Source: Sphingomonadales bacterium (GTDB lineage Bacteria > Pseudomonadota > Alphaproteobacteria > Sphingomonadales > Sphingomonadaceae). Taken from it: a stretch of DNA of 58,534 nt. How positions within the stretch are numbered: position 1 is the stretch's first letter; each line of letters begins with the position of its first letter. Below are positions 1-58,534 of this stretch, piece after piece. A program made the translations under genes and the position numbers. The stretch spans positions 1 to 58,534 of the forward strand of contig JBBRFG010000001.1 in assembly GCA_038224685.1 (NCBI GenBank), written 5' to 3'. Below the pieces are notes generated by a model that was not told the origin of the DNA, searched no databases, and saw nothing but the letters and a program-made list of their open reading frames with translations.

Positions 1-2
1 GC

Positions 3-512
3 GGGGCGCGGGCGGAGCGGGCACCGAATGTCGATTTGCTGGCAACGGGCGGGGAGGCGTCGGGTTTTGGCGGGGGAGGCATTCCATCGCAGTCCGAGCG
101 CTTCGGGACGGTGGGCGTGGCTTTTCGAATTCCCCTCCTCACCGGCGGCCTGGTCCCGTCGCGCATCCGGGAAGCACAGGCGAATGCGCGAGCGGAGGAG
201 TTTGCGGTCGACGCAGCGCGCCGTGAAGCAATCCGAATTACAGACGGAGCCTGGGCATCGCTGCGCGGGGCGCAACAGCGCCTTCAGGCGGGGCGGCAAG
301 CGCTGCAATCCGCCGAAATCGCTCTCAGTGGCGTGCGTGCTGAATACGAACTCGGGCTGCGCGATACGCTCGACTTGCTGTTCGCCGAGCAAAGCCTGCG
401 CGCCGCCGAATTGGATGTCGCGCGCAGCCGTAGCGATGTGATGCTTGCTGAGGCCCGCCTCCTTCGGGCGGTCGGGAGACTTACGGGCACGGCATATGAT
501 GACCGGGATTGA
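3..512 (+). CDS. TolC-family outer membrane efflux protein, C-terminal part (5' end outside window)
   Basis: Frame is open from base 3. C-terminal OEP pattern 'RAEYELGLRDTLDLLFAEQSL...AEARLLRAVGRL' and beta-strand 'VGVAFRIPLLTGG'. Confidence 0.85.
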   Translation, partial: GARAERAPNVDLLATGGEASGFGGGGIPSQSERFGTVGVAFRIPLLTGGLVPSRIREAQANARAEEFAVDAARREAIRITDGAWASLRGAQQRLQAGRQALQSAEIALSGVRAEYELGLRDTLDLLFAEQSLRAAELDVARSRSDVMLAEARLLRAVGRLTGTAYDDRD

Positions 513-905
513 AATCGCCCTTCAGCCCTTGATGGTCAAAAGCCTTGCGTAAGTTTTCAGTTTCATTGCTCCTCAAACCCCGTTTACGACCGCATAGGGG
601 AAGTCAAGGCGACTGGCAAAATCACCGGGCGAGGCGACGTTGCTAATCGGCTGCTCTGGCCAGCCCGAAGGGCGGCTTTCGTCAGGACGGGCTGTATGTT
701 TGTGATGAAATGAACCGTCGGGTCTGGTCGAGAGCCGCCAGTAGGACTGACTGTCCGGACCTGGCCGTTGTCGGAAATTCATGCCATTGCGAACAAAGCG
801 GTACGAATGCGAAAACGGACATTCCGCTTTACCTTTTATGAACCCGGTTGTTCGCTGACTGCCGGTACCAAATAGCCCGATGGACCGAGTTTGACAACGA
901 AGCCG

Positions 906-950
906 TCGTTCCCAAACGGCATGTGGAATGGCCGGTTTTACCTGAACCCG
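906..950. repeat. 45-bp segment, inverted copy of 13144-13188
   Basis: Reverse complement matches 13144-13188 at 38/45 positions without gaps (hand alignment). Confidence 0.8.
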
Positions 951-1296
951 ACAACAAACGTTCATCCGACCGGCCCGGCACGGCGACAGGAACTGTGCCG
1001 AGAGCGGTCTGGCAACTTTTTGGGTGTCCTTCGCCACCTGCTCGGCAATTTTGGGTTGGAGAGGTTGGGTCTCATCTTCGTTCCTTCGTCACTACGACGA
1101 GAGCCAATCACGCCTCAAATCTCAACCCCAATTTTGCGCCCATAGGTGCCGACGGGAAACACGGTGGGATCCGGAGGGCCGGGGCTGCGTCGGCTGATAG
1201 GGTGAGCCGTGCTCCGCCGACGCCTTACTAAGATCGACGAACGGCGTGCGCGCCGATCAAATGCGTGCGTTGTTCCACCAACGCCTCTTTTTCTAT

Positions 1297-1317
1297 TCAA
1301 TTAATGCGTTAGATTGA
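1297..1317. promoter_or_regulatory. Possible operator (TCAAT-N11-ATTGA dyad) upstream of the ABC operon
   Basis: AT-rich inverted repeat 33 bp upstream of the ATG at 1351. Regulator unknown. Confidence 0.3.
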
Positions 1318-1350
1318 GGCACGGCCAGATCGGCTCAACAGGGGATTATC

Positions 1351-2241
1351 ATGCTCGAACTCAGCGGCGTCAGCCACGTCTATCCCAACGGCACGCGCGC
1401 GCTCGATGATGTGAGTTTGTCGATCCCGAAAGGCATGTTTGGGCTGCTGGGGCCGAACGGTGCGGGCAAATCGACTTTGATGCGTACAATCGCGACCTTG
1501 CAAGCGCCGACGGCGGGCACCATCCAGTTTGGTGAGATCAACGTGCTGACCGCGCCTGACACGCTGCGCCGCACGCTCGGCTATTTGCCGCAGGATTTCG
1601 GCGTGTACCCGCGCGTTTCGGCCTATCAGATGCTTGATCACATGGCGGTGCTCAAAGGTGTCAATGATGCCAAGGACCGCAAACAAGTGGTTGAACACTT
1701 GCTCAATCAGACCAATCTGTGGGCGGTGCGCGGCAAGGCGATTGCAGGGTTTTCAGGCGGGATGCGCCAACGGTTCGGCATTGCGCAGGCGCTGATCGGC
1801 GAACCGGCGCTGATCATCGTCGATGAACCCACCGCCGGGCTTGACCCCGAAGAGCGCAACCGCTTCTTGAACCTGCTGGCTGGAATTGGCGAGAACGTGG
1901 TGGTGATCTTGTCGACCCACATCGTGGACGACGTGGCGGATCTGTGCCCGCGCATGGCCGTGCTGGCAGGCGGCAGGGTGCAGCTTGAAGGAAACCCGCG
2001 CGATCTGATCGGTTCGATTACCGGCCGGGTCTGGCAACGCACCATTCCGCACCAGCAACTGCCAGACATGCAGGCCGCGCACGAGGTCATCTCGCACCGG
2101 TTCTTTGCGGGCGAGATTGTGGTGCACGTGCTAGCCGATAACCAGCCGCAAGGCTTTGCGCCGGTATCGGGCGGGCTTGAGGACGTGTATTTCGCAACGC
2201 TCGCCCAGACCCGCCGCCCTGCCGCCGCCGCTGCAGCCTGA
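1351..2241 (+). CDS. ABC transporter ATP-binding protein
   Basis: Walker A GPNGAGKST, signature FSGGMRQR, Walker B IIVDEPT, H-loop STH; SD-like AGGGG upstream. Confidence 0.95.
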   Translation: MLELSGVSHVYPNGTRALDDVSLSIPKGMFGLLGPNGAGKSTLMRTIATLQAPTAGTIQFGEINVLTAPDTLRRTLGYLPQDFGVYPRVSAYQMLDHMAVLKGVNDAKDRKQVVEHLLNQTNLWAVRGKAIAGFSGGMRQRFGIAQALIGEPALIIVDEPTAGLDPEERNRFLNLLAGIGENVVVILSTHIVDDVADLCPRMAVLAGGRVQLEGNPRDLIGSITGRVWQRTIPHQQLPDMQAAHEVISHRFFAGEIVVHVLADNQPQGFAPVSGGLEDVYFATLAQTRRPAAAAAA

Positions 2242-2255
2242 GGGGAGCGATCGCT

Positions 2256-5200
2256 ATGTTGACCGCCGCCATCGCCGCATTTGAAATCCGTTATCAGCTG
2301 AAAAATCCGGTGTTCTGGGTTTCCGTAGCGATCTTTCTGCTGATCGGCTTTGGCATTTCAGCCAGCGATAATGTCAGCCTCGGCACGCCCGGCGCGGTGC
2401 ACGAAAACTCGCCATTTGCGATCACCATCGCGCTGGCGCTACTCGGTTTGTTCTACCTGTTTGTGATCACATCGTTTGTCGCCAATGCGGTGGTGCGCGA
2501 TGATACCACCGGGTTCGGCCCGATGATCCGCGCGACACCGGTGGGCCGGTCAAGCTTTCTGGCCGGGCGGTTTATCGGCGGGTTGGCGATTGCGATCATT
2601 GGGTACATGGCCGTTCCGCTGGGCATCGCGCTGGGCGCGGCGATGCCGTGGGTCGACCCTGAAACTGTGGGGCCGGGCGGTTTTGCCGCCTATGCCTGGC
2701 CGTTCCTGATCATCGCCATCCCCAATCTGATCATGTCATCGGCGCTGTTGTTCAGTCTGGCCACGGTTACGCGGTCGATGCTGGCGAGCTATATCGGGGT
2801 GCTGGTGCTGGTGATGGGCTATACCATTGCCACTGCAGTGCTGGGCAATCAGCCTGAATATCAGGATGCGCTCGCGCGGTTTGAACCGATGGGAATTGGC
2901 GCGATTGCTGAACTTGCGCGCTATTGGACCGGGGCTGAGATGAACACCCGCGCCATCCCGCTTGAAGGAAACCTGCTGATCAATCGCTTGCTGGCGCTGG
3001 TACTGGCCGCACTGTTTTTTGCGATTGCATGGGCACGTTTCAGCATGACCGAACGCGCGCCGTCGCGCTGGCGGTTGCGCAAGCTGGCCCGCCAAGCGAG
3101 CCGGACGGCCAAAGCCGGGGCTGTGCAACCCCAATCGCTGACCGCGCCGGTGCACCGCAGCTTTGGCACCGACCACGCTCTGCTAAGCTTTTGGACGCGG
3201 CTGAAGACCGAAACCATGCTGGTGGTCAGAAGCCCCGGCCTGATCGTGTTGTTGTTGATTTCAGTGATGCTGACGGCGGTAAATCTGGCATTCTCGCAAA
3301 CGGCCTATGGCACCGCGTCCTATCCGCTAACCGCCAACGTCATCACCACGGTTGTCGGCAGCACGACCCTGTTCATCCTGATCGTCGCGGTGTTTTATGG
3401 CGGAGAACTGGTTTGGCGCGAACGCGATGTGAAAATCAACGAGATCGTTGATGCGGCCCCGGCACCCGGCTGGGCGATGTTTGTGCCCAAGATACTGGCG
3501 ATCTTTTGCGTGCTGTTTGCCATGTCGCTGACTGGGATGCTGACCGGCATATTGTACCAGTTGATCCTGGCCGCGCCGAGTATCGATGTCGGGCTTTACA
3601 TGCTTGCCTATGTGCTGCCCCAAAGCATCGATGTGCTGCTGATTGCCGTGCTGGCGGTGTTTTTTCAGGTGCTCAGCCCGAACAAGTATATCGGCTGGGG
3701 ATTGATTTTAGTATGGTTTGTGAGCCGCATTTTCCTGTCGAACCTCGGCTACACCAACATGCTCTATCTGTTTGGCGGCGGGCCGGGCGAACCGCTGAGC
3801 GATATGAACGGCACCGGCGGGTTTTGGGTCGGCGGAATGATCGCGCGGGCTTATTGGGCATGTTTTGGGGTGCTGTTGCTGGTGCTATCGCATTGGGCCT
3901 GGCCGCGCGGCACGGTGGTTGCCGTTTGGCCGCGGCTGCAGGGCATAGGGCGGCGTATCACGCTGGCATCGGGGGCTACGGCGCTGGCTGCGGTTGGCGG
4001 CATGGTGGCCACCGGGCTGGTAATCAACCAAAACATCAAAGTGCTGAACAGCTATCAGACGGCCGATGAGCGCGAGGCGCAAACCGCCGATTACGAACGC
4101 AAATATCTGAAATACGAAACCCTGCCCCGCCCAGTGATCACCGATGTGGTGTTTGATGTGGCGGTGTTTCCGGAAGAGCGGCGGATGGCGGTGACGGGCC
4201 ATTATCTGATGCGCAACGAAACCGCGACGCCGATCCGCGAATTGCATGTGCGTCAGGGCGATGATTCTGTGGAATTCACAAGGTTGGATATTGCCGGAGC
4301 GCGCCTTGCCAAGCTCGACACGACGTTCGACCATCGCATCTATCGGTTCGATACGCCGCTGGCACCCGGTGCGACCACGCGGCTTGATTTCACATCAACG
4401 GTGTGGCGGCGCGGGTTTTCCAATGGGGCGGCGGCAACCGACATTGTCGACAACGGCACATTTGCAAACAACTCCACCTTCGCTCCGATCATTGGTATGG
4501 ACCGGAGCGTGTTGTTGCAGGATCGCACTGAGCGGCGGCGGCAGGGCCTGCCCGATGAACTGCGCACCGCCAAGCTGGAGGACACATCGGCACAAGGCGA
4601 AAACTATATCCGCGCCGATTGGGTCAATTCGCGCATCACCGTCAGCACTGCGGCTGATCAGACGCCAATCGCGCCAGGTAACAAGGTGTCCGACACCGTT
4701 AAGGATGGGCGCCGCACAGCGGTGTTTGCAAGCCCCGCCCCAATTCTCAATTTCTTCTCGGTGCAATCGGCGCGCTATGCCGTGGCTGAAGACCGGTTTG
4801 GCGACGTGCGGTTGTCGGTCTATCACGACCCGCGCCATGAATGGAATGTGCCCGCGATGCTGAAAGCGATGAAGACGTCGCTGGGCTATTACACCAAAAA
4901 TTTCGGGCCGTATCAGTTTGGCTATGCGCGGATCATCGAATTTCCGGGCTATTCGAGTTTTGCGCAGGCGTTTGCAGGCACAATGCCTTATTCGGAAAGC
5001 ATCGGCTTTGCCGCCGATGTGCGCGACCCGGAAACGATTGATTACGTTTCTTATGTCACCGCGCATGAAGCGGCCCACCAGTATTGGGCGCATCAGGTGG
5101 TCGGAGCCGACATGCAGGGTTCAACCCTGCTGTCAGAAACGCTGGCGCAATACAGCGCGCTGATGGTGATGAAACAGTTGTATGGTGAGGATAAAATCCG

Positions 5201-5852
5201 CCGCTTCCTGAAGTTTGAACTCGATCGATATCTGGCCGGACGACAATCCGATGTGCTGGACGAACAACCGCTGATCCGGGTCGAAAACCAGCAGTATATT
5301 CATTACCGCAAAGGATCAGTGGCGATGTATCTGCTCCAGCGCCGGCTGGGCGAAGCTGCGGTGAACCGCGCGCTCGCCCGGCTGGTTATCAAATATAAAT
5401 TCAAGAACGCTCCATACCCTCGGTCACTTGATCTGATTGCTGAGCTGCGCAAAGAGGCCAAGACGCCCGAGCAGCAGGCGCTGATCACCGATCTGTTTGA
5501 GAAAATTACGATCTACGATCTCAAGGCGAAAGAGGCGGTAACCAAACGCACCGCTGACGGCAAATGGACGACCCGCATCACGATCGAAGCGGGTAAATTC
5601 ACGGCCGATGGCAAGGGCAAAGAAACGCCCGCCAAGCTGGCTGAAAGCATCGAAGTTGGAGTGTTCACTGCACGGCCCGAAACTGGCGCATTCGATACGG
5701 CCAATGTGTTGTCGATGAAGCGTCTGCCGATCCGCGCGGGCAAGCAGGTGATCGAGGTGGAAACCGCCAAAAAGCCACTGTTTGCTGGGATTGATCCCTA
5801 CAACTTCTACATCGACCGGGATTCGGACGATAATCTGGTGCCAGTGAGCTAG
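2256..5852 (+). CDS. ABC-2 type permease fused to C-terminal M1-family (gluzincin) aminopeptidase domain
   Basis: About 580 aa of multi-TM region in two ABC-2-like repeats, then a soluble domain with HEAAH, a downstream Glu (LSE) and 'IHYRKG'. Confidence 0.9.
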   Translation: MLTAAIAAFEIRYQLKNPVFWVSVAIFLLIGFGISASDNVSLGTPGAVHENSPFAITIALALLGLFYLFVITSFVANAVVRDDTTGFGPMIRATPVGRSSFLAGRFIGGLAIAIIGYMAVPLGIALGAAMPWVDPETVGPGGFAAYAWPFLIIAIPNLIMSSALLFSLATVTRSMLASYIGVLVLVMGYTIATAVLGNQPEYQDALARFEPMGIGAIAELARYWTGAEMNTRAIPLEGNLLINRLLALVLAALFFAIAWARFSMTERAPSRWRLRKLARQASRTAKAGAVQPQSLTAPVHRSFGTDHALLSFWTRLKTETMLVVRSPGLIVLLLISVMLTAVNLAFSQTAYGTASYPLTANVITTVVGSTTLFILIVAVFYGGELVWRERDVKINEIVDAAPAPGWAMFVPKILAIFCVLFAMSLTGMLTGILYQLILAAPSIDVGLYMLAYVLPQSIDVLLIAVLAVFFQVLSPNKYIGWGLILVWFVSRIFLSNLGYTNMLYLFGGGPGEPLSDMNGTGGFWVGGMIARAYWACFGVLLLVLSHWAWPRGTVVAVWPRLQGIGRRITLASGATALAAVGGMVATGLVINQNIKVLNSYQTADEREAQTADYERKYLKYETLPRPVITDVVFDVAVFPEERRMAVTGHYLMRNETATPIRELHVRQGDDSVEFTRLDIAGARLAKLDTTFDHRIYRFDTPLAPGATTRLDFTSTVWRRGFSNGAAATDIVDNGTFANNSTFAPIIGMDRSVLLQDRTERRRQGLPDELRTAKLEDTSAQGENYIRADWVNSRITVSTAADQTPIAPGNKVSDTVKDGRRTAVFASPAPILNFFSVQSARYAVAEDRFGDVRLSVYHDPRHEWNVPAMLKAMKTSLGYYTKNFGPYQFGYARIIEFPGYSSFAQAFAGTMPYSESIGFAADVRDPETIDYVSYVTAHEAAHQYWAHQVVGADMQGSTLLSETLAQYSALMVMKQLYGEDKIRRFLKFELDRYLAGRQSDVLDEQPLIRVENQQYIHYRKGSVAMYLLQRRLGEAAVNRALARLVIKYKFKNAPYPRSLDLIAELRKEAKTPEQQALITDLFEKITIYDLKAKEAVTKRTADGKWTTRITIEAGKFTADGKGKETPAKLAESIEVGVFTARPETGAFDTANVLSMKRLPIRAGKQVIEVETAKKPLFAGIDPYNFYIDRDSDDNLVPVS

Positions 5853-6124
5853 GATCAAAACCCTTGTGGTTGCAGCCTGTAATGCAGGAAGTTTCCAAAC
5901 CCATGAGTTGGTGACCGAGTGCGGTCATTTGTAAGGCCTTAGGGAGACGCTTGCGCAGAGGCCGGACTGGTAACGGTTTTGTGCCGGGACGCAACCAATG
6001 GCCGCTATTGGGCGGTTAGCTGTCTGGCGGCTAAAGAAGGGCTGTTTTTAACAGCGCCAACCAAGAGCAATTTCGGTCGGTTTCACGGCAAATGTTCTGT
6101 TGGCCAGCCGCTCTTGATGCGCCG

Positions 6125-6475
6125 TCATAGCTTCACGCCAAACTGCGCCAGCGTCCACACCATCGCCAGATAGAGCGCCACAGTCAATCCGCAGCCAACA
6201 ACTAGCGCAGGCCAGAAGCCGATGCCGCGGTTCAGCAGTAGCGGGATCACCAGGAACATCGGCAAGCTCGGCAGCACGAACCAGAAGGTCGCGGTGGCGT
6301 GATCAGCCATCCGGGCCACATCCTGCGTATCACTCCACAGCCAGATCATTCCCAGCACCGAAATCAGCGGTAGCGACGCGATTAGTGCACCAAGGCCCGG
6401 GGTGCGGCGGGCCACTTCGCTGACGATCGCAATGATCAGGCCGGATAAGGCAGCTTTCAGCAGCAGGTAGGCCAT
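6125..6475 (-). CDS. Small membrane protein, DUF3147-like
   Basis: 116 aa, about 4 TM, 'GALIASLPLISVLGMIWLW' and 'FWFVLPSLPMF'; lies 18 bp downstream of the RND gene. Confidence 0.75.
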   Translation of the reverse strand: MAYLLLKAALSGLIIAIVSEVARRTPGLGALIASLPLISVLGMIWLWSDTQDVARMADHATATFWFVLPSLPMFLVIPLLLNRGIGFWPALVVGCGLTVALYLAMVWTLAQFGVKL

Positions 6476-6493
6476 CGCATCACTTCCCCTTGG

Positions 6494-9400
6494 TTACTCG
6501 GCAAGCGTCTCGCGCCGCCGCCACGCAGGCCACGTTACGCCCCAGCCATCGCGCGTCACCTTAAGATAGATTGCGGGCAGCACCAGCATGTTGAGCACGG
6601 TCGAACTGGTCAAGCCGCACAGGATCACGATGGCCATCGGGGCCTGAATTTCACTCCCGGGCTCGCCCAGCGCAATCGCCAGCGGCAGCAGCGCTAGCCC
6701 TGCGGAAATCGCGGTCATCAGGATTGGCACCAGCCGCTCTTCCGACCCGCGCCGCACCGCCTCGGCCAAATCGGCAATGCCTTCGACCGCCTGCAAATGC
6801 TTGATATGCGTCACCATCATCACCCCGTTGCGCGTAGCAATACCGAACAGCGTGATGAAACCGACAATGGTCGCCACCGACAGCACCCCGCCGGTCAGCC
6901 ACAGGCCCACCACCCCGCCGACCAGCGCCAGCGGCAGGTTGATCATCACAAGCAACGCATCGCGGCCCGACCGGAACGCCTGTTGCAGCAGCAGGAACAT
7001 GCCGAGCAGCACGACCAGCCCCAGCGCCAACAGCGTGCGGCCTGCGCTGGCCGCGCTTTCGAACTGCCCGGCAAGCTCGATATGTGCACCCGGAGGCAGC
7101 GCGATGTCTTCCAGCACAGTGTCGATATCGGCGACCACCGCGCCGAGATCGCGGCCCGAGACATTGGCCATCACCAGCTGCATCCGCTCCACGCTTTCAC
7201 GGGTGATTGCATTCGGTCCGGTATCGCGCACCACATCGGCAATCGCGGACAGCGGGATCAGCTGCCCACCAGGCGCTGCGATCAGCATGGTGTCAAGCTG
7301 CCCTGCATCGGCATATTGCACCGGATCATAACGCACCACGACATCGGTGATCACTGGACGCTCAATCAGCTGACCGACTTTGGCCCCGGCAATCGCGGCC
7401 TCGATTGCGCCGGTCACAGCCTCGACCGCGAGGCCGTAGTTCGCCAGATCGGCCCGCCGCAACCGCACGCGCAGATAGGGCACCAGACTTTGCGTATCGC
7501 GCTGCACATCCACCGTGCCGGGAATTGCGCTAACTGCGGTCTCGACCTGTGTGGAAATCCGCTGGAGCGTGTCGGTGTCGGGTGCGAAAACCTTGATCGC
7601 GATGTTCGCGCGCGCGCCGGAAAGGATATGATCGACCCGGTGGCCGATGGGCTGACCGAAGATCGCCTGCACCCCCGGCACGGTGCCGACGGCATCCCGC
7701 AGTGCTGAAAGGAGTTCGCCACGGTCACGGCCATCATCGTTGAGGCTGGCTTCGATTTCAGAGGCGAACACTTCCTGCGCGTGCGGATCGCCCGGCGCGC
7801 GGCCGGTTCGGCGAGCGGTGGTGCGGACCTCGGGCTGCGACAGCAGAGCCGCTTCAACCTCGCTCGCCGCGCGGTCGCTGTCAGCAAGGCTGGTGCCGGG
7901 AAGGGTCGTGACGTTGACCGTCAGTGAGCCTTCGTTGAACTCGGGCAGGAAGGCGCGGCCCGCCAGCACGATCCCGATGCCTGCCAGCACCACCATGATC
8001 AGCGACCCCACCGCTAGCAAGCGCCAACGGTCCAGCCATCGGTCGAGCAGTGCGACATACCAGCGCTTCATGCGAATCACCCAGCCGGGCTCGCGTCCGA
8101 CATCATCGGGGCGGCGGCTGAGCAAGTCGTAACTGAGCGCCGGGGTCAGCGTCAGCGCCACTGCAAGGCTTGCGAGCAGCGACACGCCGTAAGCCAGCGC
8201 CAGTGGTTGCAACAGCCGCCCTTCGATACCCGAAAGCCCAAATATCGGCAGGAACACCAGCAGGATGATCAGCGTCGCAAAGATGATTGCGCCCTGCACC
8301 TCGCCGGTTGCCGCTGCAACCACGGCGATATCGCTTTGCTGCTCCTCGGGCGTCTTGGCACGTTCCAGACGCAAGCGGCGCACCACATTCTCGACCACGA
8401 TGATCGCATCATCGACCAGCATACCGAGCGCAATTGCGAGTCCCCCCAACGTCATGGTGTTGATCGTGCCGCCGCCCGCGTTGATGACGATGATCGCGCT
8501 CACCACCGACACCGGGATCGCCGCCAGCGCGACGGCGGTCGCGCGCCAGCTAACGAGGAAGATGAACACGATCACTGCAACCAGCACCAGCCCTTCGATC
8601 AGCGCAGTGGTGACGTTATCGACCGAGCGCTGGATGAAATCGGCCTGCCGGAACACCCGCGTTTCCAGCACCATGCCTTCGGGCAGGCTGCGCTGAAGTT
8701 CGCTGAACACAGTGTCGAGGCGGTCGGTCAGTTCTAGCGTATTTGCCCCCGGCTGCTTTTGGATGGCGAGGATCACCGCAGGCTTGCCGTTGAAAGCGCC
8801 GGTGCCGCGTTTCAGCCCTTCGCCGATGCGGATATCGCCGATCTCGCGCGCCAGCACCGGCACACCGCCCGCATCGCCCACCACGACATTGCCGAAATCA
8901 TCGGCCGTGGCCGCGCGGCCAACCCCTTCGACCAGCAATTCCTGCCCGTTGGCGACCACAACCCCGGCGCTGCGATTATTGCTGGCGGCGGACATGGCTT
9001 CGATCACCTGATTTGTGCCGATGCCCCGCGCAGACATGCGCGCAGGATCGACCAGCAATTGCACTTGCCGTTCGTCCCCGCCGATGGTTAGCACTTCGGC
9101 GATGCCCGGAACTGACATGACACGGCGACGGACAATCCAGTCTGCGGTGGACTTAAGATCCATCGGGCTGGCGCTGTCTGACCGCAAGGCGACGAACATG
9201 ATCTCGCCCATGACCGAACTGGCCGGGGTCATGTGCGGAGGCGGCAAGTCCGCGGGCAATTCGTCGCCTGCCGTCTGCAGCCGTTCGGCTACGATCCGAC
9301 GCGCGCTTTCGGGCGGGGTCGCCCAGTCAAACTCAAGCGTGACCACCGATAGGCCTGTGGCGCTGTTCGAGCGGATGCGCCGCAGCCCGGGCGCTCCATT

Positions 9401-9619
9401 GAGCGCGGTTTCCAGCGGTATGGTAACGCGCTGCTCCACCTCGGTCGGGGTGTAGCCCCCAGCATCCACCACGACGGTGACGGTCGGCGCGGTGAGATCG
9501 GGTAGCACGTCAACCGGCGTGCGCAGCGCTGTCCACGCGCCGAACGCGGTCAGCAGCGCAGCAATGGCGTAGACCATCGCCCGGTTTTCGAAGCTCCATC
9601 GGACGAGGCGTTCAAGCAC
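6494..9619 (-). CDS. Heavy-metal efflux RND permease (CusA/CzcA family)
   Basis: 1041 aa; 'PVDVLPDL', 'EVEQRVTIPLE', TM4 'ALGMLVDDAIIVVEN', 'ERLVPILMTA'. Confidence 0.95.
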   Translation of the reverse strand: MLERLVRWSFENRAMVYAIAALLTAFGAWTALRTPVDVLPDLTAPTVTVVVDAGGYTPTEVEQRVTIPLETALNGAPGLRRIRSNSATGLSVVTLEFDWATPPESARRIVAERLQTAGDELPADLPPPHMTPASSVMGEIMFVALRSDSASPMDLKSTADWIVRRRVMSVPGIAEVLTIGGDERQVQLLVDPARMSARGIGTNQVIEAMSAASNNRSAGVVVANGQELLVEGVGRAATADDFGNVVVGDAGGVPVLAREIGDIRIGEGLKRGTGAFNGKPAVILAIQKQPGANTLELTDRLDTVFSELQRSLPEGMVLETRVFRQADFIQRSVDNVTTALIEGLVLVAVIVFIFLVSWRATAVALAAIPVSVVSAIIVINAGGGTINTMTLGGLAIALGMLVDDAIIVVENVVRRLRLERAKTPEEQQSDIAVVAAATGEVQGAIIFATLIILLVFLPIFGLSGIEGRLLQPLALAYGVSLLASLAVALTLTPALSYDLLSRRPDDVGREPGWVIRMKRWYVALLDRWLDRWRLLAVGSLIMVVLAGIGIVLAGRAFLPEFNEGSLTVNVTTLPGTSLADSDRAASEVEAALLSQPEVRTTARRTGRAPGDPHAQEVFASEIEASLNDDGRDRGELLSALRDAVGTVPGVQAIFGQPIGHRVDHILSGARANIAIKVFAPDTDTLQRISTQVETAVSAIPGTVDVQRDTQSLVPYLRVRLRRADLANYGLAVEAVTGAIEAAIAGAKVGQLIERPVITDVVVRYDPVQYADAGQLDTMLIAAPGGQLIPLSAIADVVRDTGPNAITRESVERMQLVMANVSGRDLGAVVADIDTVLEDIALPPGAHIELAGQFESAASAGRTLLALGLVVLLGMFLLLQQAFRSGRDALLVMINLPLALVGGVVGLWLTGGVLSVATIVGFITLFGIATRNGVMMVTHIKHLQAVEGIADLAEAVRRGSEERLVPILMTAISAGLALLPLAIALGEPGSEIQAPMAIVILCGLTSSTVLNMLVLPAIYLKVTRDGWGVTWPAWRRRETLAE

Positions 9620-9630
9620 AGATCAGCCCC

Positions 9631-11154
9631 TTAATGCGCATGGCCGTGGCCGAAGGCATCGGGCGTCGCCGCCGCTGCCCTGACCGCCGCCGCGCCGCGC
9701 GTGACCACCCGTTCGCCTGCCTTGAGCTGGCCTTCGACGGCCACTTGCGTGCCGCTGCGCGCCAGCACGGTGACGGCGCGGCGCTGGAAAGTCTCGCCGC
9801 CCAATTGGACGTAGATTACATCCTGCCCGCTTTCATTGAGCAGGGCACTGGCAGGAATGGTCAGCCGCTGCGTGGCATTTCCGGTGCGCAATTGCCCCTG
9901 CACACGCTGGCCAGGGCGCAGCGCGCGGCTGTTCCAGGCGAAGATGACTGAAAGGCTTCGGGTCTGCGGATCAATCGCTGCGCCGCGCTGCACCAGCTGA
10001 CCCGTGCCATTGCCCAGCGTGATGACCTGATCGGGCAATTGCAGGTCGATTCCGCTGGGCGTGCCGACCTTCGCAGCCATCGCTTCTGGCACGCGGGCGA
10101 CCAGCCACAGCGCCGCCGGATCGCCGATCCGCAGCAGCCGCTGTCCGCCGGTCACCCCTGCGCCTTGCACAAAGGTGCTATCGAGCACCTCCCCTGAGAT
10201 TGGCGCGACGACGGGAACACCTGCCCCGCCGCCTGCTACAGCCGAGCGGCGCTGCTTGGCTGTTCGCAGCTGCGCCTCGGCCAACCGCAATGCGGTGCGC
10301 GCCTCATCAAGCCTCCGTGCAGGAACGGCTTCAGCCTCGACCAGCTGCGCCATGCGCGCCACTTCACGCGCCGCCGCATCACTGGCAATCTGCGCTTGGC
10401 TGATTGCGAGACCAAGCGTGGCGACATCCTCGCCCCCGCCAAGGGTCGATGAAATGCTGCCAAGCACCTGCCCGCGCCGGACCCGGTCGCCCGCAGCAGG
10501 CATTCGTGCTGCACGAAGAATACCGTCAATGGGAGCCGAAACAATCGCCTCGGCTTGAGGCTGTAACTGCACATCGACGGTGACCGGCACGGTCTCGGCG
10601 AAATTGGTAAGCTGTGCCGCCGTGGTCATGAACGGGATGCGCCACTGCACTTCCTTGGAGAACGCGACCGCGCCTTCCTCCTTGGCTTCGACAGGAGCGG
10701 CCTTGGCGCCTTCTGCGCTGGTCGCCCACACGGTCACCTCGCCCAGATCGTAAACCGATTGGCCGTTGGGATTATCGAGCACCAGCCGCAGCCGCGCCTT
10801 GCCGTTCTTGGACGCCTTTAGCAGCGGCCTGAAGATGCCTTGGGTGTCGCTCGGCCCAGCCTTGGCGGTGTCCCGCTTGCGATCGGGCCACACCAGTTCT
10901 GCGGTGAGCGTGCCATCAGTCACGGGCTTGTAGCTATCCAGCCAGGTGAGGTGCGCATCGAACCGCCGGTTCTTGCCCTGCACCAAAGGGCGGTATTCGA
11001 CAAAAAGTTCGGTCGCTGGCGAAAATTGCGTGACCACGATCCCGCCGTCGCCATCAGACGCAGCCGGCTCTTCCGGGGACAGCAATCCGCACCCTGCCAG
11101 AGACAGGGCCAAAACAGGCGCGGCAAGCGCCGCAAACAGGCGGGATCGGGTCAT
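9631..11154 (-). CDS. RND efflux periplasmic adaptor (membrane fusion lipoprotein)
   Basis: Start moved to the ATG at 11154 (MTRSRLF...), lipobox LAGC. Lipoyl-like 'VSAPIDG' and 'VVAPISGEV', alpha hairpin, C-terminal 'GHGHAH'. Confidence 0.9.
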   Translation of the reverse strand: MTRSRLFAALAAPVLALSLAGCGLLSPEEPAASDGDGGIVVTQFSPATELFVEYRPLVQGKNRRFDAHLTWLDSYKPVTDGTLTAELVWPDRKRDTAKAGPSDTQGIFRPLLKASKNGKARLRLVLDNPNGQSVYDLGEVTVWATSAEGAKAAPVEAKEEGAVAFSKEVQWRIPFMTTAAQLTNFAETVPVTVDVQLQPQAEAIVSAPIDGILRAARMPAAGDRVRRGQVLGSISSTLGGGEDVATLGLAISQAQIASDAAAREVARMAQLVEAEAVPARRLDEARTALRLAEAQLRTAKQRRSAVAGGGAGVPVVAPISGEVLDSTFVQGAGVTGGQRLLRIGDPAALWLVARVPEAMAAKVGTPSGIDLQLPDQVITLGNGTGQLVQRGAAIDPQTRSLSVIFAWNSRALRPGQRVQGQLRTGNATQRLTIPASALLNESGQDVIYVQLGGETFQRRAVTVLARSGTQVAVEGQLKAGERVVTRGAAAVRAAAATPDAFGHGHAH

Positions 11155-11179
11155 TGTCAATACTCGAATCGAGAGGGGA

Positions 11180-11374
11180 TCAATGGTCGTGCGGTGCTGC
11201 TTCGTCGTGCGGCACACCATCGTGTTCGTGATCTTCAGCCACGGGGTCGGGTGCGTCGTTGTCACCGTCAGCTGCGTCGGCGGCTACTGGGGCCTCGGCG
11301 GTGTCGGCAGAATCGCCGCAAGCGGTCAGCACCAACAGTGCCGGGATCGCGGCACACACAATAATCTTCTTCAT
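11180..11374 (-). CDS. Small His/Asp-rich lipoprotein
   Basis: 64 aa, signal MKKIIV... with lipobox LTAC, acidic tail with 5 His; start overlaps the tolC stop (ATGA). Confidence 0.8.
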   Translation of the reverse strand: MKKIIVCAAIPALLVLTACGDSADTAEAPVAADAADGDNDAPDPVAEDHEHDGVPHDEAAPHDH

Positions 11375-12573
11375 CGGTAGCTCCTTCCAGTGGTGAGGTC
11401 GTAGTTGACCGCGGCCAGCGCGGCATCAAGCGCAAAGGCGATCACTGAAAGATCGGCGTCGCGCGCGGCTTCGTAGGCATCTAGCAATTCGACAACCCCG
11501 ATTTCTCCGGATTGGTAGGCAGTATTGGCAATAATGCCGAGCCGCCCGGCATCGTCCCGTGCGCTGATTGCAGCAACGGCAGCGGCGCGTAACGAGGACA
11601 GACGGGCGCTGGCAGCCAATTGTTCGGCAGCTATCCGGCGGCGAGCAATGGCAAGTTCCGCCTCAAGTGACGTGCGCCGCGCATCCTCGCGCCGCACCGC
11701 CGCGCCCCCGCCGTTCCACAGCGGCAGCGAAAGCCCAAGCGAGATGATGGGGCCATATTGCGTACCTGTACCATCATCGATCCCGCGCACCCCAGTGCCG
11801 ACCGAAAGCTGCGGCCAGCGCGCACGTTCAGCCGCTGTGAGGCGATATTCGGCCGCGGTGATGCGCTGTTCCTGCGCGGTCAGATCGGCGCGCTCGCCAA
11901 GCGCTGTTTCTGCTTGGCTAAGCGCCGTGAGAGCCTCCAGAGCAACCGTCGGATCAACCACCCCGGTGAGCCCGCCCAGCGTCACACAGTCAGCCCGGCG
12001 CGCGCCTTGAGCCTGCAAGCGTCCGGCGTCCGCCGCGCTGGCCTGCACGCGGACGCGGCGCACATCATAAACGGCGGTATCGCCCGCTTCCGCCCGCGCA
12101 GAGGCAATCCGCAGCGCTTCGTGCACATCTGCGATGTAGGCCTGCCAGATATCGGCCTGCGCTGAGGCCGCGGCACAGCGGACATAGGCGCTCCGCACAT
12201 CGGCGATCAGCAACTGGCGGCGACGTTCGATATCGGCAGCAGTCGCTTCGGCATCCGCTCGCGCAGCATCGCGCAAGGCAGCTCGGCGACCGACCAGATC
12301 GATCGGCTGCACCAGATGGAGCTGATATTCAATCTCGCCCCCGCCTTCACGCGCCAGTTCAAGCTGAGGATCGTCGAGCGGGCCGATCACATCGACCTCT
12401 GCCCCAGCAGCAGCGCGGTCGGCATCGTCGCGCGCGGCGATACCCTCCTGCGCCAGCGCCAGCGCGATCGCATCACTCTCGGCCAAGGACTCCTGCGCCG
12501 CAACCGGCAGAGCGATCACACCCAGCATGGCAGGGATGAGACGGGATACGCAGCGCATCCACTGAATTGACAT
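11371..12573 (-). CDS. TolC/CzcC-family outer membrane factor
   Basis: ATG at 12573 preceded by GGAGA; signal peptide; OEP repeat 'AYQSGEIGVVELLDA'. Confidence 0.9.
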   Translation of the reverse strand: MSIQWMRCVSRLIPAMLGVIALPVAAQESLAESDAIALALAQEGIAARDDADRAAAGAEVDVIGPLDDPQLELAREGGGEIEYQLHLVQPIDLVGRRAALRDAARADAEATAADIERRRQLLIADVRSAYVRCAAASAQADIWQAYIADVHEALRIASARAEAGDTAVYDVRRVRVQASAADAGRLQAQGARRADCVTLGGLTGVVDPTVALEALTALSQAETALGERADLTAQEQRITAAEYRLTAAERARWPQLSVGTGVRGIDDGTGTQYGPIISLGLSLPLWNGGGAAVRREDARRTSLEAELAIARRRIAAEQLAASARLSSLRAAAVAAISARDDAGRLGIIANTAYQSGEIGVVELLDAYEAARDADLSVIAFALDAALAAVNYDLTTGRSYR

Positions 12574-12640
12574 AATATTCTCCGCATAAGTCAGACGACC
12601 GGGCAATCGCCCGGCAAGCACGTCAGAGTGTTCGCGGAGG
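12574..12640 (-). promoter_or_regulatory. Predicted mRNA hairpin sequestering the tolC Shine-Dalgarno
   Basis: On the mRNA: CUCCGC...UCUGACG...CCGGGC-GAUU-GCCCGG...CGUCUGA...GCGGAG, three nested complementary segments. Confidence 0.6.
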
Positions 12641-12979
12641 TCGTAAAAGGTTGTTCGGCGGGCTTTCTGGCGCACGATCAGCGAGCGGCGTAGCACTCCG
12701 CCGTTCGGCCAGCATCAGCCGCTCTTTCAGCACAGGCGCGGATCCGGGCTCAGCTCCGACCGAAAGTACATCGGCAGGCAGGTGGTTGTGGGCAAACCCG
12801 GATCCGTGATCGCTCTCGTCGTCGGGGCTGGCATCCGTGTGGACGTGATCGTTATGATGAACATGGTCTTCGGACGACGCCAGCGACTGCCCGTGCTGCC
12901 CCAGATGCTCCGCCCATGCCGCACGCGGCACAAGCAGCGCGGATAGGAGTAGCGCAAGGGTCACGAAACGTAGCATCAT
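12623..12979 (-). CDS. Secreted His-rich leader protein (CzcI/DUF2946-like) ending in RPPR
   Basis: Start moved to 12979 (MMLRFVTLALLLSALLVPRAAWA signal peptide). 118 aa, 10 His, C-terminus LLRPPRTL; first gene of the efflux operon. Confidence 0.75.
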   Translation of the reverse strand: MMLRFVTLALLLSALLVPRAAWAEHLGQHGQSLASSEDHVHHNDHVHTDASPDDESDHGSGFAHNHLPADVLSVGAEPGSAPVLKERLMLAERRSATPLADRAPESPPNNLLRPPRTL

Positions 12980-13143
12980 CCAGTCATAGCCGCACGGTCC
13001 CATGCGATCAATTGACGATTGCGGCAATAAACGGCCTGTCATGGGTTCGATCACATCGGCAGCTTTGGGGTCGCTTTCTGAATGTGGAGTTTCAGGAAAC
13101 GAACTGAAGATAGCCGCCATTCCCGGCCCGAGCAGGTTAGTAT

Positions 13144-13188
13144 CGGTTTCTGGTCAACCCGGTCATTCCACATGCCAATTGGGAACGA
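13144..13188. repeat. 45-bp segment, inverted copy of 906-950
   Basis: 38/45 identity to the reverse complement of 906-950. Confidence 0.8.
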
Positions 13189-13191
13189 TCA

Positions 13192-13367
13192 CTAGGGTCA
13201 GGACCTATTAACCGCACCATTCCGCCGTCCCGAAGGGATTTGGCCAAAAGGGCCCATCGCCGCGTCAGTTCGGTTTGAAATATTGACATATTCCTGCACC
13301 TCACTTCCTCGCGCTGGGCCCTTTTAACTCAAACCTCAATGGTGCGGGTAATAGGTCCTGACCCTAG
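13192..13367. mobile_element. MITE-like non-autonomous element, 176 bp
   Basis: 30-bp terminal inverted repeats CTAGGGTCAGGACCTATTAACCGCACCATT / AATGGTGCGGGTAATAGGTCCTGACCCTAG (1 mismatch), CTAG at both ends, internal IR AAAAGGGCCCA/TGGGCCCTTTT, no ORF. Confidence 0.85.
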
Positions 13368-13403
13368 CATGAGCGGGACGTGGAGGGGCGAACCACCGCC
13401 CGC

Positions 13404-13430
13404 TTAAACTTACCCCCAAACGCCCGTTAT
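13404..13430 (+). promoter_or_regulatory. Putative sigma-28 (FliA)-type promoter of fliD
   Basis: TTAAA...CCCGTTAT resembles TAAA-N15-GCCGATAA and lies immediately upstream of a late flagellar gene. Confidence 0.4.
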
Positions 13431-13437
13431 CAGGGGC

Positions 13438-14868
13438 ATGGACAATCCCGGCTCTTCAATTCTGACATCGCTTGGCGCGGGCAGCGGGATTGATTTCAAT
13501 ACGCTGGCCACCGACATTTCGGCTGCCAGCTTTTCGTTCCAGCGGCAGACGTTGGAGACGCGCAGGCAATCGCTGGAAACCCGGATTTCGGCGGTTGCGC
13601 AGCTGCGCAGTTCCGTCACCAGCCTCGCCAGCGCGCTCGGCACCCGGTTTCGCAGCGGCGATCTGGCCCCGCGCGGCGAAATCGGCAATCCGGCGGTGGC
13701 GCGCGCCACCGTGCCGGTCGGCCTCAGCCCGCGCGGCAGCTATTCGCTCGAAGTCACGCAGCTGGCGCAAAGCCAAACGCTGGTGTCCAAATCCTATACC
13801 AGCCGCACCGACCTGGTCGGCGAAGGCACGCTGGGCATCCGGTTTGGAACAGTGGCCGGATCAGGCTTTGCCCAAGACGCCGCCAGCAGCGCGCTGGCGA
13901 TCACGGTGACAGCCGAAGACACGCTGGCCACTCTGGCCGCCAAAATCACCAATAGCAGCGGCGGCGCGATCAATGCCTATGTCACCGCTGGCACCGGCGG
14001 CGCGCGGCTGGTGCTCAAAGGCGCAGAGGGCGCCAACAGCGGATTTGTGCTTGAACCCGTCAGCGGATCGGCCGCGCCCACCGGCGCAGCGGGCGATCTT
14101 GGCTATCTCGGCTGGAACCCCGCAAGCGATACCGGCGAACTGCGCACGACCGCAGTCGATGCCGCCTTTCTGCTGGATACCGTGGAAATCAGCAGCCCGA
14201 CCAACCGCGTCACCGGCCTGCCGGGCGGGTTTGGCCTGCAACTGACCGCTACCAATACCGGCGCGCCGACCACGGTTTCATTCGGCAGCAATTCCGCCGG
14301 AATTTCAGCGGTGGTCAGCGATCTGGTCGCCGCGCTCAATGATATCGCATCGCAGGTCAATACTGTCGCCGCGCCGCGCGGGGGCGAGCTTGGCAATGAT
14401 CCGGGCGCGCGCGAATTGCGCCGCGATCTGGCAGGGCTGGCGGGCCGGTTAATTGATCCCGGCGCTGGCCCGGGCGAACCGCGCTCGCTCGCCGATCTGG
14501 GCGTGGTGTTGAACCGCGACGGCACGTTCCGGTTCGATGCCGCACGGCTTGATGCAGCGCTCGAAGCGAGCCCGGATGCGGTCGCCGCGCTGTTCACGCT
14601 TGGGCCAAGGGGGGTGTTTGCCACGGTCGATCAGTTCGCCCGCGAAAGCACCTTGATCGCTGACCCCGGATCGCTCGGCGGGTCGCTGCGCCGGTTTGAA
14701 AGCCAGTTGGAAAGCGGCGACGTACGGTTGGCGCGGATTACTGAGCAACAAGAAGTGCTGCGCCAGCGGCTGACCCGCAATTTCATCGCTTCGGAACGGC
14801 GCGTGGCGGCATCGCAATCGACGCTCGACTTCCTGCGCCTGCAATTCGCGCCGCGCGATAACAATTAA
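13438..14868 (+). CDS. fliD: Flagellar filament capping protein FliD
   Basis: N-terminal 'SLGAGSGID', 'YSLEVTQLAQSQ', C-terminal 'SLADLGV' and coiled-coil end. Confidence 0.9.
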   Translation: MDNPGSSILTSLGAGSGIDFNTLATDISAASFSFQRQTLETRRQSLETRISAVAQLRSSVTSLASALGTRFRSGDLAPRGEIGNPAVARATVPVGLSPRGSYSLEVTQLAQSQTLVSKSYTSRTDLVGEGTLGIRFGTVAGSGFAQDAASSALAITVTAEDTLATLAAKITNSSGGAINAYVTAGTGGARLVLKGAEGANSGFVLEPVSGSAAPTGAAGDLGYLGWNPASDTGELRTTAVDAAFLLDTVEISSPTNRVTGLPGGFGLQLTATNTGAPTTVSFGSNSAGISAVVSDLVAALNDIASQVNTVAAPRGGELGNDPGARELRRDLAGLAGRLIDPGAGPGEPRSLADLGVVLNRDGTFRFDAARLDAALEASPDAVAALFTLGPRGVFATVDQFARESTLIADPGSLGGSLRRFESQLESGDVRLARITEQQEVLRQRLTRNFIASERRVAASQSTLDFLRLQFAPRDNN

Positions 14869-14880
14869 GGACCGCGCGCC

Positions 14881-15246
14881 ATGCACATGCTCGCCGCCAA
14901 TCCTGCCGCAACCTATCGCCGGGTTGAACTTGACGCCCGGATCGAGGCATCGGGCAGCGCTGATCTCACCCGCATCTGTTTGGCCGAGGCGGCGTCCGCG
15001 CTGAACCAGGCCTTGATCGGTTTAGACCGGGGCCAGACCCCGCCTAGGCAGCCGCTTGCCCGCGCGCAGAGCATCATGCTGTGGCTGGCCCAATCGGTTG
15101 CCCCCGGCCACCCCTTATATGTCAGCCTCAAACAATTCTACGGCGGGTTGGCGAGCCAGATTGGGGCCAATCTCCTACATCCCGACCGTACGGTGGTTGA
15201 GAGAGTTGCAAATGATATCCGAGAGTTACTGGATGCTTCGCGGTGA
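14881..15246 (+). CDS. fliS: FliS-like flagellar chaperone
   Basis: 'ATYRRVELDARIE' N-terminus, helical 121 aa, directly downstream of fliD. Confidence 0.7.
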   Translation: MHMLAANPAATYRRVELDARIEASGSADLTRICLAEAASALNQALIGLDRGQTPPRQPLARAQSIMLWLAQSVAPGHPLYVSLKQFYGGLASQIGANLLHPDRTVVERVANDIRELLDASR

Positions 15247-15256
15247 CGGAGCGCAA

Positions 15257-15272
15257 TGTTTCACGTGAAACA
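15257..15272. other. parS centromere-like site
   Basis: Perfect TGTTTCACGTGAAACA; the palindrome extends to 15255-15274; lies between convergent genes. Confidence 0.85.
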
Positions 15273-15290
15273 TTCGGCGAACATCGCGTA

Positions 15291-16181
15291 TCAGCCGATA
15301 AAATCAGCAATGATCCGGGCCGCATCTGCCGGGTCTTCGAGCGGGTGAAAATGGGTGCGGTCAGGGCGATAGAGATCGGTGCCGTGGGGCAAGATCGCCG
15401 CAAGCTCTGGCCACGTCGGTGAGCTTTTGAAATCATTGAGATCAGTGTGTTTGGCGCGCACCACCAGCACCGGGATCGCGACACTGCGCGCCGCCTCCAG
15501 CACGCCCGGATTGCTGCGGCTTGAGGCGTAAACGCTGGCCTCCACCTCGGGCGAGCAGGCTAGTTGATACCCCTCACCCGAGGGGGCTGGGACAAGGCCG
15601 TAACGGCAGTAATCTGCGAACACGCGGGGATCAAACAGGCAATAGGGATCGCGGTCTTTGAAGCGTTCGATCATCGCTTCGGGCGATGCGAAATCGCGCT
15701 TGCGGCGGATCGCGGGGTGGGGATTGTCATCGCTGTAAAGCGGTTGGCCCGGCGCGTAAAATTCCGGCGCAAGGATCACCGGATCGAACAATACCAGCCG
15801 GCAAAACGCGCCCGGATGATCGGCGGCAACCTGCAACAGCGTGTGCGCGCCCATCGAATGGCCGATGCCGACCGCGCCGGTGATGCCCGCTTGGCCAAGG
15901 AAATCAGCGACATCGGCTGCCACCCGCCGCCAATCGCTGATCGGCCCGCCGCCTGCCCCGGTGTTGCGCGATTGCCCATGCCCGCGCAGGTCGATGGCGT
16001 GGGCGGAATGGTCTGGGAACTGTTCGACAATCGCATCGAACACCCGCCCGTGAAAGCCGGTTGCATGGGCAAACACCAGCGGCGCGGACGCGGAGCCGGG
16101 CGCGGCCCATTGGTGCACGGCAAGATCAATCCCGCCGGTCGGAAAGGGCCGAGTGACAGGGGCAGGTCGGATCAGTTTCAT
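15291..16181 (-). CDS. Alpha/beta fold hydrolase
   Basis: HATGF, DLRGHGQS, nucleophile elbow GHSMG, C-terminal His (THF). Confidence 0.9.
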   Translation of the reverse strand: MKLIRPAPVTRPFPTGGIDLAVHQWAAPGSASAPLVFAHATGFHGRVFDAIVEQFPDHSAHAIDLRGHGQSRNTGAGGGPISDWRRVAADVADFLGQAGITGAVGIGHSMGAHTLLQVAADHPGAFCRLVLFDPVILAPEFYAPGQPLYSDDNPHPAIRRKRDFASPEAMIERFKDRDPYCLFDPRVFADYCRYGLVPAPSGEGYQLACSPEVEASVYASSRSNPGVLEAARSVAIPVLVVRAKHTDLNDFKSSPTWPELAAILPHGTDLYRPDRTHFHPLEDPADAARIIADFIG

Positions 16182-16216
16182 CCGCCCGCCAAACCGGATC
16201 GGTCAGCGGGTGTCAA

Positions 16217-17707
16217 TCACACGATTTTGGCAGGGCCAGCCGCAACCTTAACGTCTGCTTCCGCGCTGTTGCGGGCGAAATGCAGTGCCTCGGCCAGCCG
16301 CGTCGGCGCGATCAGGTGCAGCACGCTGCCGTACACCGCCCCGCCCAGCGGCACCGCGATCACCAGCACCAGCAGCGACGGCAGGGCGGGCGGCAACAGC
16401 GTCAGCAGCGCCGCAACGCCCGCCGCCATCGCCAATGCCGCAGCCAGCGGCGGCGCAATCGCGCGTGCCAAATCGCCCAGTTTCAGCCCGACGATGCGGC
16501 CCGACAGCGTCACCGTTGCGCCGGTCAGCACCGCCATCCCGCCAACCCAGCCCCACGCAAACCCTTCGATCCCCCATTGCGATCCGATCAGGAATGCCGA
16601 TGGCATCACCACGCTGCCGATGATTGCAATCCGCAGCGCCGCCCACGGCACCCCGCGCGCATTGGTGGCAGGCGCGAACAGAATTTGCAGCGTTAACATC
16701 GCCATCGCGCCCGCCAGGATCGGCAGCAGCGGGATAATCTCAATCCATTTATCGCCCAGCAGCACTGGCACCAGCGGCTGCGCCACCACCGCCATCCCGG
16801 CATAGGCAGGCAGCGCGATCAGCATCACCAGCCGGATTGTGGCGAGCAAGGCAGCCGATCCGGTTTCTTGGCTGCGCGAATAGGCAGCATAGGCGACTTC
16901 GTTGATCGGCGGCACAAACTTGGCCGCCAGCAGCTGCGCCAGAAACAGTCCGGTAGTGTAAACGCCAAGCGTGTGCGGATCGAGCGTTCGCCCGGCGATC
17001 ATCACATCGGATTGGCTCTGCACAAACCAGAACAGCTGCGTCGCGGTCATCACCCCGCCAAACCCGGCGATATGGCCCGCGCCGCGAAACCGGAAACTCG
17101 GCCTGATCGGCGCGCCCGATACCCAGGTCATTCCGGTCGCTTCGGTCACGATCATCACCAGCGGGGCAGCGACCAAGGTCCACACCCCCCAATCATGGAA
17201 TGCGCCGGTCAGCGCGGTCGCCGCGCCCATCAGCGCCGCGGCCAGCCGCACCTGCGCAGGGCGGCGAAAATCCATCCGGCGGCTCATCATCGCGTGCGGC
17301 AGCGCGCAGAACGGCACGGCGAGATACAGCAGCGCCAGCACCCGCAGCAGGCTGGTCACCTGCGGCTGGCCAAACCACAACGCCACCAGCGGCGCGGCGA
17401 GAAATTGCGCCAGCGCCAGCCCGCAATTCATCAGCACCAGCATCCCCAGCGTTTGGCGCAGGCGCTCCTTGCTCACCTCAGCCTCGCGGATCAGCGCGCT
17501 CGCCAAACCCCAGCCGTTCATGGTGCTGAGCAGCACCAGCATCACCTGCGCCATCGCGAACAGCCCGTAATCCTGCGGGGCCAGCAGGCGGATCACGATC
17601 AGCGTCGAACACCATGACACGATTTGCGTGAGCACCTGGCTGCCCGAACGCCAAATCACCGCCGTGCGCACCTGCGCGGCGAGCGATGGGAGGCCAGCTT
17701 TATCCAC
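16217..17707 (-). CDS. Wzx-type polysaccharide flippase (PST/MOP family)
   Basis: 'RLLAPQDYGLFAM', 'RRMDFR', 'WGVWTLV'; many TM segments. Confidence 0.88.
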   Translation of the reverse strand: MDKAGLPSLAAQVRTAVIWRSGSQVLTQIVSWCSTLIVIRLLAPQDYGLFAMAQVMLVLLSTMNGWGLASALIREAEVSKERLRQTLGMLVLMNCGLALAQFLAAPLVALWFGQPQVTSLLRVLALLYLAVPFCALPHAMMSRRMDFRRPAQVRLAAALMGAATALTGAFHDWGVWTLVAAPLVMIVTEATGMTWVSGAPIRPSFRFRGAGHIAGFGGVMTATQLFWFVQSQSDVMIAGRTLDPHTLGVYTTGLFLAQLLAAKFVPPINEVAYAAYSRSQETGSAALLATIRLVMLIALPAYAGMAVVAQPLVPVLLGDKWIEIIPLLPILAGAMAMLTLQILFAPATNARGVPWAALRIAIIGSVVMPSAFLIGSQWGIEGFAWGWVGGMAVLTGATVTLSGRIVGLKLGDLARAIAPPLAAALAMAAGVAALLTLLPPALPSLLVLVIAVPLGGAVYGSVLHLIAPTRLAEALHFARNSAEADVKVAAGPAKIV

Positions 17708-18818
17708 GGGCCAGCGCCTTTGAAGGAAGGTTTTTCGCGCAGACCGGCGCAGCGGCGCTGCCCCACAGGTTGGTCAGCAGCCGCGCAGCGATGCGATTGC
17801 GCACAAACAACAGGTCAGCCAGCGCATAGCCTTGGGCGGCGCCCATATCGCGTTTGTAACCGCTATCGCCAACGCCCAAATCCAGCAGCATCAGCCCGCC
17901 TGCAATCCCGTCAGCCATTGCCCGGTAATTGGCAAGCTTACCAATCTCATAACAGCCAAAATCGCTCGCATAACTGCCCGCAATCCCATATTGCACCGGG
18001 CCATCATAGAGGTCGAAAATAAAGGCGACCGGTCGGCTATCCACCCGCAAAATCGTCGCAACCAACATCTCGGCCAGAACTGGGTCAGCCATTATATTTT
18101 GCCAGCCGCTGCGCTGGGCGGGGGTCAGAAACTTGGCACCGCTTCGGTCGGTCTGTGCCGCGATCCAGCTCGCCGCTTCGATCGTGCCAAGATCAGCCAG
18201 CACACCCGAATCCCAGCCGCACCCGCGCACCCGTTGCCATGTGATGCGCCCTTGTTCGGCAAGGCGGCGCTCAATCCGGCGCAACCGCTTGCTGGTTGAA
18301 GCCCGCGGCCAACCTTGCGCGCGCGCGGCGTCCAGATCGATCACCCAGCTGGTGCCGGCGGAGCGCGAAAGCACTGTCCAGCCCGCCAGATGCGCGGCTT
18401 CGATCATCAGCCGTGTGGCCCGATCATCGGTCCGCGCCGGGCCCATTCGCCATACCGGGCCAAGGGCGCGAGCGGCGGGATGATCAAATGCCCGCGCCAG
18501 TTCAATTGCGTTGCAATGGGGAGCGACCAAAGCGCTACGATACGGCCAATAGGGGCCGGCGACCTTGCGCAGCCCGGCGATCGCGGGGCCAAACGGGGCG
18601 GTGGCAATGGCGGCGATCACCGCCCCATCATCGCGCGCCCCCGCGCCGCGCCGCAGTACCAAAGTCTGCCCTGATTGCGGGCCATTGCTGCGATACCATG
18701 CCGCGCGCAGAAACCCGCCGCCCGGCAGGTTACCCCCTGCGAGCATGTCGATTTCCGGCGGGAACCCCGCTATTGCCGCGACCGATATAGGTTCGGCTGC
18801 AATCCTGCTTTCGTACAT
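17700..18818 (-). CDS. GNAT-family acetyltransferase (CelD/BcsL-like)
   Basis: C-terminal 'LDLGVGDSGYKRDMG' and 'PVAFIFDL...YGIAGSY'; overlaps the flippase start. Confidence 0.8.
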   Translation of the reverse strand: MYESRIAAEPISVAAIAGFPPEIDMLAGGNLPGGGFLRAAWYRSNGPQSGQTLVLRRGAGARDDGAVIAAIATAPFGPAIAGLRKVAGPYWPYRSALVAPHCNAIELARAFDHPAARALGPVWRMGPARTDDRATRLMIEAAHLAGWTVLSRSAGTSWVIDLDAARAQGWPRASTSKRLRRIERRLAEQGRITWQRVRGCGWDSGVLADLGTIEAASWIAAQTDRSGAKFLTPAQRSGWQNIMADPVLAEMLVATILRVDSRPVAFIFDLYDGPVQYGIAGSYASDFGCYEIGKLANYRAMADGIAGGLMLLDLGVGDSGYKRDMGAAQGYALADLLFVRNRIAARLLTNLWGSAAAPVCAKNLPSKALARG

Positions 18819-19060
18819 TGCTTACCTGCTACGCCATGCGGCTGTTGCGGCTTTAGCGCTTAAGCCTTCGGTGTAACCACCGGGTTAACCACTGGCAGGC
18901 CGTCACCCGGCGGCGTTGTCACACCAGTGTGTTTTCGGAACCTCTAGCGCCGGGATTGATTGACAATGCATCCCAGCTTGAAGAAACGACCGCAGGCTTG
19001 CACGTCTGCCCCGCCCCTATCCCCCCACCCTGTCCCTCGCCTGCCGTATCGGAGACCCCC

Positions 19061-19564
19061 TTGCCCGCTTCTGCTCCGGAGAGTCAGGCCCAGACGCATG
19101 CATTCCGCCAGTTGATGGGGCAATTTGCGACCGGGATAGCGGTGATTGCGATCCTGTCAGACAGCGGCGGGATTTCCGCGATGACGGTCAATTCGCTAGT
19201 GTCAGTCTCGCTCAACCCGATGCTGGTGAGCTGGAATCTGCAAAATTCCTCAAGCCAGTTCGCCGCCTATGCCGGGGCCGAGCGGTTTTCGGTCAGCATC
19301 CTGTCCGAAGGCCAGCAAGCACTCGCCCGCCGCTATGCCGCGCGCGGCGACAGCGCCTTGATGGTGGAAGATTTTGCGATGCATGACGATGGCTTGCCGG
19401 TGATCCGCGGCGCACTGGGTCACCTCGTTTGCCGCACGTTAGCGGTGCACGCGGCGGGCGATCACGCGCTGATCCTTGGCACGGTAACCGGCATGGTGCA
19501 GGCCGCCGCCGGTGGCCGCCCGCTGGTGTTCTTTGGCGGGCGGTTCGGGGCTTTGGCGGATTAG
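19061..19564 (+). CDS. Flavin reductase family protein
   Basis: 'FRQLMGQFATGIAVI', 'MTVNSLVSVSLNP', 'AGDH', 'PLVFFGGRF'. TTG start at 19061 after GGAGA preferred over 18929. Confidence 0.88.
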   Translation: MPASAPESQAQTHAFRQLMGQFATGIAVIAILSDSGGISAMTVNSLVSVSLNPMLVSWNLQNSSSQFAAYAGAERFSVSILSEGQQALARRYAARGDSALMVEDFAMHDDGLPVIRGALGHLVCRTLAVHAAGDHALILGTVTGMVQAAAGGRPLVFFGGRFGALAD

Positions 19565-19566
19565 CC

Positions 19567-19935
19567 CTAGATTTCCAATGCCTTGAATGCGCTTTCGGGA
19601 TCGCCTGTATTTGGCTCGTCGGCAGGATCGATCAGCAACAGTTTAACCTCGCCTTTGGGCACGCGCGGGAAATGTTCCACTGCGCGGGGTACGATGATCA
19701 TCTCTCCAGCCTCTAATATCTCGGTGTGGTCGCGAAACTCCATATGGAGTTGGCCTTCAAGAACGAGAAATAGCTCGTCGGTGTCCGGGTGGCAGTGCCA
19801 GCGAAAATCCCCCGATGCCTTAACCAGCCGGATCTCGTTTCCGTTGTAACGCCCGATGATGCGCGGCGCCCAATGATCGGTAAAGAGCGCGAGCTTGCCT
19901 GCAAGGCTGATCTTTACGGGTCTTGCCTTGGCCAT
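19567..19935 (-). CDS. Cupin domain protein
   Basis: 'WHCHPDTDELFLVLEG' and 'IVPRAVEH'. Confidence 0.88.
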   Translation of the reverse strand: MAKARPVKISLAGKLALFTDHWAPRIIGRYNGNEIRLVKASGDFRWHCHPDTDELFLVLEGQLHMEFRDHTEILEAGEMIIVPRAVEHFPRVPKGEVKLLLIDPADEPNTGDPESAFKALEI

Positions 19936-21047
19936 CAGAACACCACCACCGACCGGATGCTCTCGCCCGAATGCATCAGGTCGAACGCGCTGTTGATCTC
20001 GTCCAGCCCCATCACGTGGGTAATCATCGGGTCAATCTGGATTTTGCCGGTCATATACATGTCGACAATCCCCGGCACATCGGTGCGCCCCTTGGCCCCG
20101 CCAAACGCCGTGCCGCGCCAGTTGCGCCCGGTGACAAGCTGGAACGGACGGGTGGCGATTTCCTTCCCCGCCTCTGCCACGCCGATGATGATACTGGTCC
20201 CCCAGCCGCGGTGGCAGGCTTCCAATGCGGTGCGCATCACATCGGTATTGCCGGTCGCATCAAAGGTGTAATCCGCCCCGCCATCGGTCAATTCGGCGAT
20301 TTTGGCGACGGTTTCCTCGCGGCTCAGGCCTTTGGAATTGAGGAAGTGGGTCATGCCGAACTGCCTGCCCCACTCCTCACGCGCGGGGTTGATATCAACC
20401 CCGATGATGATGCTCGCCCCTGCCAGAAGGGCGCCCTGAATGACGTTGAGGCCAATCCCGCCGAGCCCGAACACCGCGACATTGTCGCCGGCCTGCACTT
20501 TGGCGGTATTGGTCACCGCACCCACCCCGGTCGTCACCCCGCAGCCAATATAACACGCCGACTGGAACGGCGCGTCTTCGCGGATTTTGGCGACAGCGAT
20601 TTCAGGCAACACCGTAAAATTGCTGAATGTGGAACAGCCCATGTAATGGAAGATCGGCTGGCCCTTGTAGCTGAACCGCGTCGTGCCATCGGGCATCAAT
20701 CCCTTGCCCTGCGTCGCGCGGATCGCGGTGCACAGGTTGGTTTTGCCCGACAGGCACGATTTACACTGGCGGCATTCGGGGGTGTAGAGCGGGATGACGT
20801 GATCGCCGGGCTTCACGCTGGTTACGCCGCTGCCGACCTCGCGCACGATGCCAGCGCCTTCATGGCCCAGCACACTGGGAAAAATGCCCTCTGAGTCGAA
20901 GCCATCAAGCGTATAGGCATCGGTGTGGCAGATCCCGGTCGCCATGATTTCGACCAGCACCTCGCCAGCCTTGGGGCCTTCAAGGTCAAGCGCGACGATT
21001 TCGAGCGGCTGTTTTGCCGCAAAAGCAACGGCGGCCCTAGTCTTCAT
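19935..21047 (-). CDS. frmA: S-(hydroxymethyl)glutathione dehydrogenase / class III alcohol dehydrogenase
   Basis: 'GICHTD', 'LGHEGAG', Zn cluster CRQCKSC...C, '[10 protein letters not shown]'. Confidence 0.97.
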
Positions 21048-21078
21048 AACGGGTTTTCATCGGTCATGTTTCCTTCGA

Positions 21079-21336
<258 letters not shown>

Positions 21337-21425
21337 TCACGCATGCGGTGATACCCGCTTGCGCGCTTTACGCTTTTGCGCTTTCAACTGCGTTTGTTGA
21401 TCAGTTACCTATTCGGAGAACGCCC

Positions 21426-23858
21426 TTGCGTTTCGTACTGTTTGTCGCCGCTCTGCTGTTCGCCGCCCCTGCTTTTGCGCAGGGCGTGCAGCAGACCAAG
21501 GGCACATTTGAAGACAAGTTCCGCCAGCTTGATGAAGTGCTGCCCGATGCCAACACCTATCGCACCGCGAGCGGCGCGCCGGGGCATGAATATTGGCAGC
21601 AAAAGGTCGATTACAAAATCACCGCTGAATTGGATGAAGAGGGTCGCCGCCTGAACGCGCGCGCGACCATCCGCTATACCAACAATTCGCCCGATGCGCT
21701 GCCGTGGCTGTGGATGCAGCTGGATCAGAACATCTTCCGCACCGATTCAATGGCGGAACTGACCGATGCGTTCGGCGGGGCCGGCCGGCGCGGGCCCAAG
21801 GTCAGCCTTGGCAGCGCGAGCGAGCCGACCAAGCTTTCGATGGAAGAACTGCGCCGCCAGCAGGCGATGGCCGACAATAACTACGGCTATGATATCACCG
21901 CGGTAAAAATGCTGGACGACGCTAACCTGCCGCACACGATCATTGGCACGCTGATGCGGGTCGACCTTCCCGAACCGCTCGCGCCGGGAGCCACCACCGA
22001 ATACATGATCGAATGGACCTTCGCCATCGTTGAGGAAGACGCAGTCAATGCGCGGTCGGGCTACGAACATTTCCCAGACGATCCGCGCAAAGGTGGCAAC
22101 GACATCTTCCTGATCGCGCAGTGGTTCCCGCGGTTGGTCGCCTATTCGGATTACGAAGGCTGGCATAACAAGGAATTTCTGGGTCGCGGCGAATTCACGC
22201 TCGAATTCGGCGATTACGACGTTGAAATGACCGTGCCCGACGATCACATTGTTGCATCGACCGGCGTATTGCAAAACCCCGATGCCGTGCTCACCGCCGC
22301 GCAGCGCCAGCGGCTGGAAGCCGCCAAGGATGCCGAAGCGCCGCTGTTCATCGTCACCGCCGAAGAAGCCGCCGCCAACGAAGCGGCAGGCACGGCTGGC
22401 AGCAAGACATGGAAATTTGCCGCCACCAATGTGCGCGATTTCGCCTGGGCTTCCAGCCGCAAGTTTATGTGGGATGCGCAAGGGGTAAAACAGCCCGGCG
22501 CCGAGCACGAAACCGTGCTCGCGATGAGCTTTTGGCCCAAGGAAGGCGGCGATCTGTGGCGCAAATATTCGACCGCCGCTGTGGTCCACACGCTCAAGGT
22601 CTATTCGCGGTTCAGCTTTGATTACCCCTATCCCACCGCGCAAAGCATCAACGGCCCGGTCGGCGGGATGGAATATCCGATGATCACCTTCAACGGCCCG
22701 CGCACCACACTGAACAAGGATGGCAGCCGCACCTATTCGCTGGCCGAAAAGGTATTTCTGGTGGGCGTGGTGATCCATGAGATTGGCCACATCTATTTCC
22801 CGATGACGGTCAATTCGGACGAGCGCCAGTGGACGTGGATGGACGAAGGGCTGAATTCCTTTCTCGATTCGGTCGCCGGTTACGAATGGGATCCGGACAT
22901 GCCGTGGACCCGTAGCCTGCCACGCGACATGGTCAGCTATATGGTCTCGAGCGAGCAGGAACCGATCATGACGCAATCGGACTCGGTCACCAATTTGGGC
23001 GCAAACGCCTATGGTAAGCCGTCGGCGGCGTATCACCTGCTGCGCGATACGATCATCGGGCGAGAACGGTTCGATTTCGCGCTGAAAGAATATGCCCGCC
23101 GGTGGAAGTTTAAGCGGCCCACACCCGCCGATTTCTTCCGCACCATCGAAGAAGCATCGGGCACCGATCTCGACTGGTTCTGGCGCGGGTGGTTCTACAC
23201 CACCGATCACGTCGATATTTCGCTCGATTCGATCTACCGCCTCAATATCGACACCAAGAACCCCGACATCGACCTGCCGCGCCGCCGCAAGGAACGTGAT
23301 GACGAACCCGATCTGATCGGCAGGGGCCTGAACGGCGAACAACGCCTGCCGATCTGGGTGCTGGAAAACCCCGGTGTAACTGATTTCTACGATACCAACG
23401 ACGAATTTACCGTCACGCCCAAGGATACCAAGGGTTACAAGGAATTCGTCGATGGTCTCGACAGGTGGGAACGCACTGCGTTTGACCGCGCGGTTAAGGA
23501 GGACGCGAATTACTACGTCCTCAATTTCACCAACAAGGGCGGGCTGGTGATGCCGATTATTCTGGGGCTGACCTTTGCTGACGGCAAGACTGAAAAGCTG
23601 ATGATCCCGGCCGAAATCTGGCGCCGCAACGCACGCGAAGTCGCCAAGCTGCTGGTGTTCCCCAAGGGCAAGGAACTGGTGCAGGTGGTGCTTGATCCCG
23701 ATTGGGAAACCGCCGATGCCGATATCGAAAACAACCACTACCCGCGCCGCATCATCCCCAGCCGGGTCGAAGCATTTAAGACCGAAGCCAGCAAGGCCCG
23801 GGTCAGCCGCGATTTGATGGGCGAAACCGCTGGCGCAGAAAAGGACAAGCGCAAGTGA
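21426..23858 (+). CDS. Secreted M1-family metalloaminopeptidase
   Basis: TTG start after GGAGAA, signal peptide (AFA), GGMEY and HEIGH-X18-E. Confidence 0.92.
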   Translation: MRFVLFVAALLFAAPAFAQGVQQTKGTFEDKFRQLDEVLPDANTYRTASGAPGHEYWQQKVDYKITAELDEEGRRLNARATIRYTNNSPDALPWLWMQLDQNIFRTDSMAELTDAFGGAGRRGPKVSLGSASEPTKLSMEELRRQQAMADNNYGYDITAVKMLDDANLPHTIIGTLMRVDLPEPLAPGATTEYMIEWTFAIVEEDAVNARSGYEHFPDDPRKGGNDIFLIAQWFPRLVAYSDYEGWHNKEFLGRGEFTLEFGDYDVEMTVPDDHIVASTGVLQNPDAVLTAAQRQRLEAAKDAEAPLFIVTAEEAAANEAAGTAGSKTWKFAATNVRDFAWASSRKFMWDAQGVKQPGAEHETVLAMSFWPKEGGDLWRKYSTAAVVHTLKVYSRFSFDYPYPTAQSINGPVGGMEYPMITFNGPRTTLNKDGSRTYSLAEKVFLVGVVIHEIGHIYFPMTVNSDERQWTWMDEGLNSFLDSVAGYEWDPDMPWTRSLPRDMVSYMVSSEQEPIMTQSDSVTNLGANAYGKPSAAYHLLRDTIIGRERFDFALKEYARRWKFKRPTPADFFRTIEEASGTDLDWFWRGWFYTTDHVDISLDSIYRLNIDTKNPDIDLPRRRKERDDEPDLIGRGLNGEQRLPIWVLENPGVTDFYDTNDEFTVTPKDTKGYKEFVDGLDRWERTAFDRAVKEDANYYVLNFTNKGGLVMPIILGLTFADGKTEKLMIPAEIWRRNAREVAKLLVFPKGKELVQVVLDPDWETADADIENNHYPRRIIPSRVEAFKTEASKARVSRDLMGETAGAEKDKRK

Positions 23859-24352
23859 TCCAGCGCGCGCTGGCTGTGCTGGCGCTGCTACTGGCACAGG
23901 TGTCGCCGGTGATGGCGCATCAGCAGAAGATCGCGATCAGCACGGTGTCGGTCAATCCGCGCACGGATCGGCTGGAACTGGTGCATCAGGTGCCGGTGCA
24001 CGACGCCGAACACGCGCTCCGGTTGCAGGGGATCAAAGTTCCCGACATCGTCGGCAGCGCCGCCAGCCGCGAGGATTTTGCAAGCTATGTTGCCCAGCGG
24101 TTCTCGCTGAAAATCGATGGCGCAGCGGTGGCCGCCGACTATGTCGGCAGCGAGATTGAAGGCGGCAATGTGTTGATCTATCTGGAGGCCCCGGCGCCCG
24201 CACCGGGTGCCAGGATCCGGGTCAATTCGCAGATCCTGACTGATGTCTGGGCGCGGCAGACCAATCGGGTCAATATTGGCAGCAACGCTGACATCACTAC
24301 GTTCGTCTTCGCCGCTGGCGACCCCCCGCGCGAAATGATCCTGGGCCGGTAA
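23855..24352 (+). CDS. Exported protein, DUF6702-like
   Basis: Signal peptide ending VMA-H; overlaps the peptidase stop (GTGA). Confidence 0.7.
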   Translation: MIQRALAVLALLLAQVSPVMAHQQKIAISTVSVNPRTDRLELVHQVPVHDAEHALRLQGIKVPDIVGSAASREDFASYVAQRFSLKIDGAAVAADYVGSEIEGGNVLIYLEAPAPAPGARIRVNSQILTDVWARQTNRVNIGSNADITTFVFAAGDPPREMILGR

Positions 24353-24940
24353 TCAGGTCGCTTGGGAGGCGCGTAAAATCGCCCTCGCGCAGGTCACCGG
24401 AGCAAGCCGCGCCGCGCCGAGAATACGTTCTGCAGTCGGCTGCGCGCTCAGCTGTTTTGCCGCTTTCTCAAGCGAGATGGCGATCAAACTGCCAGCGGCG
24501 ATGTCGGCCAGCATTTGCTCGGTCATTTCTACCACAAAAACAGACCCGCTGGTGCTTTGGCCGAGCGAGCGCGGCTTACCATCTGGGCCGATCACCCACA
24601 ATTGGGGAACCAGGCCCTGATCGCCAATCGTCGCGATCCGCGCGGTCAGCTTTCCGCCAGCCCCTTAGTAGATCGCGGTTGGCAGCGGGTCGCCATCGGC
24701 TTGAATGACCTGTGCAACACGGATGGCTGAAGAATCCAGGTCAGGCTGCGATCTTGCCAAGGCGAGGCTTTCGACAGCGCCTTGTGACCGGTCTCGTTCG
24801 CCAAGATAAAGGCCTCCAAAAACCAGCGCCGCAATTGATGCCGCCAAGCTCCCGAACTGCCATACATTTGCCATGCGCACGGTTCCCACCGGCTCGCCCG
24901 GATCATTGGCAGGCTGCGGCACTGCCTGCACTGCGCGCTC
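24353..24940 (-). pseudogene. Anti-sigma factor (RskA-like) remnant
   Basis: TM 'WQFGSLAASIAALVF', then a stop at 24665 and a frame change, then 'LWVIGPDGKPRSLG...IAISLE'. No N-terminus and no ECF sigma gene. Confidence 0.7.
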
Positions 24941-24944
24941 CTGT

Positions 24945-25211
24945 CAGGTGATCGAACGCAAGCTGGTGCCGGTCCCGGAGGAAGCAAAGCGCGTACGCAC
25001 CATTATGCGGCGCCACGTCTGATCTCAGCGCGAGGGTCGCTGCCGCGCCCTGCTAGGCAAGCTGCTCCGCCTCTCATGGCTGAACCCCCGCCTCATCGAG
25101 TTAATCATTGACGAACGGCAGCCCCCCCGCCTGGATCGCAAGCAGTTACTCGCGGCGGACCTGCCGCTCACTTGGCATAGGCAGGAGCAGATGCTGGGGT
25201 TTGCTGCCTGA
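24945..25211 (+). pseudogene. Internally deleted large serine recombinase remnant
   Basis: One frame reads QVIERKLVPVPEEAKRVRTIMRRHV*SQREGRCRALLGKLLRLSWLNPRLIELIIDERQPPRLDRKQLLAADLPLTWHRQEQMLGFAA*, i.e. the start of the recombinase domain joined to a typical C-terminus. Confidence 0.75.
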
Positions 25212-25402
25212 CTCTGCACGGCCGCATTTGCGGTCAGTTTTTTCAAGGCAGAGATATGGGTAAAAATGGGCCGGGAAATCGGCTCTTTGTGGGTGCTCTG
25301 ACTCACGTTATCGGTCAGCTGGCGCGAAAATCCCGCAGAACTGCGCCGTTTTCGGAGCTTGATACGCCGGCCGTCGTCATGTATTTTTCGGGACTTACTG
25401 TT

Positions 25403-25489
25403 TGGTGCGGTCGAGAAGACTCGAACTTCCACGGGCTTTCGCCCACAACGACCTCAACGTTGCGCGTCTACCAGTTCCGCCACGACCGC
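25403..25489 (-). tRNA. tRNA-Leu (GAG)
   Basis: 87-nt cloverleaf GCGGTCG...CGACCGCACCA, anticodon loop TTGAGGT, long variable arm, GTTCGA T-loop. Confidence 0.97.
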
Positions 25490-25610
25490 ACTCGGGTATG
25501 TCGAGGCAGCCAATGTGCTGGCCTCGCGGTAGGAGCGCGCCACTAGCAAGGGGCTTTGCGCGGCGCAAGCTCCTTTGATCGCTGCGCCCGCTTGCGGCCG
25601 GTTAAGGGAG

Positions 25611-26561
25611 CTAGTTTGGAGCCCAGCCCAGATCGGCGACCACTGCGCCAGTGGGGATATTGGCGATCGCTTCGGTCACGGTCACGGTTTCTCCGGGTGC
25701 CAATCGCTGCTTGGCCGGAACCACCACCCAATCGCCGACATTGCGTTCGCGCGCATCGCTGAACACTACCAGCACATCGGGCACGTTCAATGTTTCGCGT
25801 GCGGTATTCGTGATGGTGCCGCGCACGCGGAAAATTGCTTCGCCATTGGCGAGCTCTTCCTTGCGCTGTTCCGTCGCGGGGAAATCGAGTTCAAGACCGG
25901 GCTCGCCGATACCAAAGGTCGGGCGGCTCAGAGGCAGCCATTCAGGCAGGCCATAATAATTGACCGCCGCGACCGTCGCTGTTGCCAGCACGGCAAAAAT
26001 CGCTGCAGCAAAGGTCCACATCCGCAGGGTATTGCGCCGCCGGATGAACGGCGCGCGGTAATCAAACTGCGATCCTTCGTCAGCGTCATCCTCGTCATCA
26101 AACGGCGGGCTGTATTCCGCTGAAGCGGCGGCGGGCGGATCGGTACGCGGGATTACCCGCTCTTCGCTGTCCTGCGGCTCACCGCGACTGAGATTCCGCC
26201 CCAGCGCGCGCGCAGCCAACGACCCGTTATCATCGTTGGTAGTTTCGAAAGCAGTGTCATCGGGTGTGCGCCAATGGCTGATCGAAGGGCCATTAATAAC
26301 CGGGTCAGGCTCTGGTTCGGGCACGGGTTCAGACTCTCGCTGCAAGCCGACGGGCTCATCCGTACTAGCCGACCCCAACCCGGCTGGTGCTGAGAGAGGA
26401 ACTTCAGCAGACGGCGCAGCAAGATCAATCAGATCGAGTACTGGACCATCCTGAAACCAGCTATGCTTGCACTTGGCGCAGCGCACGGTGCGGCCTTCGC
26501 TGCCAATGGCAGCTTCGGGCAGCGCATAACGGGTGCCGCAGGCTGGACAGGCGATGATCAT
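25611..26561 (-). CDS. MJ0042-type zinc-ribbon membrane protein
   Basis: Start moved to 26561: 'MIIACPACGTRY...VRCAKCKHSWFQ', Pro/acidic linker, one TM, periplasmic domain; divergent from ftsE. Confidence 0.88.
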   Translation of the reverse strand: MIIACPACGTRYALPEAAIGSEGRTVRCAKCKHSWFQDGPVLDLIDLAAPSAEVPLSAPAGLGSASTDEPVGLQRESEPVPEPEPDPVINGPSISHWRTPDDTAFETTNDDNGSLAARALGRNLSRGEPQDSEERVIPRTDPPAAASAEYSPPFDDEDDADEGSQFDYRAPFIRRRNTLRMWTFAAAIFAVLATATVAAVNYYGLPEWLPLSRPTFGIGEPGLELDFPATEQRKEELANGEAIFRVRGTITNTARETLNVPDVLVVFSDARERNVGDWVVVPAKQRLAPGETVTVTEAIANIPTGAVVADLGWAPN

Positions 26562-26728
26562 GTCACAAATGGCAATAGTCTTCGCGCTCCACCGCACAAG
26601 GGCCGCCGCCCCCACGGCGTCGATTTCGGCGGTGTTTTCCACATTGCGGCGCGAATATTAGGCGCGCGGCGGCATCTGGCTGCGATGTTCGGCTTTCCCC
26701 GGCGGGAACGCGCTGTTAGGTGCGGGCG

Positions 26729-27466
26729 ATGGATGATCGCCCCGCCGAGATCGTAAAGTTTGATAATGTCGGCCTGCGGTATGGCACCGATCCCGAAGTG
26801 CTGAGCAATCTGTCGTTCACGCTTTACCCCGGCAGCTTCTATTTCCTGACCGGCGCGAGCGGGGCTGGCAAGACCAGCTTGCTCAAACTGCTATACCTTG
26901 CGCAGCGCCCGTCGCGCGGGGCAATTCGGATGTTCGGGCAGGATTTGATCACCATGCCGCGCCAACGCTTACCCGATCTGCGGCGGCGGCTGGGGGTTGT
27001 GTTCCAGAATTTCCGGCTGGTGCCGCATCTCACCGCGTTTGATAATGTGGCGCTGCCGCTGCGCTTGGCCGGCGCGGATGACAAGCGCGTGGCGAAGGCT
27101 GTGACCGACATGCTCGATTGGGTCGGGTTGGCGCACCGTGCCCATGCAGTGCCGGCGTCACTTTCAGGCGGAGAGCAGCAGCGCGTCGCCATTGCCCGCG
27201 CCGTGATTGCCCGCCCCCGGATGCTGATTGCAGACGAGCCGACCGGCAACGTCGATCCCGATATGGCGTTGAAGCTGCTGCGCCTGTTTGAAGCGCTTAA
27301 CCACCGGGTCGGGACAACGGTGGTGGTGGCAACCCACGACGTCCATTTGCTCAAAAAAGTACCAGATTCGCTGATCATGCGGCTGAACAAAGGCCAACTG
27401 TCCGACCCAACCGGGGCGCTGCGCTATCCGCCGCGCCCGGCAGCGCCTGCGGCAAACAGTCAATGA
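26729..27466 (+). CDS. ftsE: Cell division ATP-binding protein FtsE
   Basis: GASGAGKTS, LSGGEQQRVAIARA, ADEPTGNVD; upstream of ftsX. Confidence 0.95.
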   Translation: MDDRPAEIVKFDNVGLRYGTDPEVLSNLSFTLYPGSFYFLTGASGAGKTSLLKLLYLAQRPSRGAIRMFGQDLITMPRQRLPDLRRRLGVVFQNFRLVPHLTAFDNVALPLRLAGADDKRVAKAVTDMLDWVGLAHRAHAVPASLSGGEQQRVAIARAVIARPRMLIADEPTGNVDPDMALKLLRLFEALNHRVGTTVVVATHDVHLLKKVPDSLIMRLNKGQLSDPTGALRYPPRPAAPAANSQ

Positions 27467-28422
27467 GCCTGCCAACCCCGCCGCTTACCGATGCCCCCCC
27501 AGCCGCAGGCGCTGCCGGGGCCGATGCGCTTACAAGCTGGACGCTCGGCCAAAAAACGGCCCAATTGCTGCCTTCAACCCGGTTTGCCGGGCCGATCCCG
27601 TGGGTCATCGCAATCCTGATCGCGTTGGTAGTGATCGCATCAGCTGGCGGGCTTGCGCTCGGCAAACTTGCCAACAGCGCCCGCGCCGATCTGTCTGCCG
27701 CAGTGACAGTGCAGGTGGTCGAACCCAATCCGAATCTGCGTTCGGTTCGCGGCGCAGAAGCGGTGCGGGTGCTAACCGCGTTAGACGGTGTGCGCGCGGT
27801 GCGGCTGGTGCCAGAGGCGGAGCTGGCCGCGCTGCTCGAACCCTGGCTTGGCGAAGGCGCGGGAAACGGAGATGTGCCGATTCCGGCCCTGATCGATGTC
27901 GAACTGACCCGCAGCGCCGGCCCAGCCGATATCGCCGCAATCGAAGCAGCGCTGAAAGATACCGTGCCGGGCGCCCGGGTTGATGCACAATCGGACTGGT
28001 TACGACCTGTCTATAACGCGCTGGCCGCACTGCAATGGTTGGCGCTGGGCCTGATCGCGCTGGTTGCGCTGGCAACGGCGGCGGCGGTGTGGTTGGCGGC
28101 GCGCAATGCCTTTGCCGGTGCGCGCGACACGGTCGAGATTATTCACCTGCTGGGCGCGACTGATCGGCAGATTTCAGCGGTGTTCCTGCGCAGCGTGCTG
28201 CGCGAAGCCGCGTTCGGTGCAGTCGTCGGCGCGGCGCTGGGCGCAGGCGCGGTATGGCTGTTGGGGCAGCAATTTGCGGCGCTCGATAGCGGGATGACCA
28301 GCGGCGGCGGGCTTGGCCTGGGCGATTGGCTAGTGATCGCCGCCGTCCCGCTGGCCGGGGTGCTGATCGCGTTGCTGACGGCGCGGATCACGATTGCGCT
28401 TGCCCTCAAGGGTATGCTCTAG
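27463..28422 (+). CDS. ftsX: Cell division permease FtsX
   Basis: 1+3 TM layout, 'LLEPWLG', 'EIIHLLGATD'. Confidence 0.9.
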   Translation: MSLPTPPLTDAPPAAGAAGADALTSWTLGQKTAQLLPSTRFAGPIPWVIAILIALVVIASAGGLALGKLANSARADLSAAVTVQVVEPNPNLRSVRGAEAVRVLTALDGVRAVRLVPEAELAALLEPWLGEGAGNGDVPIPALIDVELTRSAGPADIAAIEAALKDTVPGARVDAQSDWLRPVYNALAALQWLALGLIALVALATAAAVWLAARNAFAGARDTVEIIHLLGATDRQISAVFLRSVLREAAFGAVVGAALGAGAVWLLGQQFAALDSGMTSGGGLGLGDWLVIAAVPLAGVLIALLTARITIALALKGML

Positions 28423-28430
28423 GGACAGGC

Positions 28431-28961
28431 ATGATCCGGCGTATTGCATCTATAATGTTTCTGGCCTGGGCGATCGGCTTTTTGTGGTTTGCGGTTAGTT
28501 TGCCACGCCCGGTTGCGGGGATAGCCACCGACGCGGTGATTGTGCCCACCGGCGGCGCGGGCCGCATCGCGCGCGGTCTGGAGGTGCTGGATCAAGGGCT
28601 TGCGGATAAGATGCTGGTGAGCGGGGTCGACCCGGAGGTAAAGCCCGGCGAATTCGCCGCCGAATTCAAGGTCGATCCTGATCAAATGGAATGCTGTATC
28701 ACGCTGGGATATAGCGCGGTCGATACCCGCTCTAACGCCGCTGAAACCGCCAAGTGGGTGGCGCAGAACGAGGTGCGATCGCTGCGGCTGGTGACGACCG
28801 ACTGGCATATGCGGCGGACCGCGAGCGAGCTTGACCGCGCTTTGCCCGATCATGTCACGGTGATCCGCGATGCGGTGCCATCACAGCCCGATTTCGGCAC
28901 GCTGTTTCTTGAATATCACAAGCTGATTGCCAGCCGCGCGGCCGGACTGGCTGACCTTTGA
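28431..28961 (+). CDS. YdcF/DUF218 family protein
   Basis: 'VPTGGAGRI', 'DTRSNAAE', 'VTTDWHMRR', 'EYHK'; ATG at 28431. Confidence 0.88.
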   Translation: MIRRIASIMFLAWAIGFLWFAVSLPRPVAGIATDAVIVPTGGAGRIARGLEVLDQGLADKMLVSGVDPEVKPGEFAAEFKVDPDQMECCITLGYSAVDTRSNAAETAKWVAQNEVRSLRLVTTDWHMRRTASELDRALPDHVTVIRDAVPSQPDFGTLFLEYHKLIASRAAGLADL

Positions 28962-29650
28962 AACTGGTCTTCGCCGCGCTGCGCAGCCTTGTATTCTATG
29001 TCCTGTTCTACGGCGGCAGCGCGCTTTTGGTGGGCGCGTCGGTGCTGGCGATTGTGGCGCGCAATGCTTGGCTGGTGCCGGTGGTGGCCAAGTGGGGCGG
29101 CTGGCATTTGTGGTGCGTTGAAAAACTGCTGGGCATTCAGGTCGTGCTCGACGGCGAAATCCCCGACATGCCGGTGCTGATCGCGGTCAAGCACGAGAGC
29201 TTTTTTGAAGCGATTGATACCCCGCGCCTGTTCGCGCACCCAGCGGTGTTCGCCAAGCATGAATTGTTCAGCATCCCCGGCTGGGGTCATTCTGCGCTGA
29301 CTTATGGCCTGATCCCGGTGGCGCGCGACAAGGGAGCAACCACGCTGCGGGAAATGATTGCGGTCGCAAAAGAGCGTGTGGCGGCAGGCCGCCCGCTGGT
29401 GATCTTTCCCGAAGGCACGCGGGTCGCGCATGGTGCGCAGCCCAGATTGCAAGCGGGGTTTGCCGGGCTTTACAAGCTGCTCAAGCTGCCGGTGGTGCCA
29501 ATCGCGGTGGATAGCGGGCTGTCCTATCACCATGTGATCAAACGCCCCGGTCGGATCACGTACAAGGTCGGCGAGGTGATCCCGGCAGGGCTGGCGCGCG
29601 AAGAGGTCGAAGCGCGGGTGCACGCTGCGATCAATGCGCTAAATGGGTGA
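28958..29650 (+). CDS. plsC: Lysophospholipid (1-acyl-sn-glycerol-3-phosphate) acyltransferase
   Basis: 'KHESFFE' (HX4D-like) and 'IFPEGTR'. Confidence 0.85.
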   Translation: MKLVFAALRSLVFYVLFYGGSALLVGASVLAIVARNAWLVPVVAKWGGWHLWCVEKLLGIQVVLDGEIPDMPVLIAVKHESFFEAIDTPRLFAHPAVFAKHELFSIPGWGHSALTYGLIPVARDKGATTLREMIAVAKERVAAGRPLVIFPEGTRVAHGAQPRLQAGFAGLYKLLKLPVVPIAVDSGLSYHHVIKRPGRITYKVGEVIPAGLAREEVEARVHAAINALNG

Positions 29651-29674
29651 ACATCCTTCGCGGGAACTCACGCG

Positions 29675-30580
29675 CTAACTATGCTCCCGCCCAAAGTCAG
29701 GGCGTTCATCATCCTGGCCTTGTTCGATCACCTGCCGCCGGATCGCGCGGGTGCGGGTGAACAGATCAAACAGCGTATCCCCGTCACCTGACCGGATCGC
29801 GCGTTGCAGCGCGGTCAGGTCTTCGGAAAAGCGCCCCAGCATCTCCAGTACCGCGCCGCGATTGCTCAAAAACACATCGCGCCACATCACCGGATCGGAT
29901 GCGGCAATGCGGGTAAAATCGCGGAAGCCCCCGGCGGAATATTTGATCACCTCGCTTTGAGTCACATCCTCCAAATCGCTGGCGGTGCCCACAATCGTAT
30001 AGGCGATGAGGTGCGGGATGTGGCTGGTTACCGCCAGCACCAGATCGTGATGCGCGGCGTCCATCAGCTCCACCTTGGAACCAAGCTGCGTCCAGAAATC
30101 GCTCAATGCAGCCAATGCTGCCGCATCAACGCCAGCAGGCGGCGTTATGATACACCAGCGGCCCGAAAACAGCGTTGCAAAGCCAGCCTCCGGCCCGCTT
30201 TGTTCGGTTCCTGCCACCGGGTGCGCGGGGATGATGCAGGCACCCGGCAATGCAGCGGCAAGCGCGGCTGCAACGGCTTCCTTTGACGATCCGACATCGC
30301 TGATGATTGCATCGGGTGAGAGGCCCGGCGCAAGTTCATGCGCGGCTGCGCCCATCGCGCCGACGGGGACGCACAGGATCACCAGATCGGCATTGGTGAC
30401 GGCAGCGGAAGCGGTGTCGCACACCTGCCCAACCAACCCGCGCGTCGCTGCCTTGGTGCGCGTGGCAGGGTCGCAGTCAAACCCGGTGGTGGCGATCGCC
30501 AACCCGCGCGCTTTGATAGCCAACCCAATCGATCCGCCCAGCAACCCCAGCCCAATGATCGCAACGCGGCGGATCGTCAT
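29675..30580 (-). CDS. tyrC: Prephenate/arogenate (cyclohexadienyl) dehydrogenase
   Basis: GLGLLGGS, DVGSSK, HPVAGTE, SHIPH, GGFRDFTRIA. Confidence 0.93.
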   Translation of the reverse strand: MTIRRVAIIGLGLLGGSIGLAIKARGLAIATTGFDCDPATRTKAATRGLVGQVCDTASAAVTNADLVILCVPVGAMGAAAHELAPGLSPDAIISDVGSSKEAVAAALAAALPGACIIPAHPVAGTEQSGPEAGFATLFSGRWCIITPPAGVDAAALAALSDFWTQLGSKVELMDAAHHDLVLAVTSHIPHLIAYTIVGTASDLEDVTQSEVIKYSAGGFRDFTRIAASDPVMWRDVFLSNRGAVLEMLGRFSEDLTALQRAIRSGDGDTLFDLFTRTRAIRRQVIEQGQDDERPDFGREHS

Positions 30581-31713
30581 ACCGCCTCACCGCACAATAT
30601 GCGCAAAGCGGCGATCACACGGGTCATGTCGTCCGATTTGCCGATGGTGATGCGCAAAGCGCCCGGCAGCCCCTGACCCGGCAGATGGCGCACGGCATAG
30701 CCCGCGTCCGACAGCGCTTCCAATGCCGCAGCCGCGCTCACTTCGCCGTCAAAACGCACCAGCAGGAAATTGGCCTCGCTCGGGCTTGCGGACAGGCCAT
30801 GATTCCCCAGCATTGCGATGGCATCAGCCAGCCGTGCACGCTCGGTTGCGTTATGGTTGCGACTGGCTGCGACAAACGCCTGATCGCCGAGCGCCGCCAA
30901 CGCGGCCTTCTGCCCGCTGACTGACACGTTAAATGCTCCGCGCAGCCGGTTGACAAGGTCAATCAGATGGGGTGCGCCGGTCACCCAGCCGACCCGTTCC
31001 GACGCCAGACCATAGGCCTTTGAAAACGTCCGGCTGACCAGCACGTTTTCATGGGCGGCGGCCAGTTCAAACGCGGCGTGTTGCTGCGCTGGATCGACAT
31101 ATTCGCCGTAAGCCTCGTCCACCACCAACAACACATTCGGCGGCAGACCAGCGTGCAGCCGCCCGACTTCGGCAGGCGGCAGGAAGCTGCCCACCGGATT
31201 GTTCGGATTGTCGAGCAGCACGACCTTGGTCTGGCCTGTCACCGCCGCAAGCAGGTTATCGACCGAAGCGGCATAGCCATTATCGTCGGCCCACACCGGC
31301 GTCGCGCCGACTCTGTGCGCCAGCAGCGGGTAAAGCGAGAACGAATAGCGCGAGAATAACACCTCGTCCCCCACCCCGGCCAGCGCTTGAACCACGCATT
31401 GCAGCAACTCGCCCGAGCCAGTGCCGCACACAATCCGTTCGGGATCGAGCCCGTGGACGGCGGCAATTGCTTCGCGAAGCGCGCGCGCATCGGGATCAGG
31501 ATAGTCAGCCGCAACATGGCCCTGTACCAATGCCGCCAACGCCGCCGGGCTGCTGCCAAGCGGGTTTTCGTTGGCCGATAGCTTGACGAGCGGCGCGCCA
31601 GAAGCCGACTGCGACTTGCCCGGCACATAGGCGTGGATCTGCGCGATCCAAGGCTTGGGTTCGGGTTTGGGCCCGGGCTTAGGAAACGGCTTGGGTTCAG
31701 CTGTTTTTGTCAT
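30577..31713 (-). CDS. hisC: Histidinol-phosphate aminotransferase
   Basis: KLSANENP, NPNNP, DEAYGEY, PLP lysine in RTFSKAYGLA. Confidence 0.95.
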   Translation of the reverse strand: MTKTAEPKPFPKPGPKPEPKPWIAQIHAYVPGKSQSASGAPLVKLSANENPLGSSPAALAALVQGHVAADYPDPDARALREAIAAVHGLDPERIVCGTGSGELLQCVVQALAGVGDEVLFSRYSFSLYPLLAHRVGATPVWADDNGYAASVDNLLAAVTGQTKVVLLDNPNNPVGSFLPPAEVGRLHAGLPPNVLLVVDEAYGEYVDPAQQHAAFELAAAHENVLVSRTFSKAYGLASERVGWVTGAPHLIDLVNRLRGAFNVSVSGQKAALAALGDQAFVAASRNHNATERARLADAIAMLGNHGLSASPSEANFLLVRFDGEVSAAAALEALSDAGYAVRHLPGQGLPGALRITIGKSDDMTRVIAALRILCGEAV

Positions 31714-31739
31714 CGCAAAGCCCGATGATAGAAAAACTG

Positions 31740-31815
31740 CCCTTCGACAAGCTTCGGGTGAGTGGTTATGGGGCGAACCTCAAATTAAACCCGCTCGTGC
31801 TGAACTTGTCGAAGC
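31740..31815. repeat. REP-like palindromic element pair
   Basis: CCCTTCGACAAGCTTCGGGTGAG ... CTCGTGCTGAACTTGTCGAAG in inverted arrangement; same family as 33556-33630. Confidence 0.75.
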
Positions 31816-31827
31816 ACTGCTCTTTCG

Positions 31828-32949
31828 TTGATTGCGCGCCAACTGTTGAACCCCTCGCCCGTATTCTCGCTCCCCCACCCCTTGCCGCTTGATAGCGGGC
31901 AGGTGCTGGAGGGCTGCGAGATTGCCTATGAAACTTACGGCACGCTGGCGCCCGATGCATCGAACGCGGTGCTGGTGTGCCATGCGTTGACCGGTGACCA
32001 GTATCTGGCCAGCCCGCACCCGATCACCGGCAAGCCGGGGTGGTGGGAACGGATGGTTGGCCCGGCCAAGCCAATCGACACAAGCCGCCACTTCGTGATT
32101 TGCGCCAATGTCATCGGCAGCTGCATGGGATCGAGCGGCCCGGCTAGCCTCGCGCCCGATGGCTCGCCCTATGCGATGCGGTTTCCCGTTATCACGATCC
32201 GCGACATGGTGCGCGCGCTGACGGCGCTACTCGATGGTCTGGGGATCGCGCGGCTGCACGCGGTGGTCGGCGGGTCCATGGGCGGAATGCAGGCGCTGAG
32301 CCTTGCTGCCAACTGGCCCGAACGAGCGGCGCGGGTGCTGGTGATCGCCGCCACCGCGCGCCATTCAGCGCAGAACATCGCGTTTCACGAGGTCGGACGT
32401 CAGGCGATTATGGCCGATCCCGCCTGGGCCGAGGGCGATTATTACGCGGCTGATGCCAAGCCAGATAACGGCCTCGCCGTCGCGCGGATGGCTGCACATA
32501 TCACCTATTTGTCCGAAGCCGGGTTGACCGAGAAGTTCGGGCGACGGTTGCAGGACCGGGAGGCCAAGGGGTTTGGGTTCGACGCTGAATTTCAGGTGGA
32601 AAGTTACCTCCGCTATCAGGGCAGCGGCTTCACCCGGCGGTTTGATGCCAACAGCTACCTCTATATCACGCGGGCGATGGATTATTTCGACCTTGCAGAG
32701 GAATTTGGGGCCGAAGGACATGGGGGCAAACTCGCCGCCGCTTTCGCAGGCACGCAGGCGCGGTTCTGTCTGGTCAGCTTTGATACCGACTGGCTCTACC
32801 CCACCGCCGAAAGCCGCCATATCGTCCATGCCTTGAACGCTGCTGGGGCCAAGGTCAGTTTCGTGGAATTGAGCGCGCCCAACGGGCATGACAGCTTCCT
32901 GCTCGAACATGACCAGCTCGACCGAGTGGTGACGGGGTTTATCGAATGA
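31828..32949 (+). CDS. metX: Homoserine O-acetyltransferase
   Basis: CHALTGD, GGSMGG nucleophile, RFDANSY, GHDSFL. Confidence 0.95.
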
Positions 32950-33548
32950 CCCCGCCACTGCCTTCACTGCGCGCGGATCTTGCCGCAATCGCTGCCCATG
33001 TCACGCCCGGCAGCCGGGTGCTCGATATCGGTTGCGGCGACGGTGCGTTGATGGCCGCGCTGGAAAGCGCCAGCGGGTGCGATGCGCGCGGGATGGAGCT
33101 GGACGGCGCGCTGGTGGAACGCTGCGTGTCGCGCGGGCTGTCAGTGGTGCAGGGCGATGCCAATGCCGACCTTGCCGAATATCCCGACAAGGCATTCGAT
33201 TACGCAATCCTGAGCCAAACCTTGCAAACCGCAAGCCGGCCTGACCTGATCCTTGATGAATTGCTCCGGGTCGGGCGGCGGGCGTTTGTCTCGTTCCCCA
33301 ATTTCGCGCACTGGCGCACGCGGGCAGCGTTGATGATTGGCGGGCGGATGCCGGTTACCCGCGCGCTGCCGGTGAGCTGGTACGAGACACAGAACATTCA
33401 CCACGTGACGGTGGAGGATTTCCGCGACCTTGCCCGCATGAAGCGCGCGAACATCGAACGCGCGTGGTTCTTTGCCAATGAACAGCAAATCGGCGCGCCA
33501 GCAGCCAACTGGCGCGCCGAATTCGCAGTGTTTGAATTGAGTCGCTGA
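32946..33548 (+). CDS. metW: Methionine biosynthesis protein MetW
   Basis: [28 protein letters not shown]; coupled to metX. Confidence 0.95.
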
Positions 33549-33555
33549 AAAAGGC

Positions 33556-33630
33556 TCGCTCGTGCTGAGCTTGTCAAAATAAGCTCACCAATCCCGCTCA
33601 CCCTTCGACAAGCTTAAGGGTGAGCGGGGA
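33556..33630. repeat. REP-like element / strong hairpin between convergent genes
   Basis: CTCGTGCTGAGCTTGTC plus a perfect 15-bp stem ATCCCGCTCACCCTT-(CGACAAGCTT)-AAGGGTGAGCGGGAT at 33591-33630. Confidence 0.8.
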
Positions 33631-33647
33631 TCGAGTTTGGGATTCAA

Positions 33648-34040
33648 TCAACCGATGCGGTGCAACATGCAGAGCTTGTGACCGTCGGGATCGAGCACGT
33701 AGCCAAGGTTCAACGAGCCCATCGATCCGGCGCGTAGGCCTGGCGGGTCTTCGATCGACTTGCCCCCGGCAGCCACCGCCGCATCGTGGAACGCCTGAAC
33801 CTGTTCCAAACTGTCGCAGGCAAATCCGATGGTTGAGCCATTGGCGCAGGCCGCCGGTTCATCATTGATCGGCTGGCTGATCCCAAAAATCCCGCCACCA
33901 TGCATATAAAACAGGCGCTTGTGGCCGGTGGCGGCTTCGTTGATCATCGCCGGACCCGCGCCGAGCGTGGCGAGCACGGGGTCGTAAAACGCCTTTGCGC
34001 GGTCGATATCATTAGTGCCGATCATCACGTGACTGAACAT
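33648..34040 (-). CDS. VOC/glyoxalase family protein
   Basis: 'MFSHVMIGTNDIDRAKAFYD', 'YVLDPDGHKLC'; ATG at 34040. Confidence 0.9.
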   Translation of the reverse strand: MFSHVMIGTNDIDRAKAFYDPVLATLGAGPAMINEAATGHKRLFYMHGGGIFGISQPINDEPAACANGSTIGFACDSLEQVQAFHDAAVAAGGKSIEDPPGLRAGSMGSLNLGYVLDPDGHKLCMLHRIG

Positions 34041-34164
34041 AAAACTGGAGTCTCCTCTCATAGAACCGGTTGCAGATTAGGACGGAATGAGCGCGGCGGC
34101 AATCTGCTTTTCGGCCAGCATTTTGGGTAGCCATTGGTTCATCTGGCAGTGCATAGAAGGCGCT

Positions 34165-34506
34165 ATGATTACGTCCCTGATCGCCGCCTTGCTTGCTGCC
34201 CAACCGGCACCAACACTCTCCCTTTCGCAGGAAAGCCGTGCATTGTTGCGGTGTTCGGCAGCGTTTGCGCTGGTGTCGCGGCGGCAGGCCGATGGCGATC
34301 CGGCCGCGCGGCGCTGGCCCGCATTGGACATCCGCGGGCGCGAGTTTTTTGTGCGTTCGCTGGCGCAGTTGATGGATCAGACCGGGCTCGACCGGGCTGG
34401 CATCGCTATGCTGGCCGCGGTTGAGGCCAAGGCATTGCAAGACAGCGGCGAGGCGGACACGATTATGCCGTCGTGTCTGGTGATGCTGGAATCCTCGGGC
34501 GTTTGA
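34165..34506 (+). CDS. Hypothetical exported protein
   Basis: Signal-like MITSLIAALLAA, two Cys (LRCSAAF, MPSCL). Confidence 0.7.
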   Translation: MITSLIAALLAAQPAPTLSLSQESRALLRCSAAFALVSRRQADGDPAARRWPALDIRGREFFVRSLAQLMDQTGLDRAGIAMLAAVEAKALQDSGEADTIMPSCLVMLESSGV

Positions 34507-34584
34507 TTACTCCCCCATTACTCGCCCGGTAGCGGGGCCGGGGCATGGATTTGCCCGGCAACTTGCGGCATGGGATGGCGCATC

Positions 34585-35253
34585 ATGTGGCAGCTTTACC
34601 AATTCCCCCTATGCCCGTTCAGCCGCAAGATCCGTTTGCTGCTGAGCGAAAAGAACATCGCCTATGATCTGGTGCGCGAAGACCCGTGGGCGGCATCGGA
34701 TATGTTCTTCAACCGCAATCCGGCCGGCCGCACTCCGGTGATCGTCAATGCGGACAAACACATCACCATCCCGGATAGCCGGGCAATTGCAGAATATTTT
34801 GAAGAGACGGTTGATCGCACCCCGATGATCAACGGTACCGCTGCACAGCGAGCCGAGATCCGCCGGTTGGTGGCGCTGTTCGATGAGAATTTCTACGCCG
34901 ATGTGACCGCGCCCTTGCTGTCCGAACGCATGAAAAAGCGCATTATGCGCCAGCCTCCCAACAGCCGCGCGCTGCATGAGGCGATGAAGATGGCGCATGG
35001 GCACCTCGATTATCTCGACTGGCTGATCGATAACCGCCCGTGGGTGGCAGGTTCGACCATGAGCCTGGCTGATCTGGCTGCTGCCGCGCAAATTTCGGTT
35101 GCTGATTACCTTGGCGGGATCGACTGGACCGGCCATGAACAGTCGCGCGGGTGGTATGCCGTGTTCAAAAGCCGCCCAAGCTTTCGCCCGCTACTAACCG
35201 AGCGGATGGACATGATCCAACCGCCGCCGCATTATGCACTGCTTGATGGGTGA
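34585..35253 (+). CDS. fzlA: GST-fold protein, FtsZ-binding FzlA-like
   Basis: '[15 protein letters not shown]', '[16 protein letters not shown]', '[10 protein letters not shown]', C-terminal PPPHY. Confidence 0.78.
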
Positions 35254-35267
35254 AGGAAAATAGCGAA

Positions 35268-35675
35268 ATGTCCGATGATCCGCACAGTGTAACCGACGCC
35301 GAATGGCGCGAAAAACTCTCGCCCCAGCAGTATCATGTGCTGCGCGAGGCAGGAACAGAACGCGCATTTAGCGGCGAATACGACAAGTTCTACGACGACG
35401 GCGAATACCACTGCGCCGCCTGCGGCACGCAGCTGTTTTACAGCACCGCCAAGTATAATTCTGGCTGCGGGTGGCCCGCCTTCACCCGCCCCGCTGACGC
35501 CGAACTGGTCGATGAACACCGCGATGTCAGCTACGGCATGGTGCGCACCGAAGTTCGCTGCGGCAAGTGCGGCGGGCATCTGGGCCATGTGTTCCCTGAT
35601 GGCCCGCCCGATCAGGGGGGGCTGCGATATTGCATCAATTCAGCTGCACTGGTTTTCACCCCAGCCGGCGATTGA
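35268..35675 (+). CDS. msrB: Peptide methionine (R)-sulfoxide reductase
   Basis: [30 protein letters not shown]. Confidence 0.97.
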
Positions 35676-35791
35676 GGCGGATCGCGGTCAGAAAAGCAGC
35701 GCGGACATGCAGGTTCACCCCCAGTTACAATTCGCCGACACACACAGGCGAACAGCGTCACAACGCAGCGGGCATCAAATAGGCGCAGGCC

Positions 35792-37948
35792 ATGTCGAAA
35801 AGGGGTGAGCGGTTGCAGGACAGGGGCGCACGCGGCACGCGCCGGGCAACGGCGGAACGATCAGCGCAAGCTGCGCCTGCCCGGTCAGATATTGCACCGC
35901 CATCGCGCCTGCGCCGTTGGCTGAAGCGCATAGTGATGTGGAGCGGCGCGCTGGCGCTGCTGGGGCTAGTGTTTATCGTCTTTGCCGTCGGCTTTGCAGC
36001 ACAATCGCTGCCGAGCTATGCCGCGCTGCAAGCGACCCAGCCGGGACAAACCATCGTGGTGCGCGCACGCGACGGGCGCGAGTTGGTTGAACTTGGGCCG
36101 AGTTTTGGCGAATGGCTCGATTACCGCGATATTCCCGAAAACATGACCAACGCGATGATCGCGGTGGAGGACAAACGGTTCCAATCCCACCTAGGGGTCG
36201 ATCCCGTACGATTGACCGGAGCCATCGTCGAAGGCTTCACCGGGGATGACCGGATCGGCGGCACATCGACGATCACCCAGCAGTTGGCGCGTAACCTGTT
36301 CCTCAACAGCAACCGCTCCCTCGACCGCAAGGCGCGCGAAGCAGTGTTGGCGTTGGCGCTCGAATGGAAGTTTTCCAAAGAACAAATCCTCGAACTCTAT
36401 CTTAACAAGGTCTATTTCGGCGGCGGAGCTTACGGGATCGACTCTGCCTCGCGCAAATTCTTCAGCCACCCGGCCAAAACCCTCAGCGTCGAAGAAGCGG
36501 CGATCATCGCAGGGCTGGTCAAAGCACCAAGCCGTTATTCGCCGACAGCCGACGTGCAGGCCGCAGTTGACCGCGCGCAGGTGGTGCTGAGGCTGATGCG
36601 CGAACAGGGGTATATCTCGCCCGATCAGGCTTTGGTCGATGTCAGCGCGGTACAGTTAAAGGAACAGGCAGGGCAGAATTCGGCGCGCTATTTCACCGAT
36701 TGGGTGCTGCCGCAACTCGATATCATCCTGCCCGAAACCAATGAACCGATTGAGGTGTGGACGACGCTGGACATCGGGATGCAACGCGCCGCGACCGCTT
36801 CGATTGAGGCCAACACTCCTGATGGGGCGCAGGGCGCATTGGTCAGTCTGGACCGCGACGGCGCGATCCTTGCGCTGGTCGGCGGCACCGATTACGTCGA
36901 AAGCAACTTCAACCGCGCCACCACTGCGATGCGCCAACCCGGGTCGGCATGGAAACTGTTTGTCTACCTCGCAGCGCTTGAGAAGGGCTACACGCCCGAG
37001 GACAAGGTGGTCGATACCCCGGTCACAATCGACGGGTGGAGCCCGCGCAATTCCAATGGCCGCAATGTCGGCGAAACCGATCTGCGCACGGCGTTTGCCT
37101 ATTCGATCAACACGGTCGCAGCCCAGCTTGGCAACGAAGTCGGGTTTGGCACAGTTGCATCAATGGCGCGGCGGTTCGGGATTACGTCTGAAGTATCCAC
37201 TTTTCCGTCGATGGTGCTGGGATCATCCGAAGTCCGGGTGATAGAAATGACGCAAGCCTTTGCCGCGATTTCGGCCAAGGGCTTGGCCGTTCAACCCTAC
37301 GGCATCACCAAAGTTACAGGGGCCAGCGGTGATGTGCTGTTCCGCCGCGAACAGCCGCGCGATGTGCAACAAGTCCCCGATTATGTCGTCGCCGGGATGA
37401 CCGATCTTTTGCAGGCGGCGGTGCAGACCGGCACCGGCCGCGCCGCTCAGATCGGGCGGCCGGTGGCAGGCAAGACCGGCACCACATCATCAAACAAAGA
37501 TGGCTGGTTTATCGGCTTTTCCAGCGGGATCACGACCGGCGTATGGATGGGCCGCGATGATGCCAAGCCGGTGCCGGGCCTGCAAGGCGGGCGCGCCCCG
37601 GCGCAGGCATTTGCATCTTATATGCGCTTTGCTGTCGCCAAGCGCCCGGTCGAAGAGTTCGACACGACGCTAGAACTGCCCGAATGGCAGCTTGAACCCG
37701 ATGAAGAGGCGCTCTTCGGCAACCCTGACGATTATTACTACATCGATGAACAGGGCAATCTGATTGAGCCGACCCGCCGCGATCCTGAGCAGAGCCCGTT
37801 CGGAATCGAAGGTGAACGCGGCGAGGAAGCACCTTCCGCCGCAAGCGACGATTTCCTCGAACAAGCCACTGGCGGCGCATTGCCGCAGAACCCGCGTGAT
37901 CCCCGCCGTCCGCCGCCGCAACCGGGGCTAAAACCGCCCGAATTCTGA
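35792..37948 (+). CDS. Class A penicillin-binding protein (PBP1A family)
   Basis: Glycosyltransferase motifs EDKRF, GTSTITQQLA, RKARE; transpeptidase motifs SAWK, SIN, KTGT. Confidence 0.95.
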   Translation: MSKRGERLQDRGARGTRRATAERSAQAAPARSDIAPPSRLRRWLKRIVMWSGALALLGLVFIVFAVGFAAQSLPSYAALQATQPGQTIVVRARDGRELVELGPSFGEWLDYRDIPENMTNAMIAVEDKRFQSHLGVDPVRLTGAIVEGFTGDDRIGGTSTITQQLARNLFLNSNRSLDRKAREAVLALALEWKFSKEQILELYLNKVYFGGGAYGIDSASRKFFSHPAKTLSVEEAAIIAGLVKAPSRYSPTADVQAAVDRAQVVLRLMREQGYISPDQALVDVSAVQLKEQAGQNSARYFTDWVLPQLDIILPETNEPIEVWTTLDIGMQRAATASIEANTPDGAQGALVSLDRDGAILALVGGTDYVESNFNRATTAMRQPGSAWKLFVYLAALEKGYTPEDKVVDTPVTIDGWSPRNSNGRNVGETDLRTAFAYSINTVAAQLGNEVGFGTVASMARRFGITSEVSTFPSMVLGSSEVRVIEMTQAFAAISAKGLAVQPYGITKVTGASGDVLFRREQPRDVQQVPDYVVAGMTDLLQAAVQTGTGRAAQIGRPVAGKTGTTSSNKDGWFIGFSSGITTGVWMGRDDAKPVPGLQGGRAPAQAFASYMRFAVAKRPVEEFDTTLELPEWQLEPDEEALFGNPDDYYYIDEQGNLIEPTRRDPEQSPFGIEGERGEEAPSAASDDFLEQATGGALPQNPRDPRRPPPQPGLKPPEF

Positions 37949-37952
37949 CATG

Positions 37953-37993
37953 AAAAAAGGGGCGCCGGGATTATCTCCCAGCGCCCCTTTTTT
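37953..37993. terminator. Bidirectional Rho-independent terminator
   Basis: AAAAAAGGGGCGC...GCGCCCCTTTTTT between the convergent PBP and protease genes. Confidence 0.85.
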
Positions 37994-38007
37994 CCATTGT
38001 CGTCCGA

Positions 38008-39549
38008 TCAGCGAAGCCGAATTGGAAGGAACGTTGGCGGTGCGGTGCGCCGCTGGACACGCAGCAGGATCGCCTCCCGCCCTTCGCTACCGGCAGCCTG
38101 AACCTGATCGGTCAGTGCTTCAACCGAAGCCACTTCCTGATAATTGGCCGACAAGATAACATCGCCCCGCCGCAGCCCCTTGCGCGCTGCATCGGAATTG
38201 GGATCGACCGCTGCGACCACCACGCCCTTCGTATCCGCCGGAATGCCGATCGAGCGGGCGACCGCAGCGCTCATCGGCAACACCTGCAAGCCGAGCTTTT
38301 GCTCGATCAACTCATTCGACGTTCCGGGTGCCATCGGCTCATCGGCGTCGGGATCGAATGTCTGGGCCTGCGCTTGCAATTCCGCCTCGCTCGGGCGCTT
38401 GCCAAGCGTGACGTTAAGCGCAACGCGCTTGGCATCGCGCAGCAGTTCGACAGGCACCTGCGCACCGGGTTCCAGATTGGCTACCAGAAACGATACCGAC
38501 TGTTCCGAAGTCACATCTTTGCCGTTGACCTTGGTTACGATGTCGCCCGGCTTCAGGCCAGCACGCGCCGCCGGGCTATCGTCCGTCACGTTCTGCACCA
38601 GCTCGCCGCGCCGTTTGGGCAGGCCAAGCGAAGCGGCGAAATCTTCATCAATCGGGGCGAGCCCAACCCCAAGAAATCCGCGCTGAATTTCGCGGCCATC
38701 GCGCAATTTTTCGACAATCGGAGCAGCAATTTCTGATGGGATCGCGAACCCGATCCCGACGCTGCCCCCTGAAGGCGAGAAGATTGCGTTGTTGATGCCG
38801 ATCACATTGCCGCGCATGTCGAACAACGGCCCGCCCGAATTACCACGATTGATGCTAGCATCGGTCTGAAGAAACCGGTCATACGCGCCGCCTTGGCCAG
38901 TGTTGCGATAAACAGCCGAGATAATCCCGCTGGTCACCGTTCCGCCAAGGCCGAACGGATTGCCAATCGCCACCACCCATTCGCCCACCCGCGACGCGCT
39001 CGAATCGCCGAACCTCACGAACGGGAGTGGCCGATCAGCTTTGATCTTGAGCACCGCCAGATCGGACGCGGCATCCGCGCCGACCAATTCGGCTTCATAC
39101 TCGGTGCCATCGGGCAGGGTAACAGTGATCGATTCCAACTTGGCGCGGGCATCGGGGGAAACCACGTGGTTGTTGGTCACCACAAAGCCGTCGGCTGAAA
39201 TTATGAAGCCTGACCCGAGCGACTGCGCTTCGCGAGTCTGCGGCTGCGCACCGCCACTGCCGCCGCCGCCGCCACCCTGACGGCGGTTGAACAATTCGGC
39301 AAACGGCGATCCTGCGAACGGGTTATTCGCGACTTCAACTCGCTGCCGCGTGGCGATGTTTACCACGGCTGGCTGCAATTGCGCCGTAAGATCAGCAAAG
39401 CTGGCCGGCGCGCCCGCGACCGGCACCACCCGTTCCATCACCGCGCCATCATTTTGCGCCACCTGCGCGCCCAGCGGCGTGCCGCTGATCAACGAAATAG
39501 CAGCGCCGCCAACCAGCAGCGCGCTCGACAGTCCATACACATAGCGCAC
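38008..39549 (-). CDS. Do/DegP(HtrA)-family periplasmic serine protease with two PDZ domains
   Basis: TNNHVV, DLAVLK, GNSGGP catalytic triad; GTG start near 39549. Confidence 0.95.
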   Translation of the reverse strand: MRYVYGLSSALLVGGAAISLISGTPLGAQVAQNDGAVMERVVPVAGAPASFADLTAQLQPAVVNIATRQRVEVANNPFAGSPFAELFNRRQGGGGGGSGGAQPQTREAQSLGSGFIISADGFVVTNNHVVSPDARAKLESITVTLPDGTEYEAELVGADAASDLAVLKIKADRPLPFVRFGDSSASRVGEWVVAIGNPFGLGGTVTSGIISAVYRNTGQGGAYDRFLQTDASINRGNSGGPLFDMRGNVIGINNAIFSPSGGSVGIGFAIPSEIAAPIVEKLRDGREIQRGFLGVGLAPIDEDFAASLGLPKRRGELVQNVTDDSPAARAGLKPGDIVTKVNGKDVTSEQSVSFLVANLEPGAQVPVELLRDAKRVALNVTLGKRPSEAELQAQAQTFDPDADEPMAPGTSNELIEQKLGLQVLPMSAAVARSIGIPADTKGVVVAAVDPNSDAARKGLRRGDVILSANYQEVASVEALTDQVQAAGSEGREAILLRVQRRTAPPTFLPIRLR

Positions 39550-39738
39550 GTTGTTCACGTCCTTTTGGTCCTTATCCAAATAAGGAATGCACGGAGCTGC
39601 CGCTGCGTTCCTCAAACTATTGTCGGGGCCAGCCTGGGTGCTGGTTTCCCGTTGCAAATGCGCTGTGTGCGCCTGAACGCTGATTGAACGTAGCCGGGCG
39701 TTCGGCAGTGCTCATGGCCTCTTGGACGGATAGCCGAC

Positions 39739-40596
39739 TTAGCGCTGTCCTTTAAACTGCCGGAAATACTCACTGTCTTCAGATAGCACCATTGTGCTTT
39801 GACCTTCGCCTGTCAGGAAGGTCTGACGATAGCTCTGCATCGCACGGTAGAAATCATAGAACGCTGGGTCTTTGCCATACGCAGCGGCATAAATCCGGGC
39901 GGCTTCGGCGGAGGCTTCGGCCTGAATGATCTGCGCATCGCGCTGCCCAGCGGCCCGGATGGTGGCCGCCTCTTCCTGCCGGTCAGTTTCCATGCGGGTA
40001 AAGGCTGCATCCAGCGGGCGGCCTTCGGGCAGATCAGCCCGTTTGATCCGCACATCGAGCACCTGCGCGCCGTAGTTGCGTGCTTGCAGGTCTAGGGTTC
40101 TGGTGATGTTCGTCATCGCCGTGCCGCGTTCGGCATTGATCAGCGCCGAAAATGGCCGCCGCCCCAGCTCCTGTCGCAGCACCGAGGTAAGGATCGGCAG
40201 CAACTGCGCTTCAAGCTCGCGCTCGGTCCCGGCGCGCTCGACCAACTTCACCGGATCGATGATGCGATAACGTGCATAGGCATCCACCTGAAGGCGCTGC
40301 TGATCGTTCGAAAGCACCTGCGTGCGTTCCATATCGAGATCGAGCACCCGGCGGTCGACCATTTGCACCTGTTCGGCAAACGGAATGCGAAACTGAATGC
40401 CCGCGCCGGTCTGACCATAGGGCTGATCGGGCCGGAACTGATTGAACACCCGGTTCGGCTGACCGGTCTGGATCACCACCGCTTGGTGAGTTTCTGGCAC
40501 AATCACGATGCTCGATGCCAGCGCGACCAAGATCACGGCGGCGACAATGGCCAGCGTCTTGTAGTTTTGCAGGAAGTTTTGGATCACAGTGTTCAT
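39739..40596 (-). CDS. hflC: FtsH protease modulator HflC
   Basis: SPFH domain, 'DVRIKRADLP', 'FYDFYRAMQSY'. Confidence 0.93.
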   Translation of the reverse strand: MNTVIQNFLQNYKTLAIVAAVILVALASSIVIVPETHQAVVIQTGQPNRVFNQFRPDQPYGQTGAGIQFRIPFAEQVQMVDRRVLDLDMERTQVLSNDQQRLQVDAYARYRIIDPVKLVERAGTERELEAQLLPILTSVLRQELGRRPFSALINAERGTAMTNITRTLDLQARNYGAQVLDVRIKRADLPEGRPLDAAFTRMETDRQEEAATIRAAGQRDAQIIQAEASAEAARIYAAAYGKDPAFYDFYRAMQSYRQTFLTGEGQSTMVLSEDSEYFRQFKGQR

Positions 40597-40600
40597 CGCG

Positions 40601-41770
40601 TTACTCCCCCTTCACCGGCGCGGGCGGCTGAGCACGGCGCTTCAGCTCTGGCAGCGGCAGGTATGGTGTCACATTGCCCGATTCGACGATGGTCTTGTCA
40701 GTTTTCGACAGCACCGATTCCATGGTTTCATAATATAGTCGGCGGCGCGTTACTTCGGGCGCGAGCTTGTATTCGCCATAGATGTTGTTGAACTCGCTCG
40801 CGTCACCTTGCGCACGGGCCAGCACCTGCTGCGCGACGGCGCGCGACCGATTAAGCGCCGCGTCGGCATCCTGCTGCGCGGAAGAAACATCCTTAAATGC
40901 TTCTTCGACCCGGGCAGGCGGATCAACCTTGTTGATTTCGATCCCTTGCACGCTGATCCCCGACCGATAGGCATCAAGTCGGGCCTGCATCGCGGCGCGC
41001 ACGTCCTGTTCGATTTCAGCGCGGCCTTCACCGGTCAAGGTTGTGTCCAGATCTTGCCGAGCCACCGCCGCGCGCATCGCCGCCTCGCCAATTTCGAGCA
41101 GGGCATTGCGCGGATCGGACAGCTGATATTTGTAAAGCGTCAGATTTGAGATATTCCAGCGGATCAAATAGGACAGATCAACCAGATTTTGGTCGCCGGT
41201 CAGGATCAGCTTTTCAGCCTTGGTACCGGGCACCTCTTCGAGCCGCACCTGCGTCACGTTTTCCTTCTCGACCATGTTTACCGGCCAAGGCGCGGTAATG
41301 TTCGTGCCGGAATCAAGCCCGCGCGAATATTTGCCGCCAAACCATGTCACCACTGCTTGTTCGCCCGGCTGGACAAAGTGCACGCTGCTCAATCCGATCC
41401 AGGCGACTGCGACTGCGCCGATAATCACCGGCACCCAGCTTTTGCCGCCGGGGCGTTCGGGCAGACGGAAGGTCGGGCCGCCGGTGCCGCCGCCAGAACG
41501 GCGTGGACCTTCGGGCCCGCGACCCTTGAAAATGTCCTCGATGCTGGCTGAACGCCGCTTGCCCGGCTCGTTTCCGCCCGGCAGCCACGGGTTGCGCGGG
41601 CCTTCAGACCCCTCGCCTTTCGGCCCGCCCCCGTTTGGCCCGCCCCCGTTTGGCCCATCGCCGGGTTCATCACCCGGGCCCGAACCACCCCAAGGGTTGT
41701 TTTTGCCAGCCATAGCCAAGCCGCGCGCGACCCCACCAAGACGTTCTATCCAGCCATCTAATCTTTGCAT
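40601..41770 (-). CDS. hflK: FtsH protease modulator HflK (start 41770 or 41713)
   Basis: 'NNPWG' Gly-rich N-terminus, 'LTGDQNLV', 'APEVTRRRLYYETME'. Confidence 0.92.
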   Translation of the reverse strand: MQRLDGWIERLGGVARGLAMAGKNNPWGGSGPGDEPGDGPNGGGPNGGGPKGEGSEGPRNPWLPGGNEPGKRRSASIEDIFKGRGPEGPRRSGGGTGGPTFRLPERPGGKSWVPVIIGAVAVAWIGLSSVHFVQPGEQAVVTWFGGKYSRGLDSGTNITAPWPVNMVEKENVTQVRLEEVPGTKAEKLILTGDQNLVDLSYLIRWNISNLTLYKYQLSDPRNALLEIGEAAMRAAVARQDLDTTLTGEGRAEIEQDVRAAMQARLDAYRSGISVQGIEINKVDPPARVEEAFKDVSSAQQDADAALNRSRAVAQQVLARAQGDASEFNNIYGEYKLAPEVTRRRLYYETMESVLSKTDKTIVESGNVTPYLPLPELKRRAQPPAPVKGE

Positions 41771-41845
41771 ACAGCCGTTATAGGCACGCCAGGGCGTGAA
41801 AAACAGGGGTTGGCTGCGTGAATTTGATGGTAGAGGCGTCGCGCC

Positions 41846-42847
41846 ATGAGCAATCGACCTGATCAACCCCGCCAGCCCGGCGCCGAAGAGGCGCTGATCC
41901 GCGCCGCGCTGTCGCCTGAAATCAACCACCGGCTGCGGTCTGCGCGGATCGTTGCGCGCCGCGCGGTCATCGTCGCGGAAGCGGGCGATCTGTCCGATGC
42001 CGCCCGCGCGGAACTCGAATCCGCGATCACCGCCGCGCTCACCCCGCTGGACGAAATCGGCGAAGTGCGGATCGCGCTGACCGGAGAACGCAGCCGCCGC
42101 CGCCTGATCGCCGTCGGATCGGGCAAGGGTGGGGTCGGCAAATCGACGCTGACCGCCAATCTTGCGGTTGCGCTGGCCCGGATGGGTCGCCGCGTCGGCG
42201 TGATTGACGGTGATATCTACGGCCCCTCGCAGCCCAAACTGCTCGCGACCGAGGGGATCAAGCCCGCAGCCCATGGTGACAAGCTGGTGGCGATTGACAG
42301 CCGCCACGGGGTCAAGGTGCTGTCGATGGGCCACATCGTTGCGCCGGGCAAAGCGCTGGCGTGGCGCGGGCCGATGACGGGCAAGGCATTGTCGCAACTG
42401 GTCGATGCCGACTGGGGCGACACCGATCTGCTGCTGGTCGATCTGCCGCCGGGCACCGGCGATGTGCAATTGTCGATGATGTCGGCCCACCGCCCCGATG
42501 GCGCGATCCTGGTTTCAACCCCGCAAGACCTGGCGCTGATCGATGCTGCGCGCGCCGGGCAATTGTTTGAACAGGGTGAAGTGCCGATCATCGGGTTGGT
42601 GGAAAACATGGCGGGTTATGCCTGCCCGCATTGCGGCGAAATCAGCGATCCGTTCGGCCAGGGCGGCGTGGAAAAATTTGCCGCCGCGCTCGACATTCCG
42701 TTCCTTGGCCGGGTGCCGTTAACGCTGGCAACACGGATTGCGGGCGACACCGGCGAACCACCTGCGGCGGGTGATGACGAAACTGCCGCACCGTTTGTGG
42801 CGATTGCCGAACGCCTCGCGCGGTGGCTTGATACAGGATCGGTCTAG
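41846..42847 (+). CDS. mrp: Mrp/ApbC (NBP35) iron-sulfur cluster carrier ATPase
   Basis: GKGGVGKST, DIYGPS, DLPPGTGD, ENM...CPHC. Confidence 0.93.
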   Translation: MSNRPDQPRQPGAEEALIRAALSPEINHRLRSARIVARRAVIVAEAGDLSDAARAELESAITAALTPLDEIGEVRIALTGERSRRRLIAVGSGKGGVGKSTLTANLAVALARMGRRVGVIDGDIYGPSQPKLLATEGIKPAAHGDKLVAIDSRHGVKVLSMGHIVAPGKALAWRGPMTGKALSQLVDADWGDTDLLLVDLPPGTGDVQLSMMSAHRPDGAILVSTPQDLALIDAARAGQLFEQGEVPIIGLVENMAGYACPHCGEISDPFGQGGVEKFAAALDIPFLGRVPLTLATRIAGDTGEPPAAGDDETAAPFVAIAERLARWLDTGSV

Positions 42848-42851
42848 GGCG

Positions 42852-45143
42852 ATGCAGGTTTTGCGGCGGGGGCAGGTTTCGCGCAGGGGGATGCTCGCGG
42901 GGGCAGCGGCCGGCGGGGGCCTGCTGGTGGCGTGGTGGCTGATGCCGCGCAGCTATCGCACCCCATTGGTGGCGGCGGGCGGCGAACATGTGTTTGGCGC
43001 GTGGCTCAAGATCGCGGCTGACGGCGTGGTCACCGTGGCGGTGCCGCAGCTCGAAATGGGACAGGGCATCACCACGCTGCTACCGCAGATCGTCGCGAAC
43101 GAATTGGGGGCAGACTGGCGGCAAATCGCGGTTGAGCCTGCGCCAGTTTCGGGGGCCTATGCCAACGTGCCGCTGGCGCGCAAATGGATCGCGCTGTGGG
43201 ATCCGGTCGCCGCTGGCCTATCAGCAACGACCGACGATCTCATCACGCAGCGGTTTGCAGGCGCGCAGCGGTTCAACGCAACCGCCGCTGGCACTGCGAT
43301 CGAAGCCTATGAATTGCCCTGCCGCGAAGCCGCCGCCGCCGCGCGCGCGATGCTGGCGCAGGAAGCGGCCTCGCGCTGGGGCGTGGCGTGGGAGGAGTGC
43401 GAGGTCGCAGCCGGGTTCGTCACGCATGGCACCAACCGTGCGACCTTTGGCGAACTGGCGGAAGCGGCGGCGCAATGGACCCCGCCTGATCCCCCGTCGC
43501 TGCGCCCTGAGCCGCTACGCGAAGCACCGCTGCCAGCCGACTCCGAAACAGCACCGGCGTTCCCGAGACTTGATCTGCCGTCCAAGGTTGATGGGTCGTA
43601 CCGGTTTGCGGGCGATGTGCGCCTGCCGGGAATGGTGTTTGCCTCAATCCGCCACGGGCCTGCCGATGGATCGGAACTGACCGGGTTCAACCGCACAGCC
43701 GCTGGCACGATCAGGGGGCTGGAAGGCATCGTCGAGAGCAAGCGTTGGCTCGCAGTGGCCGCGACCACTTGGTGGAGCGCCGAAGCAGCGCTTGACGCAA
43801 TGAAGCCCAAATTCGCGGTCGCAGCACCGATCAACACCAACGAAATTGCCGCCCGGCTCGATACAGTGCTGAACGGCGGAGAAGCTTTTACCATTGCCGA
43901 AACCGGATTTGCCGATGTCGCAATTGCGCGGGTCGACATGGCCCGGCGTTACGAGATTGAACCGGCCCACGCCGCTCCGGTTGAAACCGCGACCGCAGCG
44001 GCGCGATTCGCCGATGGCAGGCTTGATCTGTGGATAGCGAGCCAAGCGCCCGAACAAACGCGCATCGCCGCCGCCCGGGCCATCGGGATCAGAACCGAGG
44101 ACGTGGCGCTGTATCCGATGCCCGCAGGCGGCAGCTTTGATGCCCGGCTGGAACATGATCACGCCATCGAAACCGCCTTGATCGCGCGCGCGCTTGGGCG
44201 CCCGGTGCAGCTCACCTGGCCGCGCCGCAGCGAGATGATCCGCAGCCGTCCGCGCGCGCCTGCGTGGGTGCTGATCGGGGCGCAGCTTTCGCGGACCAGC
44301 CCCGGCGCGATTGATTCGCTGCGGCTGCGAATTGCCGCGCCGCCAGCGGGGCGGGAGTTTGGCAAACGGTTGTTTGGCAACCTTACCAGCATGGCAGCGA
44401 TCCGCGAAAGCTCCGGCCAGCCTGACCCGATGGTGTGCGAAGGCGCGGTGCCGCCGTATCAGCTGCCGGCGGTGCTGGTGGAGCACATCCCGGTTGAAAT
44501 CGGGCTGCCGGTCGGGCGGGTGCGCGGCAATGCGCCCGGGGCGAACATTTTCGCGATTGAAAGCTTCATCGACGAAATCGCCGCCAAGTTTGACCGTGAG
44601 CCGCTGTCATTCCGGATGGCGATGCTGGGTTCCGATGTGCGGCTGGCCGCGTGCCTGCAACGTGCGGCGCAGCTCGCCGGATGGGATGGCGGGGTCAATC
44701 AAAGCGGACAGGGCATCGCCTGCGCCCGTATCGGCGAAGGGCCAGAGGCAGCCCGCATCGCCTGCGTCGCCACCGCGCGGCAAAGCGAGGGCGGGGTGCG
44801 GGTCATGCGCCTGTCGGCAGCGGTCGATGTCGGCCGCATAATCAACCACGACATCGCGCTCCAGCAGGTCGAAGGCGGGCTGGTGTTCGGCATCGGCATC
44901 GCGCTGGGCAATCCGGTCAAATATCGCGGCGGTATCCCCGAAACGCTCGATTACGAAGGGCTTGGCCTGCCGACGCTGGCCGATTGCCCGGAAATGCGGA
45001 TCGAATTCATCGCCAGCGAAGCCCCGCCTGCTGACCCGGGCGAGCTGGGCGCAGTGGTCGCCCCGCCCGCAATTGCCAATGCGTTGTTTTCGGCGACGGG
45101 GTTGCGGCTGCGGCGACTGCCCTTACTTTCTGACGGCATATGA
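42852..45143 (+). CDS. Xanthine dehydrogenase-family molybdopterin-binding subunit (IorB-like)
   Basis: Tat-like SRRGML, 'EMGQG', 'GGSF', 'QQVEGG', 'GELG...PAIANALFSATGLRLRRLP'; ATG at 42852. Confidence 0.9.
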   Translation: MQVLRRGQVSRRGMLAGAAAGGGLLVAWWLMPRSYRTPLVAAGGEHVFGAWLKIAADGVVTVAVPQLEMGQGITTLLPQIVANELGADWRQIAVEPAPVSGAYANVPLARKWIALWDPVAAGLSATTDDLITQRFAGAQRFNATAAGTAIEAYELPCREAAAAARAMLAQEAASRWGVAWEECEVAAGFVTHGTNRATFGELAEAAAQWTPPDPPSLRPEPLREAPLPADSETAPAFPRLDLPSKVDGSYRFAGDVRLPGMVFASIRHGPADGSELTGFNRTAAGTIRGLEGIVESKRWLAVAATTWWSAEAALDAMKPKFAVAAPINTNEIAARLDTVLNGGEAFTIAETGFADVAIARVDMARRYEIEPAHAAPVETATAAARFADGRLDLWIASQAPEQTRIAAARAIGIRTEDVALYPMPAGGSFDARLEHDHAIETALIARALGRPVQLTWPRRSEMIRSRPRAPAWVLIGAQLSRTSPGAIDSLRLRIAAPPAGREFGKRLFGNLTSMAAIRESSGQPDPMVCEGAVPPYQLPAVLVEHIPVEIGLPVGRVRGNAPGANIFAIESFIDEIAAKFDREPLSFRMAMLGSDVRLAACLQRAAQLAGWDGGVNQSGQGIACARIGEGPEAARIACVATARQSEGGVRVMRLSAAVDVGRIINHDIALQQVEGGLVFGIGIALGNPVKYRGGIPETLDYEGLGLPTLADCPEMRIEFIASEAPPADPGELGAVVAPPAIANALFSATGLRLRRLPLLSDGI

Positions 45144-45222
45144 CCCGGATATCCTGCCCCTCGATGATCCGGACGATCGCATCTGCCCGGAAACCAAACG
45201 CTGCCCAAACGTTAGAGCGGCA

Positions 45223-46257
45223 ATGACCTGGCAGACTCAACGCCTTCCGGGCGACCACCCTCCTGTAAACAGCGGTTTGATCGGCGTGTTGCTGGTTAAC
45301 CTTGGCACGCCTGACGGGCCTGACCCGGATTCGGTCAAAAAATATCTGCGCCAATTCCTGTCTGACCGCCGCGTGATCGAGATACCACCAATCGCCTGGC
45401 AACCCATCCTGCGCGGGATCATCCTCAACACCCGGCCCAAGAAAAGTTCCGAAGCCTATACCAAGATCTGGACCGACCGCGGATCGCCGCTGGCCGATAT
45501 CACCTCGCGCCAAGCCGAAGCGATTGCCGGACTTTTCGGCGACAAGGTGATTGTCGATTACGCGATGCGCTACGGCTCGCCCTCGCTCGAACAGCGCATT
45601 ACCGAACTGATGGCCAAGGGCTGCGACCGCATCCTGATTGCGCCGATGTATCCGCAATATTGCGCGGCAACGACGGCGACGGTGTTTGACGAGGTCGCCC
45701 GCGTGCTCGGCGATATGCGCTGGCAGCCCGCGCTGCGGTTTGTGCCACCCTATCATGATGATGCCAATTATTGCGATGCGCTGGCCGATGATTTGACCCG
45801 GCAGGTCGGCGCGCTGGCGTTCCGGCCCGAGGTGATGCTGCTGAGCTTTCACGGGATGCCGCAGCGCACCCATGAAAAGGGCGATCCCTATCACTGCCAT
45901 TGCCACAAGACCGCCCGGCTGCTGCGCGAACGGTTGGCGGATCGGCCTGAATTTGCAGGCATCAGGTTTGAAACGACGTTCCAATCACGGTTCGGCCCGG
46001 CGCGCTGGCTGGAACCTGCGACCGATGATACTTTGATCGCCGAAGGGGCCAAGGGCACCAAACGGCTGGTCGTGGTCGCACCGGGGTTTGCGGCTGATTG
46101 CGTCGAGACGCTGGAGGAACTCGCGCTCGAAGGACGCGATGAATTCATTGAGGCGGGCGGCGAGGAATACGCCGTGCTGCAATGCCTCAACACCTCGCCC
46201 GCCGGGGTGGCGATGGTTGAAGCGATGATCCGGCGCGAGCTTTCGGGCTGGATTTAG
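45223..46257 (+). CDS. hemH: Ferrochelatase
   Basis: LVNLGTP, SFHGMP, FQSRFG, ADCVETLEE; ATG at 45223. Confidence 0.96.
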   Translation: MTWQTQRLPGDHPPVNSGLIGVLLVNLGTPDGPDPDSVKKYLRQFLSDRRVIEIPPIAWQPILRGIILNTRPKKSSEAYTKIWTDRGSPLADITSRQAEAIAGLFGDKVIVDYAMRYGSPSLEQRITELMAKGCDRILIAPMYPQYCAATTATVFDEVARVLGDMRWQPALRFVPPYHDDANYCDALADDLTRQVGALAFRPEVMLLSFHGMPQRTHEKGDPYHCHCHKTARLLRERLADRPEFAGIRFETTFQSRFGPARWLEPATDDTLIAEGAKGTKRLVVVAPGFAADCVETLEELALEGRDEFIEAGGEEYAVLQCLNTSPAGVAMVEAMIRRELSGWI

Positions 46258-46323
46258 CGCGGCGGAGTATTTACACCAAGGTTAGTTGCTAATCCGAACC
46301 CGTTACGGAGCGCCGAACCGATC

Positions 46324-47730
46324 ATGGCCACCCTTGCCCACCCAGACACCTCGGCCCAGCCGGAATTTCGCCATTGGAGCGAAGGCAATCCGGTCGAGGC
46401 TGATCTGGCGCATATCCCCGGCGACGGCGGCTGGCCGGTGGTGGGCAACACCTTCAAGATGCTGGCCGACCCGCACGGCTTTGTGAAAGCGCGGATCGAA
46501 CAGTTCGGCAAAGTCTACAAGAACCGCGCGTTTGGCGGCTGGCAGGTCGCGCTGCTTGGCGCAGAAGCGAACGAGTTATTATTGTTCAACAAGGACAAGA
46601 TATTCTCCAGCGAACAGGGCTGGGGCCCGGTGCTTGATCAACTATTCCCGCGCGGGTTGATGCTGCTGGATTTTGACCATCACCGGATTGATCGCCGCGC
46701 GCTGTCGATCGCGTTCAAGCCTGGACCGATGCGGCATTATTCGGGCGCGCTCAACCGCGGCATCGCGCGCGAAGTCGCCACTTGGGCCGGGCCGATGGAG
46801 TTTTACCCGGCGATCAAAAAGCTCACGCTCGATCTGGCGGCTGACAGTTTCATCGGCCTGCCGTGGGGGCCTGAGGCTGACCGGATCAATGCCGCCTTCG
46901 TCGATATGGTGCAGGCCTCAGTCGCGCCGGTGCGCAAGCCGCTGCCGTTCACCAAGATGAAAAAGGGTGTCGATGGCCGGGCGTTTCTGGTCGATTATTT
47001 CACCCGCGAAACCCTGCGCCGCCGGGCGGAGGGCGGCGGGCAGGATATGTTCAGCCAGTTTGCCACCGCCACCCGCGAAGACGGATCGCTGCTGCCAGCG
47101 GACGAAGTGGTTGATCACATGAACTTCCTGATGATGGCGGCGCATGACACCATCACATCATCGGCCACTTCGCTGATCTATCACCTCGCCACCAATCCCG
47201 AATGGCAGGAAAAACTGCGCGACGAGATTTTCGCGGTGACCGGCGGGCCAGACGGATCGGGCGAACCCAGCGCGCTCGATTATGATGATCTGGCCAAGCT
47301 GGAACTCACCGAAATGGCGTTCAAGGAATCGCTGCGGATGATCCCCCCGGTGCCGTCGATGCCGCGCCGGGCGTTGCGCGCATTCGAATATGGCGGATAC
47401 CGCATCCCGGCGGGCACGATGGTGGGGATCAACATTTACTGGACCCACCATTCCGAGGACTACTGGGACAATCCGTTTACCTTCGACCCCTCCCGCTTTA
47501 CGCCTGATCAGATCAAAGCGCGGCACAAATATGCCTGGGTGCCGTTTGGCGGCGGGGCGCACATGTGCCTCGGGCTGCATTTTGCCTATATGCAGGTCAA
47601 GGTGCTGATCGCCCAATTGTTGCAGCGTTACCGGATTGAGGCGGCGGCGGGATACAATCCCGACTGGCAGGAATGGCCGATCCCGCAGCCCAAGGATGGG
47701 CTGAAGGTGACATTCACCCCGCTGCGGTAA
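46324..47730 (+). CDS. Cytochrome P450
   Basis: I-helix AAHDT, ExxR (ESLR), FDPSRF, heme ligand FGGGAHMCLG. Confidence 0.96.
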   Translation: MATLAHPDTSAQPEFRHWSEGNPVEADLAHIPGDGGWPVVGNTFKMLADPHGFVKARIEQFGKVYKNRAFGGWQVALLGAEANELLLFNKDKIFSSEQGWGPVLDQLFPRGLMLLDFDHHRIDRRALSIAFKPGPMRHYSGALNRGIAREVATWAGPMEFYPAIKKLTLDLAADSFIGLPWGPEADRINAAFVDMVQASVAPVRKPLPFTKMKKGVDGRAFLVDYFTRETLRRRAEGGGQDMFSQFATATREDGSLLPADEVVDHMNFLMMAAHDTITSSATSLIYHLATNPEWQEKLRDEIFAVTGGPDGSGEPSALDYDDLAKLELTEMAFKESLRMIPPVPSMPRRALRAFEYGGYRIPAGTMVGINIYWTHHSEDYWDNPFTFDPSRFTPDQIKARHKYAWVPFGGGAHMCLGLHFAYMQVKVLIAQLLQRYRIEAAAGYNPDWQEWPIPQPKDGLKVTFTPLR

Positions 47731-47746
47731 TGTTTCACGTGAAACA
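47731..47746. other. parS centromere-like site
   Basis: Perfect TGTTTCACGTGAAACA immediately after the P450 stop codon. Confidence 0.85.
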
Positions 47747-47768
47747 TCGGTGCTGGGAACGGCAAGAC

Positions 47769-47819
47769 GGGGTCTAGCGGGGGTCTAGACGGGGTCTAAA
47801 CCGGCCTGGCGGGGGTCTA
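47769..47819. repeat. Four direct copies of GGGGTCTA
   Basis: Copies start at 47769, 47780, 47791 and 47812. Confidence 0.85.
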
Positions 47820-47862
47820 AAACGCGCTAAGCGCCCCCTCTTTGCGATTCCCCGCGCTCAGC

Positions 47863-48033
47863 TTAAAAATCCCATGCGATCCCGTTTTTCTCCCAATCGC
47901 CATAGCGCGTGGGGGATAGCTCGCGCGGCTCGTCTTTCATTGGATCGACCCGCTTTGGCGCAGGCACTGGGTCGTTGGTCCAATGGGCCGGTTTTTGAAA
48001 GGCCTTCGCGGCTTCGCACTTTTGCTTGGTCAT
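47863..48033 (-). CDS. DUF1674 / SdhAF4(Sdh8)-like small protein (not in ORF track)
   Basis: Hand translation, 56 aa: MTKQKCEAAKAFQKPAHWTNDPVPAPKRVDPMKDEPRELSPTRYGDWEKNGIAWDF. Confidence 0.9.
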   Translation of the reverse strand: MTKQKCEAAKAFQKPAHWTNDPVPAPKRVDPMKDEPRELSPTRYGDWEKNGIAWDF

Positions 48034-48085
48034 GCCATCCAAATGCGCAAGCTGGCACTTGGTTTCAACCGCGTTTTTTGCGCCG

Positions 48086-48193
48086 GCATCGCTGTAAGCG
48101 AAAAACCGGTTCCCACTTTTTCGCGCGATGCTTAATTTGAAGCCAGCATCGCTGTAAGCGAAAAACCGGTTCCCACTTTTTCGCGCGATGCTT
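48086..48193. repeat. Tandem pair of identical 48-bp palindromic elements (period 60)
   Basis: GCATCGCTGTAAGCGAAAAACCGGTTCCCACTTTTTCGCGCGATGCTT at 48086-48133 and 48146-48193. Confidence 0.9.
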
Positions 48194-48205
48194 TAAGGCC
48201 CGCCC

Positions 48206-49471
48206 ATGCCAACCACCCCCGGACTTCCCGTGCGCCGCGCTGCGCTCCGCCTGCTTGATGCCGTGTTGCGCCGGGGGGAAACGCTTGAGGTGGCCGAAAT
48301 TGCGGCGCTGGGCGATGTCCGCTCCGCGCCTGATCGCGCGCTGGCCCGCGCGATTGCGGGCGAGACATTGCGCTGGCTGACCGATCTGGATGCGCTGATC
48401 GATTCTGTCACCAAACAAAACCTGCCACCTGATGCCAAGGCGCGGATGGTGCTGCGGGTGATGCTGGCGCAGGCGCTGCGGCTCGACACGCCGCCGCACG
48501 CGGTGATCGCCACCGGGCTGCCGCTGCTGACAGGCGGCCCGCGCAGGCTGGCGCACGGCGTGTTTTCGGCGTTGATAAAGCTTGGGGAGGCGAAGCCAGA
48601 AGGGCTGTTGCCCGCAATGCCCACCCTGCCCGAATTGGTCGTTGCGCGCTGGGGGGCAGACCGTGCCGCCGCTATCACTCCCGGCCTCGCGTTCCCGCCC
48701 GAACTTGATCTGGCGCTGAAAAACCCCGCCGAAACCGAAACCCGCGCCGTGGCGATGGGCGGGATCACGCTCGCGCCGGGACACGTCCGCCTGCCACGCG
48801 GCGCGGCGGTTGAAAGCCTCGCCGATTACAAAGCGGGCGATTGGTGGGTGCAGGATCTGGCCGCATCGATTCCCGCCCGGTTGCTGGGCGATGGAGCGGG
48901 CAAGCACGCGCTCGACCTATGCGCCGCGCCCGGCGGCAAGACGATGCAATTGGCGGCAGCCGGGTGGAACGTCACCGCGCTTGATAGCTCCAAGCGGCGG
49001 CTCGAACTGCTCAAAGACAATTTGAAGCGCACCGGGCTGAAAGCCTCGCCTGTGCGCGCCGATGCGCTGGTGTGGGAGCCGAAGCACCGGTTCGATGCAA
49101 TCCTGATTGATGCGCCCTGCACCGCAACCGGCACCTGCCGCCGCCATCCCGATGTGCTGCACCGGATCGGCGCGCGCCAAATCCCCGAACTGGTCGCATT
49201 GCAGCGCGCGCTGGCGGCCAAGGCGGCAGAATGGCTCAACCCCGGCGGGGTGTTGGTTTATGCAGTGTGTTCACTGGAGCGCGAGGAAGGCGAGGATCAG
49301 GCGGCGTGGATTGATGCTGACCTGGGCCTCACGTCCTCACCGATTACGCCTGAGGAACTGCCCGCTGGCCTCACCCCGACGCCCGAAGGCTGGCTGCGCA
49401 CTCATCCCGGAATGCTGCCCGATCAAGGCGGTCTGGACGGGTTTTTTATCGGCCGGTGGGTGAAGAACTAA
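48206..49471 (+). CDS. rsmB: RsmB/NOP family RNA m5C methyltransferase
   Basis: NusB-like N-terminus, VQD, DLCAAPGGKT, DAPCTATG, YAVCS, DGFF. Confidence 0.92.
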   Translation: MPTTPGLPVRRAALRLLDAVLRRGETLEVAEIAALGDVRSAPDRALARAIAGETLRWLTDLDALIDSVTKQNLPPDAKARMVLRVMLAQALRLDTPPHAVIATGLPLLTGGPRRLAHGVFSALIKLGEAKPEGLLPAMPTLPELVVARWGADRAAAITPGLAFPPELDLALKNPAETETRAVAMGGITLAPGHVRLPRGAAVESLADYKAGDWWVQDLAASIPARLLGDGAGKHALDLCAAPGGKTMQLAAAGWNVTALDSSKRRLELLKDNLKRTGLKASPVRADALVWEPKHRFDAILIDAPCTATGTCRRHPDVLHRIGARQIPELVALQRALAAKAAEWLNPGGVLVYAVCSLEREEGEDQAAWIDADLGLTSSPITPEELPAGLTPTPEGWLRTHPGMLPDQGGLDGFFIGRWVKN

Positions 49472-49480
49472 CCCCCCCCC

Positions 49481-49570
49481 GTCGCCCCGGACTTGATCCG
49501 GGGCTTGGCTCCATTACCTTGCTCCCACCGAAGAGAAGCTTGGCCTTGCGTCCCCGGCCTGCGCCGGGGC
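49481..49570. repeat. REP-like palindromes downstream of rsmB
   Basis: GCCCCGGA-CTTGA-TCCGGGGC (49484-49504) and CCCCGGC-CTGC-GCCGGGG (49552-49569). Confidence 0.7.
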
Positions 49571-49826
49571 AGGCAAGCACTGGGGGGTAAGGCGATAGGT
49601 GCGCCGCAGCGGTAAAGTGACCACACCGAATAGCTTGGCTGCTTCAAAGCCCCCATCTTAGCCCATAGACAAAGTGGCCGCTTTTAGGATCTGCTGCGTT
49701 TGACTGGAATGTCTGATTGTGGGTGGATTGCTGCCTGTCAGGTACTGGCGAGAATGGCTAAAAAGCTGACTTAGACCTTGCGGGGCGGCCGGCGATGGAT
49801 CTTCACTCGGAGAAGTTTTTCCCCAG

Positions 49827-51278
49827 TTATTTGGTCGAGTTATGACCATAGTTGGAAGCCAAAATCCCGATGAGGTAGCTTGTCGCGGTTTCGTAAAAGG
49901 CGCTACGAAAATGCCGGTCGTATTTATCGACCGCCGCCTCGATTTGCCCACGGTCGTACATCCGGCCACCAACCATCAGGAAGTTCCAGTCTTTCACCGA
50001 TGCGAGATCGATACGCGGGTCTTTCTGAAAAATCAGCAGATCAGCAAAGTTGCCGACGGCAATGCGACCGATTTTCCCCTTATCGACATGTCGCCCATTG
50101 ACCTGCGTCGCGGCGGCAAGCGCTGCCTCTTTGCTTCCAAAGGCCTCGGACAACAGCGTCAGTTCAAGATGAAGCGACTCTCCCGGCACAACATAAGGCA
50201 TGACGACATCCGAGCCCGCAAGAACGTCGATTCCGGCCAGATGGGCTTTGCCGACAAACGCGAGTTCTGCCGAAATTCCGGCTAAGCCTGCTGTGATGGC
50301 ATCGTTCGTTTCGGGATGCGATACGATGAGCGGCCAAGCCTTTTCCCAGCCTCTTGGCAAATGCTTGATGCCTACTGTCGGCGGAAAACGTCTATAGTCG
50401 GAGGCGGTTAACCGTGCGCGCCCATTCGCTTGTGTCGGCAAGATCGATAATCTGTTGGCCTTCATCAGGGCGATCACTTCGGCAACGTCGGCGTCGGACA
50501 TCGCGCTGACATCTTCGCTTCGATAATCTGCATTTTCCGGCGGAGTCTTGTGAAGATACGGAATGCCGTTGAAATGCTGAATCTCGAAATCCGATACATT
50601 GCTCAAATTCACCGCGTGCGGTGTGTGGCCGATCAGGGGTAGACCTTGTCGGACAGCTTCTGCGACAGCACCTTCAAATGCGGCCTTGGGCAAGCGCGTG
50701 TAGGTCTTGATGCAACTGACGCCGCTCGCCTTGAGGCTCTTCACCGTGGCAACCGCTTCAGGCCGGTCGAGAACACGCAAGGCGCTCGGCCAATTTGGCT
50801 TGTCACCATCAAGCACCGGGCCACATCGATACATGCGGGGGCCGACGATCTTCCCCGACGCAATGTCCGATTGCAGCGCTGCAACGCTGTCGTCAATTTG
50901 ACCAAGGTCTCTCACGGTCGTCACGCCATATTTAAGATATAGGAGCGAAAACAGGCGTTGGTTCCCGAAAGCCAGCTCCGGCGGCGTATGGATATGGGCG
51001 TCGATCAAGCCCGGCATGACGAAACAGTTTTTGCAGATCGGAGGATCGTCGCCGATGCGGCTCGGCCTTATCTCCGTTATCAGGCCGTTCTTTATGACAA
51101 TGGTTTGATCGAGCTGAAGGGCTTCGCCAGGGTTCCAGATGTTGACGTTCGCAATCATCCGGTCAAAACGTGGCGGCACCGGAATGTTGGGCGGGGCCAA
51201 CATCCAAACGCCCAACAAGCAGGCAATGATCAGCGCTCCGACAATGACCAGCGAATAATATGCAATTCGTCTAACCAT
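49827..51278 (-). CDS. Membrane-anchored metal-dependent amidohydrolase
   Basis: N-terminal TM, 'MPGLIDAHIH', 'GVTTVRDLG', 'AGSD', 'GRIAVGNFADL'. Confidence 0.9.
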   Translation of the reverse strand: MVRRIAYYSLVIVGALIIACLLGVWMLAPPNIPVPPRFDRMIANVNIWNPGEALQLDQTIVIKNGLITEIRPSRIGDDPPICKNCFVMPGLIDAHIHTPPELAFGNQRLFSLLYLKYGVTTVRDLGQIDDSVAALQSDIASGKIVGPRMYRCGPVLDGDKPNWPSALRVLDRPEAVATVKSLKASGVSCIKTYTRLPKAAFEGAVAEAVRQGLPLIGHTPHAVNLSNVSDFEIQHFNGIPYLHKTPPENADYRSEDVSAMSDADVAEVIALMKANRLSILPTQANGRARLTASDYRRFPPTVGIKHLPRGWEKAWPLIVSHPETNDAITAGLAGISAELAFVGKAHLAGIDVLAGSDVVMPYVVPGESLHLELTLLSEAFGSKEAALAAATQVNGRHVDKGKIGRIAVGNFADLLIFQKDPRIDLASVKDWNFLMVGGRMYDRGQIEAAVDKYDRHFRSAFYETATSYLIGILASNYGHNSTK

Positions 51279-51547
51279 TTACCCCCGCTGCGGCGGACTC
51301 TGCGCGACCCACCGATCCTAGCGACTGTGTTATCAGAATAACACAGTCATCGCAAGGGATGTTTCCAAACGGCATCCTTGGCGTCTCCTTTCAAGGATTT
51401 GGGTTCGACCCACCACCGACCGAAACGGGGTCGTTTCCCGAATGTCAGCTTTTTTCCGAATGACCACGAAAGCAGCCATGCCGCTACCCGCGTCAGTTGG
51501 GGGGATATCCTGCTTGTCGAGCGCTCGGCGACGACGTCGGTTCTATC

Positions 51548-52117
51548 TCAATCCTTCACATATTTCTGAAAACTCTTGCGCAATTTCATCAGCTTGGGCG
51601 GGATCACCGCTTGGCAATAGGGGTTGCGCTGGCCTTCGCCGTCCCAGTATTCCTGATGGTATCCTTCCGCCGGATACCACGCCATCACCTGTTCGCCGCC
51701 CGAAAGCCCTTCGATGGTGGTCACCGCCGTCTTGCCATGATCGGCGTTCCAGCGCGCAATTGCCGCTTCGGCCTCGCCGCCCTGCTCGTCTGACAGCGGG
51801 AAGATTGCGCTGCGGTATTGCGTGCCGACATCGCCGCCCTGCCGGTTCAGCTGCGTCGGATCATGCGTGCCCAAAAACACATCGAAAACCTCGGCCAAAC
51901 TGATCGCGTGGGGATCAAACGTCACCCGGATCGCTTCGGCGTGGCCGGTGGTGCCGGTGCACACTTCTTTATAAGTTGGGCTGGGTTTGGAACCGCCAAT
52001 ATAGCCGCTTTCAACCTCGCTTACGCCAATCACGTCGCGAAACACCGCTTCGGTGCACCAAAAGCACCCGCCCGCGACGACTGCGGTTCCCGGGGCTGCT
52101 ACCAAATTGCTCATCAA
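51548..52117 (-). CDS. msrA: Peptide methionine (S)-sulfoxide reductase
   Basis: GGCFWC, GHAE, HDPT, GTQYRS, AEGYHQ. Confidence 0.97.
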   Translation of the reverse strand: MMSNLVAAPGTAVVAGGCFWCTEAVFRDVIGVSEVESGYIGGSKPSPTYKEVCTGTTGHAEAIRVTFDPHAISLAEVFDVFLGTHDPTQLNRQGGDVGTQYRSAIFPLSDEQGGEAEAAIARWNADHGKTAVTTIEGLSGGEQVMAWYPAEGYHQEYWDGEGQRNPYCQAVIPPKLMKLRKSFQKYVKD

Positions 52118-52250
52118 AATCTCCGCTGGTTCTCCGCCAAGATAGGGCAGCCAACCGCAATTGCCACAGTAGAGGTGTTTTTGTGGCCTACCGCTTTGCT
52201 ACATGAGCAGGTATAGGCCCCCTGTCAGATTCCCCCGGAGAGTAGCTACA

Positions 52251-53162
52251 ATGAACAAATTGATCCTTGCCCTCGCCGCCGTAAGCAGCCTTGCTATCGC
52301 GGCACCCGTTCTGGCCGATCATCACGGCAAAAAGGACGAAAAGGCCATGATGGAAAAGGCTGAGATGCATAAGGGCATGTCGCCTGACGAAATGTCTGCG
52401 ATGTTCCTCAAACATCATGCCGAGGCCTTGTCAGGCGCGATCAACCACCCCTCACGCGCCGAAGACCGCGCGCGTGACCAATTCCGCCACCCGGCCGAGA
52501 CGCTCGCCTTTTTCCATGTCGAACCTGATATGAAGGTGGGTGAATATGCGCCGGGCGGCGGCTGGTATACGCGCCTGCTCGGCCATTATCTGGGCGGGCA
52601 AGGCCAGTTGGTCGGCGTGTTTGCCAACCCCCTCACCGCCAGCAGCGATCCGGTGCGCCAGCAGCGGCTGCGCGATGCGGCAGGCGCTTTCGGGGCTGAA
52701 GTGGCCACTTACACCGGGCTGCCAGCGGAAAAATTCAGCGGCATGACGCTGGAGACCATTCCCGATGATCAGAAAGGCACGTTCGACCGGATTTTGGTGA
52801 TCCGTTCGATGCACAATATCACCCGCGCAGGGATCGCCGATACCGAGATTCGTTCTATGCGCGCATTGCTCAAAGATGATGGCATGATCGGCATTGTCCA
52901 GCACCGCGCCAAGGCGGATGCCCCGTGGTCGTACTCAAACGGCACCGCTGGCTATATGAAGCAGGATGACATCATTGATATCATGCGCCTTAACGGGTTT
53001 GATCTGGTCGGCGCGAGCGAGATCAACGCCAATCCCAAAGACACCGCCGATCACAAGGAAGGCGTATGGGAAATGCCCCCGGTGCTGGCAACCAAGCGCG
53101 AAGACCTGAAAGGCTTGGGCGAAAGCGACCGGATGACTCTGCTCTTCAAGAAGGCACTATAA
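52251..53162 (+). CDS. Exported predicted class I SAM-dependent methyltransferase
   Basis: ATG at 52251 after GGAGA; signal peptide; 'RHPAETLAFF', 'PGGGWYT', 'SEINANPKD', 'GESDRMTL'. Confidence 0.82.
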   Translation: MNKLILALAAVSSLAIAAPVLADHHGKKDEKAMMEKAEMHKGMSPDEMSAMFLKHHAEALSGAINHPSRAEDRARDQFRHPAETLAFFHVEPDMKVGEYAPGGGWYTRLLGHYLGGQGQLVGVFANPLTASSDPVRQQRLRDAAGAFGAEVATYTGLPAEKFSGMTLETIPDDQKGTFDRILVIRSMHNITRAGIADTEIRSMRALLKDDGMIGIVQHRAKADAPWSYSNGTAGYMKQDDIIDIMRLNGFDLVGASEINANPKDTADHKEGVWEMPPVLATKREDLKGLGESDRMTLLFKKAL

Positions 53163-53180
53163 TCAAATAGGGGCGGCGGC

Positions 53181-54059
53181 ATGACCACAATCACTGTCGC
53201 CGCCCTGCAATTGCCGCTTGGCTCGCCCGACGAGGCGGCCAATATCGCTGCTGTTACCGCGCTGGTCGAGGACGCGGCGGGGCAAGGCGCGCAGTTGATC
53301 CTGCCGCCTGAGTTGTTTTCCGGCCCCTATTTCTGCCGCACCGAAGACGAGGCGCTGTTTGCGCTCGCCCGGCCCACTGCGCAGCACCCCAGCGTCATCG
53401 CGATGCAGGCGCTCGCCGCGCGGCTGAAGGTGACGATCCCGACCAGCTTTTTTGAACGCGACGGGCACCATTATTATAACACGCTGGCGATGATCGGCCC
53501 CGATGGCGCGGTGCAGGGCACCTACCGCAAAAGCCACATTCCTGATGGGCCGGGATACGAGGAAAAATACTATTTCCGCCCGGGCAATGATGGTTTCAAG
53601 GTGTGGGATGTGCCGGGCGAAGGCGGCGCGGTGATCAAGGTTGGCGTCGGCATCTGCTGGGATCAATGGTATCCCGAAGCTGCGCGGGTGATGGCGTTGC
53701 GGGGCGCAGAAGTGCTGCTGTATCCCACCGCGATCGGATCGGAACCATACGACGCAGGGCTGGACACCAGCCGCATGTGGCGGCGCGCGATGGTGGGCCA
53801 TGCGGTATCAAACTGTATGCCGGTGGTCGCCGCCAACCGCATCGGGGCCGAAGGGCCAGCGGGCGCCGAGCAGAACTTTTACGGCCATTCATTTATCGCT
53901 GACGAATGGGGCGATTTGGTCGCTGAATTCGGCGCGGGCGAGGCTGGCGTTCTGATTGCGCGGCTCGATCTGGCGCGCGCGGCGACGCACCGCGCGGGCA
54001 TGGGGTTCTTCCGCGACCGCCGCCCGCAGCTTTACGGGCGAATTGCAGAAGACGTTTGA
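53181..54059 (+). CDS. aguB: N-carbamoylputrescine amidase
   Basis: Nitrilase triad PELF / YRKSHIPDGPGYEEK / ICWDQW; YPTAIGSEP. Confidence 0.93.
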   Translation: MTTITVAALQLPLGSPDEAANIAAVTALVEDAAGQGAQLILPPELFSGPYFCRTEDEALFALARPTAQHPSVIAMQALAARLKVTIPTSFFERDGHHYYNTLAMIGPDGAVQGTYRKSHIPDGPGYEEKYYFRPGNDGFKVWDVPGEGGAVIKVGVGICWDQWYPEAARVMALRGAEVLLYPTAIGSEPYDAGLDTSRMWRRAMVGHAVSNCMPVVAANRIGAEGPAGAEQNFYGHSFIADEWGDLVAEFGAGEAGVLIARLDLARAATHRAGMGFFRDRRPQLYGRIAEDV

Positions 54060-54586
54060 GCAGCGCCTATCTGGTCGCGCTGGGCAGCAACCGGCGGCAT
54101 GGGCACTATGGCCCGCCGCCCGGCGTGGTGCGCGCGGCGATGGAGGAGCTTGCAGCGCTCGGCACGGTAACCGCGCGCTCGCCCGTAGTCGCGACCCCGC
54201 CGATGGGCGCAGCATCGCGCCGGTTCGCCAATGCCGCGCTGGTGCTGGACAGCGAACTCACCCCGCCCGCCCTGCTCGCCGCGCTCAAGCGGATGGAGCG
54301 CGAATTTGGGCGGCGGCGCGGGCAACGTTGGGGCGACCGGGTGCTTGATCTGGATATCGTGTTGTGGAGCGGCGGCATTTGGCGTTCAGGCGGGCGTTCA
54401 GGTCATCTCACAATCCCGCATCCAGCCTATCGCATCCGCGAATTTGTGCTGGCCCCGGCGCGCGCCATCGCGCCGCATTGGCGCGATCCGGTGAGCGGAT
54501 TGACGATCGCGCACTTGCATGCCCGCTTGACCCGCAGCCGCCCCCTGCTTAGTGGAGCGCCCTCGCCGCAAACACGCGGCCCTTAA
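54056..54586 (+). CDS. folK: 2-amino-4-hydroxy-6-hydroxymethyldihydropteridine diphosphokinase
   Basis: ALGSN, FAN, WGDRVLDLDI, IPHP, REFVLAP. Confidence 0.93.
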   Translation: MSSAYLVALGSNRRHGHYGPPPGVVRAAMEELAALGTVTARSPVVATPPMGAASRRFANAALVLDSELTPPALLAALKRMEREFGRRRGQRWGDRVLDLDIVLWSGGIWRSGGRSGHLTIPHPAYRIREFVLAPARAIAPHWRDPVSGLTIAHLHARLTRSRPLLSGAPSPQTRGP

Positions 54587-54609
54587 GCCGCTGCCAAAGC
54601 TGCTCACGT

Positions 54610-54685
<76 letters not shown>

Positions 54686-54704
54686 CTTCATTCTTCGCAC
54701 GCCT

Positions 54705-54790
54705 CCGGCACGCGGTCTCCTCGGCCCTATGGGCCTGCGGGCGGCGTTTTTGTCGTCCTATCGCTTCGCTACTTGAGGACGGTCGCCCTT
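54705..54790. repeat. Palindromic REP-like segment downstream of tRNA-Lys
   Basis: GGCCC-TAT-GGGCC (54723-54735) and CGTCCT...AGGACG (54754-54781). Confidence 0.4.
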
Positions 54791-54812
54791 GGGGGTGTTC
54801 GGGTGCGATCTG

Positions 54813-55526
54813 CTAGGCTTGCTTCTCCCGATCCAGCCACCGCGCCGCTTTTACGCCGCCGGTGATCAGGAACGGCACCAGCACAATGCTCAACGCTACC
54901 TTGGCGATCACTTGGCCGATCATCAGGTCGGTGATGTCGAACTCGCCGTAAAAGGCGAGCGTGATGAAAATCACCGAATCGACCGCTTGCGACAACGCCG
55001 AGGCCACCGCGCCGCGCGCCATCAGGCCGAGCGTGCTTTCGCTGCCCGCGCCGCGCAGCCGGTCGAAAATCCAGATGTTGAGCAGCAACGAAGTGATGTA
55101 GGACGCTGGCCCGGCCATCCACACCCGCCAGGTCGAACGATTCACCTGCTCGAACGCAGCGAGATCATCGGGCCGGAACGCGATCATTTCGGACGAGGCG
55201 GGCAGTGCCAGCACCAGCTGCATCAGCACCGCCGACAGGCCCAGCGGCAGAAACCCCCACCACACGATCCGCTGCGCCGCCGGGCGGCCATAAAGCTGCG
55301 ACAATGTGCTGGAAATCACCACCAGCAACAGGAACGGGAAGATCCCGCTCTCCACCGCCAGCTCAGTCGGCCACAACTGCACCTGTTTGAACGCCAGCAC
55401 GCCCGCCAGCACCGTCATCCCGCCATACAGCAGTGTGGCAACAAACAAACCCAGCGGCATGTTCGCCAGCATGTTAGGGGGTGTGCCGGGCGGAGCAACG
55501 GGGGTTGCAATTGCGGTGTCGTTCAT
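54813..55526 (-). CDS. yhhQ: Queuosine precursor transporter (YhhQ/VUT family)
   Basis: About 6 TM; 'QLYG...A...VWWGF', 'LLNIWIF', 'SQAVDSVIFITLAFYG'. Confidence 0.88.
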   Translation of the reverse strand: MNDTAIATPVAPPGTPPNMLANMPLGLFVATLLYGGMTVLAGVLAFKQVQLWPTELAVESGIFPFLLLVVISSTLSQLYGRPAAQRIVWWGFLPLGLSAVLMQLVLALPASSEMIAFRPDDLAAFEQVNRSTWRVWMAGPASYITSLLLNIWIFDRLRGAGSESTLGLMARGAVASALSQAVDSVIFITLAFYGEFDITDLMIGQVIAKVALSIVLVPFLITGGVKAARWLDREKQA

Positions 55527-55741
55527 GCGCCAATGGGTAACCAGCGCGCGGCCAAAAGAAAAGCGGCGTGAGTGCGGCTGTCACCCGCCAACGCTGCGCA
55601 CGGCTTTGGCCTGCGCTGTGTGCCCCCTTGCAACCAGCGGCACAAACTGCCACGCCCGCCCTGTTGCTGGCAGGGAAAACCCTTGGGGGCGTCGCGGGCC
55701 GGGTCATTTATTTCTAATATGCAAAGGGCATAGTTGCTGCC

Positions 55742-57223
55742 GTGAACGAGGGTATCACGCCGATCCTGCTGAGCCTTGCAGGGGTCATCGCCATTCTGGG
55801 CATCGCCTTTGCGCTGTCATCGGCCAAGCGCAAGATCAACCTGCGAGTGGTTGGATCGGCATTTGCCTTGCAGGCAATCACCGCGCTGATCGTGCTGCGC
55901 ACCGATGCCGGTGTCGCGGTGATCGGCGGGCTTTCGCGCGGGGTGATCGCGTTGCTCGATTTCTCCAAGGTGGGGATCACGACCGTGTTCGGCCCGATGG
56001 AAAACAATCCGTTTGCCAATACTTTTGTCATCGCCGCGCTGCCGGTGATCGTGTTTTTCGCAGCGATTGTCTCGATCCTCTACCATCTTGGCATCATGCA
56101 GCGGCTGGTGCGCTGGGTTGGCGGGGCGATTGGCTGGATCACCGGGATCAGCCAAGTCGAAGCGCTGGGCGCAGCGGCGAACATATTTGTCGGCCAGTCG
56201 GAAAGCCCACTGGTGGTGCGGCCCTATCTTGCCGCGTTGTCGCCATCGGCGTTGTTTACGCTGATGACAGTCGGGATGGCAGGCGTCGCTGGCACGATCT
56301 TGGCCGCCTATGCCAGCTTCATCGGCGAAGAGGCTGTGCCGCTGCTGCTGGCGGCTGCGTTCATGTCGGCGCCGGGCGGTATCCTGATGGCCAAGATCAT
56401 GATGCCCGATGACGCGGTGCTCGCCCCACTGCCCGGCCAAGGGGTCGGCCCGGCAGCGGTGGCGCGCGCACGCGGCGAGCCCAATACCCTTACGCAGGCC
56501 ACAATGGTGGTGATGTATGACGAAAACGGGCAACAGGTCGAACTGCCGCAGGCCCGGATCAGCACGGTCGGCCCAGCCGCAATGGTCGAAGGCGGCAACA
56601 AGGCCGATGAAGTGATGGCGGCCGAAACCTTTGAAGAAGGCCAGCGCCCCGCCAACATTATCGAAGCCGCCGCCCAAGGCGCCCAGACCGGGGTGAAGCT
56701 GGCGGTTGCGGTCGGCGCGATGGTGATGGTGTTTGTGGCGCTGGTGGCGATGGCCAATGGCATGTTGGCGGGCATTGGCGGCGGGATTGTGAACCTGGCC
56801 GATGGCATGGGCGCGCCGCTTGCACCGGCCACCGCCGCGTGGCTGGCAAATGTCAGTTTTCAACAATTGCTCGGCTATCTGTTTGCGCCCGTCATGTTTC
56901 TGATCGGCATTTCCGATTGGCAGCAGGCGCAGGTCGCGGGCGGGTTGTTCGGCACCAAGATCGTGTTGAATGAATTCGTCGCTTTTATCCAATTGGGCGA
57001 CATGAAGAATGGCGAACTCACCGCGCGCAGCCGGGAAATTGTCACATTTGCGCTGTGCGGATTTGCCAATTTCTCCTCGATCGCGATTCAGATGGCGGTG
57101 ACTGGCGGGCTGGCCCCCAATCAACGCCCGGTGATCGCGCGGTTGGGGCTGAAAGCGCTGGCCGCGGGCAGCCTCGCCAACCTGATGAGCGCGGCATTGG
57201 CGAGCCTGTTTTTACCGCTTTAA
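55742..57223 (+). CDS. nupC: Concentrative nucleoside transporter (NupC/CNT family)
   Basis: 'NIFVGQSESP', 'MSAPG', 'KIVLNEFVAF', 'FALCGFANFSSIAI'. Confidence 0.95.
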   Translation: MNEGITPILLSLAGVIAILGIAFALSSAKRKINLRVVGSAFALQAITALIVLRTDAGVAVIGGLSRGVIALLDFSKVGITTVFGPMENNPFANTFVIAALPVIVFFAAIVSILYHLGIMQRLVRWVGGAIGWITGISQVEALGAAANIFVGQSESPLVVRPYLAALSPSALFTLMTVGMAGVAGTILAAYASFIGEEAVPLLLAAAFMSAPGGILMAKIMMPDDAVLAPLPGQGVGPAAVARARGEPNTLTQATMVVMYDENGQQVELPQARISTVGPAAMVEGGNKADEVMAAETFEEGQRPANIIEAAAQGAQTGVKLAVAVGAMVMVFVALVAMANGMLAGIGGGIVNLADGMGAPLAPATAAWLANVSFQQLLGYLFAPVMFLIGISDWQQAQVAGGLFGTKIVLNEFVAFIQLGDMKNGELTARSREIVTFALCGFANFSSIAIQMAVTGGLAPNQRPVIARLGLKALAAGSLANLMSAALASLFLPL

Positions 57224-57275
57224 GAGGTGCAGCTCCCTCTTGGCAGAGGCGCAGACGCCGGTGTAAAGACCCCGC

Positions 57276-58217
57276 ATGACCAATATCGCCCCCCATATCG
57301 CAAGCGTATCCCTCGCCCAGCCGCTCGACACCATCGCCGATGAACTGGGGCGCAGCTTTGGCGAATATGGGTTCGCGGTGCTGCGCGATCACGGCATCCC
57401 GCAAACCCTGATTGACGAGGCTGAGGCGGTGTCCAAGGCGTTCTTTGCACTGCCCGACGACGTCAAACGCACTTACACCATCAAAGGCGGCGGCGGCGCG
57501 CGCGGTTATACCGCGTTTGGCACCGAAAAGGCCAAAGACGCGCAAGTGTTCGATCTCAAGGAATTCTGGCACGTGGGCCGATCCTTGCCCGATGGGCATC
57601 CGCTCGCCCAATTCATGGCCCCCAATGTCTGGCCGGCCGAGGTCGCCGGTTTTCGCGAGACAATGAGCGCGCTGTTCGCCGCGTTTGAGACAGCCGGTGC
57701 GCGCGTGCTCGAAGCGATTGCGCTGCACCTTGGCCGACCGCGCGATTTCTTTGCCGCCAGCGTCGCCGATGGCAACTCGGTGATGCGCCTGCTGCATTAC
57801 CCGCCGCTGGGCGACAGCGCACCCGAAGGCGCGATTCGCGCGGCCGGGCACGAGGATATCAACACCATCACCCTGCTGCTGGGCGCGGAGGAAGCCGGGC
57901 TCGAACTGCTAACCGCTGCGGGCGAATGGCACGCGGTCGCGGTGCCGCCGGGCGCGCTGGTGATCAATGTTGGCGACATGTTGCAGCGCCAGACCAACGG
58001 ACGGCTGCGTTCGACCACCCACCGCGTGGTCAATCCGCGCGGCGATGCGGCGCGGCGGGCGCGGTATTCAATGCCGTTCTTCCTGCATTACCGGCCCGAT
58101 TTCGTCATCACGCCGCTGCTCGAATGCGTTGATGCCGATGCCGCCGTTCCGCCGCCTGAACCGATCACCGCGCATGATTTCCTGATGCAGCGGCTGCGCG
58201 AGATCAATCTCGCCTGA
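57276..58217 (+). CDS. Isopenicillin N synthase-like 2OG-Fe(II) dioxygenase
   Basis: RLLHYPP, HxD (HEDIN), NVGDML, HRV, RYS. Confidence 0.93.
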   Translation: MTNIAPHIASVSLAQPLDTIADELGRSFGEYGFAVLRDHGIPQTLIDEAEAVSKAFFALPDDVKRTYTIKGGGGARGYTAFGTEKAKDAQVFDLKEFWHVGRSLPDGHPLAQFMAPNVWPAEVAGFRETMSALFAAFETAGARVLEAIALHLGRPRDFFAASVADGNSVMRLLHYPPLGDSAPEGAIRAAGHEDINTITLLLGAEEAGLELLTAAGEWHAVAVPPGALVINVGDMLQRQTNGRLRSTTHRVVNPRGDAARRARYSMPFFLHYRPDFVITPLLECVDADAAVPPPEPITAHDFLMQRLREINLA

Positions 58218-58471
58218 TCCGCGCCGCGCGGCGTTCTAAACTCACCGGCATTATTGCGGCGATTCCGTTGCGCGGATGCAACACCCGGCCAAAGAAGGTG
58301 CAATTATGCCAAAGATTCTGTGTGTCTGACGCTACGCTGCAGGCGGAATCGCGATATCGCGCAGGTGCTTTCATCAAACTGTCACAGAACAGTCGCTTTG
58401 CCGCAAGCAACCGGGCCTAGGGGCAGCGGCACAGTGTTTTTCCTCTCCAATCGTTACCAGGGGCTCCTGCC

Positions 58472-58534
58472 ATGAAGCTTAAATATCTCCTCGCCGCCAG
58501 CATCATCAGCCTTGCGGCAACCACCACCATCACG
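58472..58534 (+). CDS. Start of an exported protein, probably a TonB-dependent receptor (truncated by window end)
   Basis: MKLKYLLAASIISLAATTTIT signal peptide after AGGGG. The receptor identity is inferred only from the N-terminus style. Confidence 0.5.
   Translation, partial: MKLKYLLAASIISLAATTTIT

What the first reader, a model, noticed from the sequence alone, without database searches (positions are those of the whole stretch)
12573..12979. Candidate metal-sensing ribosome-arrest leader whose Pro-Pro-Arg codons pair with the tolC Shine-Dalgarno
Seen: the first ORF of the RND operon has a Sec-type signal, 10 His, no Cys, and ends LLRPPRTL*, 49 nt before tolC. On the mRNA the codons CCU CCG CGA contain CUCCGC (12639-12634), exactly complementary to GCGGAG (12585-12580), which overlaps the tolC SD. 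Nested inside are UC-U-GACG/CGUC-U-GA and CCGGGC-GAUU-GCCCGG, giving one long hairpin. Established: SecM (RAGP), ApdA/ApdP (RAPP) and Bordetella CruR (DUF2946, RAPP) are secretion-coupled arrest peptides controlling downstream genes, and CzcI precedes czcCBA. Inference: a ribosome stalled at RPP would cover the anti-SD and switch on the efflux pump, with arrest tuned by metal binding to the exported His-rich segment. This would be a His-only RPPR variant controlling an exporter. No cognate two-component or MerR regulator is seen in the window.
Basis: partly seen in the sequence, partly recalled or inferred. Interest (0 to 1): 0.85.

Follow-up and report, generated by a model that had tools for sequence, protein, structure and literature searches.

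The report
Histidine-only CutF-like metal-pump leader
A small conserved gene encoding a histidine-rich peptide with a predicted export signal ends in codons that can pair with the ribosome-binding site of a heavy-metal efflux operon, and it likely switches the pump on by metal-prolonged ribosome pausing, a cysteine-free variant of the known copper sensors CutF and CruR that is still untested.

Summary
A coding leader (dN/dS 0.16-0.39; 10 His, no Cys, ending LLRPPRTL) lies 49 nt before tolC. Its Pro-Pro-Arg codons pair with the tolC SD (P~1.0); one homologue shows a compensatory change. In 48 of 48 relatives, an HxH motif sits 45-47 residues before the terminal Pro-Pro, across a spacer only 18% conserved. 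CruR has the same distance (47) from its CxxC, where it is a tested ruler. The leader is probably leaderless (promoter geometry in 10 of 10 core loci). The pump is NieA/HME5-like, so nickel is a likelier signal than Zn/Cd.

The mechanism is already published: R. capsulatus CutF (stall opens an SD hairpin). The protein meets the CutF-like definition, whose commonest neighbour is a TolC-type gene, and His-only clusters are described. Stalling and metal sensing are inferred. This scan has reported similar His-rich leaders before, on other DNA. Verdict: new variant of a known kind, a good test case, not a new principle.

The parts
12983..13011 (-). Predicted sigma70-type promoter, TTGATC-N17-TATGAC, 6 nt before the ATG at 12976 (implies a leaderless mRNA)
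   Evidence: Same geometry in 10 of 10 core-family loci and 0 of 4 distant type-C loci; 97 of 144,159 ATG/GTG codons of the genome. The pattern was drawn up after seeing the loci and was not found by the generic scan.
12623..12979 (-). Leader ORF, His-only CutF-like peptide (118 aa from 12979; 117 aa from the likelier start 12976)
   Evidence: dN/dS 0.16-0.39 in 7 of 8 pairwise comparisons, one saturated; DUF2946 hit below cut-off
12911..12979 (-). Predicted Sec signal peptide, residues 1-23, cleavage after A-W-A
   Evidence: Hydropathy and AxA motif; A21 and W22 at least 90% conserved; inferred, no predictor run
12839..12907 (-). N-terminal His cluster (H25, H39, H41, H42, H47 conserved)
   Evidence: H25, H39, H41, H47 invariant in 35 of 35 aligned members
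12782..12790 (-). H64-N-H66 motif, in the register of the CruR CxxC, 47 residues before the first Pro of PP
   Evidence: Invariant in 35 of 35; spacing 45-47 in 48 of 48; CruR C93 to P141 also 47
12632..12649 (-). LLRPPR tail, candidate pause site, read by rare codons (TTA CGA CCT CCG CGA)
   Evidence: RPP in 47 of 48, LLRPP in 36 of 48; genome usage TTA 1.3%, CGA 4.6%, CCT 9.7%
12633..12639 (-). Anti-SD arm inside the Pro-Pro-Arg codons
   Evidence: 7 pairs, 100% paired in 6 sequences, one G-C to A-U compensatory change
12589..12629 (-). Inner stems across the stop codon and intergenic hairpin (CCGGGC-GAUU-GCCCGG at the tip)
   Evidence: 15 pairs, 94-98% paired, one double and three one-sided changes, variable loop
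12580..12586 (-). tolC Shine-Dalgarno arm (GCGGAG)
11371..12573 (-). TolC-family outer membrane factor
   Evidence: Pfam OEP 87.7 bits over cut-off 22
11180..11374 (-). 64-aa acidic lipoprotein-like ORF with a His tail (…PHDEAAPHDH), overlapping the tolC stop
   Evidence: found in 4 of 4 type-A loci checked; only weak lipoprotein signal matches
9631..11154 (-). RND periplasmic adaptor (507 aa from MTRSRL, ends GHGHAH)
   Evidence: TIGR01730 105 bits over cut-off 94.9; start
6494..9619 (-). Heavy-metal RND permease, NieA/HME5-like
   Evidence: TIGR00914 731.6 over 701.45; motifs HAQEVF and HRVDH; groups with nie-type pumps, apart from CzcA-like ones
6125..6475 (-). Small membrane ORF ending the operon (PRK09272 family)
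   Evidence: NF006749 178.6 over 119; 90% identical copy at the same place in L037

Best explanation
The ORF is a conserved histidine-only leader gene whose last codons can pair with the tolC ribosome-binding site, and it likely works as a CutF-type switch in which periplasmic metal (most likely Ni or Co) would prolong a ribosome pause at Arg-Pro-Pro and so open tolC for translation. Step 1 (inferred): a constitutive promoter makes a leaderless mRNA starting at 12976. Step 2 (inferred): the signal peptide takes the nascent chain into SecYEG. Step 3 (geometry shown, meaning inferred): with Pro114 at the peptidyl-transferase centre, H64-x-H66 is 47 residues away, the length CutF's authors give for tunnel plus membrane (about 30 + 17), so it sits at the periplasmic exit with the first His cluster already outside. 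Step 4 (inferred): without metal, translocation pull and EF-P carry the ribosome through the intrinsically weak LRPPR, it terminates, and the hairpin re-forms over the SD. Step 5 (inferred): metal bound by HxH and the N-terminal His cluster holds the chain, the ribosome dwells on the anti-SD codons, and tolC and the coupled pump genes are translated.
For: Coding under purifying selection. RPP in 47 of 48 relatives, with 3 residues after PP in 47 of 48 as in CruR; 6 of these were matched by the profile only over their first ~95 positions and still have the tail at the same spacing. HxH-to-PP spacer 45-47 aa (SD 0.6) at 18% identity, while the neighbouring linker varies 16-36 aa (SD 3.5); in CruR a +5 insertion in this spacer strongly reduces regulation (PMC9426467). 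The tail keeps L-R-P-P-R through synonymous changes (TTA CGA vs CTG AGA; CCG CGA vs CCA CGG), so selection also acts on the peptide. Pairing with the SD: 97% of cells paired, 2 double changes, slid controls 34-41%. The anti-SD moves to the Leu-Leu-Arg codons or to the stop codon in other subgroups, yet an SD-side helix is kept. Cost of opening the tolC start falls from 10.2 to 4.2 kcal/mol with a ribosome at PP, but not with one 10 codons earlier (10.9); 8 of 13 loci fall to 6.7 or less. The downstream gene is TolC-type in all three subgroups, and the pumps tested pass TIGR00914. No transcriptional regulator on the contig. efp is present. CutF precedent.
Against: No stalling, expression or metal data exist for this family. 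LRPPR is classed W (weak) in the E. coli polyproline table (PMC5811046 S5), and the motif is not RAPP/RGPP. Covariation is thin: 6 close sequences, 16 of 500 shuffles reach the double-change count. 7-25 of 100 synonymous recodings reach the same SD pairing in type A/B loci. A ribosome at the last codon opens the site as well (3.8 kcal/mol), so plain coupling fits the RNA too. In L010/L011 a stall at PP barely opens the site (14.6, 15.5) and only the stop position does; type-C loci stay at 9-10.5. The window's SD is only partly unpaired after masking (0.27-0.55). CutF's proposed lock uses disulfides, which a Cys-free peptide cannot form. The metal is inferred from pump motifs and neighbours only.
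Confidence: 0.66

Rival explanations
1. Metal-independent translational coupling: any ribosome finishing the leader melts the hairpin, and the mature peptide is a periplasmic His-rich metal-binding accessory of the CzcI/NieI kind; induction, if any, is transcriptional.
For: Opening at the last codon equals opening at PP. LRPPR is a weak motif. Closest named clusters by language-model features are CzcI and DUF2946. CzcI itself is said to lack the C-terminal proline motif. The analogous Caulobacter czr operon (small ORF 57 bp before czrC, no nearby regulator) is metal-induced in promoter fusions (PMC3637150).
Against: Does not explain the 45-47 residue ruler at 18% identity or the invariant PP three residues from the end. 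The model is largely unstructured beyond the signal helix (pTM 0.33). DNA upstream of about -45 is not conserved, leaving little room for an operator.
Confidence: 0.16
2. Metal-dependent pausing is real but occurs at the last codons or at termination (T/A-x-UGA) rather than at Pro-Pro, or acts by blocking Rho or mRNA decay as well as by freeing the SD.
For: All 13 tails end in UGA three or four codons after PP. In L010/L011 only the stop position opens the SD, and type-C helices start at the stop codon. CruR acts through Rho.
Against: The residues after PPR vary (T/A/L/Q/M/H/K/S) whereas PP does not. The intergenic region is short (48-80 nt) and structured, unlike CruR's 162 nt.
Confidence: 0.11
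3. The leader is a secretion or envelope monitor (SecM-like): arrest is released by Sec pulling only, and the His residues are incidental or a second function.
For: Signal peptide plus C-terminal PP is the shared build of secretion monitors (search listings).
Against: Six His are invariant in 35 of 35, the downstream genes are heavy-metal pumps, and related leaders of nie-type operons carry CxxCH or His at a similar position.
Confidence: 0.07

Closest known systems
CutF of Rhodobacter capsulatus and the 'CutF-like proteins' (PMC9973294; PMC8456105; bioRxiv 10.1101/2025.02.05.636593)
   Same: 118 aa, Sec signal, central metal motif about 45 residues before a Pro-rich end (PEPEGPPPRL vs LLRPPRTL), stem-loop hiding the downstream SD, detoxifying target. 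TolC-type (OEP) genes are the class's commonest neighbour; His-only clusters 14 and 17 exist.
   Different: No Cys (CutF: CxxxC plus proposed disulfides); RPP instead of PPP; the published His-only clusters are stated to precede HupE/UreJ genes, not TolC; the anti-SD lies in the PPR codons themselves (CutF's stem-loop is described as intergenic); probable leaderless mRNA.
CruR (Bp2923) of Bordetella pertussis, Pfam DUF2946 (PMC9426467; arrest shown in PMC12992588)
   Same: PP three residues before the stop; 47 residues between the last metal ligand and the first Pro; first gene of a metal operon.
   Different: CxxC and RAPP absent; DUF2946 below cut-off; CruR controls an importer, Cu relieves its arrest, it works through Rho with a 162-nt spacer and does not need its signal peptide.
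nieI-nieC-cep-nieBA operon of Cupriavidus (HME5 / proposed class 6; PMC7060636) and CzcI
   Same: Order leader-TolC-small exported protein-adaptor-RND; RND His motifs (HAQEVF/HRVDH vs HAEGVH/HRLDH); a matching Cupriavidus plasmid operon (L040) has a 117-aa leader with 10 His ending LRPPHAPA.
   Different: RND identity only 43%; the small protein is a 64-aa lipoprotein-like ORF, not the ~185-aa cep; no regulation by NieI was described in the passages read; no CzcI family match for the window protein.
RAPP/RGPP arrest peptides ApdA, ApdP, SecM (PMC12992588)
   Same: Small exported ORF with C-terminal di-proline ahead of a target gene.
   Different: Arg is directly before PP, not two residues before; these arrests are EF-P-refractory, whereas LRPPR is rated a weak EF-P-type motif.

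Membership tests
CutF-like proteins (Ozturk 2023 filters) | At most 150 aa | tested here: met
   117-118 aa (filter)
CutF-like proteins (Ozturk 2023 filters) | PP within 15 residues of the C-terminus | tested here: met
   P114-P115 of 118; 48 of 48 relatives
CutF-like proteins (Ozturk 2023 filters) | Sec signal peptide (SignalP) | tested here: inconclusive
   n/h/c pattern and A-W-A seen; SignalP not available
CutF-like proteins (Ozturk 2023 filters) | Same-strand downstream gene within 1000 nt | tested here: met
   tolC at 49 nt; 48-80 nt in 18 of 20 loci read
CutF-like proteins (Ozturk 2023 filters) | Retrieved by their jackhmmer profiles (in list D or one of 29 clusters) | not testable with these tools
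   File S1 and the logos were not available as text
CutF proper | CxxxC copper motif | tested here: not met
   0 Cys; none in the last 105 residues of 44 of 48 relatives
CutF proper | mRNA stem-loop shielding the downstream SD | tested here: met
   Computed and comparative only
CutF proper | Metal-induced stalling needed in cis for the downstream gene | not testable with these tools
   Needs reporter or toeprint
DUF2946 / CruR | Pfam PF11162 above 23.7 bits | tested here: not met
   15.5 bits, E 0.029; weak hits in 16 of 35 members, best E 0.00035
DUF2946 / CruR | CxxC and RAPP motifs | tested here: not met
   HNH and LRPP instead
DUF2946 / CruR | Fixed spacing of metal motif to terminal PP (within 1-2 residues) | tested here: met
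   45-47 in 48 of 48 vs 47 in CruR
CzcI (NF045614/NF045615, PF28244) | Family HMM above cut-off | tested here: not met
   No NCBIfam match for the window protein; only language-model similarity of two homologues to CzcI clusters
RAPP/RGPP arrest peptides | R-A/G-P-P core | tested here: not met
   L-R-P-P
Heavy-metal efflux RND (TIGR00914) | Score above curated cut-off | tested here: met
   731.6 vs 701.45
NieA-type (HME5 / class 6) RND | HAEGVH and HRLDH His motifs | tested here: inconclusive
   HAQEVF (second His lost) and HRVDH; groups with nie-type rows in a midpoint-rooted 13-row tree with long branches

The most novel reading that the evidence does not exclude
A cysteine-free transmembrane nickel/cobalt switch that is the operon's only regulator: a leaderless mRNA from a constitutive promoter encodes a peptide whose HxH motif, set 47 residues from the ribosome's catalytic centre, turns an intrinsically weak Arg-Pro-Pro-Arg pause into a metal-held arrest, while the very codons being decoded form the anti-SD. 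The module is portable: one leader clade heads two RND subfamilies only 34% identical, with the anti-SD re-wired to different codons. It would show that the CutF principle does not need disulfides and extends beyond copper.
Probability: 0.33. Interest if true: 0.65.

Novelty: new variant of a known kind. Interest (0 to 1): 0.4.

Why it matters
Only two members of this leader class were found tested in the papers read (CutF, CruR), both copper sensors with cysteines, and the model for CutF rests on disulfides. A His-only member with a short, fully defined RNA switch and no nearby regulator directly tests whether nascent-chain sensing across the membrane works for Ni/Co/Zn and how ligand binding becomes a longer stall. 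It also offers an explanation for alphaproteobacterial heavy-metal RND operons that lack regulatory genes. The principle itself is published, so the gain is a clean test case and an unannotated family, not a new kind of system.

Tried and rejected
Rfam: no match at E up to 1 over 12400-13450. Generic promoter/terminator scan: nothing at the leader. RNA runs: none was listed, no evidence either way. Plasmid searches with tolC DNA and with homologue P0049: no match. Genome-collection scan with TolC gave 1 unrelated locus. The viral scan did not run with alignment A3. The adaptor gene had no close orthologue in 24 same-genus genomes, so relatives came from the wider family. AlphaFold model: pTM 0.33, confident only in the signal helix; no fold search was run on it. 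Profile comparison with four betaproteobacterial leaders matched only the signal and first His cluster (95% probability, 51 columns), which composition could explain. Two weak genome hits (L024, L025) were not leaders, and a 708-aa repeat protein was dropped. No second family member and no DUF2946 above cut-off in the own genome, 83.5% complete. Rejected: the longer 165-aa frame from 13120 (upstream part not conserved, promoter lies inside it); a RAPP-type reading (register); Cu/Ag CusA-type pump (no Met in the three stretches inspected; tree); an RNA-only element (amino acids kept through synonymous change).

Full report
OBSERVATION. The minus-strand ORF 12979-12623 encodes 118 aa with 10 His and no Cys, ends NNLLRPPRTL, and lies 49 nt before the tolC ATG at 12573. 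CUCCGC in the codons CCU CCG CGA pairs with GCGGAG at probability 0.99-1.0 in 4 of 4 folding windows. No Rfam family matches. The operon is leader, TolC (Pfam OEP), a 64-aa His-tailed lipoprotein-like ORF, adaptor (TIGR01730), heavy-metal RND (TIGR00914, 731.6 over 701.45) and a PRK09272 ORF. The genome's 3 MerR and 19 response-regulator matches are all on other contigs, no CsoR/RcnR match was found in this 83.5% complete assembly, and efp is present.

THE LEADER IS A REAL, CONSERVED GENE. A single-sequence search gave 9 proteins and a profile search 42. Of the 49 ids P0002-P0050, 48 were analysed and one 708-aa repeat protein was dropped. RPP is in the tail of 47 of 48, LLRPP in 36 of 48, three residues follow PP in 47 of 48, and 44 of 48 have no Cys in the last 105 residues. 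Selection by a profile that contains the motif is partly circular, but six hits matched only over profile positions 3-99 and still show the tail. dN/dS against the window is 0.16-0.39 in 7 of 8 comparisons, one saturated. Named cluster members come from Sphingopyxis and Altererythrobacter and are annotated as hypothetical. The family is patchy: 12 of 401 family genomes matched, 5 strongly (at most 11 candidates scored per genome), and the flanks differ between loci, which suggests a mobile module.

A RULER. The last HxH before the tail lies 45-47 residues from the first Pro in 48 of 48 proteins. In the 35-row alignment this spacer has SD 0.6 and 18% mean identity, while the linker just upstream ranges 16-36 (SD 3.5). 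In CruR, C93 to P141 is also 47, PP is three residues from the end, and a +5 insertion strongly reduces copper control (PMC9426467, section 9 read). The CutF paper estimates about 30 residues in the tunnel plus about 17 across the membrane (PMC9973294, passages). So H64-x-H66 replaces CxxC at the position expected at the SecY exit.

THE RNA SWITCH. Of 20 loci read (window included, several near-duplicates), 18 gave leader plus downstream ORF and 2 were false hits. The downstream gene is TolC-type in 6 of 6 tested by Pfam and in the type-A loci by BLAST. Type A (7 loci, the window's pump): anti-SD in the PPR codons; L008 has CUCCAC/GUGGAG, a compensatory change. On 6 distinct type-A sequences 97% of cells pair, 2 pairs change on both sides (16 of 500 shuffles), and slid controls give 34-41%. 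Type B (5 loci, CzcA-like DFG pumps 34% identical to the window's): anti-SD in the Leu-Leu-Arg codons. Type C (6 loci, distant HHHNC…QPPKA leaders): helix starting at the stop codon. Caveats: Pro-Pro codons pair easily with GGAG, and 7-25 of 100 synonymous recodings matched native pairing in the 10 type A/B loci. The cost of opening the tolC start falls from 10.2 to 4.2 kcal/mol with a ribosome masked at PP, not with one 10 codons earlier (10.9), and equally at the last codon (3.8). 8 of 13 loci fall to 6.7 or less at PP; L010/L011 open only at the stop and type C stays at 9-10.5.

START AND PROMOTER. 10 of 10 core loci, and 0 of 4 type C, have TTG-N3-N17-TA-N4-N6/7 directly before an in-frame ATG/GTG, against 97 of 144,159 such codons in the genome. 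The pattern was drawn up after seeing the loci. It puts the start at 12976 and implies a leaderless mRNA. Sequence upstream of about -45 is not conserved. That leaderless mRNAs are common in Alphaproteobacteria is recalled and seen only in search listings.

THE PUMP. The closest solved structures are ZneA and CusA. The RND carries HAQEVF and HRVDH, close to the HAEGVH/HRLDH motifs of NieA, a proposed nickel pump in a nieIC-cep-nieBA operon (PMC7060636, passages). It groups with such pumps, apart from types B and C, in a 13-row midpoint-rooted tree with long branches. Leaders of types A and B form one supported clade against type C, so one leader clade heads two pump subfamilies. Of 10 plasmid regions with related RNDs, 4 have a small His- or Cys-rich ORF with a terminal PP directly before the first pump gene, including LRPPH and QRPPR tails. 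A type-B locus continues into a HupE/UreJ gene. Ni/Co is therefore the best guess, not a result.

MECHANISM. Shown: coding, conservation, spacing, pairing. Inferred: export, pausing, metal binding, direction. For an exporter whose SD is closed at rest, metal must lengthen the dwell (CutF logic), not shorten it (CruR logic). The tail is not RAPP in register; it resembles CutF's PEPEGPPPRL (PMC8456105, passages). LRPPR is classed weak (PMC5811046, supplement S5). This counts against a constitutive arrest but fits a conditional, EF-P-relieved pause as described for CutF (bioRxiv 10.1101/2025.02.05.636593, discussion and part of results read). I give this 0.66; plain coupling with a CzcI-like accessory 0.16; a pause at termination or Rho involvement 0.11; a pure secretion monitor 0.07.

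COMPARISON WITH WHAT IS KNOWN. PMC9973294 (abstract, passages, sections 5 and 25) shows Cu-induced stalling of exported CutF unfolding an SD hairpin. It defines 5,334 CutF-like proteins by filters this ORF meets, lists OEP genes of RND systems as the leading neighbours, and reports His-only clusters 14 and 17 before HupE/UreJ genes. Its protein list and logos were not readable, so this family may already be in it. The protein is not a DUF2946 or CzcI member by score, although DUF2946 is the only recurrent weak hit (16 of 35) and CzcI/DUF2946 clusters are nearest by language-model features. PMC12992588 (abstract, passages, section 8) covers RAPP/RGPP only. Searches found no paper testing a His-only leader of an RND pump; the library lacks most subscription journals. 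Caulobacter czr has a comparable small ORF and no nearby regulator (PMC3637150, passages). Earlier notes of this scan describe similar His-rich leaders in other genomes; I saw them after forming my reading and did not check them.

VERDICT. Real and conserved; works most likely like CutF; a His-only RPPR variant with the anti-SD inside the pause codons and a probable leaderless mRNA. New variant of a known kind, interest 0.4.

Noticed in passing
window 13192-13367: 176-bp MITE-like element with 30-bp terminal inverted repeats (97% complementary) between the leader promoter and the divergent flagellar cap-like gene; 97% identical copies on contigs C19 and C96 and a partial one on C20.
   Followed up: partly
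window 11180-11374 (-): Unannotated 64-aa acidic lipoprotein-like ORF ending PHDEAAPHDH, overlapping the tolC stop; conserved in 4 of 4 type-A loci checked, possibly a periplasmic metal chaperone for the pump.
   Followed up: partly
window 13010-13020 (-); L002, L004, L005, L006, L017: A CAAT-N3-CAATTG motif overlapping the -35 box is shared by several loci whose further upstream DNA is unrelated; could be an activator site or promoter element.
   Followed up: no
window 12643-12641; 9 other loci: The Arg before Pro-Pro uses a rare codon in 10 of 10 core loci (AGA in 9, CGA in the window; genome usage 1.2% and 4.6%), also where it is not part of the anti-SD.
   Followed up: no
L040 2647-3000, L041 943-1296, L043 905-1276, L045 2191-2658: Leaders of related plasmid RND operons end in LRPPH, QRPPR, IRPPH and KPPR with His or Cys at a similar distance; they are annotated hypothetical and are probably further CutF-like switches.
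   Followed up: partly
L032 8876-10912, L037 614-1390: An MFS transporter and a Fe/Mn superoxide-dismutase-like gene with a twin-arginine-type N-terminus follow some of these operons.
   Followed up: no
L006 145-1170; L005 about 820-930: An integrase-like ORF (L006) and a tRNA-like sequence (L005) lie just upstream of the leader, judged by eye, consistent with a mobile cassette.
   Followed up: no
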